From positions 1,216,001-1,280,000 of the forward strand of contig OZ244052.1 in assembly GCA_965215125.1 (NCBI GenBank): a DNA stretch of 64,000 bases, in the 5' to 3' direction. Within the stretch, counting starts at the first letter, position 1. Each line of letters begins with the position of its first letter. This document shows, piece by piece, positions 1-64,000 of this stretch. Made by a program: the position numbers and the translations under genes. Origin of the DNA: an uncultured candidatus Porisulfidus sp. Its GTDB lineage: Bacteria > Pseudomonadota > Gammaproteobacteria > Poriferisulfidales > Oxydemutatoraceae. The notes below the pieces were generated by a model. That model worked only from the letters and a program-made list of their open reading frames with translations. It made no database searches and was not told where the DNA came from.

Positions 1-738
1 TATAGCGTTCCAATACTCTCTATTCTCTTTTGATACTTTCTCTAAATGTTTTAATGCCATCTTCGTCTCTCCGTCTTGCGATAAATGCTTTACTTGCTCG
101 GCTGTCAATTCCGCCGAGTGCTTGATAATATAGCACCACCTATCCGTCATATCAACCAACTCAAGGTGGTTCTTGTTGAACTTGTTCAATTCTACTATCA
201 CCAACCCAAAATCCTTAGTCAATTCCTTATGCCGATGCTTACGCAGAGTGATTGTGGTCTCGTTTATATAGTCCTCTTCATCAAACACCGTGAACCGGGT
301 AAACACCAGTAAGTAGCTCGGATCAATCTGATCAAACTTTTGCCCACGCCTCATACCATAAGAGTGCAACTGCACCCAATAAGCCAACATTCTACTAAAG
401 AGGTCTTTTTGAGAATAGCCCTGCATCTCTATGTCGATATTCTCACCGCTATGTAACTTGACATGGAGGTCTAGCACAACTTGTTTGCCACCCGGTGTGT
501 CCGGTGGGATAGAACTATCCTGCAAATGTAGCTTACCACCCGATTGGTTTTGTTGATTTGCGGTTTTGGATACAAGGTTGAATATGCCGGGGTTGAATGT
601 CATCATATCCGGCGCATTATCGGGGGTCGGCAGGAAGCTCTTAATCAATGAGAACAGTACTTGCTTATTGCTTGAGAAGTATCGCTTAAAGGAAATATCT
701 TTTGTCAAGTCTAAGTATCCGAGATGTTTTTCATCCAT
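1..738 (-). CDS. Rpn family recombination-promoting nuclease/putative transposase (PD-(D/E)XK, PDDEXK_2-like); runs off the window start
   Basis: Not in the ORF track. My translation from ATG 738 (RBS AGGAG at 746-750) is open to base 1: MDEKHLGYLDLTKDISFKRYF...VVLDLHVKLHSGENIDIEMQ...RMLAYW...IVELNKF...DRWCYII. It shows the D-x-x-FK, LD and IEMQ motifs. Confidence 0.85.
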   Translation of the reverse strand, partial: MDEKHLGYLDLTKDISFKRYFSSNKQVLFSLIKSFLPTPDNAPDMMTFNPGIFNLVSKTANQQNQSGGKLHLQDSSIPPDTPGGKQVVLDLHVKLHSGENIDIEMQGYSQKDLFSRMLAYWVQLHSYGMRRGQKFDQIDPSYLLVFTRFTVFDEEDYINETTITLRKHRHKELTKDFGLVIVELNKFNKNHLELVDMTDRWCYIIKHSAELTAEQVKHLSQDGETKMALKHLEKVSKENREYWNAI

Positions 739-848
739 AGTAAATCTCCTATAAATTGGGTGTAAAACATCTACCCTAAACTCGGTATTGAGTAGGGTGG
801 GAAAAAAGTAGATGAACGGTAGTAAATACATGTTGAACGGTATATTAG

Positions 849-889
849 AGGGTGGATATTCCCTTGCGAAGGAGGGGAATATCCACCCT
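849..889. repeat. 15-bp inverted repeat hairpin containing a GAAGGAGGGGAAT repeat-family core
   Basis: AGGGTGGATATTCCC (849-863) / GGGAATATCCACCCT (875-889). Confidence 0.8.
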
Positions 890-904
890 AAAGGTGCCTT
901 AAGA

Positions 905-923
905 ATACTTTTTCAACAGCCCC
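905..923. mobile_element. Solo terminal inverted repeat of the same family as the MITE at 3942-4114
   Basis: ATACTTTTTCAACAGCCCC versus ATACTTTTTCAACAGTCCC (4096-4114). Confidence 0.65.
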
Positions 924-1074
924 ATGTCACCCCCTTGATGCCGATATTGCTATATACTAATTATGATATTTATATTTAGCCTTATAAATTGAAATATGTA
1001 GAGGAACTAGACTCTAATTACTGTATTATGGTATTACAAAATGCTTGCTCAATGTATGAAAAAAGGAGTTGATT

Positions 1075-1284
1075 GTGGCTACTAAATTAGGCAAAAGAAA
1101 TTATAAAGAAATAATTGAGAACTTTATTTGGCCTAAGGGAACTTACGGCGAGAGACCCCCTAACCCAAGTATTATCATTCGGGAAAATATGGACAAGATA
1201 AGGGAAGTACAGGAAGTAGTTAAATTAAAGATGTCTCGGAAAAACAACTCATCGAAACATAAGATAAAAGATAATCCCGCTTAA
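1075..1284 (+). CDS. Small hypothetical protein
   Basis: AAGGAG RBS 6 nt before GTG 1075; AT-rich; no recognisable motif. Confidence 0.35.
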   Translation: MATKLGKRNYKEIIENFIWPKGTYGERPPNPSIIIRENMDKIREVQEVVKLKMSRKNNSSKHKIKDNPA

Positions 1285-1416
1285 ACGAAATTTGACGCAG
1301 CGATTGAACAAACCCGAACTGCACTAGATCGTTGGCGCGGTCTTGCCACCGAACACGGTGTAGGGAAAGCTAATATGGCTCTAATTGAAAAGAGGATTAA
1401 AAGCATTGCCGAGTAA
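1285..1416 (+). pseudogene. Possible remnant of a HipA-family toxin C-terminus
   Basis: Start-less frame TKFDAAIEQTRTALDRWRGLATEHGVGKANMALIEKRIKSIAE* resembles HipA C-terminal helices (W-x-x-x-A-x-x-x-GV); recalled similarity only. Confidence 0.4.
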
Positions 1417-1484
1417 TGGGTTGTTAACCACCCCATGGAAAGGCTTTACATTTTGTATATATGCCGAGGTTCTGCACAATGTGA

Positions 1485-1551
1485 CGCCGATTGACCTACT
1501 GGCTCAATCGGCGGTTCTATTGCGCCTGCCACCCCTCCGAAGGAGGGAAAT
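1485..1551. repeat. REP-like dispersed repeat, copy 1 (hairpin plus CCCCTCC-GGAGGG palindrome)
   Basis: 1524-1551 is the exact reverse complement of 3861-3888; 1514-1538 is identical to 18375-18399; 1486-1514 matches the reverse complement of 4033-4061 at 28/29 positions. Confidence 0.85.
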
Positions 1552-1620
1552 GTACCGGCACTGTATTTGTTCAGATAAGCTACGCCCCTCCACAGGAGTC
1601 GAATTACCCTTCCCTACAAT

Positions 1621-2178
1621 TCAAGGCTCGCAGGTTGAGCCGTTATCTATATATATTTTTGAGTCGGTTTGCGGTTGTAGAACTCTTATGGTTTGGTTGA
1701 TATCTAAGTTGTCTGCAATCTTCGTATAAGGGTGTTGTTTTTGTAATTGAAGGACGAAGTCCGTGTCGTTTATCACTTGGGGATGTGGCGGTATTTGTTC
1801 GTATTGCTCGGTATAGCCGTAATAAACACGGCTAATTGCGTATTCTATACGGGCGAGCGTTGCGAGCAATGCCCAGTCGGCTTCCTTCGCTTTAACGCTT
1901 TGTGTCTGAGCAGCGAGTAGTTTCGGGAAATCTTCTCCGTAGATATTCAGATCCCAGTGTATCGGCGGATAGTGTTGCACATAAACGAGGGCTAATGCGG
2001 AAAATATATTTGCGTCTAGGTAATGCTGCACGGCCAGATAGATATTTTGAAGGGCGCGACGATGTGCGCCGCGGTAATTATTGCTATAGACGGCAACTTT
2101 TTTATTATCGTTGAGAACGGCATTGCAGAAATTCCGCAGGGATTCGGCATAGCCTATCGGTTGACGGGCTTTACTCAA
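1621..2178 (-). CDS. DUF2063-type MNIO partner protein (BufC/HvfC-like)
   Basis: VAVYSNNYR...ALQNIY...YVQHYPP..WDLNIYGEDFP...LARIEYA pattern; 4-bp overlap with the DUF692 gene. Confidence 0.75.
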   Translation of the reverse strand: MSKARQPIGYAESLRNFCNAVLNDNKKVAVYSNNYRGAHRRALQNIYLAVQHYLDANIFSALALVYVQHYPPIHWDLNIYGEDFPKLLAAQTQSVKAKEADWALLATLARIEYAISRVYYGYTEQYEQIPPHPQVINDTDFVLQLQKQHPYTKIADNLDINQTIRVLQPQTDSKIYIDNGSTCEP

Positions 2179-3017
2179 TTGAGCGAGGCAACGGGTTGAG
2201 TTTCATTTTGGTCGATAATCTGCTGAGCGATTAAGCGTTGTTCCATCAATACTGCGAAGGACGGTAAATTACTATCCCATTCAATCAAGCAAGGGATATC
2301 ATGGTGATGGGTACAAAATTGTCTATAACATTCCCAGACATCGTCGGACACCATCGCACTATGCGTATCAACCAGTATATCTTCGTATTCGCTGTAGCCC
2401 GCCAGATGAATTTCCTTTACTTTTGCTATCGGTAGTTGGGCTATGAAGTCATCCAAGTTTTCATTCAGGTTGCGTTGATTGACATAGGCATTATTCAAAT
2501 CAAGTAGCAAACCACATTCTGCTTCGGTACAAACCGCCGCCAAGAACTCGCCCTCGCTCAATGCGCTTTCCTCGTAGCTAAAATAACGGGAGACATTTTC
2601 TATAAGGATTTCTCGTTCGAGTATATCCTGCACCGTCATAATGCGTTGGGTCATGTTCGCAACCGCTTCCGATGTATAAGGTATGGGCATCAGGTCGTGG
2701 AAATAATGATCGTGATGTGTCGTAAAGCAGGCATGCTCGGAGATTAGCGCAGGCTCGTATAGATCGACGGCTTGTTTGAGTTTGCGCAGATAATCGTAGT
2801 CCAGCGGGTCGTTGCCGCCGAGATTTAGGTTGACACCGTGAAAACTGAGCGGATAGTCTTGGCGTATTCGGTAGAGTTGGGTGTGATTGAGGCCTCGGTT
2901 CAAGAAATTACAGATATGTACTTCAAACCACGGCACGGCAGGATTTTCCCGCATCACTTCAGTCAAATGCAACGGTCGCAGACCTAAGCCCACGCCGTTG
3001 CATTGTTGTTTGACCAA
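2175..3017 (-). CDS. DUF692 multinuclear non-heme iron oxidative enzyme (BufB/HvfB-like)
   Basis: GVGLGLR, SFHGV, ISEH, IENVS, LLDLNNAYVN, EIHLAG, DTH and IEWD motifs; TTG 3017 preferred as start (280 aa, no overlap with the precursor). Confidence 0.92.
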   Translation of the reverse strand: MVKQQCNGVGLGLRPLHLTEVMRENPAVPWFEVHICNFLNRGLNHTQLYRIRQDYPLSFHGVNLNLGGNDPLDYDYLRKLKQAVDLYEPALISEHACFTTHHDHYFHDLMPIPYTSEAVANMTQRIMTVQDILEREILIENVSRYFSYEESALSEGEFLAAVCTEAECGLLLDLNNAYVNQRNLNENLDDFIAQLPIAKVKEIHLAGYSEYEDILVDTHSAMVSDDVWECYRQFCTHHHDIPCLIEWDSNLPSFAVLMEQRLIAQQIIDQNETQPVASLN

Positions 3018-3033
3018 AGTGTCGTTTGGTTGT

Positions 3034-3306
3034 TTACTTGGCAGGTTTGGTTGCTGCAACTTGTCCGCCGGTGAGCTTCTCACAGGTGCCGGCAGGCACA
3101 TAAATCCATTCGATGTCAAGATTATCTGCCTTTGCATATCCGCCACAGTTGTGCGAACCGTCTAATGCACCGCAATCATTCATCCCCGCTTTGGAGACAC
3201 CGGCGCATTTTTCCCATTCTTTGGGGGCATCCGGAACTGCTTGAGCGGTGGTTGCTAGTGCGCTCATACCGACTAAAGTCGCAATAAATAAATGTTTTTT
3301 GTTCAT
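3034..3306 (-). CDS. DUF2282 / BufA1-type bufferin precursor (periplasmic Cys-rich RiPP)
   Basis: ATG 3306 with GGAG RBS; Sec signal ending AQA; EKCAGVSKAGMNDC...NCGG...WIYVPAGTCEKL with four Cys. Confidence 0.88.
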   Translation of the reverse strand: MNKKHLFIATLVGMSALATTAQAVPDAPKEWEKCAGVSKAGMNDCGALDGSHNCGGYAKADNLDIEWIYVPAGTCEKLTGGQVAATKPAK

Positions 3307-3411
3307 ATCGTATACTCCATGTTGTTGATTAATACTACAGCGAGATGCTGTTATATTGATTATACTACTAAAACTGATAGTCAAAGGTAACTTATACACA
3401 AAGGAGAGATT

Positions 3412-3822
3412 ATGGATACCGATATTGAACATCGTCTACTAACTATGGAACGGCATTTGCGCAATATGCGTATGGCGGTTATCGTCGTCGTTGCTTTTTT
3501 CCTGTACGAGTCGTTGATGCCTGCCGAACTACGCCCCGGCAACCGAGATATACAGGATGTCGTCAAAACCCGAGAACTCGTTCTGATTGATTCGCGTGGC
3601 GAAGCGATAGCTCGCCTATCCGTACCCGAAGACGAACAACTACAAAAAGAACGCGCACAACTCGTGCTGAGCGATTCTTTAGGAAATCGGACAACTCTTG
3701 ATTCCGATGCGATTAAATTGTTCGTACGAGAGGATGTAGATATGATAGAACAGCTGAGTATTACGCCGCGTGAGCTTGTAATCTATAACAAAGACGGCAC
3801 TCGGGCAAACAGCTTGAATTGA
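3412..3822 (+). CDS. Hypothetical membrane-anchored protein
   Basis: AAGGAG RBS; short N-terminal coiled coil, one TM segment, then beta-rich repeats (ELVLIDSRG, LVLSDSLG, LVIYNKDG). Confidence 0.7.
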   Translation: MDTDIEHRLLTMERHLRNMRMAVIVVVAFFLYESLMPAELRPGNRDIQDVVKTRELVLIDSRGEAIARLSVPEDEQLQKERAQLVLSDSLGNRTTLDSDAIKLFVREDVDMIEQLSITPRELVIYNKDGTRANSLN

Positions 3823-3860
3823 GCAACCGCATGTACGGGCGGTAATGTTTCAAAAGTGGT

Positions 3861-3931
3861 ATTTCCCTCCTTCGGAGGGGTGGCAGGCTTAGCCTGACGG
3901 GGTGGTTTATTCCCCTCCTGTGGAGGGGTGG
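3861..3931. repeat. REP-like dispersed repeat, doublet (copies 2 and 3)
   Basis: ATTTCCCTCCTTCGGAGGGGTGGCAGGC (3861-3888) and ATTCCCCTCCTGTGGAGGGGTGG (3909-3931). Confidence 0.85.
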
Positions 3932-3941
3932 TCGTGGAAGT

Positions 3942-4114
3942 GGGATTGTTGAAAAAGTATCGTCAGCGTGCAACCGTAACCGCTTGCGCCGTGAATTTAT
4001 AATAACCACCAAGCCGTGGGGGCAGGATAAAGCCGCCGATTGAGCCTGTAGGTCAATCGGCAGTTTAATGAAGTCCGCCCCTACAACTTTATGAAATACT
4101 TTTTCAACAGTCCC
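3942..4114. mobile_element. 173-bp MITE with 19-bp TIRs and a 6-bp target-site duplication
   Basis: GGGATTGTTGAAAAAGTAT ... ATACTTTTTCAACAGTCCC (18/19 match); GGAAGT at 3936-3941 and 4115-4120. Confidence 0.85.
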
Positions 4115-4171
4115 GGAAGTATCTGCACGAGTTAATTCTCTTCCTATGGCGAGGAATGGTTTGCCTCATGA

Positions 4172-6450
<2,279 letters not shown>

Positions 6451-6458
<8 letters not shown>

Positions 6459-7170
6459 GCTTGATACACAATATCCACGCTTCCCCGATATTTCTTTTGC
6501 GGATGCCGACGGATTGCTTGCCATCGGCGGCAACCTTGAAGTGGAAACCTTATATACTGCTTACCGACGCGGCATCTTCCCTTGGTACGAAGCAGGGCAA
6601 CCTTTGCTATGGTGGTCGCCGCATCCGAGAATGGTTTTATTGACGAACGGGTTGCGCGTAAGCCGTAGTTTAAACAAAGACATCAAATCGAAATTTTCCG
6701 ATATTAGATTAGACCATGACTTTAGGGCGGTTATTGAGCATTGTGCGGCACCGAGGAGTCGGCGCATGGCAACTTGGATTACCGATGAGATGAGAGATGC
6801 TTATCTAAAATTGCACCGCGCCGGTTATGCACATTCGGTGGAAGTCTATGACCAAGAGGACCTAGTCGGTGGTCTGTACGGTGTAGGCATCGGGCGTATG
6901 TTTTTCGGCGAGTCGATGTTTTCCAAGACGAGCAATGCCTCAAAGGTTGCATTGTTTTATCTTTGTAAATATCTCTATGCGCACCGGCTGATGTTGATAG
7001 ATTGTCAAGTGGAATCGGCGCATTTGCAAACCCTCGGCGCGTTTAATATCAGCCGGGCGCAATTTATTGAATATGTCTCTAAGTTTTGTGGTCGGCAAAC
7101 ACCCCCTGAACTATGGCAACCGCAACGCTTCGCTTCCTTTTGTCTTGCGCAACGGAAGCAAGCAGAATAA
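6451..7170 (+). CDS. aat: Leucyl/phenylalanyl-tRNA--protein transferase
   Basis: AYRRGIFPW, WWSP, AHSVEV, GGLYGV, FFGESMFS, IDCQ. Confidence 0.95.
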
Positions 7171-8268
7171 TGCGATTAAAGTGACCAAAGCGGTGTAAAT
7201 AAATAATTGTCGGCTTGGTATTTGTTCCCATAATTGGCTTGCCAGATAGGTGCCGAGTCCTCCGCCTACACCGAAACTCAGCGAAGAGTATAAAGCCTGT
7301 CCGCGACCCTCTAAACCGTTGGGCAACAACCTTGAGATCGCATGAATCAAAACCGCGTGATAGACCCCGAATGTTATAGCATGCAGGCTTTGGGCGAATA
7401 ACACCACGACGAACCGGTCTTGATAATAAGCGAGCAACACCCACCGCAATGCGGTTGCTGCAATCACAATCAGTAACAAGCGATTGACGCTATACCTACG
7501 AAGCAAAGCACTGCAATAAAGGAATACCAGAACTTCGGCAATAACGCCGATTGCCCAAAACCACCCTATGGTATAGGTTGTATAACCTTGTTCCTGCATA
7601 TAAATAGTGAAATAAGCGTAGTAAGGTCCGTGGACGAACTGTATTAAGAAACATATTATGAATAACGCGATTACGGGCGCGTTGAAAGCATGCACGATGC
7701 TCGGTATGCGAGTGATCGGAAGCGACGATCTGGGTTCCGATAAAGTTTGAGTTGTAAGCCATAGAAAAAACAACAACGATAAAATCAACCACGGAATGGC
7801 ATCGGCACCGCGTACGGAAATCAACCATGCTCCGACCACATTCATCGCAATAAAGCCGACCGATCCCCAAAGCCGAATCAAACTATAGCGATGCGCATGG
7901 TATTTTAGGTTGCTCAAAGTTAGCACTTCCACTTGGGGCAAGGAAGCATTCCAAAAGAAACTGAATACGAACAAAATGATTGCAATCGTCTGGTAATCTT
8001 TTGCATAAAATATCGGGATAAAAACCAAAAAAGCGATAAAATCGCTCCAGCGTATCAGTATCAATCGTCGTTGCAGACGATCCGCAAGCCATCCCCATAT
8101 ATACGGTGCGAAGATTTTAGTCAGCAATGCGATAGCCATCAACTCCCCGATTTCTCGCAGCGCAAACCCTTGCGCCTCTAGGTAGATAGGCCAATACGGT
8201 AAATACGCACCGAGCGTCGCGAAATAGAAAAAATAAAAGGCTGAGAACCAAACAAAGCGATGCCGCAT
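7111..8268 (-). CDS. MFS transporter (HcaT/MFS_1_like)
   Basis: About 12 TM segments; YFFYF..G...PYW, YSLIRLWGSVGF, AQSLHAITF, GQALY. Confidence 0.88.
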   Translation of the reverse strand: MRHRFVWFSAFYFFYFATLGAYLPYWPIYLEAQGFALREIGELMAIALLTKIFAPYIWGWLADRLQRRLILIRWSDFIAFLVFIPIFYAKDYQTIAIILFVFSFFWNASLPQVEVLTLSNLKYHAHRYSLIRLWGSVGFIAMNVVGAWLISVRGADAIPWLILSLLFFLWLTTQTLSEPRSSLPITRIPSIVHAFNAPVIALFIICFLIQFVHGPYYAYFTIYMQEQGYTTYTIGWFWAIGVIAEVLVFLYCSALLRRYSVNRLLLIVIAATALRWVLLAYYQDRFVVVLFAQSLHAITFGVYHAVLIHAISRLLPNGLEGRGQALYSSLSFGVGGGLGTYLASQLWEQIPSRQLFIYTALVTLIALFCLLPLRKTKGSEALRLP

Positions 8269-8272
8269 CGCT

Positions 8273-9343
8273 TTAGTCGCTTAGGTCGAAATTTTGTCCT
8301 CGGTGGCGCAAACAGTGATCCATCAGCACGATTGCCAACATCGCTTCGGCTATCGGTACTGCGCGAATACCCACGCACGGGTCGTGCCGTCCGGTCGTGA
8401 TAATCTCGCTTGCATTGCCGTCTTTGTCTATCGTGTTGCCGGCGATGCGGATACTTGAAGTCGGCTTGAAGGCAACATCCACCGCGATATCTTGACCGCT
8501 CGATATACCGCCCAAAACACCGCCGGCGTTATTCCCGACAAAGCCTTGAGGTGTTAGCTCGTCGCGATGCTCGCTACCGGTTTGTTGCACGCAATTAAAA
8601 CCGGCACCGATTGAAACACCCTTGACTGCGTTGATGCTCATCATCGCATACGCAATGTCGGCATCCAACCTGTCAAAGACCGGCTCGCCCCAACCGGCAA
8701 CCATATTGCTCGCCGTGATATGAAGCTGCGCTCCTACCGAGTTGCCTTCACGGCGCAGACGCTCTATATATTCCTCTATATCTTTGATGCGCTTGGGGTC
8801 GGGACTAAAGAAGCAGTTGTTGTTGATTTCATTCAAATGTACAGGTTCTATGTTTAAGGCGCCTATTTTTGCCAGCCAACCACGGATCGTAATGCCGTAG
8901 CGTTCGTACAGGTATTTTTTGGCAATTGCACCTGCAGCAACGCGCATCGCAGTCTCGCGTGCCGAAGAGCGACCGCCTCCGCGATAATCCCTGAAACCGT
9001 ATTTCTTTTGATAGGTATAATCGGCATGGCCGGGGCGAAACTTATTCTTGATCTGTTCGTAATCTCGCGAGCGTTGGTCCACATTTTCTATCAGTAATCC
9101 AATCGGGGTACCGGTTGTTTTGCCTTCAAATACACCCGACAAAATACGCACTTGGTCGGTTTCTCGTCGCTGACTGGTATAACGGCTTTGCCCCGGTCGT
9201 CTACGATCCAGATCGGTTTGTATATCCTGTTCGGTCAATTCCAGCTGCGGTGGACAACCGTCAACAATTGCACCGATTGCGGGCCCGTGACTTTCCCCGA
9301 ATGTGGTGACCGTAAAAATCTTTCCTATCGTATTACCTGCCAT
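8273..9343 (-). CDS. aroC: Chorismate synthase
   Basis: [27 protein letters not shown]; start set at MAGNTIG. Confidence 0.97.
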
Positions 9344-9418
9344 TTCGCTATTGTAGCTGTTTGTGGGATTTAATTGCCGAACTTCACAAAATATATTCCC
9401 CAACCACTTTGAAAAAAT

Positions 9419-11752
9419 TTAACTACAGCTAAAACGCCTAAGCGATAACTGACTTCTCAAAGAAGTACAATAATTGCTACCGAGGTTGTTGTTATGCAAA
9501 AACAAATCCTGCAGATTAGTTAAACCGCTAAATATATCCGACGGCAAAGTGCTTAATCTGTTATTGGACAACCGTAAACTCTCTAGATTAGTTAAACCGC
9601 CAAAGATGCCCGACGGCAAACTTGTTAATGAATTACGCTCTAAAGATAATCTCTGCAGACTACTTAAACCACTAAAGATGTCTCCAGACAAAGGGTTTAA
9701 TGAATTCGTACTTAAAAGCAACACCTGCAGACCACTTAAATCGCTAAATAGGTCCTCCGGCAAAGGGTTTAGCCGGTTCATCCACAAAGCCAACCACTCC
9801 AGCTTAGTTAAACCGTTAAAGATGTCTGCCGGCAAAGTGCTTAATGAATTCTGGTTCAGATGCAATCTCTGCAAACTACTTAAACCGCTAAAGGTGCCCG
9901 ACGACAATTCACTTAATTTGTTATCTGCCAAATCTAACTCTTGCAGACTAGTTAAACCGCTAAAGATATCCGATGGTAGTGTGTTCAATTCGTTTCCGAT
10001 CAGTTCCAACCACTCTAACTTAGTTAAACCGCTAAAGATATCCGACGGCAACGTGTTCAATTTGTTAAAATCCAAATCCAACCGTTGCAGATTAGTTAGA
10101 CCGCTAAAAGTGCCCGGCAACAACTCACTTAGTTCGCTGCCTCGCAAATCCAACCACTCTAGCTTAGTTAAACCGCTAAAGATGTCTGCCGGCAAAGTGT
10201 TTAATGAATTCTCGTCCAGGTGCAACCTCCGTAGCTCAGTTAAACCGCTAAAGATATCTACCGGCAAAGTGCTCAATGAATTCCTGTCTAAATGCAACCT
10301 CCGCAAACTACTTAAACCACTAAAGGCATCCGACGACAGCATACTTAATGAATTACTTTGCAAGTGCAACTCTTGCAGACCGGTTAAAACACTAAAAGTA
10401 CCCGTCGACAACGTGTTTAATCCGTTATCATCCAAAATCAACACCTGTAGCCTAGTTAAGCCGTTAAAGATGTCCGTTGACAGCGTGCTTAATGAATTAC
10501 TGCCTAAATCCAACCACCTTAAATCCGTTAAAATGCTGAAGGTGTTGGACGACAAGGTATCTAATTTGTTCTCGTTTAAATTTAATGTCTGCAGACTATC
10601 TAAACCGCTAAAAGTACCCGTTGACAACATATTTAATCCGTTATCATACAAAAGCAACACCTGTAGCCTAGTTAAGCCGTTAAAGACGCCCGTCGACAGC
10701 ATGCTTAATGAATTACTGCCTAAATCCAACCACCTTAAATCCGTTAAAATGCTAAAGGTGCTGGACGACAAGGTATTTAATTTGTTCTCGTTTAAATTTA
10801 ATGTCTGCAGACTATCTAAACCGCTAAAAGCATTCGTTGATAGCCCGCTTAATCCGTTTTGGCGTAAATCTAACTGTTGCAGATTAGTTAAATCGCTAAA
10901 AATACTCGGCTGCAGCCTGCTTAATCCGTTTTGGCGTAAATCTAACTGTTGCAGATTAGTTAAATCGCTAAAGATGCCCGGCTGAAGTCTGCTTAATCCG
11001 TTTTGGTGCAAATCTAACTGTTGCAGATTAGTTAAATCGCTAAAAATATCCCCTGGTAAGGTGCCTAATGAATTCCTGCTCAAATTCAACTCTTGCAAGC
11101 TATCTAAACCGTTAAAGACACTCGGCTGAAGCCTGCTTAATCCATTTAAACTCAAATTCAACTGTTCTAGTTTAGTTAAACCGCTAAAGATATCGTCTGG
11201 TAAGGTGTCCAATGAATTCTCGCTCAAATTCAATCTTTGTAGACTAATTAAACTGCTAAAAGTACGCGACGACACTGTTCTTAATCCGTTCCGCAACAAA
11301 TCCAACTGTTTCAGATTAGCTAAACCTTCAAAGATATTTTCCGGCAATTCCAATTCGTTTCCTCCGAAGAGACTAAACAAATTCAACCTTTGCAGATTAG
11401 TTAAATCACTAAAATCGCCCTCTGATAAAGAATCAAGGGAAAAATAAGCAAGCTGTAGCGTTGTAATTGAAGCAAGGTCTTCTTGACTAATCTCCCCACA
11501 GTCATTATTGTTAACGAGTCCTTGGATTCTTTCCCGCACCAGCTGTGTTCTATCACATACGCTCACTATCGGGGGTGTCGATGTCACCGTGCTTCCGGTA
11601 CTTGTCAGCAGACCTTCGGGGAATACTCGTATCTGTAATTGGATATTTTGTGGTTGCAGAGTCTGTGAAACACCGGTAACCGGCAAGCAACACAGAACAG
11701 ATATTACAACTGCCCGATGCATGAATCGATAGTTAGATAAATCCGGAATCAT
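9419..11752 (-). CDS. Secreted leucine-rich-repeat protein with ~28 typical-class 24-aa repeats (eukaryote-like)
   Basis: LxxLxLxxNxLxxLPxxIFxGL consensus; signal-like N-terminus; Cys-containing caps (VCDRT...DC; YC...SCS). Confidence 0.93.
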   Translation of the reverse strand: MIPDLSNYRFMHRAVVISVLCCLPVTGVSQTLQPQNIQLQIRVFPEGLLTSTGSTVTSTPPIVSVCDRTQLVRERIQGLVNNNDCGEISQEDLASITTLQLAYFSLDSLSEGDFSDLTNLQRLNLFSLFGGNELELPENIFEGLANLKQLDLLRNGLRTVSSRTFSSLISLQRLNLSENSLDTLPDDIFSGLTKLEQLNLSLNGLSRLQPSVFNGLDSLQELNLSRNSLGTLPGDIFSDLTNLQQLDLHQNGLSRLQPGIFSDLTNLQQLDLRQNGLSRLQPSIFSDLTNLQQLDLRQNGLSGLSTNAFSGLDSLQTLNLNENKLNTLSSSTFSILTDLRWLDLGSNSLSMLSTGVFNGLTRLQVLLLYDNGLNMLSTGTFSGLDSLQTLNLNENKLDTLSSNTFSILTDLRWLDLGSNSLSTLSTDIFNGLTRLQVLILDDNGLNTLSTGTFSVLTGLQELHLQSNSLSMLSSDAFSGLSSLRRLHLDRNSLSTLPVDIFSGLTELRRLHLDENSLNTLPADIFSGLTKLEWLDLRGSELSELLPGTFSGLTNLQRLDLDFNKLNTLPSDIFSGLTKLEWLELIGNELNTLPSDIFSGLTSLQELDLADNKLSELSSGTFSGLSSLQRLHLNQNSLSTLPADIFNGLTKLEWLALWMNRLNPLPEDLFSDLSGLQVLLLSTNSLNPLSGDIFSGLSSLQRLSLERNSLTSLPSGIFGGLTNLESLRLSNNRLSTLPSDIFSGLTNLQDLFLHNNNLGSNYCTSLRSQLSLRRFSCS

Positions 11753-11891
11753 TGCCTTTTCAGCATCATATCATAAAGTATCGGGCAAAATCACAAGTAG
11801 ACTGAAGCGTATTTACAAATCCATAAAAGTTTATCATAAACGCTTCAAAAGAATGATAGGGACGGGCTATCCTAACCACCGACTTTCGTCT

Positions 11892-12794
11892 TCAGGTTAT
11901 CTTGTCTAAGATATTATCCAGTCCATCAAGCGAGGTATAATAAATCACCAGCGAGCCGTTGCCGGTCTTTTTGCTATATTTCACCTTAACCGTAGTGCCC
12001 AAATGTTCCGACAGGTGGCGTTCCAGTTGTGCGATATCGGTATCGTCGCGAGGTTTTTTCTTTTTGCTTGTCTTTTTTTTCTTTTTCTTATCCAAAAGTT
12101 TTCTCACATACTCTTCGACCTCTCGCACGCTCATGTTTCGCCCTATGATGAGGCGAGCGGTGTCGGTTTGTTCGGTTTTATTCAACGCAAGCAGGGTGCG
12201 CGCATGTGCCATCTCCAAGCGACCTTCGGTCAGCCAATCGCGGACTTCGGGTGCAAGTTCCAAGAGCCGTAGCAGGTTAGAAACCGCAGGGCGCGAGCGT
12301 CCTATTGCGGTTGCCGCCTGTTCGTGGGTCATATCAAACTTTAGTATTAGCTGTTTGATTGCCATTGCCTCTTCTATCGCGCTTAAGTCGTCGCGTTGTA
12401 TGTTTTCTACGAGTGCTATGGCGGCGGCAGTATTCTCATCGACTTTTTTTATTATCGCAGGAATTTTCCTAAGGCCGGCCAACTGTGCGGCGCGCCACCG
12501 GCGTTCTCCGGCGATGAGTTCATAACGACCGTCGGTATCGTTTTGGGTGCGTAGCACGATAGGTTGTAGCAATCCCTGATGTTTTATTGATTCTGCAAGT
12601 TCGCGCAAGGAATTCTCGTCAATGTTTTTGCGCGGTTGATAGCGGCTCGGCTGTATTTGATCGGGTTCTATATGCAAAATCTGCTCGCCGTGTTCGGTGT
12701 TCGTCTCGGCATCCATACGCATCGTCAACAATGCATCCACACCCAGAGAACCCAATCCTCGTCGTTTTTTGGTTTGTGTTTTCTTTTTATTCAC
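11892..12794 (-). CDS. parB: ParB chromosome partitioning protein
   Basis: YQPRK, IAGERRWRAA, ENIQRDDL, SRPAVSNLLRLL. Confidence 0.96.
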   Translation of the reverse strand: MNKKKTQTKKRRGLGSLGVDALLTMRMDAETNTEHGEQILHIEPDQIQPSRYQPRKNIDENSLRELAESIKHQGLLQPIVLRTQNDTDGRYELIAGERRWRAAQLAGLRKIPAIIKKVDENTAAAIALVENIQRDDLSAIEEAMAIKQLILKFDMTHEQAATAIGRSRPAVSNLLRLLELAPEVRDWLTEGRLEMAHARTLLALNKTEQTDTARLIIGRNMSVREVEEYVRKLLDKKKKKKTSKKKKPRDDTDIAQLERHLSEHLGTTVKVKYSKKTGNGSLVIYYTSLDGLDNILDKIT

Positions 12795-12835
12795 TGTTGT
12801 TCGCTGCGGTTAAATAATTTACGGGAACGAATATT

Positions 12836-13612
12836 TTAGCTTACCTTCGCCTCGGCTTTTTGTCGTCTCAATATCTCGCCGACGAGTTCCACATAAGCGA
12901 CGGCACCTTTAGAGGTTTTATCGTATTGTATGATGGATAGTCCGTGGCTAGGTGCTTCGGCAAGGGTTACATTACGCGGGATAACGGTATGGTAGAGTTC
13001 TTTTTCGAAGAAAACGCTGAGTTGTTCGGACACATCGCGGGCGAGGTTGTTGCGCGGGTCATACATCGTTCGCAATACGCCTTCTATACGCAACCGAGGG
13101 TTGACAGTTTGGCGTATACGCTCTATGGTTTCAACCAAAGCGGAGAGACCTTCCAAAGCGTAGTACTCGCATTGTATCGGAATGATTACACCCTCGGCGG
13201 CGACCAACGCATTCATCGTCAGTGTATTCAGTGTCGGCGGGCAGTCCAGCAAAACATAGTCGTAGTGGTCGGTTTGTTGTAAGGTATCTCGTAAGTAAAA
13301 GCTACTGTTCTCCTGCCGTGTCATATTGACTTCGGTGACGGTTAGTGTCGAGTTTGCACCGACCAAATCATAGCCTGCGGTATCGCACGAATTGATGCAG
13401 TCTATAAGCGGTGTGCCTTCCAGCAAATTCGCGGTCGTTGCGGTTAGTTCATTTTTGTCGGCGTTGCTACCGGATGTTGCGTTGCCTTGCGGATCCATGT
13501 CTATCAATAGCACGCGCCGTTTGGCAGCCGCCAATCCCGCTGCTAAATTCACGCTGGTTGTGGTTTTGCCGACACCGCCTTTTTGGTTGGTTATTGCATA
13601 GATGGTTGTCAT
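12836..13612 (-). CDS. parA: ParA/Soj ATPase
   Basis: NQKGGVGKTT, DPQGN, DCPP, CEYYALEG, LAEAPSHG. Confidence 0.96.
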   Translation of the reverse strand: MTTIYAITNQKGGVGKTTTSVNLAAGLAAAKRRVLLIDMDPQGNATSGSNADKNELTATTANLLEGTPLIDCINSCDTAGYDLVGANSTLTVTEVNMTRQENSSFYLRDTLQQTDHYDYVLLDCPPTLNTLTMNALVAAEGVIIPIQCEYYALEGLSALVETIERIRQTVNPRLRIEGVLRTMYDPRNNLARDVSEQLSVFFEKELYHTVIPRNVTLAEAPSHGLSIIQYDKTSKGAVAYVELVGEILRRQKAEAKVS

Positions 13613-13624
13613 TTTTCTATCGGT

Positions 13625-14254
13625 CTAGTATCTCATAAGAACTAAGTTTTGAGTTTCGTCTTCCCCGGTATTGAGCTTTTTCAGGCTATGCCTTAGCCCC
13701 GAATCGCTTGCGGTATCATGGAATTGTTGAAGCTCTTTGGGACTTATTTTACCCTTGAATGTGAGCCAGCAGGTTTGTTTATGTCCTAGATGCAGGGTTA
13801 TAGAGATAAATCGGTCTAAGCTGCTCAGGGCACGGCTGATTATCGTGTCAAATTTAACTGCGGTTGTAAAATTTTCCGCTCGCACTTGTTTCACCTCTAT
13901 GTTAGGAAGTGCTAAAGACACTCGGCAATGTTCTAAGAAACGGGTTTTTTTACCGTTGCCGTCGATCAGCGTATAGCGGTATTGTGGTGCGAAGATTGCC
14001 AACGGGATACCCGGCACACCACTGCCGCTACCCACATCCAATACGGTGTTGCCGTGCAGATAGGGGATCGCCGCAAGACTACCGATTACCAAGCGACGAA
14101 TGATTTGCTCGGTTTCGTTTATTGCCGTCAGGTTGTATGTTTGGTTCCATTTTTGTAGTAATTCAATCCACCGAAGTATCTTTTTTAATTCCCGGTCGGT
14201 TGCACTAATACCGAGGCTGGAACATTGCCGATGCAGTAGTTTTGTATATTCCAA
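13625..14254 (-). CDS. rsmG: 16S rRNA m7G527 methyltransferase
   Basis: KWNQTYNLTA, LDVGSGSGVPG, ISRA; position between mnmG and parA. Confidence 0.92.
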   Translation of the reverse strand: MEYTKLLHRQCSSLGISATDRELKKILRWIELLQKWNQTYNLTAINETEQIIRRLVIGSLAAIPYLHGNTVLDVGSGSGVPGIPLAIFAPQYRYTLIDGNGKKTRFLEHCRVSLALPNIEVKQVRAENFTTAVKFDTIISRALSSLDRFISITLHLGHKQTCWLTFKGKISPKELQQFHDTASDSGLRHSLKKLNTGEDETQNLVLMRY

Positions 14255-14255
14255 A

Positions 14256-14738
14256 TTATTGTCCGGCGGCTTGTGCCAAGTCTTTCAACAAAGTTTCGGT
14301 GTCGCGGAATTGTTTGTTATGTTCAAGCAGATTATGCCGTTTTTGCATCGCTTCCGCCGAGCTGTAGCTAATCCAAACAACGCCGCCGCGGTCTTCCCAA
14401 ACCAATAGTTTGAGCGGCAAATCAAGACCGATGAGCGGATTCGCTTGCATCAATTCGGTGCCGACGGCAGAGTTGCCGAATACGAGTAGTTGGGTAGGCA
14501 GTAGTGCCATGCCCGCGTCGGCGGCGTTTTGTGCGTGGTCTATCACCCCGAATACTCTGAGTTCGTTGTGTTCTGCGATGCGCTTGGCGCGTTCTACGGT
14601 TAGTTCGACGCTATGTTTGCTTTTTATATGCCGTGTGTGTTCCGACTCTATGCGGGTTTGTGCGTCCGCCGCCGGTATAAACCCGAGCAACAGTAAGCCT
14701 AATATCAAATTAGGCACTATGCCGATAACCGAAATCAT
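14256..14738 (-). CDS. DUF302 family exported protein
   Basis: Signal peptide; [24 protein letters not shown]. Confidence 0.85.
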
Positions 14739-16584
14739 ATTTTTTCAAATAAATACGCAATAGGGACAAAGAAGCCGGCGTCATGCCCGGTATGCGTTCC
14801 GCTTGTCCCAAGGATGTGGGTTTGGATTCGTTGAGTTTGTCGCGCAATTCATTTGATAGACCGATGACTTTAGAATAATCAAAACTTTCGGGGATTTGTT
14901 GCGAGCGCGCCTGTGCAAGTCGATCTATTTCGTCTTGTTGGCGCGTCAAGTAGCCGCTGTATTTCGCCTGTATCTCTATTTGCGAGACAACCTGCTCGTC
15001 GGTAGCCGGCCGGTGGACATTCGAAACGCCGACGAGGTCTCGGTAACAGACTTCGGGTCTTTTAAGCAATTCTGCGGCACTGCATGCTTGCTTAAGTTCT
15101 ATGCCCAGTTGCCGACCTTGTTCGGTATTGATAGACAGGGTTTCCAGTTTTGCTTGTTCAGCCGCTATCTGTTGACTTTTATGTTCAAATAATCGCCAGC
15201 GTTCGTCGCCGACTAAGCCGAGTTTTCTACCTTGTTCGCAAAGCCGTAAATCGGCATTGTCTTGACGCAAAGACAATCTATATTCGGCACGGCTTGTAAA
15301 CATCCGATAAGGTTCGTCGGTGCCGTAGACGGTCAGGTCGTCTATCAGCACGCCGATATAGGCTTGTTCGCGTGTCGGATGCCATAATGTTTGGCCTTGT
15401 GCTTTGCGGGCTGCGTTGAGCCCGGCGATCAAACCTTGTGCTGCAGCTTCCTCGTAGCCGGTTGTGCCGTTGATTTGTCCGGCAAAAAACAAACCTTCTA
15501 TGGTTTGGGTTTCAAGTGATGCATCCAAGTCGCGAGGATCCATATAATCGTATTCAATCGCATAAGCCGGGCGTGTGATGTGTGCGTTTTCAAAACCCCT
15601 GATAGAGCGCACCATCGCAAGCTGCACATCAAAGTCCAAGCAGGTGGAAATCCCATTCGGATAAATCTCGCCGCTATCCAAACCTTCGGGTTCTATAAAA
15701 ATCTGATGAGATGTTTTGTCGGCGAAGCGGACGACCTTGTCCTCTATGGACGGACAGTAGCGCGGTCCGGTGGAACGAATGGTACCATTGTAGATCGGCG
15801 AACGATGCAGTGCCGAGCGTATAATCTCGTGGGTCTTTTCGTTTGTACGAGTTATAAAACATTCGCGTTGCGGCGGATGATCCGTTCGGCTTGCCAGGTA
15901 AGAGAATACCGGCTGTGGTGTGTCGCTGTGTTGTGCCGTGAGTTTGGAAAAGTCTATGGTGTTTTTAGCGATGCGCGGCGGTGTGCCGGTCTTCAATCGT
16001 CCCACGCGTAGCGGCAATGCGCGCAGCCTTTCGGCGAGTGCATTCGCCGGTGCCTCGCCCGCTCGTCCACCCTGATAATTGTGCGTACCGATATGTATGT
16101 GTCCACCCAAGAAAGTGCCGGTGGTTAAAACGACGGTACTTGCACGAAAGCGAAGCCCCATTTGTGTAATTACTCCTTGAATATGGTCTTTATCGACGAT
16201 TAGATCGGCGACCGTTTGCTGAAATATATAGATGTTGGGGTATTGTTCCAGCATCTTCCGCATTGCCGTTTTGTATAGCTGGCGGTCTGCTTGCGCTCGT
16301 ATCGCTTGTACTGCAGGTCCCTTGCTTGCATTCAGCATTCGAAAATGGATGCCCGAAAGGTCGGCGCATCGCGCCATCAATCCGTCGAGTGCGTCGATCT
16401 CGCGTACTAAATGGCTTTTCCCGATGCCACCGATGGCGGGATTACAACTCATTTGCCCGATGGTGTCTATGTTTTGTGTCAGTAGTAGCACCGCCGCCCC
16501 GGTACGCGCCGCACCTGCCGCCGCCTCACAGCCGGCATGCCCACCGCCGATAACAATGACATCATATATTCGTTGGTATTCCAT
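14710..16584 (-). CDS. mnmG: tRNA uridine 5-carboxymethylaminomethyl modification enzyme
   Basis: [45 protein letters not shown]. Confidence 0.98.
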
Positions 16585-16606
16585 TATCGGGTCTGCCTCC
16601 GCCGAT

Positions 16607-17467
16607 TTATGTTTCTATCGCTTTTCTGAGTTTTTGTAGGGCTTGGTTTTCAATTTGGCGGATGCGTTCAGCCGAAACTTTGTATTGATCCGCCAGCGTG
16701 TGCAAGGTTGCTTTTTTATCGGATAACCAGCGTGCTTTTAAGATGGCAAGACTACGCTCGTCCAAGGTTTTTAGTGCCTCGTCCAGTTTTTGGCGGTTAT
16801 AGGTGCTTGCTTGTACATTTTCAAAATGTTCCGCCGGGTCTGTTTCTCGTTCGTCGGTCAAGTAAGCGATGGGTGAAAAAGTTGCTTCCTCGTATGCATC
16901 CGGCATCGGGTCTATGCTCACTTCGGATTGCCCCATGCGCTTTTCCATTTCGGTGACTTCTTTAGCTTTAACGCCGAGTTGACTTGCAATCTCTTCAACC
17001 TCTTGTTGGTTCATCCAACCTAATCTTTTTTTGGAACTTCTAAGATTGAAGAAAAGTTTGCGCTGTGCTTTGGTTGTGGCAACTTTGACGATGCGCCAAT
17101 TCTTAATGATAAACTCGTGAATTTCGGCGCGAATCCAATGCACTGCAAAAGAAACCAAGCGCACGCCGATGGCAGGGTCAAAACGTTGTATCGCCTTCAA
17201 TAATCCGATGTTGCCTTCTTGTATTAAATCGCCTAGTGCCAGTCCGTATCCGCTGTAGCCACGCGCGATTTGTATAACAAAGCGTAGGTTATGCATTGCT
17301 AATTTGCGTGCCGCTTCTACATCGTTTTCTTGATTATAGAGGCGCGCAAGCCGCTGCTCCTCTTCGGCATCCAATACCGGGATGCCGTACGCAGCACTGA
17401 TGTAAGCATTCAGACTGCCTACCGGCACCATCGCCGTATCCTTGGTTTTGACTAAGTTTTTTCCCAT
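16607..17467 (-). CDS. rpoH: RNA polymerase sigma-32
   Basis: RpoH box QRKLFFNLR; [10 protein letters not shown]; SAERIRQIE. Confidence 0.96.
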
Positions 17468-17571
17468 ATCGTTAGTAGCGGTAGTATAACAAGTCACCTA
17501 GAAACTGAAACCTTTTGTATCCGTTTCCGTGCATGGTCGTATATTGTACATTTATTCGGTGTATTTGCCGA

Positions 17572-18015
17572 TTATGCAGATGTTAGTTTTGCTTTGACGA
17601 TGCGACCGACCGCCGATGGGTCTGCGCTACCGCGGGCTTGTGCTTTTATCTCTGCCATCACTTTAGACATGTCCCTGATACCGGTAGCTCCGGTCTTGTT
17701 AATCGCTTGGTCTATCAAAGTTTCAAGCTCGGTTTCGTCGAGCTGTTTCGGCATATAACTTGTAATGACTTCTAGTTCAAAGTTCTCTTTTTCTTGTAAA
17801 TCGGTGCGGCCTGCATCGGCAAATTGTTTTATAGACTCACGCCGTTGCTTTGCCATTTTACCGAGCGTATCTAGAATGCCGTTTTCATCGAGTGCCGTGC
17901 GAGAGTCTATTTCTATACGTTTTATTTCGGATAGTATCAAACGCAATACCGCTAAGCGAGGCTTATCCCCACTTTTCATTGCTATTTTGGCATCGTCCTC
18001 AATACGATGTTTCAT
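17572..18015 (-). CDS. GatB/YqeY domain protein
   Basis: AMKSGDK, KQRRESI..F, YMPKQL; follows rpsU. Confidence 0.92.
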   Translation of the reverse strand: MKHRIEDDAKIAMKSGDKPRLAVLRLILSEIKRIEIDSRTALDENGILDTLGKMAKQRRESIKQFADAGRTDLQEKENFELEVITSYMPKQLDETELETLIDQAINKTGATGIRDMSKVMAEIKAQARGSADPSAVGRIVKAKLTSA

Positions 18016-18026
18016 GGATTGGTGAA

Positions 18027-18242
18027 TTAGTATAAACGGGTACGTTTAGACCTAATTTTGAAAGTATGTCTGCTCTGCCGCTTTTTTGCCAAAATAGACT
18101 TTCGGCGGCGCACCGTGGTTGGTTTTTCATAGAACTCTCGGAAACGGATTTCCGTTAAAATACCGGCTTTTTCGCAGGTACGCCTAAAGCGTCTGATGGC
18201 GATATCCAGTGGTTCATTCTCTTTTATTCGTACTGTAGGCAT
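18027..18242 (-). CDS. rpsU: 30S ribosomal protein S21
   Basis: [30 protein letters not shown]. Confidence 0.96.
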
Positions 18243-18347
18243 TAAGTTTGTTTCCGGTTGAATGGTGAATTATACAGCCCTAGCCAAGAATTTGCAATGT
18301 TTTGCTATGCGTTGTCATCACCCGGTTGAAATGTGCGGTTATTGAGT

Positions 18348-18412
18348 CGCCGATTGTAACTGCAATAAACGGCAGTTCTATTGCGCCTGCCACCCCTCCA
18401 CAGGGGGGGAAT
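18348..18412. repeat. REP-like dispersed repeat, copy 4
   Basis: GTTCTATTGCGCCTGCCACCCCTCC identical to 1514-1538. Confidence 0.8.
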
Positions 18413-18481
18413 GGTGCGTCTCTACACATGTTGCTCATATTGCATCTGTGTACAATGTTGGGCAGGTTTGATAAGAAAAAA

Positions 18482-18557
18482 TGGAGCGGGAGACGGGGTT
18501 CGAACCCGCGACCTCAACCTTGGCAAGGTTGCGCTCTACCAGCTGAGCTACTCCCGC
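18482..18557 (-). tRNA. tRNA-Gly(GCC)
   Basis: GCGGGAGTAGCTCAG...CTTGCCAAG...GTTCGAACC...CTCCA cloverleaf with encoded CCA. Confidence 0.97.
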
Positions 18558-18610
18558 GTTTGGCACTTTATTTTCTAACAACCGGATATTATAGTCAATT
18601 CCTTCTCATT

Positions 18611-19684
18611 TTATATCAGCGTCGTTGCCGTTGAACTGACCGAGCATAATAATTCGTAGGGAATAGTGGAAGCATGTTCGGCAACTTCGTCTACCGATAT
18701 ATGTTCTCCCCACAATTCTGCGTTATCGCCCACCGATATATCTGCGCCCGTAGCGTCCACCGTGATCATATCCATTGATACATGTCCGGCGATATAACAT
18801 CGTTTGTCCGATAACCAAACGGGTGTCCCCGATGCTGCATGCCATGGATAGCCGTCGCCGTAACCGGTCCCGATGATTGCGGCGTGGGTTTTTTTTGTGC
18901 ATATATATTCGCCGTTGTAACCCAAGCGATCTCCTTTATTAAAGTTGCGTATAGCGATAACCGGGGCTGTTAAGCGCATCACCGGTTTTAATTTTTTTCT
19001 GTGCTTAAGTAGAGTGTTTTTAGCTGTCACTCCGTAGACGCTAAGTCCTACCCTGACCCAATCTTTATGAGATTCAGGTAGGCTTAAGGTTGCGGCGGAG
19101 TTGGCGATGGATGCCTGCATACCTTCTTTTTCGTGATAAGCACAGAGTTCTTCAAATTTTTGTAATTGCATGCGAGTCAGTACTTCATCGCCATCGGCGC
19201 AACAAAAGTGCGACATAAGTACCGGTGGAGCGGCGAGACCCCGAAGGTTTAGTAATGCCGGTATTATCGTTTTATGTTCGGCCCAATCAAAGCCCAAACG
19301 GTGCATGCCGGTGTCGAACTTAACCCAGAACGTAAGTCCTCGGCAGTTGCTTTGTTGCAAGCCGTCTATTTGGCGTTGACAATGTATGACGAGTGTCAAG
19401 TTATAGTTGCGCGCCAGTTCTATATCCTGCAGTTCGTGCCCGCCTTGCAGCACGATGATTTTTTGGATAACGCCTGCTCGGCGTAGTGCGATGCCCTCGC
19501 TAACACAAGCAACCGCAAAACCGTCGGCATTCTCCAGTGCTTTTGCAACTCTCAGCAAACCGTGTCCGTAAGCCTCCGATTTTATTACCGTAATGACTTT
19601 GGCGGGAGTACAAAGCTTCTGCAAATAATCATAATTGTTTTTGAGTGCGTGAATATCTAGATGTTTGTTAAGAGAACGAATCAT
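18611..19684 (-). CDS. alr: Alanine racemase
   Basis: VIKSEAYGHG, KFDTGMHRLG, GYGDGY, VSMDM. Confidence 0.95.
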   Translation of the reverse strand: MIRSLNKHLDIHALKNNYDYLQKLCTPAKVITVIKSEAYGHGLLRVAKALENADGFAVACVSEGIALRRAGVIQKIIVLQGGHELQDIELARNYNLTLVIHCQRQIDGLQQSNCRGLTFWVKFDTGMHRLGFDWAEHKTIIPALLNLRGLAAPPVLMSHFCCADGDEVLTRMQLQKFEELCAYHEKEGMQASIANSAATLSLPESHKDWVRVGLSVYGVTAKNTLLKHRKKLKPVMRLTAPVIAIRNFNKGDRLGYNGEYICTKKTHAAIIGTGYGDGYPWHAASGTPVWLSDKRCYIAGHVSMDMITVDATGADISVGDNAELWGEHISVDEVAEHASTIPYELLCSVSSTATTLI

Positions 19685-19737
19685 GACAATAAAAGAAAGA
19701 GACGATAGAGTGAGTTAAAAATAAAAATGAAAACCGC

Positions 19738-21180
19738 TTAAAAACCTTCCCCTACATCGTTATAACCTTTTATAACATTGGGTGTCGCCTGTTCTACGGA
19801 CTCCGCAACTTCCTCGGAAATATAATTTTCAAAGCGCGTATGTTTGCCTATAAATGTTAGCTTGGTGTCAAAGGTAGGGCCGTTGCGTTGTTTGACTATA
19901 TCTACATTGATTGCACCATCGGTTGTTGTAGCTCCGTCTTCTTGTAGATTGCCTTTATCAAGTTCGCGATAAATGACCATGATGAGGTCGGCATCTTGTT
20001 CTATGGCACCGGATTCTCGTAAATCGGACATTTGAGGTTTGGTTCTACGACTTTCGATATTGCGGTTGAGTTGCGACAAAGCAACCACCGGCACGTTGAC
20101 TTCGCGGGCGAGCGACTTTAAGGCACGAGAAATACCGGAGATTTCAACGGCGCGATTTTCAATGGTTCTATCCAGATGCATCAGTTGCAAGTAATCCACG
20201 ATCACCAAAGCAAGGTCGGGTTGTTCGCGCTTGAGTCGTCTTACTCGCGCACAAACATCTATATCTGTTAAGGCACTACTGTCGTCTATGTACAAAGAGG
20301 CTTTCTTAAAAATACCGAGCCATCTTACCAAGTTGGTCCACTCCGTATCGGTCAACTTGCCGTTACGCATATGCATTTGGTCGATTTTTCCGGTAGAAGA
20401 GAATAATCTGGAAATAATTTGTTCGGCGGGCATTTCCATGCTGAAGACGGCAACAGTTCCTTGTTGTTGTTCAATTGCCACATGCGCAGCAATATTCAGT
20501 GCCAAACTGGTTTTACCCATAGAGGGACGGCCGGCAATAATAATTAAATCACCTTTTTGTAATCCACCGGTTTTATTGTCTATGGTGGTGAAGCCGGTGG
20601 GCACACCGGTTATAAGTTCACCCGATTTCAAGCGTTTTTGGATTTGTTCGTATACTACATTACTGAGTTCCGCGATTGAGCGAAGGTCGGTTGCTTTATG
20701 GGTATCGTCCGACACATTGAGTATTAACTGCTCGGCTCTATTCAGTAGCTCTTGGCTACTTTGGTCGCTTTTGTCGTATGCCAGTTCTATCAGTTTTGTC
20801 GCAACGGAGATAAGTCGGCGTTTAGCCGAGTGTTCGCGGACGATGTCGGCGTAGGTCTTAATGCGCGCAGCACTCGGTGTTTCTTTGACCAGCGATGTCA
20901 AATAAGAAAGGGTGTTCTCGTTAGAGCTTTTGGAATTTTTTAAGAAGTTGGATACGGTAATAAAATCGCACGGTTCTCCGCGATGATTTAATTCGTAGAT
21001 TGCATTGAATAGGTCCTGGTTGCGTTTTTCATAAAAGTCGTTTTTCTTCAGAAGATCGGCAATTTTATCAAATGCCTCGGGGTCTAAAAGCAGACCCCCT
21101 ATTACCGCTTGTTCTGCCTCGGTTGAATGTGGAGGAGTATGTGCGCCCGAAGTATTTTTATTCAAAGAAGAGTTTTCCAT
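19738..21180 (-). CDS. dnaB: Replicative DNA helicase
   Basis: AGRPSMGKT, VDYLQLM, LSQLNR, DLRESGAIEQDAD; no intein. Confidence 0.97.
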   Translation of the reverse strand: MENSSLNKNTSGAHTPPHSTEAEQAVIGGLLLDPEAFDKIADLLKKNDFYEKRNQDLFNAIYELNHRGEPCDFITVSNFLKNSKSSNENTLSYLTSLVKETPSAARIKTYADIVREHSAKRRLISVATKLIELAYDKSDQSSQELLNRAEQLILNVSDDTHKATDLRSIAELSNVVYEQIQKRLKSGELITGVPTGFTTIDNKTGGLQKGDLIIIAGRPSMGKTSLALNIAAHVAIEQQQGTVAVFSMEMPAEQIISRLFSSTGKIDQMHMRNGKLTDTEWTNLVRWLGIFKKASLYIDDSSALTDIDVCARVRRLKREQPDLALVIVDYLQLMHLDRTIENRAVEISGISRALKSLAREVNVPVVALSQLNRNIESRRTKPQMSDLRESGAIEQDADLIMVIYRELDKGNLQEDGATTTDGAINVDIVKQRNGPTFDTKLTFIGKHTRFENYISEEVAESVEQATPNVIKGYNDVGEGF

Positions 21181-21209
21181 CGTATTATCGGGCAGCTTTA
21201 TTCTATAAT

Positions 21210-21779
21210 TTAGCCACTATCGGCTTTAGGGGCATCGGGAGTTTCTTGCGGGGGGTGGTCTTCGGAGGTCTCTTGCGAGGGGTGGTCTTCGGGTTTTTTT
21301 TGTTGGGTGTTTTCGCCGGAAGATGACTGTTGCGCTGCTACGACTTGTAGCTGTGTCTCCACCTGTACATCGCTATGCAAATGGAATAATATGGAATGCG
21401 ATCCGAGCGAGCGTATTTGACCTTCGGGAAAATTAATCTCTTGTTTTTGTACTTCTATTCCACACTTTTGAAGGACGAGTTCGCAGACCTCCGTAATGCT
21501 GACCGGCCCGTAGAGTTTGCCGTCTTCCATCGCTTGCATGCTGATGGTTAATTCCAAATCTTTTAATTTTTCCGCGCGTTCTTTGGCTGAGGCGCGCTCT
21601 TCGGACACATGTCTTTCGTATTCGGCACGCCGTTGTTCAATTTCCAATCGGTTTTCTTCGGTTGCAAATTTAGCTTTGCCGTAGGGAATTAGATAATTGC
21701 GCGCATAACCTGATCGTACTTTTACGAGATCTCCCACATCTCCTAGATTTTTAATTTTATCTATTAAAATTATTTCCAT
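21210..21779 (-). CDS. rplI: 50S ribosomal protein L9 with a C-terminal low-complexity extension
   Basis: VKVRSGYARNYLIP, KLYGPV. Confidence 0.95.
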   Translation of the reverse strand: MEIILIDKIKNLGDVGDLVKVRSGYARNYLIPYGKAKFATEENRLEIEQRRAEYERHVSEERASAKERAEKLKDLELTISMQAMEDGKLYGPVSITEVCELVLQKCGIEVQKQEINFPEGQIRSLGSHSILFHLHSDVQVETQLQVVAAQQSSSGENTQQKKPEDHPSQETSEDHPPQETPDAPKADSG

Positions 21780-21805
21780 GCCTGTTATAACCTTTGGGGA
21801 ATTAG

Positions 21806-22030
21806 TTATTGCCTATCCGTATACGGCAATAATGCCAAATATCGTGCGAGTTTGATGGCGTTGGCGAGTTTGCTCTGGTACATAGCTTTAGTGCCGGTTA
21901 CCCGTCTAGGGATAATTTTGCCGGTGTCCGAGATGTACTCTTTCAAGAGTTCTATATCTTTATAGTCTATCTCTTGATAGTTCTCTCGTGTGAAGCGGCA
22001 GTATTTTTTAGTTTTTTGTTGGATCAACAT
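21806..22030 (-). CDS. rpsR: 30S ribosomal protein S18
   Basis: [28 protein letters not shown]; GGAG before ATG 22030. Confidence 0.95.
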
Positions 22031-22586
22031 GCTCTTTCTCCGTGAGGGTGTCTTGGGTGTTATCAGTTGTCGGGGTTGCATCACCGTTGGATTTTTCATT
22101 ATCACTTCCATCCGGTTGTGTGTCGCCTTCGGTTGCCTCTAAGGCATCCTCTTCGTAAGCTATTGTATCTTCATCAATCTTTCCAATATATTCATATTCG
22201 GGGTCTGAAGAGGATTCTTTTTCTGTATCGGCATCGGGTAGCAATGTCCGCTCCTTTTCAGTTTTTTCCATTGCCCGCATAATAGGCGAATGTTCAACGA
22301 CCGGGTTCTCTTTTCCCAAAATTAAGTTTCTCAATATGGCATCGCTAAAATGGAAGGAATCGGTGATCTCTTTGCGCACTTCTTGCGTACATTCTATGTT
22401 CATCAATACATAGTATGCTTCGCTTGATTTTTTTATGGGATACGCAAGCTGACGAAGTCCCCAATCCTCCAAACGGTGCACCTTGCCGTTGTTTGACTCT
22501 ATAATAGATTTATATTGTTTTATCATTTCCGGTACTTGCGTACTTTGATCGGGGCGTACCAGAAATACAATTTCGTAATGTCGCAT
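22008..22586 (-). CDS. rpsF: 30S ribosomal protein S6 with a long acidic tail
   Basis: [22 protein letters not shown]; AAGGAG RBS. Confidence 0.96.
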
Positions 22587-22589
22587 TAA

Positions 22590-22627
22590 TGTCTCCTTAT
22601 GGTTTTTGCCCGCACGGGCAAGGAACA
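22590..22627 (-). promoter_or_regulatory. Probable S6:S18-binding rpsF leader RNA
   Basis: GUUCCUUGCCCGUGCGGGCAAAAACCAUAAGGAG: the 5' UCCUU can pair with the SD, with an inner hairpin and a CCR motif. Confidence 0.65.
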
Positions 22628-22747
22628 AAAGAAAACTATTCTAATCAAAAACGCAGAGATGTCAAACGCCCGCACCCTCGGGTGTCAACTTGGGGTCAAA
22701 ATGTAAACTTTATTCGTCTTAGCCGACCGAGATGATAGTATATTTAC

Positions 22748-23173
22748 ATGTTTATTTGGTATAAAGCACTCCATTTGATATTTATGGTTGCGTGGTTTGC
22801 CGGCTTGTTTTATTTGCCGCGCCTTTTTGTCTATCATGCGATGGCTACCGAAGACGCTACGATTAAATGTTTGATGGTCATGGAGCGCAAATTATTCTGG
22901 GGGATTATGACTCCCAGTGCAATATTCACCATGGTTTTTGGATTCGCTATGCTGATAGAGGGATGGGCTGCCTATCAAACCCAATGGTGGTTGCATTTGA
23001 AACTCGTGTTTGTTTTGTTTTTATTGGGGTACCATGTTTGGTGCGGGGTGTTGCTACAATCGTTCAAGCAAGGTAGAAATAAGCACGGTCATCTATGGTA
23101 TCGCTGGTTTAACGAGGTCACCTTTGTCGCATTGGTTGCCATCATATTGCTCGCGGTATTCAAGCCGGCTTAA
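22748..23173 (+). CDS. hemJ: Protoporphyrinogen oxidase HemJ
   Basis: WYKALH, WFAGLFYLPRLFVYH, MERKL, RWFNE. Confidence 0.94.
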   Translation: MFIWYKALHLIFMVAWFAGLFYLPRLFVYHAMATEDATIKCLMVMERKLFWGIMTPSAIFTMVFGFAMLIEGWAAYQTQWWLHLKLVFVLFLLGYHVWCGVLLQSFKQGRNKHGHLWYRWFNEVTFVALVAIILLAVFKPA

Positions 23174-23185
23174 ACCGTAGATAGT

Positions 23186-23635
23186 TCATTCGGGAGATGC
23201 AAAATGCGCCAACACTTTTTCATAGGTTTCGCGCTTAAAAGCCACGATCTCTTGGAGTGGATACCACCAATCCACCCAACACCACCGCTCAAATTCATTT
23301 GCTCTCGTTAAATTGATACGACTATCATTGGTCAATAATTCCAATAAGAACCAAATCTGCTTTTGTCCTTTATAATCCATCTTTAATGTTTCGGGAAATT
23401 GATAATAAAACCATTGATTGGTCGTCCGCACCAACCGCACATGCCGAGCGAGCAAACCGGTCTCCTCTTGTAGTTCTCGCCACATCGCTATCTCGGGTGT
23501 TTCGTCCGGCTCTATGCCGCCCTGAGGGAATTGCCAGGCATCGATTTCCCTGCGTTTACACCACAGTATTTTGCCGTTGCGGTGGCGGATAATCATCCCG
23601 ACACCCGGCCTATACCCATTTTCGTCTAACATCAA
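23186..23635 (-). CDS. rppH: RNA pyrophosphohydrolase
   Basis: GYRPGVG, WQFPQGG, RELQEETG, GQKQIWFLL. Confidence 0.93.
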   Translation of the reverse strand: MMLDENGYRPGVGMIIRHRNGKILWCKRREIDAWQFPQGGIEPDETPEIAMWRELQEETGLLARHVRLVRTTNQWFYYQFPETLKMDYKGQKQIWFLLELLTNDSRINLTRANEFERWCWVDWWYPLQEIVAFKRETYEKVLAHFASPE

Positions 23636-23702
23636 TCTATCTCAATCCGTGAACCGCATATAATAATACGATTGGGCATTGTATAGATATTTTATCGACA
23701 TC

Positions 23703-24371
23703 ATGGACTTGGTATTATTTGATTTAGACCATACGCTTTTAGACGGCGACAGCGATTTCAGTTGGGGGCAATTCCTGTGCGAAATCGGTGCGGTGGATGC
23801 CGATTATAAAAAACGCAATCACGAATTTTTTGAAGCATATCAACGCGGGGAACTCGATATAACCGAGTATATTAAATTTGTGTTGCAACCGCTTGCGCAA
23901 AACACGATGCCGCAACTGTTGGAATGGCGCGAACAATTTTTAGCGAAAAAAATAAAGCCGATGATTACAACCGAGGCGATAGACCTCGTTCGACTACATC
24001 GGGACAAAGGCGATTTTACGGCGATTATTACCTCTACCAATGCGTTTATCACCGAACCCATAGGCAAGATGTTCGGTATAGAAACAATGATTGCCACGGA
24101 ACCCGAGCTGAAGGATAAATGTTTTACCGGAGACATATCGGGCGTGCCTTGCTTTCGGGAAGGTAAAATCACCTGTTTGGAAAAATGGTTAAACAAAAAC
24201 AAACCGGACTATCAAAAAAGCTGGTTCTATAGCGACTCTTTTAACGACATACCGCTTTTGTCGTGGGTTGATCGTCCTGTCGTGGTCAACGGTGATGCGA
24301 TGCTGATGAAGCACGCGCAGCAAAACAACTGGTCTGTGTTGTCTTTGCGACGGTCTAGCCGTGAACGATGA
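23703..24371 (+). CDS. HAD-IB family hydrolase (histidinol-phosphatase-like)
   Basis: FDLDHTLL, FYSDSFNDIPLL; divergent from rppH as commonly seen. Confidence 0.88.
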   Translation: MDLVLFDLDHTLLDGDSDFSWGQFLCEIGAVDADYKKRNHEFFEAYQRGELDITEYIKFVLQPLAQNTMPQLLEWREQFLAKKIKPMITTEAIDLVRLHRDKGDFTAIITSTNAFITEPIGKMFGIETMIATEPELKDKCFTGDISGVPCFREGKITCLEKWLNKNKPDYQKSWFYSDSFNDIPLLSWVDRPVVVNGDAMLMKHAQQNNWSVLSLRRSSRER

Positions 24372-25011
24372 GATGACGATCGCTAATAATTTCTATATGC
24401 AGGTGTGTCATTCCGGCATCCTTTAGCTGGTCTTTGACTTCATCGGGAGTGAACGCTGCGCGGAGCGAATTGCGAAAATCTCTTTGCAATATCTGCGGTT
24501 CTGTTGCGGCATACTGTTCTACAAGTTGGTCTACGCGTTGTTCGCTTTGAGGTCGGCATAAGTCGGCAATGAAAATACGGGCGTTATCTTTGGCGAGCAT
24601 CTTTACACAACGCCACAGCACTTGTGGGTTATGTAGATGATGCAGAAAGCTGGTTGATAAAATCCCATCATAGCTATTCTTGTCTAAGCGAATTTCGGGA
24701 AGGGTTGTTTTGATTACGCGTATTTGTTGATCAACGTGCTCGCGTTCAAAACGTTTTTTCGCATAGCGCAACATGGCAGCGGAACCGTCTACTGCGTCTA
24801 TGCAGGCTTTAGGACAAAGTTTTGCCAAGCGTACGGTAATTTCACCGTCGCCGCACCCCAAATCAATCCATGCACCGGCTTCGGATAAATCGGGCATACA
24901 ACGCGTAAAATGTTCCATCACTAGACTATGTGGCTGATTGAAATCTGCGTTTGCATAAGCTCGTGCTTGTTCCTCACCGTCCATCAATTCGGCTTCGGGT
25001 ATTCTCTTCAT
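24355..25011 (-). CDS. Class I SAM-dependent methyltransferase
   Basis: RIPEAELMD, YANADF, DLGCGDG, LHHL. Confidence 0.88.
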   Translation of the reverse strand: MKRIPEAELMDGEEQARAYANADFNQPHSLVMEHFTRCMPDLSEAGAWIDLGCGDGEITVRLAKLCPKACIDAVDGSAAMLRYAKKRFEREHVDQQIRVIKTTLPEIRLDKNSYDGILSTSFLHHLHNPQVLWRCVKMLAKDNARIFIADLCRPQSEQRVDQLVEQYAATEPQILQRDFRNSLRAAFTPDEVKDQLKDAGMTHLHIEIISDRHLIVHG

Positions 25012-25031
25012 AGAGGTCTATGCCGGATTTC

Positions 25032-25976
25032 TCAAGTGTGCCAATCGTATCCCGAGAAAAAATCATATTTTTCAATGAGCGATGCTATGGTCTGTTTTTC
25101 TTCTTTTGTCCAATTACGCTCAAAGCGACTCTTATGAGTTTCTTTATTAACAACAGAGGCACAGTCATCTAGATAATCGGAGGAGGCAGGTACTTGTAAA
25201 AAATCACAAATTTTAGCTAATTGTGAACGAGGATTTGCGACCATATCCTCATGCTTTGAATAAAATATATCTTGGGGATCAATTTTTTCGGCAAGCTCTT
25301 CACTTTGCACACAATATCTCAAAAATTCATTAATAGTACTACCGTATCGCTTACTTGTTGAATACATATCATAAGGGTTGCGAACCGTAAAAATGAACTT
25401 CAAATGCGATGTTTTTTTCTCAAGCCGCTTTGTAAGAGTTTTTAGTGTATTAGTACTTAGATCCCTTGTGTTTTGTTCAGAATGTTTTTCTCCTATAACT
25501 TTCAATTGCCCAAAGCGGCCTTGATATTGATTGTGGATAAGAATATAGCGTCCTGCTCTATCTTCTGTCCTAATAGTATTGAATGAAATTTTTTTTAATT
25601 TTAGCCATATGTGCGCTTTAAGTAGAACCTCGTAATCACGCTCTAAAATTTGATTAAATATTTTGTCCAAATTAGAGTGTAGCCGTATGTTTTGCTCAGG
25701 GTGGAGTGCTTCGTCGGCGACAACCATATTAGGATGTGCTGTTAGCAAATAACCAAGTAGTGAAGAACCGGATCGAGGAAAACCTATGGTTAGCAAAATT
25801 ATTCGTATATCTTTGAAAGAATTTCCCCAAACTATTCTTTTACGAGAAGCAATGAAATGACATGTGGTTTCCACAAGTGGTCTAACAATTTCTATATCTC
25901 TAAAAGCACGAATCTTGCGCTTAAACCATAAACACTGCGGATATCTCATAGAATTAATATTTTTAAGGAATTGCAT
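25032..25976 (-). CDS. Sulfotransferase (copy A)
   Basis: 5'-PSB GFPRSGSSLL; 3'-PB VRNPYD; ICDFLQV; AT-rich. Confidence 0.85.
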   Translation of the reverse strand: MQFLKNINSMRYPQCLWFKRKIRAFRDIEIVRPLVETTCHFIASRKRIVWGNSFKDIRIILLTIGFPRSGSSLLGYLLTAHPNMVVADEALHPEQNIRLHSNLDKIFNQILERDYEVLLKAHIWLKLKKISFNTIRTEDRAGRYILIHNQYQGRFGQLKVIGEKHSEQNTRDLSTNTLKTLTKRLEKKTSHLKFIFTVRNPYDMYSTSKRYGSTINEFLRYCVQSEELAEKIDPQDIFYSKHEDMVANPRSQLAKICDFLQVPASSDYLDDCASVVNKETHKSRFERNWTKEEKQTIASLIEKYDFFSGYDWHT

Positions 25977-25988
25977 CTGTCAACTATT

Positions 25989-27260
25989 TTACTTTGGAGG
26001 TGGCACACATTCGGTCTCTATTAAATCCTGAAGGCTCTCACGACACCGGATAATATCAAAGGTATTACCGTTCACCAACACCTCCATCGGTTTGGGTCTA
26101 GTATTGTAATTGCCGGACATACTAAAGCCGTAGGCACCGGTTGATAGTACGGCGAGTAAATCGTTTGGGCGCAGAATTAGCCGACGCCGGTAGCCCAGAG
26201 CATCTGCACTTTCGCATACCGGTCCTACGATGTCGTAGTCTTTAAGGTCACCTTTGTGCGTTTTAACCGGCACGATGTCGTGCCACGCCTGATATAACGA
26301 AGGACGTAACAGATCGTTCATTGCCGCATCAACCACCGCAAAGTGCTTTTGGTGTGTTTGTTTGATATGTATTACTCGGGTGAGCAACACGCCGGCGTTG
26401 CCGACGACGAAGCGCCCCGGTTCTATCAATAAACGATAGGGACGATCGGCGATGATATTTTTCATCGTGGTTGCATAGTCTAGAGCGTCGGGCGGTGTTT
26501 CGTCCTTATAACGGATACCGAAGCCCCCACCTATATCAATGTGAGTAATTCGTAGCCCATTCTCGCAAAGTCGGTCTGCCGTTTCAACGAGTTGTTGTAG
26601 CGCGGCGGCATAAGGTTCGGGAGACATAATTTGTGAACCGATATGGCATGCGATACCACATTCCCGTAGCAAGGCACTGTGGTGTATTTTTTGATAAAGT
26701 GCTATCGCCTGTTGCCGGTCTACGCCGAATTTATTATGGTGTAAGCCGGTCGCAATATAAGGATGTGTTTCGGCATCTACATCGGGGTTGACGCGTATTG
26801 CAACCGGGGCTGTCACATCGAGTGTACCGGCAACTTTTTCTACTAGTAGGAGTTCCGATTCCGATTCTACGTTAATACAAAAAATACCTGCGCGTAGGGC
26901 AGCTTCTATTTCCCATTGTTGTTTGCCCACGCCCGAGAATACGGTTTTCCCGGTGTCGCCGCCGCCTCGGCGCACCCGTTCAAGTTCGCCGCCCGAGACG
27001 ATATCAAAACCGCTACCGAACTGCGCCAATAGATTGAGTATCGCGATATTGGAACACGCCTTGACCGCATAATGGATTTGGTATTGTTGTCCGTTGAATG
27101 CGTCGGACAAGGTATGCAAGTTTTTTTCAATCGCGGCTTTTGAATAAACATAAACGGGTGTGCCACATTCATAGGCTATTTTTTCAAAAGGGACATCCTC
27201 GCAATATAGTTTTCGGTGCACCGAATGTAAGGACGGTGCCGTATAACTATAATCTTTCAT
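25989..27260 (-). CDS. lysA: Diaminopimelate decarboxylase
   Basis: YAVKA, CHIGSQ, IEPGR, GPVCES, YNTRP. Confidence 0.97.
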   Translation of the reverse strand: MKDYSYTAPSLHSVHRKLYCEDVPFEKIAYECGTPVYVYSKAAIEKNLHTLSDAFNGQQYQIHYAVKACSNIAILNLLAQFGSGFDIVSGGELERVRRGGGDTGKTVFSGVGKQQWEIEAALRAGIFCINVESESELLLVEKVAGTLDVTAPVAIRVNPDVDAETHPYIATGLHHNKFGVDRQQAIALYQKIHHSALLRECGIACHIGSQIMSPEPYAAALQQLVETADRLCENGLRITHIDIGGGFGIRYKDETPPDALDYATTMKNIIADRPYRLLIEPGRFVVGNAGVLLTRVIHIKQTHQKHFAVVDAAMNDLLRPSLYQAWHDIVPVKTHKGDLKDYDIVGPVCESADALGYRRRLILRPNDLLAVLSTGAYGFSMSGNYNTRPKPMEVLVNGNTFDIIRCRESLQDLIETECVPPPK

Positions 27261-27370
27261 TGCGTTTCTTTTTGTTGCATTTCTTCGGGCGGCAGGTACA
27301 GCGGTCCCGATTGCCCGCAAGCACCGAGCAGTAATATCATCAATAAGCAAAAAGCAGTGGTGGTTCGCAA
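27257..27370 (-). CDS. lptM: Small lipoprotein LptM/YifL
   Basis: Below the ORF-track cutoff: MRTTTAFCLLMILLLGACGQSGPLYLPPEEMQQKETQ*; lipobox LGAC plus GQ.GPLYLP; ATGA overlap with lysA. Confidence 0.85.
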   Translation of the reverse strand: MRTTTAFCLLMILLLGACGQSGPLYLPPEEMQQKETQ

Positions 27371-27430
27371 ATCAAGCCCTATCTAAGTATGTTATAATTG
27401 CCTAGTTTATCAGATGAGAGGTAGCAATAT

Positions 27431-27874
27431 ATGGACAATCGTCGTAGAGAATTTATCGAAAAAAGCATCGCCGCCGGCATTGCCTCTTTGGTGGCACCGT
27501 CGTTGGCATTCGCCGAGTGGCCGCAAGTTGCATTTGAGAAGACCGACTTGGCGCAAGCAATCGCCGCTATTTCGCAAGGCGATCCACAAGACGGAGACAT
27601 CACTTTGGTCGCACCCAAAATTGCCGAAAACGGAGCTCAAGTCAGAGTTGAAGTGGAGGCTAATATGGACAATGTAGAGTGGATTAGTATTCTAGTCGAT
27701 AAAAATCCCGTGCCGTTGACCTCTCAATTTCTAATGATGGGAGAGAGCGAGCCTTTTGTTGCCGCGAACATAAAAGTGCGTGAGACTTCTAATGTGATCG
27801 CACTCGTCAAAGCCGATGGCAGATATTATAGTGCGCGCCAAGAAGTCAAGGTCACCGCCGGCGGTTGTGGTTAG
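27431..27874 (+). CDS. soxY: Thiosulfate oxidation carrier SoxY
   Basis: Tat signal RRREF; APKIAENG; C-terminal VKVTAGGCG. Confidence 0.93.
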   Translation: MDNRRREFIEKSIAAGIASLVAPSLAFAEWPQVAFEKTDLAQAIAAISQGDPQDGDITLVAPKIAENGAQVRVEVEANMDNVEWISILVDKNPVPLTSQFLMMGESEPFVAANIKVRETSNVIALVKADGRYYSARQEVKVTAGGCG

Positions 27875-27889
27875 CCTTGGGAGCGAATA

Positions 27890-28201
27890 ATGGAAAAAAC
27901 GATCAAAATGCGGATTAGCAAACAAGATGACGAAGTAATCGTCAAAGCGTTAATCAAGCATCCTATGGAAACCGGACGTAGGGTTGACGAAGAAACCGGC
28001 GAGACGATCCCGGCAAACTTCATACAGACGGTGATCGGCGAATACGAAGGTAAAAAAGTCTTCACCGCCTACTGGGGAACCGGTGTCTCTCAAAATCCGT
28101 TTATCTCTTTCAAGTTCAAGGGAGGGGAAGAATCCAAAGTAGTCAAACTGAGTTGGTTTGATAACCAAGGACAATCGGATAGTTTAGAGGTTGCTATCTG
28201 A
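27890..28201 (+). CDS. soxZ: Sulfur oxidation protein SoxZ
   Basis: HPMETG, IPANFI, VSQNP, WFDNQG. Confidence 0.93.
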   Translation: MEKTIKMRISKQDDEVIVKALIKHPMETGRRVDEETGETIPANFIQTVIGEYEGKKVFTAYWGTGVSQNPFISFKFKGGEESKVVKLSWFDNQGQSDSLEVAI

Positions 28202-28448
28202 CTACCTGACACCCCTCCTGCAGAGGAAGGCTAACATGCTCTTCCATAAAGGGAATAGTTCGCCCTTAAATATGTAGCTTACGGTAGGGTGTGCTACATA
28301 TTTATAGCACGTAGTTTTCCTTATATCGTGTATCATAGGTACTAGTGAATATGCATTTTGATGCTTAAAGCTGTAAGCAACGAGATACAGGCATAAATCA
28401 ACTATCCCTACACCATGAACATAGTTTTAGTACTTATAGCTTATCGGT

Positions 28449-29810
28449 ATGTTAATTGAAGTCAAAAAAGGGCTGGATATTCCGCTATCGGGTGAACCCG
28501 AACAGCGCATAGAAGACCGCGCTCCACCCTCGCGCGTTGCAGTGGTATTTAGGGCTTATCATAATCTAAAGCCGCATTTGAATGTGTCGGTAGGTGATGA
28601 AGCGGCAAAGGGTCAAGTGTTGGCGGAAAATAAAGTTTTACCGGGCGTTTGCTATACCTCGCCGGCGAGCGGTGTTATAGAAGCTATCCACCGCGGCGAG
28701 CGACGCAAACTTTTATCGATAGTGATACGTCTCGAAGGTCAACGCAATAGGCAATTTGATAAATTCGATGTAGACCAACTGGCATCGTTGGATAGGGCGC
28801 AAGTACAAAGCCAACTGTTGACCTCGGGTTTATGGACAACCTTGCGTACCCGTCCCTATAGTGAGACTCCGGAACCCGACAGCATGCCTCATTCTATTTT
28901 TGTAACCGCAATGGACAGTCGTCCGCTGGCTGCCGACCCGCAAGTGGTAATCACTGCCACTAAGAAGCAATCGCAATACTTTAACGCCGGATTGAAGATA
29001 CTCTCGCGGTTGGGAGACAACACAATATATGTTTGTGTTGCCCAAGGTTCCAAAATCACCGTGCCGGAGAATCAACAGCTAAAGCGCGTAGAATTTTCCG
29101 GTCCGCATCCTGCCGGTTTGTTAGGAACGCATATACATTTCTTAGATCCTATCTACGGCGATAAAACCGTATGGGGAATAGGTTATCAAGATGTTGTTGC
29201 GATAGGCGAGCTATTTTTAACCGGCATCTATCCGGCGCATCGGGTTATTTCTTTCGCCGGTCCTGCGGTTAAAAGCCCGCGTTTGTTACGGGTACAGATA
29301 GGTACTCCGTTGCACGATATATGTAGCGGAGAGTTGCATACCGACGCAGCGCGCATCATCGCAGGTTCGCCGTTGGACGGCTCCGATATTGTCGAAGAAA
29401 CCGCATATCTAGGTGCATTTGAGTTGCAAGTCTCGGTTCTGCCCAAACAAGCACAGGTACCTTTGCTGGCGTGGCTGCGTCCGAGTCTCAATTTATTTTC
29501 AATCACCCGAGCTTTCCCGTTGTCCTCGTTCGGGAAAGATAAACCCAAATGGTCTTTTACATGCATGCAAAACGGTAGCAAGCGCGCAATAGTTCCTATA
29601 GCACTTTACGAACGTGTAATGCCGTTGGATTTATTGGCAACCCAACTGATTAAATCGCTATTGGTTATGGACACCGATACATCGCAACAACTAGGGTGTC
29701 TGGAACTCGACGAAGAGGATTTGGCTTTATGTGCTTATGTCTGCCCCGGCAAGCACGATTTAGGACCTATATTGCGTAGGAACTTGGAAAAAATCAAACA
29801 GGAAGGATAA
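28449..29810 (+). CDS. nqrA: Na+-translocating NADH:quinone reductase subunit A
   Basis: KKGLDIP, GPHPAG, LELDEEDLALC..VCPGK. Confidence 0.96.
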   Translation: MLIEVKKGLDIPLSGEPEQRIEDRAPPSRVAVVFRAYHNLKPHLNVSVGDEAAKGQVLAENKVLPGVCYTSPASGVIEAIHRGERRKLLSIVIRLEGQRNRQFDKFDVDQLASLDRAQVQSQLLTSGLWTTLRTRPYSETPEPDSMPHSIFVTAMDSRPLAADPQVVITATKKQSQYFNAGLKILSRLGDNTIYVCVAQGSKITVPENQQLKRVEFSGPHPAGLLGTHIHFLDPIYGDKTVWGIGYQDVVAIGELFLTGIYPAHRVISFAGPAVKSPRLLRVQIGTPLHDICSGELHTDAARIIAGSPLDGSDIVEETAYLGAFELQVSVLPKQAQVPLLAWLRPSLNLFSITRAFPLSSFGKDKPKWSFTCMQNGSKRAIVPIALYERVMPLDLLATQLIKSLLVMDTDTSQQLGCLELDEEDLALCAYVCPGKHDLGPILRRNLEKIKQEG

Positions 29811-31024
29811 TGGCGCGCTTTAGAAGTTGGCTCGGATCTCGTCAGCCTTTGTTCGAAAAAGGCGGGCGACTTAATAAATACTATCCGATTTACGAAATGG
29901 TCGATACTTTCTTGTATTGGACCAAGGAAACAACGCAATGTGCGCCGCACATACGCGACGGCATCGATATCAAGCGAGTGATGAGCTATGTCGTGTTGGC
30001 AACATTACCTTGCGTAGTAATGTCTTGGTTTAATACCGGCTATCAAGCGAACCTCGCATTGCTTGAACTCAATCAGCAGGCGTTATCGGGGTGGCGAGGT
30101 GCGCTGACGACACAATTCGGTATCCCCTACGACCCGAACAATGTTTTGGCTTGCTTGTGGCTGGGATTTTTGCATTTTCTGCCGGTGTATCTAGTGACGA
30201 TAATCGCCGGCGGATTATGGGAAGTATTGTTTGCCACGGTACGCAAGCACGAGGTCAATGAAGGATTTTTGGTGACCTCGATGCTTTATACATTAACCTT
30301 GCCGCCGGATATTCCCTTGTGGATGGTAGCCTTGGGTATCTCTTTCGGTGTGGTGATAGGTAAAGAAGTTTTCGGCGGTACCGGCAAAAACTTTCTCAAC
30401 CCGGCATTGACCGGGCGCGCCTTCCTTTATTTTGCCTATCCGGCTTTTATGTCGGGCGATGAAGTGTGGGTAGCGGTAGACGGTTATAGTTATGCAACGC
30501 CTCTGGGTATTGCCGCAACCGCCGGCTTGGAAGGTGCCATCGCACAAGGATATACTTGGTGGCAAGCCTTTTTAGGTTTGTTGCCGGGATCACTCGGCGA
30601 GACCTCGACATTGGCTTGTTTGCTGGGCGGAATTTTTTTGGTCTATACAAGGATTGCGTCATGGCGTATTATATTAGGTGTATTTTTCGGCATGATGCTG
30701 ACCTCGCTATTGTTTAATTGGATAGGAAGTACCACGAATCCGATGTTTTCTATGCCGTGGCATTGGCATTTGGTGTTGGGGGGGTTTGCATTCGGTATGA
30801 TATACATGGCAACCGACCCGGTGTCTGCTGCAGGCACCGAAGCCGGCCGCTGGATTTTTGGTTTATTAATTGGTTTTATGGTAGTGCTCATACGCGTAAT
30901 CAACCCTGCTTTCCCGGAAGGCATGATGCTGGCGATTTTGTTCGCTAACATTTTTGCACCTACGATAGACTATTGTGTGGTCCGCATACACACCCACCGA
31001 AGGCTGAGACGTTATGCACAATGA
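29810..31024 (+). CDS. nqrB: Na+-NQR subunit B
   Basis: HEVNEG, KEVFGGTG, MATDPVS. Confidence 0.97.
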   Translation: MARFRSWLGSRQPLFEKGGRLNKYYPIYEMVDTFLYWTKETTQCAPHIRDGIDIKRVMSYVVLATLPCVVMSWFNTGYQANLALLELNQQALSGWRGALTTQFGIPYDPNNVLACLWLGFLHFLPVYLVTIIAGGLWEVLFATVRKHEVNEGFLVTSMLYTLTLPPDIPLWMVALGISFGVVIGKEVFGGTGKNFLNPALTGRAFLYFAYPAFMSGDEVWVAVDGYSYATPLGIAATAGLEGAIAQGYTWWQAFLGLLPGSLGETSTLACLLGGIFLVYTRIASWRIILGVFFGMMLTSLLFNWIGSTTNPMFSMPWHWHLVLGGFAFGMIYMATDPVSAAGTEAGRWIFGLLIGFMVVLIRVINPAFPEGMMLAILFANIFAPTIDYCVVRIHTHRRLRRYAQ

Positions 31025-31817
31025 TACTTTGACAAAAACGCTGATGGTTACAATCGGCTTATGTTTGCTATGCTCGTTGGTTGTTTCCACCGCAGCGGTT
31101 GTTTTATCACCGTTGCAGGAGAAAAATAAAAAAAATGCGCTCAATGTTAGTGTTCTGCAAGTTGCCGGCATCTACCGCCCCGATATTCCCGTTGAAGAGC
31201 AGTTCGCAAAGGTGCGGGCGAAGGTAATAGATCTTAGCGAAGGTGTCTATGTAGATACTCCCGAGCCCGACAATTTTGATATGGTCTCGGCAGCGCGCAA
31301 CCCCGACTTCGGTACACCGTTATCCAAAGCCGACGATATCGCCGGAATAAGCTACCTGCCCCGCTATGCCAAAATTTACTTGATATCTTCCGAGGGCGAA
31401 CCGGATAAAATAGTGTTACCTATTTATGGTTATGGTCTGTGGTCTGTGTTGTACGGTTTTATCACACTGGAAGCCGATGCCAACACGGTTTATGCCTTAC
31501 AATTTTATCAACACGGTGAAACACCCGGGTTGGGTGGCCGTGTCGACGACCCTAAATGGCGGGCATTGTGGCAAGGTAAAAAAGTCTACGCAACAGACTC
31601 AGAACCCCGGTTATCCGTAGTCAAGGGTCAAGTGAATGATCGCGACCCCCTTTCCTCTTATAAGGTAGACGGATTATCGGGTGCCACTTTGACCGGATTA
31701 GGCGTCGATCACATGATAGACTTTTGGTTCGGACAAATGGGTTATAGAAAATTTTTAGAGAAACAGTTTTATGGAATGGCAACAAGGCAAAAAGGTTCTG
31801 TTAGATCCGCTGGTTGA
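31014..31817 (+). CDS. nqrC: Na+-NQR subunit C
   Basis: [20 protein letters not shown] (FMN Thr). Confidence 0.96.
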
Positions 31818-32427
31818 TAACAACCCGATTACTTTACAAATACTCGGTATTTGTTCGGCGTTGGCGGTAACCACAACCCTGGCGGCATCGCTGATTATGT
31901 GTTTGGCATTGACCTCGGTATTGGCATTATCCAATAGTTCGATCAGCATGATCCGAAACCACATACCGACCAATGTACGCATCATCATACAAATGACGAT
32001 TATTGCGTCGCTGGTTATTTTAGTAGATCAAATACTCAAAGCCTACGCTTACGAGATCAGTAAATCGTTATCGGTCTTCGTCGGATTGATTATTACCAAC
32101 TGTATCGTGTTGGGGCGTGCCGAGGCTTTTGCAATGAAAAGCCCGGTTGCCGAGAGCTTTATGGACGGCTTGGGGAACGGTTTGGGATATAGTTTGGTTT
32201 TAATCGTGGTCGGCACAATCCGGGAGTTATTCGGATCCGGCACCTTATTGGGTTATCCGGTGCTACTGCCGTTATCGGAAGGTGGGTGGTATCAACCCAA
32301 CGGCTTGTTGCTGTTGCCGCCGAGTGCTTTTTTCATTATCGGTCTGATGATTTGGGTCATACGGGCTTATCGCCCGGTACAAGTAGAACAAGCCGAGTTT
32401 AGGATACAAACCGCAAAAACCGCTTAG
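31771..32427 (+). CDS. nqrD: Na+-NQR subunit D
   Basis: [29 protein letters not shown]. Confidence 0.96.
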
Positions 32428-32429
32428 TC

Positions 32430-33038
32430 ATGGAAGCGCAGTTATCGTTATTAATCAGAGCCGTCTTTATAGAAAATCTGGCACTCGCTTTCTTTCTGGG
32501 TATGTGCACTTTTCTGGCCATCTCCAAGAAAATGGAGAACGCTATCGGTTTAGGGATTGCGGTGATTGTCGTGCAAAGTCTGACCGTGCCTATCAATAAT
32601 CTGATTTATCAATTCGTACTGAAGAAGGGTGCCCTAGCATGGGCGGGTCTACCGGAGATAGATTTATCGTTTTTGGGTTTCATCAGCTATATCGGTATCA
32701 TCGCTGCAGTGGTACAGATACTAGAGATGTTTTTGGATCGTTTCGTGCCGGTGCTATATAACGCATTGGGCATTTTTCTGCCGTTGATTACGGTGAACTG
32801 TGCGATCCTCGGTGGTTCGCTTTTTATGGTTGAACGTAGCTACGATTTCAACGAAAGCGTAATTTATGGTTTCGGCAGCGGGCTGGGGTGGGCATTGGCG
32901 ATTATTGCGCTTGCCGGCATCCGTGAAAAACTCAAGTACAGCGATGTGCCGGAAGGCTTACGTGGTTTGGGTATTACCTTTATCACAGTGGGCTTGATGT
33001 CGTTGGGCTTTATGGCGTTTTCCGGTATACAATTATAG
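32430..33038 (+). CDS. nqrE: Na+-NQR subunit E
   Basis: [21 protein letters not shown]. Confidence 0.97.
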
Positions 33039-33051
33039 TTGGAGTATAGAA

Positions 33052-34272
33052 ATGTTGGAGATTAGTTTAGGTGTAGGTTTTTTTATCGCTATCGTTTTGA
33101 TGCAAGTGCTGATTATCCGCGTTGCACGCGGCTTTTTGGTCTCAACCGGCAATGTCAAATTAACGGTGAATAACGAGCGCGAATTGAATGCGCAAGTCGG
33201 TAGTAAATTGCTTCCGGCACTTGCGAACAACGGTTTATTCGTATCTTCGGCTTGCGGCGGCGGCGGCACTTGCGGTCAATGCCGCGTCAAGGTGTTGTCC
33301 GGCGGCGGTGCGATCTTGCCTACCGAGGAAACCTATATCAACAAGCGAGAACAACACGAAGGCTATAGGCTATCCTGCCAGTTGACGGTTAAGCAAGATA
33401 TACGGCTGGAGTTGTTGCCCGAAGTGTTCGGATGCAAGCAGTGGTTGTGCAAAGTAAGGTCTAACGAGAATGTCGCAACCTTTATCAAGAATTTGGTTCT
33501 GGAGCTTCCCGAAGGCGAGGTTGTAGATTTTCGTGCCGGCGGTTATATACAAATAGAATGTCCACCGCACCGAGTTTGTTTTTCGGATTTTGATATCAAC
33601 ACCGAGTTCAGAGATGCATGGGATAATTTTAATCTATGGCAATACGAATCGGAGACCAAAGCGGCGGTCTCACGCGCGTATTCAATGGCGAACTATCCCG
33701 ACGAAAAAGGCATCATCATGTTGAATGTGCGTATTGCCACACCACCACCGAAGAGTGATTTTGCACCCGGTATTATGTCGTCTTATTTGTTTTCCTTACA
33801 GCCCGGCGACACGGTTAAAATTTCCGGCCCCTTCGGTGAATTCTTTGCCAAAGACACTTTGAACGAGATGATTTTTATCGGTGGCGGCGCAGGTATGGCA
33901 CCTATGCGTTCTCATATATTCGATCAACTAAAGCGGCTACATAACGACCGGCGTAAAATTAGCTTTTGGTACGGCGCGCGTAGTTATAGAGAAGCCTTTT
34001 TTATAGAAGACTTCGACACCTTGCAAAAACAGTTTGACAACTTTGAATGGCACCTTGCGCTATCGGACCCGCAACCGGAAGATCAGTGGCAAGGTTATAC
34101 CGGTTTTATACACCAAGTGTTGTACGATAATTATCTGGGGCAACACGAAGCCCCCGAGGATTGCGAGTACTATATTTGTGGTCCGCCGATGATGAACACC
34201 GCAGTGATAGAAATGCTACGCCGATTGGGCGTTGAAGACGATAATGTCTTCTTCGACGATTTCGGCGGATGA
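33052..34272 (+). CDS. nqrF: Na+-NQR subunit F
   Basis: [28 protein letters not shown]-terminal DDFGG. Confidence 0.97.
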
Positions 34273-35330
34273 ATGTGTTCAACTTGACGATAGTCGGTTA
34301 TCATCGTTCCGGCAAGCTCGTTTTGTCGACGGCACTCTTGTTGATGCTCGTTGCATGTGGTGGTGAACTGCCGCATAACGAGCGCCGTCTCGGCGGTGAA
34401 ACGATGGGAACCTCATGGTCTATCAAGCTATACAGTCCCATCTCCGACGAGCAATTCAGTTTAATCTCCACGGAGAGCATCGACATGCTTGCCGATCTGA
34501 ACCAAAAACTATCTACCTACAAACAGGACTCGGAGATTACCCGTTTTAATTTATCGTCCGAACTCGGCTGGCAGCCGGTTTCCGATGAATTCGCTACTTT
34601 GGTTGAAAAGGCACTTCTCATCAGCGAATTATCGCAAGGTGCGTTTGATATAACGGTATCGCCTTTGGTTGATTTATGGGGGTTCTCCAAAGATGAAAAA
34701 GAGACGATGGCCTTCCCGAGCGCAGATGAGATTGCACGTGTTAAGGCGACTACCGGGTATCGGTATTTACAAGTGCGCAAGCAACCGCCGGCATTAAAAA
34801 AAGTGCTTCCCGAACTCCATATAGATTTATCGGCAATCGCCAAAGGCTACGCCGCAGATCGCTTGGCAACAATGTTGGAAGCGCACGGTGTGATTAATTA
34901 TCTTGCCGAGGTCGGAGGCGAACTGAAGGCATCCGGTATTAGCAAGGCGTTGCGTCCTTGGCTTGTGGGTGTTGAAAAGCCGGTTCCGGGATGGCGCGAA
35001 ATCATGCGCGCCGTAGAAGTGCGCGGCAACGGTGTTGGCACTTCGGGAGACTACCGCAATTTTATAGAAATAAACGGCACGCGCTATTCTCATACCATAG
35101 ACCCGCGTAGTGGAATGCCAACCGTCTACAAGGGGGCATCGGTAACCGTAATTACGGAAAGCGCGTTGGCGGCAGATGCTTGGGCAACTGCCTTTTTTAT
35201 TCTGCCCAAGGATGAAGCACTACGGCTTTCGGAACAGCATCAGTTGGGCATCTATTATGTAGAGCAGTCCGAAGACGGATTTGTACAAACGATGAACAGC
35301 CGGTTCGCCGATTATTTGGTACACGAATAA
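34269..35330 (+). CDS. apbE: FAD:protein FMN transferase lipoprotein
   Basis: Lipobox LVAC; [20 protein letters not shown]. Confidence 0.94.
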
Positions 35331-35351
35331 ATGTTTCTATAGAGTGATAGT

Positions 35352-35537
35352 ATGTGGTTGACCTTTGTTATTGCGTTTATCGTGTTTGTGCTTGTAGCTT
35401 TGGCACTGGCAATAGGCTTGCTGATCTCGGGTAAAACGATAAAAGGGAGTTGCGGTGGCATAAACTGCGGGTTATGTAAAGACGAATCCACTGCGTGTAA
35501 GCGAGCAGATATGTTCAAAGATACGGCAAAAGACTAA
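35352..35537 (+). CDS. nqrM: Na+-NQR maturation protein
   Basis: TM segment, then IKGSCGG..C..C......C; follows apbE. Confidence 0.85.
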   Translation: MWLTFVIAFIVFVLVALALAIGLLISGKTIKGSCGGINCGLCKDESTACKRADMFKDTAKD

Positions 35538-35539
35538 GT

Positions 35540-36715
35540 ATGGAGAAAATAACGAAGCAAGCACTGAAAAATGTAATTGATACAAGAAGAGAAGCATCGA
35601 TTCTGGATGTTAGGACGCTTAGAGAATACATTGACTTTAGCATAAAAAACATACCGTTTATACCTCTTGAGTTGTTAGACCATATTCAACACCCGGAAGC
35701 GAAGTGGAATAAATCTAAACCTGTTTATGTCATATCTTACGCCGAGGCGCGTGCTAAAGCATTTTGTCATAAATTGGAGGCTTTAGGTTATCGCACATTT
35801 TACATAAAGGAGGGTGGAGTAAAGGCATGGTGCAGGAAAAATCTTTCTATAATAAACATAATAGATCTTCGGGACACTGATAAATCGGCATTATTGGCTA
35901 CAAACGGCACAGGATCTGATTTTGTCTTTAATTTTAAGATACTCAAACAGCAAGCAGCAGGTTGGGCAAATTATCTGAATGAGATAATAAGCATAGCGTG
36001 GGTTTTTGAAAAAATGAATTGCAATATTAAGTTTGTCTTTGAGGAAGATTCTAGTTATTTTGAAAATTCTACTCCTAAAGTTTTGCAGGAGTCTTCGTTT
36101 GAGAATTGTATAGCTTTACGATTTATCAGGAGAGCATTTGGCGATTATTCTATGTTAATTTCTTCGGAATATGCATACAGCGTAATGTCAAGACTAACCA
36201 TTAACAAAAAGATACAAGAGCAAGCCGATGAATGGGTTCGCGCCAATCTAAAAGGCAATTGGATCGGAGTTCATTTTCGGGGAACTGATTTAACAAAACA
36301 GCGCAGCAAAGATTATATAGAACCAGATACTTATATTTCTTACTTAAAGAAAGTTGTAGCTAAGAACCTTAATATTTTCGCCTGCTCCGATCAAGCCCAG
36401 TTTATTGACAAAATGCATGAGGCATTTCCCGATAGAGTGTTCGCTAGAAGTATTCGACGTTCTTACGATCAAAAGCCCTTGCACCGTCGTACTCATTATA
36501 AAGGACCTCAACAAAAAAAAGATGCGCTGATAGATATTTTAATTTTATCTAAAGCCGATCTAATCTATAAGACGGGAGGTAGGTTTTCGAACTCAACTAG
36601 ATATTTCAATCCTGAAATCAAAATTATTACTCCTAATAAACGGTGGTGTGCATATATTTCCGAGAATTTTGTCGGTATCCCTAAAGCAGATTTACCGGCA
36701 AGGTCAAATTTTTGA
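35540..36715 (+). CDS. Fusion of a degenerate rhodanese domain and a NodZ/FUT8/O-FucT-like fucosyltransferase domain
   Basis: N-terminal ~105 aa are paralogous to 37656-38198; C-terminal part has GVHFRGTD, IFACSD and DILILSKAD..RFS fucosyltransferase motifs. Confidence 0.7.
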   Translation: MEKITKQALKNVIDTRREASILDVRTLREYIDFSIKNIPFIPLELLDHIQHPEAKWNKSKPVYVISYAEARAKAFCHKLEALGYRTFYIKEGGVKAWCRKNLSIINIIDLRDTDKSALLATNGTGSDFVFNFKILKQQAAGWANYLNEIISIAWVFEKMNCNIKFVFEEDSSYFENSTPKVLQESSFENCIALRFIRRAFGDYSMLISSEYAYSVMSRLTINKKIQEQADEWVRANLKGNWIGVHFRGTDLTKQRSKDYIEPDTYISYLKKVVAKNLNIFACSDQAQFIDKMHEAFPDRVFARSIRRSYDQKPLHRRTHYKGPQQKKDALIDILILSKADLIYKTGGRFSNSTRYFNPEIKIITPNKRWCAYISENFVGIPKADLPARSNF

Positions 36716-36775
36716 AACACTACTATGGGAAATTACGCGCCCGATTGACGAACATTTAGTGTTATTATTGAACCT

Positions 36776-37612
36776 ATGTATTCTACGATTATTTCAGTGC
36801 AAGAAATTGCAACACAACTAGATAACCCTAAATGGATTGTTTTTGATTGTTGTTTCAACGTCACTCAACCCCAATGGGGAAGAGAGCAATATAACGCGGG
36901 GCACATACCCGGTGCTTACTACTGCGATTTAGACCGGGATTTATCGTCACCGCCTACGCCCGATAGTGGTCGTCATCCGTTGCCCGACCCTCAAACTTTA
37001 GGCGCAAAATTAGCCTCTTGGGGCGTGTCTGCCGATAGTCAGGTCGTGGTGTATGACGAAGCGGTCGGGGCGGTTGCAGCCAGAATGTGGTGGGTGTTGC
37101 GGTGGCTCGGACATACCTCGGTTGCGGTACTAGACGGCGGTTTAAGTAAATGGGAGGAAGCAGGTCATCCGTTGAGTACGGAATTGCCTCAAGAAAGAGC
37201 AAAGGGTAATTTTCAACCGCATCCTGACGATGATTTATGGGTATCTACCACCAAGATTGAACGGATTAGAGCAGACGAACAAACGATTTTAATAGATGCC
37301 CGTTCCAAAGCTCGTTTTTGTGGTGAAGAAGAGCAGGTAGACCCTGTAGGTGGCCATATTCCCGGCGCGGTGAATCGTCCTTTAACCGATAATATGGGGA
37401 GCGACGGTTTTTTCCTCTCACCGCAAAGATTACGCGAGGATTATGAACCGCTATGCCGTGAGCGTATCATTCACTATTGCGGTTCGGGTGTAACCGCATG
37501 CCATAATTTATTGGCGATGGAGATGTCGGGTTTAGGCCTACGGCAATTGTACGTAGGCTCTTGGAGTGAATGGATACGCGACAAGGCGCGTCCGATAGCA
37601 ACGGGTGACTAA
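36776..37612 (+). CDS. Tandem-rhodanese sulfurtransferase (3-mercaptopyruvate sulfurtransferase, SseA-like)
   Basis: GHIPGA twice, YCGSGVTAC, YVGSWSEW. Confidence 0.92.
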   Translation: MYSTIISVQEIATQLDNPKWIVFDCCFNVTQPQWGREQYNAGHIPGAYYCDLDRDLSSPPTPDSGRHPLPDPQTLGAKLASWGVSADSQVVVYDEAVGAVAARMWWVLRWLGHTSVAVLDGGLSKWEEAGHPLSTELPQERAKGNFQPHPDDDLWVSTTKIERIRADEQTILIDARSKARFCGEEEQVDPVGGHIPGAVNRPLTDNMGSDGFFLSPQRLREDYEPLCRERIIHYCGSGVTACHNLLAMEMSGLGLRQLYVGSWSEWIRDKARPIATGD

Positions 37613-37655
37613 AAGTTTTAGACCAAGTACATTCCAACAATTATGGAGAATCAAT

Positions 37656-38198
37656 ATGGAAAAGATAACAGTACAAGAGTTGAAAAAAGAAATTGATGCG
37701 GGCACCTCTGCACAAATCGTTGATGTCAGAACGCCCAGCGAATACATTGGCGAGAGGATAGAGCAAGCGGTATCGGTTCCGTTGATTCATTTTGATCGAT
37801 TGGCGATGAGTTTGGACAAATCCCGCGATGTTTATGCGATGTGTCGTGGCGGACAACGTGCCTCGGAGTTTTGTCGCAAATTGGATGCTTTAGGTTATCG
37901 TACATTTTGTGTGGAAGGTGGTTTGTCGGCATGGCTTAAACAAGATTTTCCCGTGGTACGTGCCCCGAGCCAACCGTGGTCGCTTGAACGGCAGACACGG
38001 TTTGCAATCGGGTTTATAGTATTCATCGGGGTATTTTTGGCATTGACCGTACATCCTCATTTTATCTATTTATCCGGTTTTGTCGGGATCGGGCTGATGT
38101 ATTCGGGGGTCGCCGATTTTTGTGGAATGTCTTTGTTGTTGGCGAAGATGCCTTGGAATAAAGTACGAGACGAGCCTATCAAACAGGCTTTGTCGTGA
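37656..38198 (+). CDS. Rhodanese plus DUF2892 membrane protein (YgaP-like)
   Basis: DVRTPSEY, active-site MCRGGQR, SLERQ, FCGMSLLLAKMPWN. Confidence 0.9.
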   Translation: MEKITVQELKKEIDAGTSAQIVDVRTPSEYIGERIEQAVSVPLIHFDRLAMSLDKSRDVYAMCRGGQRASEFCRKLDALGYRTFCVEGGLSAWLKQDFPVVRAPSQPWSLERQTRFAIGFIVFIGVFLALTVHPHFIYLSGFVGIGLMYSGVADFCGMSLLLAKMPWNKVRDEPIKQALS

Positions 38199-38761
38199 AG
38201 TACTGCAGTGCATGTGGGTCCGATAATTTAGTTCATAAACTGCCGAGAGGCGACACCAAAGAACGCATCGTATGCAATAACTGCGGTCATATTTTCTATC
38301 ATAATCCTAAAATAGTAACGGGTTGCATACTTGAATGGCAACAACGGATTCTGTTATGCAAGCGTGCAATAGAGCCGCGAGTCAATTTTTGGACGGTACC
38401 CGCCGGTTTTCTGGAAAACGGCGAGTCGGTTATCGAAGCGGCTGCCCGCGAAGCCGAGGAGGAAGCGTGTGCGGAAAGCGAAGGTTTGGTTATGCACAGT
38501 TTTTATAACATCAGGCATGTCAACCAAGTTTATATACTCTACCGCGGCATTCTAAAGGACGGACGCTACGGTGTCGGACAAGAAAGCAACGATGCCATGT
38601 TATGTGCCGAAGCCGAGATACCCTGGGATCAAATCGCTTTTCCGGTAATAAAGGAAGGATTGAGGCTTTATTTTAAGGACCGTAGCCATAAAACTTATGG
38701 TTACCACGAAGGCGATATCTATAGGGACGGCGACGGGAAAATACAGATCACTCGTTATTGA
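38195..38761 (+). CDS. NUDIX hydrolase with an N-terminal Zn ribbon
   Basis: CSACG, CNNCG, NPK, PAGFLENGE..AAREAEEE. Confidence 0.92.
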   Translation: MKYCSACGSDNLVHKLPRGDTKERIVCNNCGHIFYHNPKIVTGCILEWQQRILLCKRAIEPRVNFWTVPAGFLENGESVIEAAAREAEEEACAESEGLVMHSFYNIRHVNQVYILYRGILKDGRYGVGQESNDAMLCAEAEIPWDQIAFPVIKEGLRLYFKDRSHKTYGYHEGDIYRDGDGKIQITRY

Positions 38762-39075
38762 GACTCGTTTGCGGAGCCGCCCAAACAAGGCGGCGATTCG
38801 GGTACGCGTGCTTTTTTAGCCTGCCACTCATCGGGGCTTAGTGTGTGTAATGCCAACGCATGCATGCCGTCTTCCATCAACTCGGAAAGTGCGGCATATA
38901 CCGCTTGATGACGTTTGACTAATCCCAGCTGTTCAAATTCGGTTGCTACAATGGTCACCTTAAAATGAGACTCGGAACCGGACGGCACATTGTGTTGTCC
39001 GCTCTCGTCCACGACTTCAAGATAATCCGGTGCGAAACTTTGGGTTAATTTATCCGCGATCTGCTGTTGCTTCAT
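38755..39075 (-). CDS. bolA: BolA family protein
   Basis: ESGQHNVP, SHFKV, KRHQAVY, HALALHT. Confidence 0.92.
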   Translation of the reverse strand: MKQQQIADKLTQSFAPDYLEVVDESGQHNVPSGSESHFKVTIVATEFEQLGLVKRHQAVYAALSELMEDGMHALALHTLSPDEWQAKKARVPESPPCLGGSANESQ

Positions 39076-39085
39076 TACATTAAAA

Positions 39086-39898
39086 CTATCTGCTTGATTG
39101 TGTCGGTTCTATTATAACGTCCCCATAAAAATTACGGCTATTATTAATAGTTTGGGTGATCAAATCGTCGATTCCGATATTGCGTCTTTGTGCAATATGT
39201 TGTGCGATGTGCGGGAGGAATGAAGGTTCGTTCGGTTTGCTATAAAAGTGTTTTCCCAGCGTGCGAGGTATTAGATAAGGCGCATCGGTTTCCAGCAACA
39301 AACGGTTTTCGGGTATCGCTGCAACTGCGGTGCGCAAGTCTTCTGCCCGTCGCTCGTCGCAAATCCACCCGGTTACACCGATATATAAATCCATGGTCGT
39401 ATAATCGTCCAGCATAGACCGATTGCCGGTAAAACAATGCACGACCGCATTGCTAAGATATTTACGGTGGGGTTTCAGTATCTCTATAAAATCTTCGTGG
39501 GCATTGCGTTGATGCATGAACAGAGGCAGCCCGGTATCGACTGCCAACTCAATTTGTTTTTCAAAAACGAATCGCTGTGTTTTAGGTGTAGACAAGTTTC
39601 TATAATAGTCAAGGCCGGCCTCTCCGATTGCTATGGCTTTAACATCGGCAGCTAGCCTTTTGAGGGTGGTGTAGCTTGCATCGGTCCATCGGTCGGCATG
39701 GTGGGGATGTATGCCCACATTTGCCCAAAGCACGTTGGCATGTTGATGTGCCAATTTCAATGCTACGGCACTGTCCTCTACATCGGAGCCGGGGACAATC
39801 ATAGCCTGCACACCGGCTTGCCTTGCGCGTTTCAACACATCGAGTAATTGCGCGTTCAACGCAGTGTGGCTAAGGTTGCAGCAAATATCAATCATCAC
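39086..39898 (-). CDS. tatD: TatD family nuclease
   Basis: GIHPH, GEAGLDY, VHCFTG, ETDAPY. Confidence 0.9.
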   Translation of the reverse strand: MMIDICCNLSHTALNAQLLDVLKRARQAGVQAMIVPGSDVEDSAVALKLAHQHANVLWANVGIHPHHADRWTDASYTTLKRLAADVKAIAIGEAGLDYYRNLSTPKTQRFVFEKQIELAVDTGLPLFMHQRNAHEDFIEILKPHRKYLSNAVVHCFTGNRSMLDDYTTMDLYIGVTGWICDERRAEDLRTAVAAIPENRLLLETDAPYLIPRTLGKHFYSKPNEPSFLPHIAQHIAQRRNIGIDDLITQTINNSRNFYGDVIIEPTQSSR

Positions 39899-39914
39899 GG
39901 AATAGTCGCTATCG

Positions 39915-40844
39915 TCACAGCATCAATTTGTCCAACTCAAATTGCAACTGCTTTAGACTTTTGCACTGAATCAGTTTTATCTCTTTGGTTACGTCTCTAT
40001 AACTATTTCCCGTCGGTGCGTACAAGATAATGTCTATTTTGGGTTCGCGTAGGCGGATTTTGCGAAGTAGGTTGGGTGCATCGTCGTTGGTTTCGCTGCC
40101 GCAGCTCACGAAGATAAGCACCTTAGCCGAGGCTTGGTTGATCAGGTCGGCGATATCTTCTACGGAGGTTCGGGTATCTAAATAAATAGGATGCCATTTA
40201 TACGCCGCTACCAGAGCTAAGGTCTTTAAGCCGCTTAATTCTAGATCGTCCTCCAACGAACAAACCACCGCTGTGAATCGCTCTTTTTCTCTGCGGGTGC
40301 CTAACATAATCAGATATGTTTTGATTAGGTTATTAAAAATCTTGCGGTGTCCATCCAACAGATTACCTCTGCGACATTCGTCGCGTATATGAGTGAGTAG
40401 GGGCGTTAATAGATCTTCTACCATAAACACCGTGCCTAGAGATTTCTCGGCTTTCGTTAAAGTTTGAAATAAGGTGTGTGAGTCAAAATCCTTGATTGCG
40501 GTGATACAAGACTCTATATAATCCGACACCAAAAAAGTACTCTGTCTTTGATGTCGGGTGACGATAGGTTCGTTGGTGCCTTCGTCCTGCTCGATCATGT
40601 CAACCAATTTGGCATCGGATAGTTGCACGATGTCACTAATACGCCGCCCGCCTCTGCAGGCCTTAGCCAATAAAATGAGACGTTGAATATCCGCATCGCT
40701 ATAGACGCGTTGTCCGCTTTCGGTGCGTTGAGGTGAGATGGCACGATAACGAGTCTCCCATGCGCGTATGACTTCGGGACTCAACCCGCAGTAGCGGGCG
40801 ACGACACCTATCGTGTGTATAGATGTTTTTTTCTGCTGAATCAT
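39915..40844 (-). CDS. MerR-family regulator with a CarH/LitR-like B12-binding-type domain (degenerate)
   Basis: IGVVA..IRAWETRY..P.RT..GQRVYS HTH; helical bundle followed by a Rossmann-like C-terminus. Confidence 0.8.
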   Translation of the reverse strand: MIQQKKTSIHTIGVVARYCGLSPEVIRAWETRYRAISPQRTESGQRVYSDADIQRLILLAKACRGGRRISDIVQLSDAKLVDMIEQDEGTNEPIVTRHQRQSTFLVSDYIESCITAIKDFDSHTLFQTLTKAEKSLGTVFMVEDLLTPLLTHIRDECRRGNLLDGHRKIFNNLIKTYLIMLGTRREKERFTAVVCSLEDDLELSGLKTLALVAAYKWHPIYLDTRTSVEDIADLINQASAKVLIFVSCGSETNDDAPNLLRKIRLREPKIDIILYAPTGNSYRDVTKEIKLIQCKSLKQLQFELDKLML

Positions 40845-41034
40845 TTTGTACAAGTATTATTCATGCTAATTATGCCTTTATTTGGGTAATCATAGCAATT
40901 AAATTGCTCTTGTATTGTACAAAACGCCAAAAAAAAACTTTTTTTCTTTGCAAAAAGCTATATTATTTTGTCTATGAGCAATTTGCTCTAGTCATGAAAA
41001 TAGATTTTTTAACATTTAACGAGGAGATATAATT

Positions 41035-42177
41035 ATGAATAAATTTATGATAAATGCTCGCTACATGTTGGCACCTGCCACAATACTGCTCGCTATGTGG
41101 GGCGTCTTTATCGGCGGCCCGTGGGTATGGTTGGGTGTCTATATGCTAGGTGCAGGTATTCTTATAGACACGCTAGTCCCTAAGAAAACAATGGGCGCGG
41201 GTTTTGACGAAAACGGCGATACCAACGGTATTCCGAATTTCCAAAACGGTATCATGTATTTCATGCTAGCGGTGTTTGTGTTACTGCAAATAAACTTGGC
41301 ATGGCGGATTTACGAATATGCTACGGGTGTTCCTTTGGGGACGACCGAGATGTTCGGTATCACCGTCTACCAAGGCATCACCGGGCTGCAATTAGTCGGT
41401 GCGACGATCTCGTCCGGAATCTTTGCCGGGATAGGCATTATATATGGACACGAATTGGCGCACACCAAAGGCTTCAGCTTCGTGATTGCACGCTGGATGA
41501 TGGCACTGAGCGGTTCTTCTCATTTTTGCTATGCGCATGTCTACAATCACCACCTGGAGCTAGGTTGCTCGGACGATCCGGCAACCGCACCGCGTGGTCG
41601 TAGTCTATTCGGTCATCTTCCGTTGTCTTATCTGGGACAATCAAAGTTCCTTTACGGCATGGAAAAAGATCGTTTAGCACGCAAAGGTGTGCCGTTCTTA
41701 TCGTGGCAGAACCGCTGGCTTAGAGGTTATGCAATGAGCTTGCCGTCTCTATTCCTGTTTTGGTTGGCAGGCGGATGGCTTGGTGTTGCGTGTCTTGCGC
41801 TGGTTTGGTTAATTTCCAATTTTGAATTGGAAGCACTGAACTATCTAGAGCATTACGGCTTGATTCGTGAGAAAGGTCAGCCTATAGACTACCGTCATTC
41901 GTGGGATAACTCTACTGCTTTGACCAGTTGGTATTTCATAGAAATCGGTCGTCAGGCGGATCACCACGATCGTGGTGAGACACACTTTTGGGAACTCGAC
42001 GAAGTCGGCGCACCCAACACCAACTGCGGTTATTTTATGTTGTTTGCCATCGCATTGTTCCCGATGTTGTTCCATAAATTGATGGAAACCGAACTCAAGA
42101 AATGGGACGACAACGAAGCCGTAGAAGGCGAGCGTCAAATTGCCGATGCAATGAATCAACATGCGGGTTATGCTTAA
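41035..42177 (+). CDS. AlkB/XylM-type integral-membrane di-iron monooxygenase
   Basis: His boxes HELAH, HVYNHH, NYLEHYG and QADHH; DPATA; HSW; GAGGAG RBS. Confidence 0.9.
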   Translation: MNKFMINARYMLAPATILLAMWGVFIGGPWVWLGVYMLGAGILIDTLVPKKTMGAGFDENGDTNGIPNFQNGIMYFMLAVFVLLQINLAWRIYEYATGVPLGTTEMFGITVYQGITGLQLVGATISSGIFAGIGIIYGHELAHTKGFSFVIARWMMALSGSSHFCYAHVYNHHLELGCSDDPATAPRGRSLFGHLPLSYLGQSKFLYGMEKDRLARKGVPFLSWQNRWLRGYAMSLPSLFLFWLAGGWLGVACLALVWLISNFELEALNYLEHYGLIREKGQPIDYRHSWDNSTALTSWYFIEIGRQADHHDRGETHFWELDEVGAPNTNCGYFMLFAIALFPMLFHKLMETELKKWDDNEAVEGERQIADAMNQHAGYA

Positions 42178-42204
42178 TTTATAAGTATTTATTTGTATGT
42201 TAGG

Positions 42205-42239
42205 AAGCCGCCGATGCGAGCGCGTCGGCGGCTTTTTTT
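42205..42239 (+). terminator. Rho-independent terminator after the monooxygenase
   Basis: AAGCCGCCGATGCG-AG-CGCGTCGGCGGCTT followed by a T run. Confidence 0.85.
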
Positions 42240-42259
42240 ATTGGGTTATAATCGTTGTC

Positions 42260-42952
42260 GTGAGTAGTGACCTAATAGATCAAATCATATCGGGTAGCGA
42301 TGAGAGGCAAACCCGTGCCGGCTTGGAAAATCACTTGCGAGAGATCGAACGAAATCTCGCACGGTTGCCTGCCGCTGCTATGAATGAACGGCAAATGCTC
42401 TCGCTTGAGAAAGCTGGGGTTTTAGTAGAACTGGAGGACAAACCACAAGCGTGGAAACTCGCCCGCACCGGCTTTGATTATTTTTTGGAAACCGATCAGT
42501 GGCAATTCGCAGTGGAAGCGTGCGAACTTGTCTACCGTTGCGACTGCGAGGATTCAATTCCGGCATTGGGTATGGCGTGCTGGCTTGCGATTACCTACCC
42601 GATTGACCCGATTTTATCAATTCGTGTTCTGCACTATGTCATAGACGAAACCCCGGATGACTCGGACGGCGGTGCCGTGGCAGCGGTCGTTGCGCATTAT
42701 GTTGCCGATTTGCGAGTATCCGGCGAACAGCGAGATAGCTTGTTGTTTATAACCAAACAGAAGATTGCCGATGTCGCTCGTCGTCATCGTAATATCACCG
42801 ACGAGGAAAGCATCAATATCTGGATGGAGATCTTGGGACTCAAAGATGCCGAGGAATTTTTACCGGCAATGGCAAAAGTAATAGATGTTATTACCGGCGA
42901 CACATGGTGGTTTGATAGAGAACGGTTGCGCGCCCGACTACCGTTCAATTGA
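42260..42952 (+). CDS. Hypothetical all-alpha (TPR-like) protein
   Basis: Long ORF with normal composition; WLAITYPIDP, DETPDDSDG.AVAA, WWFDR; GTG 42260 preferred because it lies after the terminator. Confidence 0.75.
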   Translation: MSSDLIDQIISGSDERQTRAGLENHLREIERNLARLPAAAMNERQMLSLEKAGVLVELEDKPQAWKLARTGFDYFLETDQWQFAVEACELVYRCDCEDSIPALGMACWLAITYPIDPILSIRVLHYVIDETPDDSDGGAVAAVVAHYVADLRVSGEQRDSLLFITKQKIADVARRHRNITDEESINIWMEILGLKDAEEFLPAMAKVIDVITGDTWWFDRERLRARLPFN

Positions 42953-42966
42953 TATGTCGTAGCAAG

Positions 42967-44037
42967 ATGTCAGAACATCGGTGTATTATTCATTTTGATA
43001 TGGATGCTTTTTTCGCATCTATAGAACAACGCGATTTTCCCGAATATGTCGGCAAACCTATCGTGGTCGGCGGCAAGCCGGGCGAGCGTGGCGTAGTAGC
43101 AACATGTAGTTATGAGGCGCGCCCTTTCGGTGTACATTCGGCAATGCCGTCGTCAACCGCCGCCCGTTTGTGTCCGCAAGCAATTTTTGTAAAACCTCGT
43201 TTTGAAGTTTATAGGCAGGTCTCCGCACAAATACGAGAAATCTTTCATTGCTACACCGATATTGTAGAAATGCTATCGCTGGACGAAGCTTATTTAGATG
43301 TCGGCAACTCGGTAGCGGATATCAACGCTGCCGGTAATCTTGCCTACCGGGTTAAAAAACAAGTGCTCGACGAGACTCAACTCACCGTATCGGCAGGTGT
43401 TTCTTATAATAAGTTTTTGGCTAAAATCGCATCGGATATGGATAAGCCGGACGGCTGCTACCTCGTCGCTCCCGATAACGGTTTGGATTTTGTTGCCCGT
43501 CTGCCGATCGGTCGTTTTCACGGCATAGGCAAGGTTACGCAAAAGCGTATGCAGGAGATGGGAATCGAAAACGGCTCGGACCTTAGACGATGCACGCGTG
43601 AGTTACTGGTTGCAACCTTCGGCAAAGCAGGCCATTATTATTACGATGCCGCACGCGGCGTAGACCACAGAGAAGTGGTTCCGGAGCGTCCGCGTAAATC
43701 TATAGGGGCAGAGACTACCTTTAGAAGCGACCTCGTGAAAGAAAAAGTTATTCAAGAGGAGTTAAAACAGTATGCAACCAAGGTTGCCCGCATACTTGCG
43801 GCGCGCAACTTGAGCGGAAGAACGGTCACCTTAAAAGTCAAATATGCGAATTTTCAGCAAATCACCCGTAGCCATACCCTAGATCATCCGTTGAGCGGTT
43901 TGAAAGAAATGTGGTCTGTATTACACGGGCTACTGCAAAAAACGGAAATCGGCAAACGACCGATACGCTTGCTCGGAGTCGCAGTGTCTAATTTGTGTGC
44001 TTCCGGCTCGTTGCGTCAAGAACAACTAAAGTTTTAA
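42967..44037 (+). CDS. dinB: DNA polymerase IV
   Basis: HFDMDAFFASIE, CSYEAR, SLDEAYLD, KIASD. Confidence 0.96.
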   Translation: MSEHRCIIHFDMDAFFASIEQRDFPEYVGKPIVVGGKPGERGVVATCSYEARPFGVHSAMPSSTAARLCPQAIFVKPRFEVYRQVSAQIREIFHCYTDIVEMLSLDEAYLDVGNSVADINAAGNLAYRVKKQVLDETQLTVSAGVSYNKFLAKIASDMDKPDGCYLVAPDNGLDFVARLPIGRFHGIGKVTQKRMQEMGIENGSDLRRCTRELLVATFGKAGHYYYDAARGVDHREVVPERPRKSIGAETTFRSDLVKEKVIQEELKQYATKVARILAARNLSGRTVTLKVKYANFQQITRSHTLDHPLSGLKEMWSVLHGLLQKTEIGKRPIRLLGVAVSNLCASGSLRQEQLKF

Positions 44038-44230
44038 CCACTTATCCCTCTGTAGGTGGTTTGCGTAATTATGTGGCGCAAGACGGTTGATGATATTCCT
44101 CCAAAAATGGACAAAAAAGCCGTGTTATCTATCGGCCTGTCGAATAATCAAGAGAGTAATGAGCAATAAAGATATCATGGCTTTACCGGCGCATGCTTGT
44201 ATTATAAAAGACGGTTCTGTGTCAATTCCC

Positions 44231-45148
44231 TTAAGTGTGCCAATCGTATCCCGAGAAAAAATCATATTTTTCAGTAAGCGATGCTATAGCCTGTTTTTCG
44301 TCTTCTGTCCAATCACATTCATAACGACTCTTATGAGGTTTTTTATTAACTACAGAGGCGCAGTCATCTAGATAATCGGGAGAGGCGGGTACTTGTAAAA
44401 AATCACAAATTTTAGCTAATTCTGAGCGAGGATCTGCAACCATATTTTCATGCCTCGCTATAAATATATCTCTAGAATCAGTTTGTTTAAGTAACTTTTC
44501 ACTTTTTTTAGACAACCTCAACAAAGTACCTATCGTATCAGAACCACTAAATCTTGTCCTTGTAGCATACATATCGTAAGGGTTGCGAACCGTAAGAATT
44601 AATTTCATTGCAATGTTTCTTTTCTTAAGGGTATTTTTGAGCATTTCCAGTGTGGGATTATTATTTAGAAACTTCATATTTCTTACAGAAGCTTTATTCC
44701 CTATAATATTCAGTTGTTTGAAAGAACCTTGATGCTGATTAAGAATTAATATAGCACCCGCTATTCTAGCTCGTCTGAGAACAACTTTCGTCCGATTGCG
44801 GCTTGACAATTTTTTTTTGACTTTAGCCAAACGCAATTTTTCAAGCCACAGATTATAATCAGAGTTCAAAATATAACAAAATATTCCGTCTAGATTGGTT
44901 TTTAGTTTGATTTTTTTGTCAATATAGGGAGCTTCGTCGGCAATGACTATATTAGAATGTGCCGTTAGCAAATAACCGAGTAATGAAGAACCAGCTCGAG
45001 GGAAGCCTATTGTAAGCAACATTATCTGCACATCTCTCAAAGAGTTTTTCAAAACTACTTTTTTAGGAAAAGCGAGGAAATCATATATGTATATATTATA
45101 TAAATACCGCTTTTTTTTTATATTAATAGCGTTGTTAAGAAATCGCAT
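44231..45148 (-). CDS. Sulfotransferase (copy B, paralog of 25032-25976)
   Basis: GFPRAGSSLL, VRNPYD, and the same KYDFFSGYDWHT end as copy A. Confidence 0.85.
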   Translation of the reverse strand: MRFLNNAINIKKKRYLYNIYIYDFLAFPKKVVLKNSLRDVQIMLLTIGFPRAGSSLLGYLLTAHSNIVIADEAPYIDKKIKLKTNLDGIFCYILNSDYNLWLEKLRLAKVKKKLSSRNRTKVVLRRARIAGAILILNQHQGSFKQLNIIGNKASVRNMKFLNNNPTLEMLKNTLKKRNIAMKLILTVRNPYDMYATRTRFSGSDTIGTLLRLSKKSEKLLKQTDSRDIFIARHENMVADPRSELAKICDFLQVPASPDYLDDCASVVNKKPHKSRYECDWTEDEKQAIASLTEKYDFFSGYDWHT

Positions 45149-45165
45149 CTGTCAACTATTTTACT

Positions 45166-45493
45166 TTAGGTTACTTTGAAGGTGGTATACATTCGCTCTC
45201 TATTAAATACTGAAGGCTCTCGGATTATATCAAAGGTATCACCGTTCACCAACACCTCCATAGGCTTGGGTCTAGTATTGTAGTTTCCGGACATACTAAC
45301 GCCGTAAGCACCGGTTGATAGTGCGGCGAGTAAATCGTTTGGGTGTAAAACTAACCGGCACCGATAGCCCAAAACATCTGCGCTTTCGCATACCGGCCCC
45401 ATGATATCATAGTCTTTATGTGTACTTTGTGTGCTTTAACCGGCACGATGTCGTGCTACGTCTGATATAACGAAAGGCGTAACAGGTCGTTCA
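45166..45493 (-). pseudogene. Duplicated 3' fragment of lysA
   Basis: Aligns to about 25990-26320 (roughly 85-90% by hand); has an 8-bp deletion, a TGG>TAG stop and no 5' part. Confidence 0.9.
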
Positions 45494-45563
45494 ACGCCAC
45501 TTGCGCTACTGCAACAAGTGGCGATTCTGTGTGCTAAAATCCCTTTCGGGTAGTTTTCTTTAT

Positions 45564-45636
<73 letters not shown>

Positions 45637-45647
45637 CCGGTTCAAGC

Positions 45648-45723
45648 GCGCCCGTAGCTCAGTGGATAGAGCGCTGCCCTCCGGAGGCAGAAGTCGCAGG
45701 TTCGAATCCTGCCGGGCGCGCCA
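45648..45723 (+). tRNA. tRNA-Arg(CCG)
   Basis: GCGCCCGTAGCTCAG...CTGCCCTCCGGAGGCAG...TTCGAATC...CGGGCGCGCCA. Confidence 0.97.
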
Positions 45724-45731
45724 TTCAGACA

Positions 45732-47333
45732 TTATTGCGTGTTCCAATGCAAGGTTTCACGCAGTTTGACCTTTAATAGCAATAAGGCTATGAAATAAAA
45801 GCCGGCACCTAATATAATCGTGCCTGCCAGCGCGGCGACGCGATACACCGCATCCCATACATTCCAATCGGGCAACCGATGTATAAGGTATATCAGTAGT
45901 AATCCCATAAGCAAAGAGGCGACCAGTATCTTCTTGATAAGCGCGCTTGTTTCTGCATTGATACGAAATATACGATGGCGGACGAGTGCACGATACAGTA
46001 AAAAACTATTCAATAGTGCCGATAAACTGGTTGCTAATGCCAATGCAGCATGCGGCGCAAGCAAGCCTATGTATTGCCACAATAAGACCAGCACGATATT
46101 CAACGCAATGTTGCTCAGCATGGCAACGACGGCAATCCGCATCGGGAGTTTGGTGTTTTGATGAGCAAAAAAAGCACAAGAAAATATCTTAATGAGCATA
46201 AACATAGGCAAACCTAGTGCATAAGCGATTAGGCTAATGCTCACCATCAGCGTATCGTCGTAGGTGAATTGACGGTATTGTATCAACGAGATTAGTATGG
46301 GTTGCGCCAATACGACGAGTCCGACCACACAGGGGAAAGCGAGCATCATCGCAGCGCGCACTCCCCAATCCATGGTTTGTTGAAAGTACTTTAGATCGGA
46401 GGCAACCCGATGCGCAGACAGCCGTGCCAACAACACCGTGCTGATGGCAATCCCGAAAACTCCCATCGGCAATTCCACGAAGCGATCCGAGATATAAAGC
46501 CAGCTAATACTGCCGGCAACGAGGAAAGATGCTATCAATGTATCGAACAAAAGATTGACTTGTACGATTGCGGAGCTAAAGATTGCCGGAAGCATCAATC
46601 GTCCTACCCGTCGCACGCCCTTATGTCGGAAATCCAACCTAAATCCGAAAGTCCAGTCAATACGCTTTAGCCAAAGCACGACAAAAGACAGTTGCGCAAT
46701 GCCGGCGACCAAAACTCCCCATGCGAGAGCGGTTATGGGTTCGTCCATCTTGGGTGCCACCCATAGTGTCGCGGTGATCAAGGATAGATTCATCAATACC
46801 GGTGTGAAAGCCGGTGCCCCGAAATGACCATAGCTGTTGAGTATGCCGGTGGCAAGTGCGGTTAAAGAAATGAATAACACATAAGGAAAAGTGATGCGTA
46901 GCATTTGTGCCGACAAATCAAATCTATCACCTTCGTCTATAAAGCCGGGGGCAAAGACGGCAATTAATACAGGTGCTACGAGTATTCCGACGACGGTGAT
47001 AACCAGCAATATCATGCCGAGGGTGCCGGCAGCACAATCTGCAAACCTATGCAATTCGGTAGGGCTACGATGTGTTTTATATTCTTGGAACACCGGTACG
47101 AAAGCCTGAGAGAGTGCACCTTCTCCGAAAAGCCGTCGCATCAAATTGGGTAATCTGAAGGCGACTAGAAAAGCATCGGTAGCACCACCGGCTCCGAAGA
47201 CAATAAAAATGATCGCATCTCTGGTATAGCCTAAAACGCGCGACAGCATAGTCAAAAGACTGAAAGAAGCCGTTGATTTAAGCAGCTTTTTTCCTAATCC
47301 GGGCGATTTTGTATCGGTTGCGATTTGCGTCAA
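45732..47333 (-). CDS. murJ: Lipid II flippase
   Basis: SRVLGYTRD, AFRLPN.MRRLFGEGA, DRFVELP.G. Confidence 0.95.
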   Translation of the reverse strand: MTQIATDTKSPGLGKKLLKSTASFSLLTMLSRVLGYTRDAIIFIVFGAGGATDAFLVAFRLPNLMRRLFGEGALSQAFVPVFQEYKTHRSPTELHRFADCAAGTLGMILLVITVVGILVAPVLIAVFAPGFIDEGDRFDLSAQMLRITFPYVLFISLTALATGILNSYGHFGAPAFTPVLMNLSLITATLWVAPKMDEPITALAWGVLVAGIAQLSFVVLWLKRIDWTFGFRLDFRHKGVRRVGRLMLPAIFSSAIVQVNLLFDTLIASFLVAGSISWLYISDRFVELPMGVFGIAISTVLLARLSAHRVASDLKYFQQTMDWGVRAAMMLAFPCVVGLVVLAQPILISLIQYRQFTYDDTLMVSISLIAYALGLPMFMLIKIFSCAFFAHQNTKLPMRIAVVAMLSNIALNIVLVLLWQYIGLLAPHAALALATSLSALLNSFLLYRALVRHRIFRINAETSALIKKILVASLLMGLLLIYLIHRLPDWNVWDAVYRVAALAGTIILGAGFYFIALLLLKVKLRETLHWNTQ

Positions 47334-47361
47334 TTTATCAAAGCCTTTTCAGAGTATACGA

Positions 47362-48474
47362 TTAGGCGTTTTGCCGATGGCACCACAACTTGGGGTCAAG
47401 TTGTTCGTTAAATCTGCGTATTTCAAAATACAAGCCGGTATCGCCGGAGGTTCCGCCGTTGCCTACCTCTGCAATACGCTCCCCGGTTCGCACACTATCT
47501 CCTACTTCCTTATAGAGTGTTTCGTTGTTTGCATAAAGCGACATATAACCGTCCCCGTGGTCAATGATTAATAGCATGCCGTAGCTACGGAACCAATCAC
47601 TGAATACTACATGGCCGTCGTAGATACTTTTGACTTTCGTGTCGGCAGTAGCCGGCAAAAAAATTCCCGGCAGTTTTTTATTGTCGCTTCGTATAGTGAT
47701 AGGTCTGTCCAAGGGCCAGGGTAAGCTACCCTTGAGTGTGCCGAATTGTAATACCGAAGCCGACGATGTTCCAAACCGCGCAATGAGTCGTTGCAGTTCT
47801 TCGGCATCTTTTTGTAGCGTGGCAATCGCAATCTGTTCTTGCGTGATCTTCTGCTCTAAGGTATTGATTATCTCTTGTTTCTTTTGTCGTTTCTGTTCAA
47901 TTTCTCGTACTATCCGCTGTTGTCGTGCGTGTTCCAGTTCTAGGGCGCGGTTTTGCACCTTGAGTTCCGTTCGTATCTCCGATAGATGCGATAATTGTTC
48001 CGAAAGTTCGGATAATTTATTTGCTCTTTCCCGATTAAAGTAATCGTAATAGACCGCCCTTCGTTCAAAGCCACGCCAGTCGTCGGCACCGAGTAAATAG
48101 CTAAACCGCCGGGTTCGCACATCGTGTTGCATAGAGCGCAAGCCCGACTTAAGCGAGGATAAGTGATCGGCGTGCTGCTCGGACAAGTCTTCGGCTTGTT
48201 CGGTGAGCGTGGATAATTTTGATTTCAATTCGGAAAGATTCTTAACCGATTTTTCATAACCGCGTTTGGCATCACTAAGACTGCGCGCACTGTATCCTAA
48301 TTGTTGTTGTAATTGTTCAAGTGCCTTAGACGCAGAACCTAGATCGCGTTGCTTTTCAAGCACTTGCGATTCGATGGATTGTAGGCGCTCATCGTAAGTT
48401 TGAGGGTAAGCTGCCGTTCCTGCGCATAATGCGAAAAACAATGCGATTAGCCTTAATTTATGTTGCGAAATCAT
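47362..48474 (-). CDS. envC: Murein hydrolase activator EnvC (coiled coil plus degenerate M23)
   Basis: Signal peptide, coiled coil, LPWP, IIDHGDGYMSLY, LYFEIR. Confidence 0.88.
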   Translation of the reverse strand: MISQHKLRLIALFFALCAGTAAYPQTYDERLQSIESQVLEKQRDLGSASKALEQLQQQLGYSARSLSDAKRGYEKSVKNLSELKSKLSTLTEQAEDLSEQHADHLSSLKSGLRSMQHDVRTRRFSYLLGADDWRGFERRAVYYDYFNRERANKLSELSEQLSHLSEIRTELKVQNRALELEHARQQRIVREIEQKRQKKQEIINTLEQKITQEQIAIATLQKDAEELQRLIARFGTSSASVLQFGTLKGSLPWPLDRPITIRSDNKKLPGIFLPATADTKVKSIYDGHVVFSDWFRSYGMLLIIDHGDGYMSLYANNETLYKEVGDSVRTGERIAEVGNGGTSGDTGLYFEIRRFNEQLDPKLWCHRQNA

Positions 48475-48540
48475 CGGTAACTATTATATGAGACCATTGC
48501 GTATTATAATGTAATCAGGAAGATGTTATCAGGTAGTTAT

Positions 48541-48903
48541 ATGGAGATACTAGAAAGCACTACAAATATTAATAATACCATGCCGACCGGCAATATGGAT
48601 CAGATTATAGAAGAGGCTGCCGAAACCTTAAAAGCAATGGCACACCCCTTGCGTCTTAAGATACTCTGTATCTTGGACAGCAGCGAAATGAGCGTGCAGG
48701 AGCTGGTAGAAAAGGTGGGAACTTCTCAAAGTAATGTTTCGCAACACCTATCTATATTGAAAGAAAAAGGTGTGTTAGCTAGCAGAAAGGAAATCAATCG
48801 TGTACTATATCGAATCGGAGATCAGCGCACTTTGCTACTGATAGATATGATGCATAAGGTGTTCTGCTCGCATGCCTCTAACGATAACGGTACTTTAAGA
48901 TAA
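48541..48903 (+). CDS. ArsR/SmtB regulator (BigR/SqrR-like, two Cys)
   Basis: LKAMAHPLRLKILC, SQSNVSQHL, VFC; start uncertain. Confidence 0.88.
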   Translation: MEILESTTNINNTMPTGNMDQIIEEAAETLKAMAHPLRLKILCILDSSEMSVQELVEKVGTSQSNVSQHLSILKEKGVLASRKEINRVLYRIGDQRTLLLIDMMHKVFCSHASNDNGTLR

Positions 48904-48907
48904 AAGT

Positions 48908-49336
48908 ATGCAAACCGATTATATGGATTTTGTTGCCGATAATTTATTTCTGGTGACACTGTTATTGATATTGTTGACGGCGATCGTTATTACGGAAGCC
49001 AAAAAGCTGACGAAGAAATATAAGGATTTAACACCCACCGAGGTAGTGCAAATGATAAATCATGAAAATGCGGTTATGTTGGATGTGCGTGAAGCCACCG
49101 AACTCGGTGGCAGTGGAATACGCGATGCAAAGCATGTGTCGTTTAGCACACTGGGCGACCGTTTTTCCGAGTTGGCGAAGTTAAAAGACAAACCGGTGAT
49201 TGCTTTTTGCATGAACGGATTTAAGTCGCCTAAAGCGTGTGGCTTGCTTTGTAAGCAAGGTTTTACTAAAGTGTATAGCTTGAAAGGAGGTATTACGGCA
49301 TGGAAAGAGGCGAACATGCCGGTTGTAAAAAAATGA
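48908..49336 (+). CDS. Membrane-anchored rhodanese (YibN-like)
   Basis: N-terminal TM, LDVRE, LKGGITAW; upstream of grxC-secB. Confidence 0.88.
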   Translation: MQTDYMDFVADNLFLVTLLLILLTAIVITEAKKLTKKYKDLTPTEVVQMINHENAVMLDVREATELGGSGIRDAKHVSFSTLGDRFSELAKLKDKPVIAFCMNGFKSPKACGLLCKQGFTKVYSLKGGITAWKEANMPVVKK

Positions 49337-49605
49337 GTAAAGCTAAAGTCTTAATTTATACTTCGGCAAACTGCCCCTATTGCGCATGGTCTAAGCGGTT
49401 ACTCGATAAAAAGCAAGCAAGCTACGATGAGATAAGAGTAGATCAAGACGAGGTAGCTAGAACAGAGTTGCAAGCGCGTACCGAGCGCACATCGGTGCCG
49501 CAGATATTCATAGATGATTTTCATGTGGGTGGATATCAGGATATGGTGGAACTCGATCAGGAAGGCAAACTGGATAAACTGTTGGGCGGTGAGTCTGCAC
49601 TATAA
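49333..49605 (+). CDS. grxC: Glutaredoxin 3
   Basis: CPYC, SVPQIFI, GG. Confidence 0.92.
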   Translation: MSKAKVLIYTSANCPYCAWSKRLLDKKQASYDEIRVDQDEVARTELQARTERTSVPQIFIDDFHVGGYQDMVELDQEGKLDKLLGGESAL

Positions 49606-49650
49606 GTTTCAGGTTTAATCAATGTTTAAGAACATAGCGAGACTAAGAAT

Positions 49651-50091
49651 ATGATAGAAATAAAACACATATATGTTAAGGATGCTTCTTTTGAATCTCC
49701 GCATGCACCACAGATACTAGAGACACAATGGAGCCCCAATGTAGATATCAAGTTGCACAGTCTTAACACGAAGATGGAAGGAAATGACGATCTATACGAG
49801 TCCATTCTTCATGTTACGGTAACCGCAAAACACGACGAGACGACCATTTTTATGGTCGAAATCGAACAAGCCGGAGTGTTTCAAATATCCGAACTTATGG
49901 GCGAAGAATTAGATAAAACCTTACAGGTGGAGTGTCCTAATATCCTTTTCCCGTATGCGCGAGAAGCCATATCAAGCATGGTTTCTAAAGGTGGGTTTCC
50001 ACAGTTGCTGATGGCACCGATCAATTTTGAAAGCATATACATACAAAAGAACTACGCAAAAAACGAGCAGGTGACGAGTAAGCCCCATTAA
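49651..50091 (+). CDS. secB: Protein export chaperone
   Basis: IYVKDASFESP, CPNILFPYARE, PINF. Confidence 0.95.
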   Translation: MIEIKHIYVKDASFESPHAPQILETQWSPNVDIKLHSLNTKMEGNDDLYESILHVTVTAKHDETTIFMVEIEQAGVFQISELMGEELDKTLQVECPNILFPYAREAISSMVSKGGFPQLLMAPINFESIYIQKNYAKNEQVTSKPH

Positions 50092-50109
50092 GCGGCTACA
50101 CCGCATACG

Positions 50110-51108
50110 ATGCACAGTTTAACGATTATCGGTGCAGGTATATGGGGGACGGCACTTGCCGTACAATTTGCCGAGCGTGGATGCAAGGTTAATCTATGGG
50201 GGCGCAATCAAACACTGATGAAAAAAATGGTAGCCAGCAGCTACAACGAAACCTACCTTCCGAACACCAGATTACCCGATGAAATTAAATGTCATCAAGA
50301 CTTTGCGACGGCGATTGCCGACGGTGACATCCTTTTATTCGCAACCCCGACTGCGACGATACGCCGCCTGATTGAGCGTATCAACCCGATACTCGATGAG
50401 CGACATCAAGGGATTGCTTGGGCGTGTAAGGGTGTGGAAGCGGATAGCGGTCGTTGGATACACGAAGTCGTCTCGGAAACGCTCGGCAACCAACTGCCGT
50501 TGGCAGCCGTGTCGGGACCCTCTTTTGCACACGAAGTAGCAGCGGGTCTACCGACGGCATTGGTCATCGCTTGCGAACAAAAATCTTTTGCCGATATGCT
50601 TGCCGAATTATTGCACGGCGACAGGCTGCGTGTTTATACAACCGACGATATGATCGGTGTAGAATGTGGTGGTGCGTTGAAAAACATCATTGCGATTGCC
50701 GCCGGTATAGCCGACGGACTGGCATTAGGAGAAAATGCCAAAGCGGCACTTATCACCCGTGGTATAAACGAAGCGATTCGCTTTACCGAAGCGGTAGGGG
50801 GACGCGCCGAGACGATAGTCGGATTGGCAGGAATAGGCGATATTGTGTTGTCGTGTGCAAGCAACCGATCCCGTAATCAAAATTTCGGTAGAATGATTGT
50901 AGAATACGGGGGTGCTCGCAAAGCGCGCGAGCAGAATACCAAGGTGGTTGAAGGTGTAGACGCTACAGAGGCGGTGTTGAAGATAGCCCATCGGCACAAA
51001 ATAGAAATGCCCATCTGTGAACAGATTGCATTGATTTTAGCCGATCGGATTCGTGCCGAAGCGGCGGTGGAACAACTGCTCCGGCGGCAAGCACCTTTCA
51101 AACCGTAA
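50110..51108 (+). CDS. gpsA: NAD(P)H-dependent glycerol-3-phosphate dehydrogenase
   Basis: GAGIWGTALA, SGPSFA, GGALKN, SRN. Confidence 0.95.
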   Translation: MHSLTIIGAGIWGTALAVQFAERGCKVNLWGRNQTLMKKMVASSYNETYLPNTRLPDEIKCHQDFATAIADGDILLFATPTATIRRLIERINPILDERHQGIAWACKGVEADSGRWIHEVVSETLGNQLPLAAVSGPSFAHEVAAGLPTALVIACEQKSFADMLAELLHGDRLRVYTTDDMIGVECGGALKNIIAIAAGIADGLALGENAKAALITRGINEAIRFTEAVGGRAETIVGLAGIGDIVLSCASNRSRNQNFGRMIVEYGGARKAREQNTKVVEGVDATEAVLKIAHRHKIEMPICEQIALILADRIRAEAAVEQLLRRQAPFKP

Positions 51109-51149
51109 TAACTTATGCCGTGTATAAAAAATTTCGGTGATATTTGAGC

Positions 51150-52118
51150 ATGTCAAAAAATGCCGCCCCTAAAAATCCCGAATTAGGGATAGAGTTTTGC
51201 AACTTAGATTTTAATTCCCCTTTAGTACTGTTATCGGGATGTGTAGGTTTCGGCGACGAGTATACTCGCGTAGACGGATTCTCGCTTGAAGAAGTCGGTG
51301 CGGTATGTCTCAAGGGCACAACTTTGGAAAAACGTATCGGCAATCCCACCCATAGGGTTGCCGAGACCGACGACGGTATGCTCAATGCAATCGGCTTACA
51401 AAATCCAGGCATCGATGTGTTGGTTGACGATATATTGCCGACATTGGATTTTTCTAAAACCCGCTACATTGCCAACATCGCAGGCACTTACATTGAAGAG
51501 TACGGCGAGTTGGCACGCCGCCTCGACGATACCGAAATTGATGCAATAGAGATTAATATATCGTGTCCTAATGTGAAAAAAGGTGGCACCGAGTTCGGTA
51601 ACGACCCCACGGTCTCGGCACAAATCGTAGAGGTTTGCCGTAAAGCGACCTCTAAAACGCTGATCACCAAACTTTCTCCCAATCAAACCGATATTGCCGA
51701 GAATGCGAGACGTTGTTTGGAAGCCGGTAGCGATGCCTTTGCGGTTATTAATACGATTTCAGGTATGAAGATAGACATAGATAAGCGGATGCCGGTATTG
51801 GGCAACGATTGCGGTGGTTTGTCGGGCCCGGCGATTAAACCGATAGCACTGCTTAAAGTATTTGAGGTTTATCAAGTGTGCCGTGCGCACCGCATACCGA
51901 TTATCGGGCAAGGCGGCGTAGTCGACGGACAAGATGCGATTGAGTTTATGCTGGCAGGTGCGACCGCGGTCGGCATAGGCACCGCTTTGTTTTATGAACC
52001 ACTGATTTGTGCAAAAATAAATCGGGATATTGCCGCCTATCTGATTAAACATAAATTATCAAATGTTCAAGCACTAATCGGCTCTCTAAAGACCCACCGA
52101 CTCCCGGGGCATCAGTGA
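51150..52118 (+). CDS. pyrD: Dihydroorotate dehydrogenase, class 1 (cytosolic, Cys base)
   Basis: NAIGLQNPG, INISCPN, KLSPN, GGLSGPAIKP. Confidence 0.9.
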   Translation: MSKNAAPKNPELGIEFCNLDFNSPLVLLSGCVGFGDEYTRVDGFSLEEVGAVCLKGTTLEKRIGNPTHRVAETDDGMLNAIGLQNPGIDVLVDDILPTLDFSKTRYIANIAGTYIEEYGELARRLDDTEIDAIEINISCPNVKKGGTEFGNDPTVSAQIVEVCRKATSKTLITKLSPNQTDIAENARRCLEAGSDAFAVINTISGMKIDIDKRMPVLGNDCGGLSGPAIKPIALLKVFEVYQVCRAHRIPIIGQGGVVDGQDAIEFMLAGATAVGIGTALFYEPLICAKINRDIAAYLIKHKLSNVQALIGSLKTHRLPGHQ

Positions 52119-52855
52119 TTATTTCGCATAGGCTCAAAGTAATACACATAAAGTTAATAAAGGTGGCCGGCAGTTCTTTTGAGACGGCACTCTCAAAATA
52201 CTGCGGCCCTAACGATGTGCTGTCTAGGATACATGGGCCGGACATGAAACTGCGAGAGACTTTAGGATTTCCTTCTGCACAAAACTATGAGCCTTTTATG
52301 GTAAGAAATCGCATAGATCATTTAGATGCCGATAAAATAAAAGAATTAATCGGACCGTACCTTTTTGATAATTATCTAAAGATAGCAATTATACGGAACC
52401 CATACCAAAAAGCTATTTCATGGTATTTTTGGAAAAAAAGGCGTGAAAAGCTAAGCGAGATAAAAGAAGACTTTGAAGAATTTATAGCTTCCAGCTGTCG
52501 TGAAAAAAGGATCAGATTCAGCCCCTTTCTGGATTATTATCAGATACATATTGACGGGAAGTCGGTCGCTGATTTTATAATTAGATATGAACGCTTGAAT
52601 GAGGATATCAAAAAGCTGGAAGAGAAAATAGTATGTCCCGGTTTACTGGAAACATTTTTAAGCCTTAACGCGAAAAGGAATATACGTCCTGAAAAAACGA
52701 CTTCCCTTTATGATGTATATTCCAAATATCCGAAAGCGAAGGCGATGATAGACGAGGTGTATTACAGACATTCGGACAAATACGAATTAATGCAAGAATA
52801 TTGGCCGGCGTATAAAGCCGAATTAGATGCCATTTTAGGGCGCATTTCCAAGTAG
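52115..52855 (+). CDS. Sulfotransferase family 2-like protein (tandem copy 1)
   Basis: IISH...IHIKLIKVAGSS, IRNPYQKAISWY, DFIIRYERL.ED. Confidence 0.82.
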   Translation: MIISHRLKVIHIKLIKVAGSSFETALSKYCGPNDVLSRIHGPDMKLRETLGFPSAQNYEPFMVRNRIDHLDADKIKELIGPYLFDNYLKIAIIRNPYQKAISWYFWKKRREKLSEIKEDFEEFIASSCREKRIRFSPFLDYYQIHIDGKSVADFIIRYERLNEDIKKLEEKIVCPGLLETFLSLNAKRNIRPEKTTSLYDVYSKYPKAKAMIDEVYYRHSDKYELMQEYWPAYKAELDAILGRISK

Positions 52856-52870
52856 TTTATTAGGGTATAG

Positions 52871-53611
52871 ATGATTATTTCGCATAAGCTCAAAGTAATA
52901 CACATAAAGTTAAAAAAGGTTGCCGGCAGTTCTTTTGAGATGGCACTCTCAAGATATTGCGATCTTGACGATATTTTCTCTAAGAGATATAAGCCGGATA
53001 TGAAACTACGAGAGACTTTAGGGTTTTCTTCTGTACAAAATTATGAGCCTTTTGTGATAAAAGGTAACATAGATCATTTAGGTGCCGATAAAATAAGAGA
53101 ATTAATCGGACCGGATATTTTTGATAATTACTTGAAAATAGCAATTATACGGAACCCATACCAAAAAGCTATTTCATGGTATTTTTGGAAAAAAAGGAAT
53201 GAGAAGCTAAGCGAGATAAAAGAAGACTTTGAAGAATTTATAGCTTCCATCTTTCGTCAAAAAAAGACCAGACTCAACCCCATAATGGATTATCATCTGA
53301 TACATATCGACGGGAAGTCGGTCGCTGATTTTATAATTAGGTATGAACGCTTGAATGAGGATATCAAAAAGCTGGAAGAGAAAATAGCATGTCCCGGTTT
53401 GTTAGAAACATTTCTGAGCCTTAATCTGAAAGGGAATATACGCCCTGAAAAAACGACTTCCCTCTATGATGTATATTCCAAATATCCGAAAGCGAAGGCG
53501 ATGATAGACGAGATGTATTACAGATATCTAGACAAATACGAATTAATGCAAGAATATTGGCCGGCGTATAAAGCCGAATTAGATGCTATCTTGAACCACG
53601 TTTCCAAGTAA
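52871..53611 (+). CDS. Sulfotransferase family 2-like protein (tandem copy 2)
   Basis: Same motifs; 45 of 246 residues differ from copy 1 (hand count). Confidence 0.82.
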   Translation: MIISHKLKVIHIKLKKVAGSSFEMALSRYCDLDDIFSKRYKPDMKLRETLGFSSVQNYEPFVIKGNIDHLGADKIRELIGPDIFDNYLKIAIIRNPYQKAISWYFWKKRNEKLSEIKEDFEEFIASIFRQKKTRLNPIMDYHLIHIDGKSVADFIIRYERLNEDIKKLEEKIACPGLLETFLSLNLKGNIRPEKTTSLYDVYSKYPKAKAMIDEMYYRYLDKYELMQEYWPAYKAELDAILNHVSK

Positions 53612-53612
53612 T

Positions 53613-54332
53613 TCAAAAATCACTTGTTTCTTTGAGTACTTGTTTGACGAAAGGAACCGTAAGCCGTCGTTTGCACTGAAATCCGACTCGGCTGATACGA
53701 TCAACCACCTTAGTTAAATAATCCATATCGCGAGGATAATGGTTTAGTAAATAAGTAATCGTTGTCTTCGGTATCTCCGAACCGTTAAACTTGGCATGTA
53801 GAGAGAGCGCGGTTGGCTTCTCTATATCGGGAACCGCCGTCAACCGAAAGACGCTGCCCCATAGCAAACGCGAGTGTAAGTCGGCTAATCGAAGGGTCAA
53901 ATGCTTGGGATTGCTGCGCCCTGCCATAAGCAAACAACCATTTTCGCTACGTAGCCGATTTATCAAATGAAAAAGTGGATATTCAAGTTTAAGTTCTGTG
54001 TGGGTAATTAAGTCGATGTCGTCTATACAGACTAGGTCGACCGATTCTAACCCTTTGAGAATTTGGTCGGCTTCCTGCCTCACATGTTGCAGAGGTAGAT
54101 AGATGCTACTTTTAGTGCAGTGTGATACTTCACTGCAGGCGGCTTGCAACAAATGGCTTTTACCACTTGCAGCTTTCCCCCAAAGATAAGTTTGATTACC
54201 CTTAAGGCTATCGTTTCGGCATAGACCAAGCAAATGGTCTACTGCGGTTCGGTTATTTGTCGCTAGGAAATTATCAAAGACTTTATTTTTTTCCGGGCTC
54301 AGCCGTAGCAACAATTGCTTGGGCAAACTCAT
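53613..54332 (-). CDS. hda: DnaA regulatory inactivator
   Basis: QLLL clamp-binding motif, GKSHLL, DLHSRL, LTVPFVK; purM-linked synteny. Confidence 0.92.
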   Translation of the reverse strand: MSLPKQLLLRLSPEKNKVFDNFLATNNRTAVDHLLGLCRNDSLKGNQTYLWGKAASGKSHLLQAACSEVSHCTKSSIYLPLQHVRQEADQILKGLESVDLVCIDDIDLITHTELKLEYPLFHLINRLRSENGCLLMAGRSNPKHLTLRLADLHSRLLWGSVFRLTAVPDIEKPTALSLHAKFNGSEIPKTTITYLLNHYPRDMDYLTKVVDRISRVGFQCKRRLTVPFVKQVLKETSDF

Positions 54333-55372
54333 GTTAAAAGTTCCGATGTATTAGGCAGTGAATTTTCACGCCACACTCTCAGCATTGCGAGCAGTATAGA
54401 GGCGACGGGTAACGCCAACAGAACACCTAAAAAACCGAATAGCTGTCCGCCGACAATCACCGAGAAGATTACCGCGAGCGGATGCAATCCTAGACGGTTA
54501 CCGATCAACTGGGGGTTTAAAAAAAACGACTCGACGAACTGCACGACGACGAACAATAGAACCAAATAGAGCATCTGCGTCCAATCCAATCCGAACTGCA
54601 CCAACAAGGCCATCGACGCTGCCGCCAAGCCGATTAACCAGCCTGCGTAAGGGATAAAGCTCAGCAACCCGGTGAGTATGCCTATAACCAGTGCCAGCTT
54701 TAAGCCGATAAGATAGAGGCCGATGCTATAGAGGGTCGCAAGCGACAACATCACCGTTAACTGTCCGCGCATAAAAGCCGAAAAGATTTTGTCGGTCTCA
54801 CTACCTAAGCGGCAAACGGTTGTTCGGATCGAGGCGGCTAATAAATCTTTGAGATTATCGAACATCTTGTTCCAATCTCGCAACAGATAAAAACTGATCA
54901 GCGGCGTTAATAACAGTGTTATCAGTAATGTGAAGAAAGCACCGCCGCCGATTGCCAACCATCCGATCAGTCGGTCGGTGGTAACTGCGGCACTACGCCA
55001 ATGCTCGCTTAGCAACTGCCTGATACTTTCTATACTCCATTGGCGTTCGTAAGCTGGGAACAGTCCGACAATCTTTTGTTGAAACCATTGTATGAGTTCC
55101 GGCAAATGCATCGTTATCCACCCGATCTGTGCTTGAACGATCGGAACCAATAGTAACAAGACAATACTCAAGCTAAGCAAAATGACGACGAGTATTAGCA
55201 AAGCCGAAGGTGTGCGACCTAATCCCATACGCGTCAACCAAGACACGCCCGGGGTGCCGAGGTATGCCAATAAAAAGCCCAACGCAAAGGGCGTTAATAT
55301 CGGCTTTAGACTATAAATTGCTAGAGCCGATAAAGCCAGTCCTATCAAAATAACCAATAGTTTTGAGGACAT
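54329..55372 (-). CDS. AI-2E family transporter
   Basis: FYLLRDW, FMRGQ, FIPY.G, LHP..VI. Confidence 0.9.
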   Translation of the reverse strand: MSSKLLVILIGLALSALAIYSLKPILTPFALGFLLAYLGTPGVSWLTRMGLGRTPSALLILVVILLSLSIVLLLLVPIVQAQIGWITMHLPELIQWFQQKIVGLFPAYERQWSIESIRQLLSEHWRSAAVTTDRLIGWLAIGGGAFFTLLITLLLTPLISFYLLRDWNKMFDNLKDLLAASIRTTVCRLGSETDKIFSAFMRGQLTVMLSLATLYSIGLYLIGLKLALVIGILTGLLSFIPYAGWLIGLAAASMALLVQFGLDWTQMLYLVLLFVVVQFVESFFLNPQLIGNRLGLHPLAVIFSVIVGGQLFGFLGVLLALPVASILLAMLRVWRENSLPNTSELLT

Positions 55373-55394
55373 TGTCGGGTTGCGGCAAGTTTAT

Positions 55395-55946
55395 TCAGGC
55401 TCGTGCTCTAATCGCACTACGCCCCCAAGTCCATACATAAGCTATACCGCTTAGTAAAGTCGTGGTTGCAACGATATTTATCAGCCCCCCGATCCATTGT
55501 GCGGGAACAAAATTGATTTGGCTGTATATCACGATAACGGTGAGCAACAGTTGAAAAAAAGTATTTGCTTTGCTCAGCATCGAGGGACTTGCACGAAACT
55601 TCTCGATGTATAAATAATAGGTATAACCACCGGCTACGATTATCAAATCACGCGCAATAATGAGCAAAACCAACCAAACCGGTAGCAATCCTATATAAGC
55701 TAAGGTTATCGTGGTGCCGATTAGCATAAACTTATCGCAGATCGGATCGAAGAACTCGCCGAAGCGAGAAACACAATTTAGTTTTTTAGCGAGAAAACCG
55801 TCAAATGCATCGGTTAAGCCCATCACAATAATCAGATAGAGCGCGCCGTCAAAGTTGCCGCGCAACAAAAGATATATCAGCACCGGTATCAACAGTAGCC
55901 GGATACCGGTTAATAAATTGGGTATATGTCTCGTTACGTAGTTCAT
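55395..55946 (-). CDS. CDP-alcohol phosphatidyltransferase
   Basis: PNLLT..R, TDAFDG.LA..G..DP..DK. Confidence 0.92.
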   Translation of the reverse strand: MNYVTRHIPNLLTGIRLLLIPVLIYLLLRGNFDGALYLIIVMGLTDAFDGFLAKKLNCVSRFGEFFDPICDKFMLIGTTITLAYIGLLPVWLVLLIIARDLIIVAGGYTYYLYIEKFRASPSMLSKANTFFQLLLTVIVIYSQINFVPAQWIGGLINIVATTTLLSGIAYVWTWGRSAIRARA

Positions 55947-56017
55947 TATAGTTAATAAAACCTAGCCTTGAATCAGGTAAAATAATTATTTTACCCTAAA
56001 GAAGCAAACATATTTTA

Positions 56018-57070
56018 ATGTCCCAAAATAACCCCAAACATTCAAGCGAACATTATCAACAAGCCGGTGTGGATATTGCCGCAGGTGAGGCGTTGGTCGA
56101 GAAAATCAAACCACTTTGCGAACAAACCGTTCGCAAAGGTGTAGTAAGCCACATCGGCGGATATGCAGGATTATTCGATATAGCGGCTGCAGGCTATAAA
56201 GCACCGGTAATGCTCGCTGCAACCGACGGTGTGGGGACCAAGCTAAAACTCGCGCAGGCAATGAATAAACATGACACCCTAGGCATAGATTTAGTCGCAA
56301 TGTGTGTCAACGATATCCTCGCACAGGGCGGAGAGCCGCTTATCTTTCTGGATTATCTTGCCTGTGGAAAACTTGAGGTAGATGCCGCGTACGAGACTAT
56401 TCAAGGCATCGTGCAAGGATGCAAGGAAGCGAATACTACATTGCTCGGCGGCGAAACCGCCGAGATGCCGGGGTGTTATCGGCAGGGTGAATACGATCTT
56501 GCCGGTTTCGCTGTGGGCTTGGCCGAACGCGGTAGCCTGCTACCCAAGAAAGACATTAAAGCGGGTGACATCATCATAGGGATTGCATCGAGTGGTTTGC
56601 ATTCCAACGGCTATTCGATCGTCAACAAACTCATTGCCGAGCACCGTGTCAAATTGGATGAACCTTTGGGAGATAGTACGCTCGGAGAACTTTTATTGCG
56701 TCCCACAACGATTTATGTACGCACATTATTGCCGTTGATACGGCGAGGATTGATAGCCGCGCTCGCACATATTACCGGCGGTGGCATCAGTTCCAACCTG
56801 CCGCGTGTTTTACCCGAACACCGCTGTGCTTATATCAATACAGATAGTTGGCAACGACCCGAAGTTTTTGATTGGTTGCAGACACAATGCAATGTGCCTG
56901 CCGAAGAAATGCTAAGTGTCTATAACTGCGGTATCGGTATGGTGTTGATTATCGCCCCGCAACAGCAAGCCGAAGTTATACGGCACTTAGAACATGCGAA
57001 GATGTCTGCATGGCAAATCGGTAAGATCGCATCGCATCAAGAAGCACAACCTTGTGTAATTTATCATTAG
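56018..57070 (+). CDS. purM: Phosphoribosylformylglycinamidine cyclo-ligase
   Basis: TDGVGTK, GGETAEMPG, HSNGYS, HITGGG. Confidence 0.97.
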   Translation: MSQNNPKHSSEHYQQAGVDIAAGEALVEKIKPLCEQTVRKGVVSHIGGYAGLFDIAAAGYKAPVMLAATDGVGTKLKLAQAMNKHDTLGIDLVAMCVNDILAQGGEPLIFLDYLACGKLEVDAAYETIQGIVQGCKEANTTLLGGETAEMPGCYRQGEYDLAGFAVGLAERGSLLPKKDIKAGDIIIGIASSGLHSNGYSIVNKLIAEHRVKLDEPLGDSTLGELLLRPTTIYVRTLLPLIRRGLIAALAHITGGGISSNLPRVLPEHRCAYINTDSWQRPEVFDWLQTQCNVPAEEMLSVYNCGIGMVLIIAPQQQAEVIRHLEHAKMSAWQIGKIASHQEAQPCVIYH

Positions 57071-57086
57071 TACGCCGAGTTAGTCG

Positions 57087-57725
57087 GTGAAACGAATCGT
57101 TGTTTTAGTCTCCGGTCGCGGGAGTAATTTAGAAGCACTGATCGCAGCAACTAAAGCAGGTTCTATCAACGGTGAAATCGTATGCGTGATCAGCGATCGC
57201 ACTGATGCAATCGCGTTGCACAAGGCACAATACGAGCAGATTGCCACATCGGTGGTTGATGACCAAGCCGATTCCACCGACAGTGTGTATTTTGAAACCG
57301 CTTTAATTGAAAACATACGACAACATCAACCCGACTTGATATTGTTGGCAGGCTTTATGAAGATATTGAGTCCCCGTTTTGTCGACACTTTTGAAGCGCA
57401 TATTCTAAATATCCACCCGTCTTTATTGCCGGCGTATAAAGGGTTGGATACACATCGACGAGTTCTGGAAGCGGGTGAGCGGTTTCACGGCTGTAGCGTG
57501 CATTTTGTGACCTCCGAATTGGACGGCGGACCGGTGATAATACAAGCGCGTGTTGCCGTAAAAGAAGACGATAACCCCCAAACACTTGCCACACGAGTGC
57601 TTGTGCAAGAACACCGCATCTACCCGTATGCAACGGCACTGTTTTGCGAAGATCGCATCATCATGCAAGCCGAGCAATGCTGGTTGGATAATAAAATTTT
57701 AGATCGTCCACTGAGCCTAGATTAA
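57087..57725 (+). CDS. purN: Phosphoribosylglycinamide formyltransferase
   Basis: SGRGSNL, NIHPSLLP, HFVT..LDGGP. Confidence 0.97.
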   Translation: MKRIVVLVSGRGSNLEALIAATKAGSINGEIVCVISDRTDAIALHKAQYEQIATSVVDDQADSTDSVYFETALIENIRQHQPDLILLAGFMKILSPRFVDTFEAHILNIHPSLLPAYKGLDTHRRVLEAGERFHGCSVHFVTSELDGGPVIIQARVAVKEDDNPQTLATRVLVQEHRIYPYATALFCEDRIIMQAEQCWLDNKILDRPLSLD

Positions 57726-57789
57726 TGTTCACGAATTACTGCCGAGTACAGTTGTTAGTACATCCCCCTTTTGACGGGGTGGTTATCGT

Positions 57790-59022
57790 TTAATTGCCGA
57801 GCTTGCGCGGTACCCGCATTAGAAAAATAATCAACCCGAGTACCAGCATGAAAATTAACGACAACAAACCCACCCTCGGATTATCGCTGATATGCGTTGC
57901 GGTGCCGAATAGTAGCGGACCTAAAACGACTGCAAACTTGCCCAGCATGTTGTAAATTCCAAAAAATTGAGCGGCGTGCTTTTTAGGTACTAACTCGGCG
58001 TAGAAAGCGCGGCTCTGGGCTTGTAGCCCACCCTGTACTAAGGCGATTAACACCACTAAAAAATAAAAACCTGCGATGGATTCTAATAAAGCCCCCCAAA
58101 TGCAGATAACGATATAAATAATAATGCCGATTACTATCATAAGGTGCGTGCCCAAGCGTTCCGCTAGACGACCGTAAATCAAGGTCGCCGGGAAGGCGAT
58201 GAATTGCACCAGCAATAGAGCAGCTAAGAGATCATTCGTTGAAAATCCGATAACCTGCCCGTAATGCACTGCAATTCTGATAACCGTATCTACCGCATCT
58301 ATATAAAGCCAGTATGCCAATAAAAACCATGCTATGGCAGGTTGGGCACGTAATAGCCTAAGCGGTTTTAGAAAACCGAAAGCAGACGACTGGCGTTTGT
58401 GTCTCTCGCCTACCCATAGAAATAGCGGGATGCTGAATAATAGCCACCATATACCTACTCCGGCAAAAGTATCTTGCATTTTTTCAATACCGCTTTGCCA
58501 TATAATCAATACGCTAACAATCAGGGCTATCCCGCCGCCTAGGTAGCCCAAAGCAAAACCGGTTGACGAGATACGGTTGTAATAAGTGGGAGAAGTGACG
58601 CTGACCAGTAGCGAATCGTAAAAAACATTACCTGCCATAAACATAAAGACCGATAGAACATAACAAGCGATTGCCGCCTGCCACGCCCCTTCATTGATGA
58701 AAGCAAAAGCGATAGTTGCGAGAGATCCGATAAATACGCAAATGGCCAGATAAGGTTTTTTTACCGCTTTGAGGTCGGCTAAATATCCTATCACCGGTGC
58801 CGCCAAGACGAGCAGCAACCCGGACAGCGAAGCGGCAATGCCTAAAAGCAGACTAATTTGGCTATCCGCTAATTGATTCCCCCAGTAGTCTCTAAATAAA
58901 ATAGGGAAAAAACCTGCCAATACCACGGTTGCGAAAGCGGAGTTTGCCCAATCGTACAAAGCCCACGATAAAGTGGCTTTATTCCATCCCTTGCGGGTTA
59001 AACTTTCTAATAAATAGTACAT
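57790..59022 (-). CDS. MFS transporter (UMF1/Atg22-like)
   Basis: SWALYDWANSAF, VFYDSLL, GYLGG, FFGIYN..GK. Confidence 0.9.
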   Translation of the reverse strand: MYYLLESLTRKGWNKATLSWALYDWANSAFATVVLAGFFPILFRDYWGNQLADSQISLLLGIAASLSGLLLVLAAPVIGYLADLKAVKKPYLAICVFIGSLATIAFAFINEGAWQAAIACYVLSVFMFMAGNVFYDSLLVSVTSPTYYNRISSTGFALGYLGGGIALIVSVLIIWQSGIEKMQDTFAGVGIWWLLFSIPLFLWVGERHKRQSSAFGFLKPLRLLRAQPAIAWFLLAYWLYIDAVDTVIRIAVHYGQVIGFSTNDLLAALLLVQFIAFPATLIYGRLAERLGTHLMIVIGIIIYIVICIWGALLESIAGFYFLVVLIALVQGGLQAQSRAFYAELVPKKHAAQFFGIYNMLGKFAVVLGPLLFGTATHISDNPRVGLLSLIFMLVLGLIIFLMRVPRKLGN

Positions 59023-59173
59023 AAACTGTATTAATAATTAAAAGTAAGGCGTGATTACAGAAATTTCAGTATAAAAGAACTGTATTAGAGAAAATTACAA
59101 ATATACCCTACAAAATATCTCATTATTCTAGTATTATAAGCATGTGCCCCGATACAGACTTAATAACAATATC

Positions 59174-60271
59174 ATGAATACGAATAATTTTGGGGGAATA
59201 ATTATTGATGACACATCGCTGTTCGGTATGTGTGTTTTGTTTGAAAAATCCCAAAGTATTGCGCTGGACACCGAATATGTTCGTGAATCCACTTATTATC
59301 CGCAACCGTCCTTAGTACAAATCAGCGACGGTACTGTCCATGCGCTATTAGACATCATGGTACTTAAGGATCTACATCCGTTAAGAAAATTACTTGCGCA
59401 ACCTACAATCACAAAGATCATTCATAGCTATCAACAGGACCTCATGTTATTGGAGTGCATCGCTTGTCCTATTAAAGAATCTTTATTCGATACACAGTTG
59501 GCGGCATCGTTTCTCGGTTTTGGTCGTATGATTAGCTATCAGGATCTAGTTCGGGAAAGTTTAGGCATAAAATTAAAAAAAGGATACGCAAGGTCCGATT
59601 GGCTAACTAGACCTTTGTCCAAGGCACAAATCAAGTATGCAATTGAGGATGTTATTTACTTAAATGAACTGCGAGATTTATTAAAACAACGATTGCAGGA
59701 ATCGGGAAAATTAGAATGGTTTGAAGAGGACAGCAAGCGTATTTTAGAGGATTACTATGCACATAGTTTTGAACGTGCCGTACCTAAAGTATCGGGCGAA
59801 GGCCAACTCGTTTCCGCAGACGAGAAAAGGCGTTTAAGAAAACTGGTTGAATGGCGTGAGGAAAAAGCGATGGAAGTTAATGTACCGAGACGTTGGTTGA
59901 TTAAAGACGAATTCCTTATAGCGGCCGCTAAAAACCAAATGTCGCTTCGTGCGTTGGCAGAAATTTGTAAAGATCATACAGATATAGACATAGATGATCT
60001 TGAAATGCGTCTGCAGTCTACCGAACCGGTATTTTATGATACCGCTCCTATGTCAATAAAGGACAAAAAGTTGGTAGAAAAAATAAAACTCGTCGTGTCG
60101 CAAACGGCTAAGGATCACGAAATAGACAAGTCTTTAATTGCAAGCTACAAACAGATACTGAAATTTGTCAGAGATAAACGAAACAGAAAAAATATGGCAT
60201 TATCGTCCGGCTGGCGTTATCGCATTATCCAGCCGCCGATCCAAGAACTGATCGACGATGATGATAATTAA
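59174..60271 (+). CDS. rnd: Ribonuclease D
   Basis: LDTEY.RESTYYP, FDTQLAA, SDW..RPL, YA..DV; HRDC region. Confidence 0.9.
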   Translation: MNTNNFGGIIIDDTSLFGMCVLFEKSQSIALDTEYVRESTYYPQPSLVQISDGTVHALLDIMVLKDLHPLRKLLAQPTITKIIHSYQQDLMLLECIACPIKESLFDTQLAASFLGFGRMISYQDLVRESLGIKLKKGYARSDWLTRPLSKAQIKYAIEDVIYLNELRDLLKQRLQESGKLEWFEEDSKRILEDYYAHSFERAVPKVSGEGQLVSADEKRRLRKLVEWREEKAMEVNVPRRWLIKDEFLIAAAKNQMSLRALAEICKDHTDIDIDDLEMRLQSTEPVFYDTAPMSIKDKKLVEKIKLVVSQTAKDHEIDKSLIASYKQILKFVRDKRNRKNMALSSGWRYRIIQPPIQELIDDDDN

Positions 60272-60346
60272 CTACGCAAGTGCGTTACGTTTGAGATCTC
60301 CTCGTCTACGAGTGTCGAAAATAAACCACGAGCACTTGATTATTGA

Positions 60347-61009
60347 TTATGTGCGGCATAAGGTTTTTACGCCTTGCGGAGTTGCCACCAATAATTCATC
60401 GGCATGCCGTTTTGCGAATAGTCCCGATGCCACGACACCGGCCAATTGATTGATATCCGATTCGAGTTTTAAGGGGTCACTCATATCCAATGCGGTGACA
60501 TCTAAAATCGTATTTCCGTTATCGCTTAAAAAATTTTCCCGCCATCTAGGTACGCCGCCCATTTTTGATAATTCGCGCGCGACAAAACTCCTTGCCATAG
60601 GAATCACCTCTACCGCTAAAGGGAAGGTGCCGAACGGTTCGGTGATTTTTGTCTCGTCCACGATACATATAAAACGAGAGCTTGCCGTGGCGATGATTTT
60701 CTCACGGGTGAGTGCACCGCCGCCGCCTTTAATCAGACATAAGTTTTGATCGGCTTGATCGGCACCGTCTACATAGAGTGGCAAGGTGTCGGTGGTATTC
60801 AAGTCAACCACCGGAATATTCAATGCCTGCAACTGTTCGGTGGTTCTTTTTGAACTTGAGACCGCACCCTCTATACGAGTGGATATACGCGCCAATGTAG
60901 CAATGAAATAATCTACCGTGGAACCCGTACCCACGCCGACCAAATCGCCGGCTTGTATATATTCTATTGCTGCTTCGGCAGCTGTTTTCTTAAGCGTATC
61001 AACGGACAT
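60347..61009 (-). CDS. rpiA: Ribose-5-phosphate isomerase A
   Basis: [23 protein letters not shown]. Confidence 0.97.
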
Positions 61010-61076
61010 AATTTCTAATAAACTGCATATTATAAGCAGTTAGATTATACTATTGTTCACTGCAACATACGATTTT

Positions 61077-62627
61077 ATGACTCATTCCCGACAAAACATG
61101 ACTGATATATTTTCAGGCTATATTGAAGCAATTGAAAATTGCAAGGTCTACGATGTGGCCTCCGTTACGGCACTGCAAGCTGCCCCCTATTTATCAAATC
61201 GCTTCGGGCAAAACATACTTTTGAAACGAGAAGACCAACAGTCGGTTTTCTCGTTTAAACTGCGGGGCGCATACAACAAAATTGCTCAATTATCGGATAA
61301 AGAAAAACAGGCGGGTATCGTCGCCGCTTCGGCGGGTAACCATGCGCAGGGAGTTGCGTTGGCAATCCAAAGATTGGGTGTCAAAGCAATTATCGTTATG
61401 CCGTTGACTACGCCGATGATTAAAGTCAAGGCGGTTGCACTGTTCAACCCGGATATTGTGCGGCACGGAGACACCTACGACGAGGCATATGCATATGCAG
61501 TCAAACTCGCCGCAAAACACGGCTACACTTTCGTACATCCGTACGACGACCCGCAAGTAATCGCCGGGCAGGGCAGCATCGGCATGGAGATACATCGGCA
61601 ATGCAAAGAGTCCATAGACGCTGTCTTTGTTCCGGTCGGCGGCGGCGGGTTGATTGCCGGGGTCTCGCTGTATTTGAAAAAATTCCGCCCGCAAACAAAA
61701 ATCATCGGGGTTGAGCCCGATGATGCGGCAACCTTATATACTGCCCTGCAGCATGGTAAGGCTGTCACGCTGGATAAAGTCGGATTATTCTCCGACGGTA
61801 CTGCGGTACGATGCATCGGCGAAGAGACTTTCAGAATCTCAAAAGCGTTGGTGGACGAAGTTATATTGGTCAACACCGATCAGATATGTGCTGCGATCAA
61901 AGATAATTTTGACGAAAATCGCACCTTGCTGGAGCCCGCCGGTGCGTTATCGATAGCAGGCTTAAAACGCTATATCGCTAAGTACCGATGTCTCAATGAA
62001 ACTTTGGTCGCTATCGCTTCGGGAGCGAATATCAATTTTGACCGCCTGAAGCATGTTGTCGAACGTTATGAGATTGGCGAGGGCACCGAATCCTTGTTGT
62101 CAGTGACAATACCGGAGCGACCGGGCAGTTTTGTCGACTTTTGTCGGACTATAGGCAAGCGAAAACTTACCGAGTTTAATTATCGTTATTCCGACAATGC
62201 CGAAGCCCGAGTATTTGTCGGCTTAGAGTTTGAGAATCTCAAGCGCGACAAACCCGAGACCATTGCCTCATTGCGGCGCAAAGGCTATGAAGTCGTCGAT
62301 CTCTCGGATAACGAAATGGCAAAACTACATATACGACACATGGTCGGCGGGCATCTGCAAGATAAGCAAGAAAACGAGCAATTATGTCGTTTTCAATTCC
62401 CGGAAAGACCGGGTGCGTTGCTGGAATTTTTGGAGTATTTTGCCACCCAAGACCTGAATATCAGCCTATTCCATTTTTCCAGCCACGGTTCGGAATATGG
62501 ACGCATACTGGTCGGTGTGCAAGTACCGTCCAATAAAATAGATCACTTCAAAAAAGCGATGCGGGAGTCTCGTTACCAATATCAGGACGAGTCGGATAAT
62601 CCCGCGTATCAACTATTTTTACGCTAG
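61077..62627 (+). CDS. ilvA: Biosynthetic threonine ammonia-lyase
   Basis: SFKLRGAYNK, ASAGNHAQG, GGGGL, two C-terminal regulatory PERPG motifs; start uncertain. Confidence 0.97.
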   Translation: MTHSRQNMTDIFSGYIEAIENCKVYDVASVTALQAAPYLSNRFGQNILLKREDQQSVFSFKLRGAYNKIAQLSDKEKQAGIVAASAGNHAQGVALAIQRLGVKAIIVMPLTTPMIKVKAVALFNPDIVRHGDTYDEAYAYAVKLAAKHGYTFVHPYDDPQVIAGQGSIGMEIHRQCKESIDAVFVPVGGGGLIAGVSLYLKKFRPQTKIIGVEPDDAATLYTALQHGKAVTLDKVGLFSDGTAVRCIGEETFRISKALVDEVILVNTDQICAAIKDNFDENRTLLEPAGALSIAGLKRYIAKYRCLNETLVAIASGANINFDRLKHVVERYEIGEGTESLLSVTIPERPGSFVDFCRTIGKRKLTEFNYRYSDNAEARVFVGLEFENLKRDKPETIASLRRKGYEVVDLSDNEMAKLHIRHMVGGHLQDKQENEQLCRFQFPERPGALLEFLEYFATQDLNISLFHFSSHGSEYGRILVGVQVPSNKIDHFKKAMRESRYQYQDESDNPAYQLFLR

Positions 62628-62911
62628 CTTTTTGCAGTTGCCAAACCGGATATCGCTTTTTTGACCGAATAGATTAAAAAGATTGCAATCATGACCAGCA
62701 ATGCCCCGGTGAAAAAGCTAAGTGCGTATAAAGAGATGACGCCACCGATAGCGGCTAATAATATAACTGTGTTTATGGTGCCCAATAGTCCTTGGACGAA
62801 GTTTCTTTGCATTTTATCTATTAGATTATTAAAAAATAGAAATACGAACCACATAATTATTATCAGCACACTACATACTAAAAAATAAAACAAATGCATT
62901 AAAAAATCCAT
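62624..62911 (-). CDS. Small hypothetical membrane protein
   Basis: AAGGAG RBS; three hydrophobic segments. Confidence 0.55.
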   Translation of the reverse strand: MDFLMHLFYFLVCSVLIIIMWFVFLFFNNLIDKMQRNFVQGLLGTINTVILLAAIGGVISLYALSFFTGALLVMIAIFLIYSVKKAISGLATAKS

Positions 62912-62986
62912 AATCGATCTCCTTGAGTTAAACGGTATTTTCGATGTTCCATAATATCATAATTAGTATCGTTCACTCATTGGGAA

Positions 62987-64000
62987 TTATATAGATAACT
63001 TGACAGATTTATTAGACCGCCTTGCTACCCTATCTTTTTGACGCTTCACAGACCAGCCAACGCTGCAATCTCCACGCCCGGTTGCGGTATTCCCGACCGC
63101 CAAAATGTTTAATGCAGCATTGACATCTGCATTGTCCTCGTGTCCGCAGTGCCGACACTTGAATATCGCTTGTGTTTTGCGGTTCGCTTTATCTACGCTT
63201 CTGCACTTGTTGCAGGTTTGACTTGTATATGCTGGATTGACCTTTCCTACATATGCTTTGTAGCTTAAGCATTGCTCCAGTTTATACCAGCCACTCTTTA
63301 GTATCTCTCTGTTCAAACCTGACTTCGCTCCCACATTCTTGCCCGGGCTGTCTATCGTCCCCTTCGCCGACTTCGTCATGCCTGCTGTATTCAGTCCTTC
63401 CATATAGACGATGTCGTATTTGTCCGCTATTAGCTTGCTGGTTTTATGACACCAATTCGCCCTCGTAAATCGCTCCGCTTGATACGCTTTCTGTAATTTA
63501 TACTTCGCTAGCTTACGCCTGTTGCTTCCCTTAACCCGTCTAACAACCATTCGCTGATAACGCTTGCGTCTTGCTTCCTTACGCTGTAAGTCGGGTAGGT
63601 AATACATGGTCCCGTCCGACAATGCTATCTGTCCCACATTCCTATCCAAACCCACTTCCTTTAGCATCTGCGATTTGTCCGCTAGCTCCACTTCATAGCA
63701 AATATATGCATACCAATTACCACATTCATACTTGACTTGACCCGATACAAACTTCTCACCTTTATACCTATCACCACCGGCAAACTTCATCCAGCCTACC
63801 TTCTGTATATACAAGTGACAACCCGATAGTTTTGCCGATTGATAATTGATTGGGAATGACGGGCTATGCGTATATTTGCCGTGAAACTTCGGCAATCCGT
63901 TGTTGCTCTTGAAAAATCCTTTGTATGCTATCTCTATCGGTTGTAATGATGATTTCACGATATAAGCGGAATAACCTTGCAACCACTTGTCGCAATGCTT
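62987..64000 (-). mobile_element. tnpB: TnpB RNA-guided endonuclease (IS200/IS605- or IS607-type); 5' end outside the window
   Basis: RuvC motifs GLDRN, YMEGL and NADVNAA.NIL; Zn finger TSQTCNKC...CRHC; frame open to base 64000. Confidence 0.92.

Follow-up and report, generated by a model that had tools for sequence, protein, structure and literature searches.

Gene conversion and concerted evolution between bacterial paralogs are known from the tuf genes, the rRNA operons and mosaic surface-protein genes. Other bacterial systems diversify their surface by dedicated means. The pilE/pilS and vlsE loci are antigenic-variation cassettes, and the LOS genes of Haemophilus and Neisseria are phase-variable contingency loci with simple repeats. 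In marine bacteria replacement-type flexible genomic islets ("glycotype" islands) have been described. For sulfotransferases of the PF13469 (Sulfotransfer_3) type the nearest solved relatives of the protein analysed here are, by sequence, CurM and the olefin-synthase sulfotransferase domains (4gbm, 4gox) and, by fold, TPST1/2 and the mycobacterial Stf9. A search of the literature on Porisulfidus and on sponge-related sulfotransferases found no paper on the present sulfotransferase (ST) family.

Here, we analyse a window of 64,000 nucleotides from a candidatus Porisulfidus genome (G000). Its segment 44231-45493 (copy B) consists of the lysA 3' end (~113 codons), a short leader and the gene of a PF13469 sulfotransferase (ST-B). 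ST-B is a paralog of ST-A, which lies in copy A (25032 to ~26330). Five genomes of the genus were sampled, among them the sister species G003, whose syntenic ST-A ortholog we call A3, and the relatives G001 and G004. We consider it rather probable that copy B is an old duplicate of an ordinary kind, whose flanks were converted and are constrained, and that it belongs to an expanded, islet-borne sulfotransferase family.

The locus resembles known gene conversion between bacterial paralogs in its tracts of ~200 nt between non-allelic copies, in adjacent segments with conflicting trees and in paralogs that are more alike than orthologs in the converted block. It differs in that the essential lysA served as donor of one tract, which is part of a dead gene fragment, while the divergence of the enzyme body separating the alike blocks is too great for conversion. 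ST-B keeps the PAPS loop and the RNPYD-type motif of PF13469 sulfotransferases, but unlike the CurM and olefin-synthase domains the proteins are stand-alone, with 305-320 aa and an extra variable N-terminus, and are not PKS domains. With glycotype islands the locus shares AT-rich putative surface-modification genes between conserved housekeeping genes and a content that differs between species. In contrast to them, the islet consists of a single gene and not of a large cluster, and no strain-level replacement was seen, as the contigs of four studies hold the same ST-B where they cover it. The many copies of the family, conserved at their ends and variable in the middle, and an (ATAC)16 repeat in one G003 paralog, recall pilE/pilS, vlsE and the contingency loci. 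However, each copy is a full-length ORF with a start of its own and not a silent cassette as in pilE/pilS and vlsE, and unlike a contingency locus ST-B itself has only A9 runs, with no alternative middles in the contigs.

An old copy of the lysA end and its sulfotransferase

BLASTN aligns the loci in two segments (71.9% over 866 nt, E 4e-122; 82.7% over 381 nt, E 4e-109), confirming the original prediction that 44231-45493 copies 25032-26320, except that copy A ends at ~26330 and the predicted end was about 10 nt short. The homology begins exactly at the sulfotransferase stop codon (44231 and 25032), and the stretch 44038..44230 beyond it has no match to copy A; the other limit is 45493 in copy B (Table 1). 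Dispersed repeats lie on both sides of the segment. The repeat at 44054-44092 has about 23 further genome matches (BLASTN), and the REP-like repeat at 45494..45535 occurs in G000 in 12 exact-core copies and 14 BLAST matches. The prediction that the duplication carries a lysA pseudogene holds for copy B only, since in copy A lysA is intact (453 aa). The last ~113 codons of this live gene are the template of the remnant, and besides the remnant it is the only lysA sequence in G000. The relatives' genomes contain one lysA match each.

Table 1. Features of copy B, its neighbourhood and copy A (positions in the window)
Feature	Position	Strand	Remarks
Intergenic, dinB to ST-B stop codon	44038..44230	.	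~36-nt dispersed repeat at about 44054-44092
ST-B C-terminal module, last 74 codons	44231..44455	-	most conserved block of the family; nt 0.89, aa 0.81 to ST-A
ST-B variable middle	44456..44930	-	nt 0.59, aa 0.41 to ST-A; blocks variable family-wide
ST-B PAPS 5'-phosphosulfate-binding loop region (GFPRAGSS...)	44931..45040	-	nt 0.79, aa 0.76 to ST-A
ST-B N-terminal region	45041..45148	-	2 in-frame deletions vs A-type proteins; A9/T9 run 45111-45119
Leader, lysA stop to ST start	45149..45165	-	conserved; TTGACA hexamer just 5' of ATG
Dead lysA remnant, proximal half	45166..45342	-	younger gene-conversion patch; 8-bp deletion near 45220
Dead lysA remnant, distal half	45343..45493	-	older sequence; 1-bp deletion
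REP-like palindromic dispersed repeat	45494..45535	.	hairpin, stem 45504-45523; abuts end of lysA remnant
tRNA-Thr(CGU) and tRNA-Arg(CCG)	45564..45723	+	ARAGORN; right-hand neighbours of the inserted segment
ST-A, lysA-linked paralog (source type)	25032..25976	-	ORF of 314 aa; PF13469 51.6 bits
Intact lysA (diaminopimelate decarboxylase)	25989..27350	-	453 aa; PF02784 and PF00278

G003 is syntenic on both sides of locus B (94.7% and 92.9%), and there 395 nt of dispersed repeats stand in place of G000 44051-45493, with synteny resuming exactly at 45494. Copy B predates the split of G000 and G003. It may have been made in the ancestor and lost in G003, or it may have been imported from the lysA-ST islet of a diverged relative. 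In either case it is an old copy of the unit of lysA 3' end, leader and sulfotransferase, placed between dispersed repeats in the spacer of dinB and tRNA-Thr.

A, A3 and B share the conserved leader, and the same leader precedes unrelated ~290-aa genes 3' of lysA in G001 and G004. A search of G000 allowing up to 5 errors found it at loci A and B only, the five other matches being poor, and the idea of a regulon box was therefore rejected. The TTGACA hexamer is paired with a -10 at locus A only, and the lysA remnant upstream of ST-B contains no convincing sigma-70 site. A promoter function is a conceivable reason for the conservation of the proximal remnant. The islet between lysA and a methyltransferase gene varies in content among the species of the genus. 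It holds a PF13469 sulfotransferase in G000 and G003 and at least two copies of the unrelated ~290-aa gene in each of G001 and G004. No glycan gene cluster adjoins copy A or copy B.

Two histories within the lysA remnant

The original prediction had put the identity of the lysA part at about 88%. The high similarity stands, although the measured value is 86.4% (45 of 332 aligned sites differ), to which deletions of 8 bp and 1 bp in B are added. In 60-nt windows the identity is 0.81-0.94 in the lysA part and 0.80-0.90 in the leader.

For each half of the remnant an ML tree was calculated with 200 bootstraps, G001 and G004 lysA serving as outgroups, and the two halves give different, supported trees. 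In the distal half (A,A3) is split off at 98% bootstrap and B lies outside this clade, whereas in the proximal half A groups with B in 91% of 200 bootstraps. The single sites behave likewise. At nine sites, all at A 26170-26249, a derived base is common to A and A3 while B keeps the outgroup base. At 13 sites the derived base is found in A, A3 and B, and 11 of them lie proximal to 26168 (distal 9:2 vs proximal 0:11, Fisher p=0.0002). In the proximal half B has every one of the 11 changes on the stem of the (A,A3) lineage. The distal half of B is similarly near to G001 lysA (28/159 differences) and to the lysA of its own genome (31/159); in the proximal half A and B differ at 15/170 sites and A3 and B at 19/180. 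Changes specific to B are more frequent distally (26/163) than proximally (10/181; p=0.002) and are spread evenly over the codon positions (8,7,11 distal; 3,2,5 proximal), as expected of dead DNA.

Since the proximal half and the leader group with the lysA of their own genome, they are a later gene-conversion patch, and the donor, the live lysA, is identifiable in the same genome. Eight changes in ~170 proximal sites (4.7%) are unique to B, which we estimate to fit about half of the per-lineage silent divergence since speciation (lysA dS 0.19). Thus, ~200 nt at the sulfotransferase start, comprising proximal remnant and leader, were overwritten after speciation by conversion from the live lysA 19 kb away. 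In the rest of the remnant the dead copy alone changes freely, because the live lysA is constrained. The original prediction had read the better conservation of the dead DNA as a sign of strong diversifying selection or cassette-like exchange, and had named, besides uniform divergence, one recent conversion between old paralogs as what would overturn this reading. Such conversion does account for a part of the flank, the proximal half of the lysA remnant, but not for the distal half. The direction is largely the opposite of that proposed, with a younger conversion in the flank instead of a racing enzyme. A pseudogene can look better conserved than the neighbouring enzyme without an arms race, through one-sided decay, a conversion patch and block-wise constraint.

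Divergence of the sulfotransferase body

Along the sulfotransferase the identity of A and B in 60-nt windows is 0.44-0.63 with large gaps in the N-terminus, 0.85 in the PAPS-loop region, 0.43-0.68 in the middle and 0.82-0.93 in the last ~75 codons; in sum, the middle shows 54-68% identity and the last 74 codons 89%. All indels are of whole codons, and both ORFs are intact (314 aa in ST-A, 305 aa in ST-B). This bears out the prediction of a divergent N-terminus and centre with an intact frame and alike last ~75 codons, and the divergence is indeed non-uniform along the segment. Codon rates were obtained with a purely pairwise ML model in our own script; it was used in place of an NG86 sliding dN/dS, which was too noisy. 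The regions are short (160-180 nt; 15-150 codons), and therefore all rates given here carry wide errors. Between A and B the PAPS loop has a dS of 0.84 (omega 0.15), the middle a dN of 0.55 and a saturated dS of 2.5 (omega 0.22), and the C-terminus a dS of 0.31 (omega 0.27). ST-B is intact and under purifying selection. This selection acts on the PAPS loop, on the VRNPYD motif and most strongly on the C-terminal 74 codons, while in both copies the constraint on the N-terminus and on the inter-motif loops is weak.

What requires explanation is that the silent sites are far more diverged in the middle than in the flanks (LRT p<1e-5). The middle dS is 2.5 for A-B, 2.1 for A3-B and 0.53 for A-A3, against C-terminal values of 0.31, 0.28 and 0.08. 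One explanation is that a double crossover replaced the sulfotransferase body at B or at A by an A-type allele of deep divergence, the lysA end with the leader and, at the opposite end, the conserved C-terminal module having served as homology handles. We regard this as unlikely, though it accounts for several observations. The body dS of 0.84 to >2 exceeds both flanks (C-terminus 0.31; ML branch of B in the distal remnant 0.16), and the same excess is seen in the orthologs A and A3 (middle 0.53 vs lysA 0.19 and C-terminus 0.08). The remnant branch of 0.16 is shorter than half of the body dS (0.84/2), so that either the remnant is younger than the body, which would speak for a replacement, or the body dS is overestimated. 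Moreover, the site classes of the triplet A, A3 and B are clustered along the gene, the lysA islet has unrelated genes behind the same leader in G001 and G004, and metagenomes contain several A-type proteins of 63-68% identity. ST-A and its syntenic G003 ortholog are 68% identical.

Against a swap, no 150-nt segment of the A, A3 or B middle is >90% identical to any of the 54 family ORFs in the five genomes. The search of a database of 5.8 billion proteins (86 hits at E<=1e-20 among 1329 candidates) yielded no B ortholog, the nearest protein being 57% identical to ST-B; this search was word-based and not exhaustive, and the G003 ortholog of A is missing from its hits. A, A3 and B still cluster as one clade when the tree is built from the middle segment. 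The old-young-old-young order along B would need at least two events under a swap as well, and the younger patch that was demonstrated lies in the flank and not in the body. Of the predicted cassette-like exchange between paralogs, the involvement of recombination is thus upheld, while a donor was found neither among the 54 ORFs nor among the 86 protein hits. Returning to the old duplicate with converted and constrained flanks, the excess silent divergence of the middle, also in A and A3, suggests patchy recombination or multi-base replacements rather than positive selection on DNA of the same age.

The C-terminal block needs some caution in this respect. The ratio of A-B to A-A3 silent divergence is 4.2 in the N-terminus, 2.0 in the PAPS loop, 4.8 in the middle and 4.0 in the C-terminus, and since most regions thus give much the same ratio, the low divergence of the C-terminus may be due to slow evolution there and not to a separate A-B conversion. 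With C-type paralogs as outgroup the C-terminus places B outside (A,A3), with 6 sites vs 1 and 0, and the nucleotide identity there is higher for A-A3 (0.95) than for A-B (0.89). Micro-conversion from B to A is also not significant: A equals B at 7 of the 37 positions at which it deviates from the A-type consensus, A3 at 1 of 22, with four of the seven clustered at aa 219-226. Mismatches between the A and A3 middles form 13 runs of >=3 where 7.2 are expected (P=0.0045), but as codon rate variation can explain such runs they are not counted as evidence.

The strong diversifying selection of the original prediction fares worse. In this scenario body and flanks are of the same age, and a new acceptor specificity drove replacement on the substrate side faster than neutral decay, which we judge to be quite improbable. 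It would be in line with the orthologs A and A3, whose N-terminus has an omega of 1.0 and whose middle has an omega of 0.69 and a dN of 0.37, above the genomic dS of 0.12-0.19, which purifying selection alone does not explain. The more numerous consensus deviations of A (37 vs 22 in A3), the position of the variable blocks in low-confidence loops or helices between the cofactor motifs of the structural model, and a close paralog with a frame-shifting tetranucleotide repeat also speak for it. However, the middle omega is only 0.22 for A-B and 0.26 for A3-B, and for A-B omega=1 is rejected (LRT p<1e-5). A dN/dS >1 in the variable region with a flank-like dS was not found with the pairwise model; instead the silent sites are highly diverged too. 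When same-age DNA with raised dN was simulated, ML dS reached 0.33-0.36 and the silent-difference fraction 0.18-0.19, whereas 2.54 and 0.39 were observed, and under each of two models 0 of 150 simulations attained either value. The excess persists in the unambiguously aligned motifs, where silent differences amount to 19/51 for A-B vs 10/57 in the C-terminus (p=0.03) and to 20/48 for A3-B vs 6/56 (p=0.0005). In addition, most other ST ortholog pairs of G000 and G003 are uniform, with a middle identity of 0.86-0.94.

That the A/B likeness is an assembly artefact or chance similarity can be dismissed, because even though contig assemblies break within the shared C-terminal repeat (44240-44466), the BLASTN E-values are extremely low and runs of two studies yielded independent contigs across 43900-44262 and 44388-45800, to which low-depth pieces from two further studies are added, all matching locus B with 0 differences. 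ST-B is identical wherever contigs of four studies (4 runs) cover it, and deviating letters at 44240-44466, 44931-45081 and 45135-45493 stem from contigs of paralogous loci. Neither alternative ST-B middles nor variant joints occur in these contigs, in which rare variants are dropped.

The enzyme and its family

ST-B scores 42.2 bits against PF13469 (cut-off 27) and 34.3 bits against PF00685 (cut-off 22); the values for ST-A are 51.6 and 41.5 bits. In 74 sequences G53, S52 and S54 of the GFPRAGSS loop and R188, N189, P190, Y191 and D192 are invariant or at least 90% conserved. We take the loop to be 5'-phosphosulfate-binding and the RNPYD-type motif to be 3'-phosphate-binding, according to the usual motif definitions. 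Two short motifs of the middle are conserved (NQxQG...IGxK and VRNPYD), and the middle also has an A9/T9 run at 44810-44818. The AlphaFold2 model of ST-B has a pLDDT of 85.8 and a pTM of 0.85, with 93-98 in the C-terminal module and a pLDDT <50 for residues 1-28 of the N-terminus, which is predicted to be disordered. Foldseek gave 70 PDB matches at E<=0.001, and those shown are all sulfotransferases or retinol dehydratase. The best match is TPST2 (E 1.9e-8), with a TM of only 0.40-0.55; TPST, Stf9, 4gox and 4gbm match at E 2e-8 to 8e-7. The profile match to 4gbm, the CurM sulfotransferase, covers the segment from the 3'PB motif to the C-terminus (E 4e-13). As regards the supply of the PAPS donor, G000 encodes one PF01583 APS-kinase domain (185 bits) within an open frame of 567 aa. 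ST-B is thus likely to be a functional PAPS-dependent sulfotransferase. Its acceptor preference would differ from that of ST-A, the acceptor probably being a surface glycan.

The family has 10-20 copies per genome of 1.6-2.9 Mb in this genus, and each of the five genomes carries 12-22 matches to it. Its genes form tandem arrays or occupy single-gene, AT-rich islets flanked by housekeeping genes, and the GC of the putative surface-modification genes is 0.24-0.43 vs 0.46 for the window. Aligning 48 members (6 of 54 ORFs with <230 residues of query cover were omitted) shows the same blocks conserved throughout, with the lowest family entropy in the C-terminal 74 codons. G000 has 12 paralog loci. 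At ten of them the open frame has its full length and includes the PAPS loop, an IS256-family element has split a single gene into one pair of loci, and at one locus the frame is shifted. Promoterless partial cassettes with one expression site were not found in G000.

Recombination within the family is seen in the tandem paralogs H, F and J. Their C-terminal blocks are 0.92-0.93 identical within G000 and only 0.87-0.88 identical to the G003 orthologs, whereas for the middles the values are 0.51-0.69 and 0.86-0.94. Accordingly, the C-terminal tree groups the paralogs by lineage and the middle tree by orthology. The C-terminal block thus evolves in concert in the tandem arrays of the family, and conversion homogenises it there in addition to the constraint on it.

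The family-wide context in a sponge-associated, sulfur-oxidising genus may outweigh the single locus. A further-reaching idea, which we hold to be improbable, is that the lysA end with the leader and the C-terminal module serve as handles for swapping or patching acceptor-binding middles within the genome and between related strains. Combined with on/off switching through the repeat of a sister paralog, this would amount to a means of varying the surface sulfation pattern towards host or phages. If the enzymes do sulfate symbiont surface glycans, the family would offer access to host recognition in sponge symbioses. Frame-shifting tetranucleotide repeats are typical of contingency genes, and in the close ST paralog of G003 the (ATAC)16 tract lies at the frame break.

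Two copies of a lysA-sulfotransferase segment

The candidatus Porisulfidus genome (2.22 Mb, one contig, GC 46%) carries an intact lysA with a sulfotransferase gene, ST-A, beside it (locus A), and a second sulfotransferase gene, ST-B, behind a dead 3' piece of lysA (locus B). The finding holds up but is of an ordinary sort: locus B is an old segmental duplicate. The two loci are linked by BLASTN (E 1e-109 and 1e-122), and their homology starts exactly at the sulfotransferase stop codon. Measured in 60-nt windows, identity is 81-94% across the lysA part (where 45 of 332 sites differ) and 80-90% across the leader. The original prediction of uneven divergence, with lysA part, leader and enzyme end alike and the N-terminus and middle of the enzyme divergent, is borne out by BLASTN and by these windows.

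Features of loci A and B (window positions)
Feature	Position	Strand	Locus
lysA, intact, 453 aa	25989-27350	minus	A
ST-A, 314 aa, 12 nt past lysA	25032-25976	same as lysA	A
class-I methyltransferase, then HAD phosphatase	next after ST-A		A
ST-B, 305 aa	44231-45148	same as locus A	B, 19 kb away
dead lysA remnant, last ~113 codons, upstream of leader and ST-B	45166-45493		B
dinB	left of ST-B		B
short dispersed element	44054-44092		left spacer of B
REP-like hairpin repeat (short dispersed element)	45494-45535		right of B
tRNA-Thr, tRNA-Arg, then murJ	beyond hairpin repeat	tRNAs opposite to ST-B	right of B

The remnant carries two deletions, of 8 bp and 1 bp. The frame of ST-B is intact, its indels all span whole codons, and each block has an omega below 1. 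In a profile search PF13469 and PF00685 score above their cut-offs in both proteins, and ST-B is confidently predicted to adopt a sulfotransferase fold that matches TPST, Stf9, CurM-ST and an olefin-synthase ST in structure comparison. An APS-kinase domain for PAPS supply is encoded in the genome. In contigs from runs of four studies ST-B shows 0 differences wherever it is covered. ST-B contains two A9 runs (44810-44818 and 45111-45119), and ST-A an A8 run (25589-25596) common to its ortholog in the sister species. These are possible slippage sites, although chance in lysine-rich, AT-rich genes also explains such runs; no length variants were seen in the contigs.

The sister species (G003) matches both sides of locus B (window 42000-44050 at 94.7%, 45494-47673 at 92.9%). 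Where the genome under study has 44051-45493, the dinB/tRNA-Thr spacer of the sister species holds 395 nt (L006:2183-2577) that consist entirely of short dispersed repeats; these match very many places across the genome under study. Short REP/MITE-like repeats are abundant and dispersed in the genome under study, and two such elements flank the B segment. An ST-B ortholog and a second lysA piece are absent from all four other genomes of the genus, the best match to ST-B there (55%) being the ST-A ortholog. The sister species retains the order soxZ-soxY-lysA-ST-methyltransferase-HAD, and its sulfotransferase (A3) is 68% identical to ST-A.

Age and mosaic structure of the dead lysA

We aligned the remnant with lysA of the genome itself (A), of the sister species (A3) and of two outgroups of the genus, G001 and G004 (339 columns). 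Identity of the remnant is 86.4% with A, 84.1% with A3 and 82% with the outgroups; between A and A3 it is 92.3%. Changes specific to the remnant are more frequent in its distal half (26/163 sites) than in the half next to the ST-B start (10/181, p=0.002), and in both halves they are spread evenly across codon positions, as expected of dead DNA. Among polarised patterns, the 9 sites with a derived base in A and A3 but not in the remnant all lie at A 26170-26249, while 11 of the 13 sites with a derived base common to all three lie proximal to 26168 (Fisher p=0.0002). The ML tree of the distal half supports the (A,A3) split at 98%, and here the remnant is equally near to G001 (28/159 differences) and to lysA of its own genome (31/159). 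Over the proximal half the tree joins the remnant to A at 91% and leaves A3 outside. By these site patterns and ML trees the B copy predates the split of the two species, and ~200 nt beside the ST-B start were overwritten later from the live lysA. The proximal half has 8 unique changes in ~170 sites (4.7%), which by our estimate fits about half of the silent change that each lineage has gathered since the species separated (lysA dS 0.19). Recent conversion between old paralogs, foreseen as an alternative explanation of the flank similarity, thus accounts for the proximal lysA half and not for the whole flank. The dead flank looks young because later conversion renewed half of its length and because only one side decays.

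Divergence of the enzyme body

Divergence of ST-A from ST-B and from A3 by region (A-B rates from a pairwise ML codon model, own script, F3x4, shared kappa)
Region	A-B identity, 60-nt windows	A-B dS	A-B dN	A-B omega	A-A3 dS	A-A3 dN
N-terminus	44-63%, large in-frame gaps	0.84	0.52	0.62	0.20	
PAPS loop	85%	0.84	0.13	0.15	0.41	
middle	43-68%	2.5 (saturated)	0.55	0.22	0.53	0.37
C-terminus (last ~75 codons)	82-93%	0.31	0.08	0.27	0.08	

Equal dS of middle and C-terminus is rejected for A-B (p<1e-5). ST-A and A3 are true syntenic orthologs, with dS of 0.19 for lysA, 0.14 for the methyltransferase and 0.12 for soxY between the same genomes. In each of the four regions, silent divergence of A-B is 2-5 times that of A-A3, so the regional contrast belongs to this sulfotransferase lineage and not to the duplication. 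Most other sulfotransferase ortholog pairs of the two species are uniform, with middle identities of 0.86-0.94. Between ST-A and A3 the protein middle (window 25257-25700 against L001) is only 53% identical; dN of the flanking genes is 0.02-0.04. Compared with the consensus of four A-type proteins from metagenomes, ST-A has 37 deviating positions and A3 has 22; the more changed gene sits in the genome that also retains a second copy. Triplet site classes cluster along the gene, and we read the pattern of the middle as the outcome of weak constraint together with either recombination in patches or multi-base replacements. The enzyme ends are held by constraint and, in the family, by concerted evolution.

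Cassette-like exchange between paralogs had been proposed for the enzyme. Recombination did occur in the lysA flank; for the enzyme body a donor was sought and none was found among the family ORFs of five genomes or in the protein database. In the tree of the middle segment A, A3 and B form one clade. Cassette-type replacement of the body is unlikely.

Strong diversifying selection, the other proposed driver, is not supported. In the A-B middle omega=1 is rejected (p<1e-5). We simulated this proposal with DNA of the same age as the flank, raising amino-acid replacement until it matched the observed dN; in one variant all sites were alike, in the other 65% were fast. ML dS came out at 0.33-0.36, and 18-19% of the unchanged residues differed silently; the observed values (2.54 and 39%) were reached in 0 of 150 simulations under either variant. 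In unambiguously aligned motifs silent differences also exceed those of the C-terminus, both for A-B (19/51 vs 10/57, p=0.03) and for A3-B (20/48 vs 6/56, p=0.0005). On the simulations and the motif counts, positive selection acting on DNA as old as the flank is rejected.

The sulfotransferase family and the lysA islet

The family-level picture is a more interesting lead than the single locus. Of 31 related genomes, 8 contain the family. Each of the five genomes of the genus has 12-22 matches; the other three belong to one further genus of four genomes and have only single weak matches. The 12 loci of the genome under study comprise A and B, one copy with a frame shift, one single copy, a tandem pair, and a tandem array with one gene split by an IS256-family element. 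The genes are AT-rich (GC 0.24-0.43 by block vs 0.46 for the window). Five genomes yielded 54 ORFs, of which 48 full-length members were aligned and 6 partial ones left out. Conserved blocks are the PAPS loop, NQxQG...IGxK, VRNPYD and, most strongly, the final 74 residues. It is this final segment that aligns to the sulfotransferase of CurM (4gbm, E 4e-13), and its model has a pLDDT of 93-98. Among the tandem copies H, F and J of the genome under study, identity is 0.92-0.93 in this module and 0.51-0.69 in the middle; against their sister-species orthologs the values are 0.87-0.88 and 0.86-0.94. A tree of the C-terminus groups paralogs by lineage, a tree of the middle by orthology. By these comparisons the C-terminal module evolves in concert. 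For A and B a separate C-terminal conversion does not seem required, because B falls outside (A,A3) in the C-terminus too (6 sites vs 1 and 0). Beside uvrB (G000:C1:1965446-1971419, outside the window) lies a tandem array of five to six paralogs, one of them split by an IS256-family transposase gene, with nearly alike C-terminal 74 codons and middles 51-69% identical.

The interval from lysA to the methyltransferase is a variable islet. In G001 and in G004 (L004:2158-3936, L005:2174-3940, L030, L031) it is occupied by an unrelated ~290-aa gene, present in each genome in at least two tandem copies, that has no Pfam match and carries the sulfotransferase-like motifs PRSGNHW and YYEDLL. Each sits behind a ~45-nt leader (TAGTTGACA..ATGCAATTCCTTAA), the same as ahead of ST-A, A3 and ST-B. 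In one copy a stop closes the ATG frame of the leader, whose role may therefore be regulatory and not coding.

The paralog nearest to A and B lies in two frames in the genome under study (G000:C1:2100531-2101401, outside the window), in the sister species (C1 1044467-1045374) and in G001. In the sister species the frame breaks at a 16-unit tetranucleotide repeat (ATAC/TATG, L002:1571-1634), and at the corresponding position the genome under study has about 3 units. By our reading of the frames each of these two would be one repeat unit away from an open one, and the gene looks like a phase-variable contingency locus. The tract is the only such repeat among loci L001-L029, and the whole genome under study has only 5 simple repeats of at least 16 nt.
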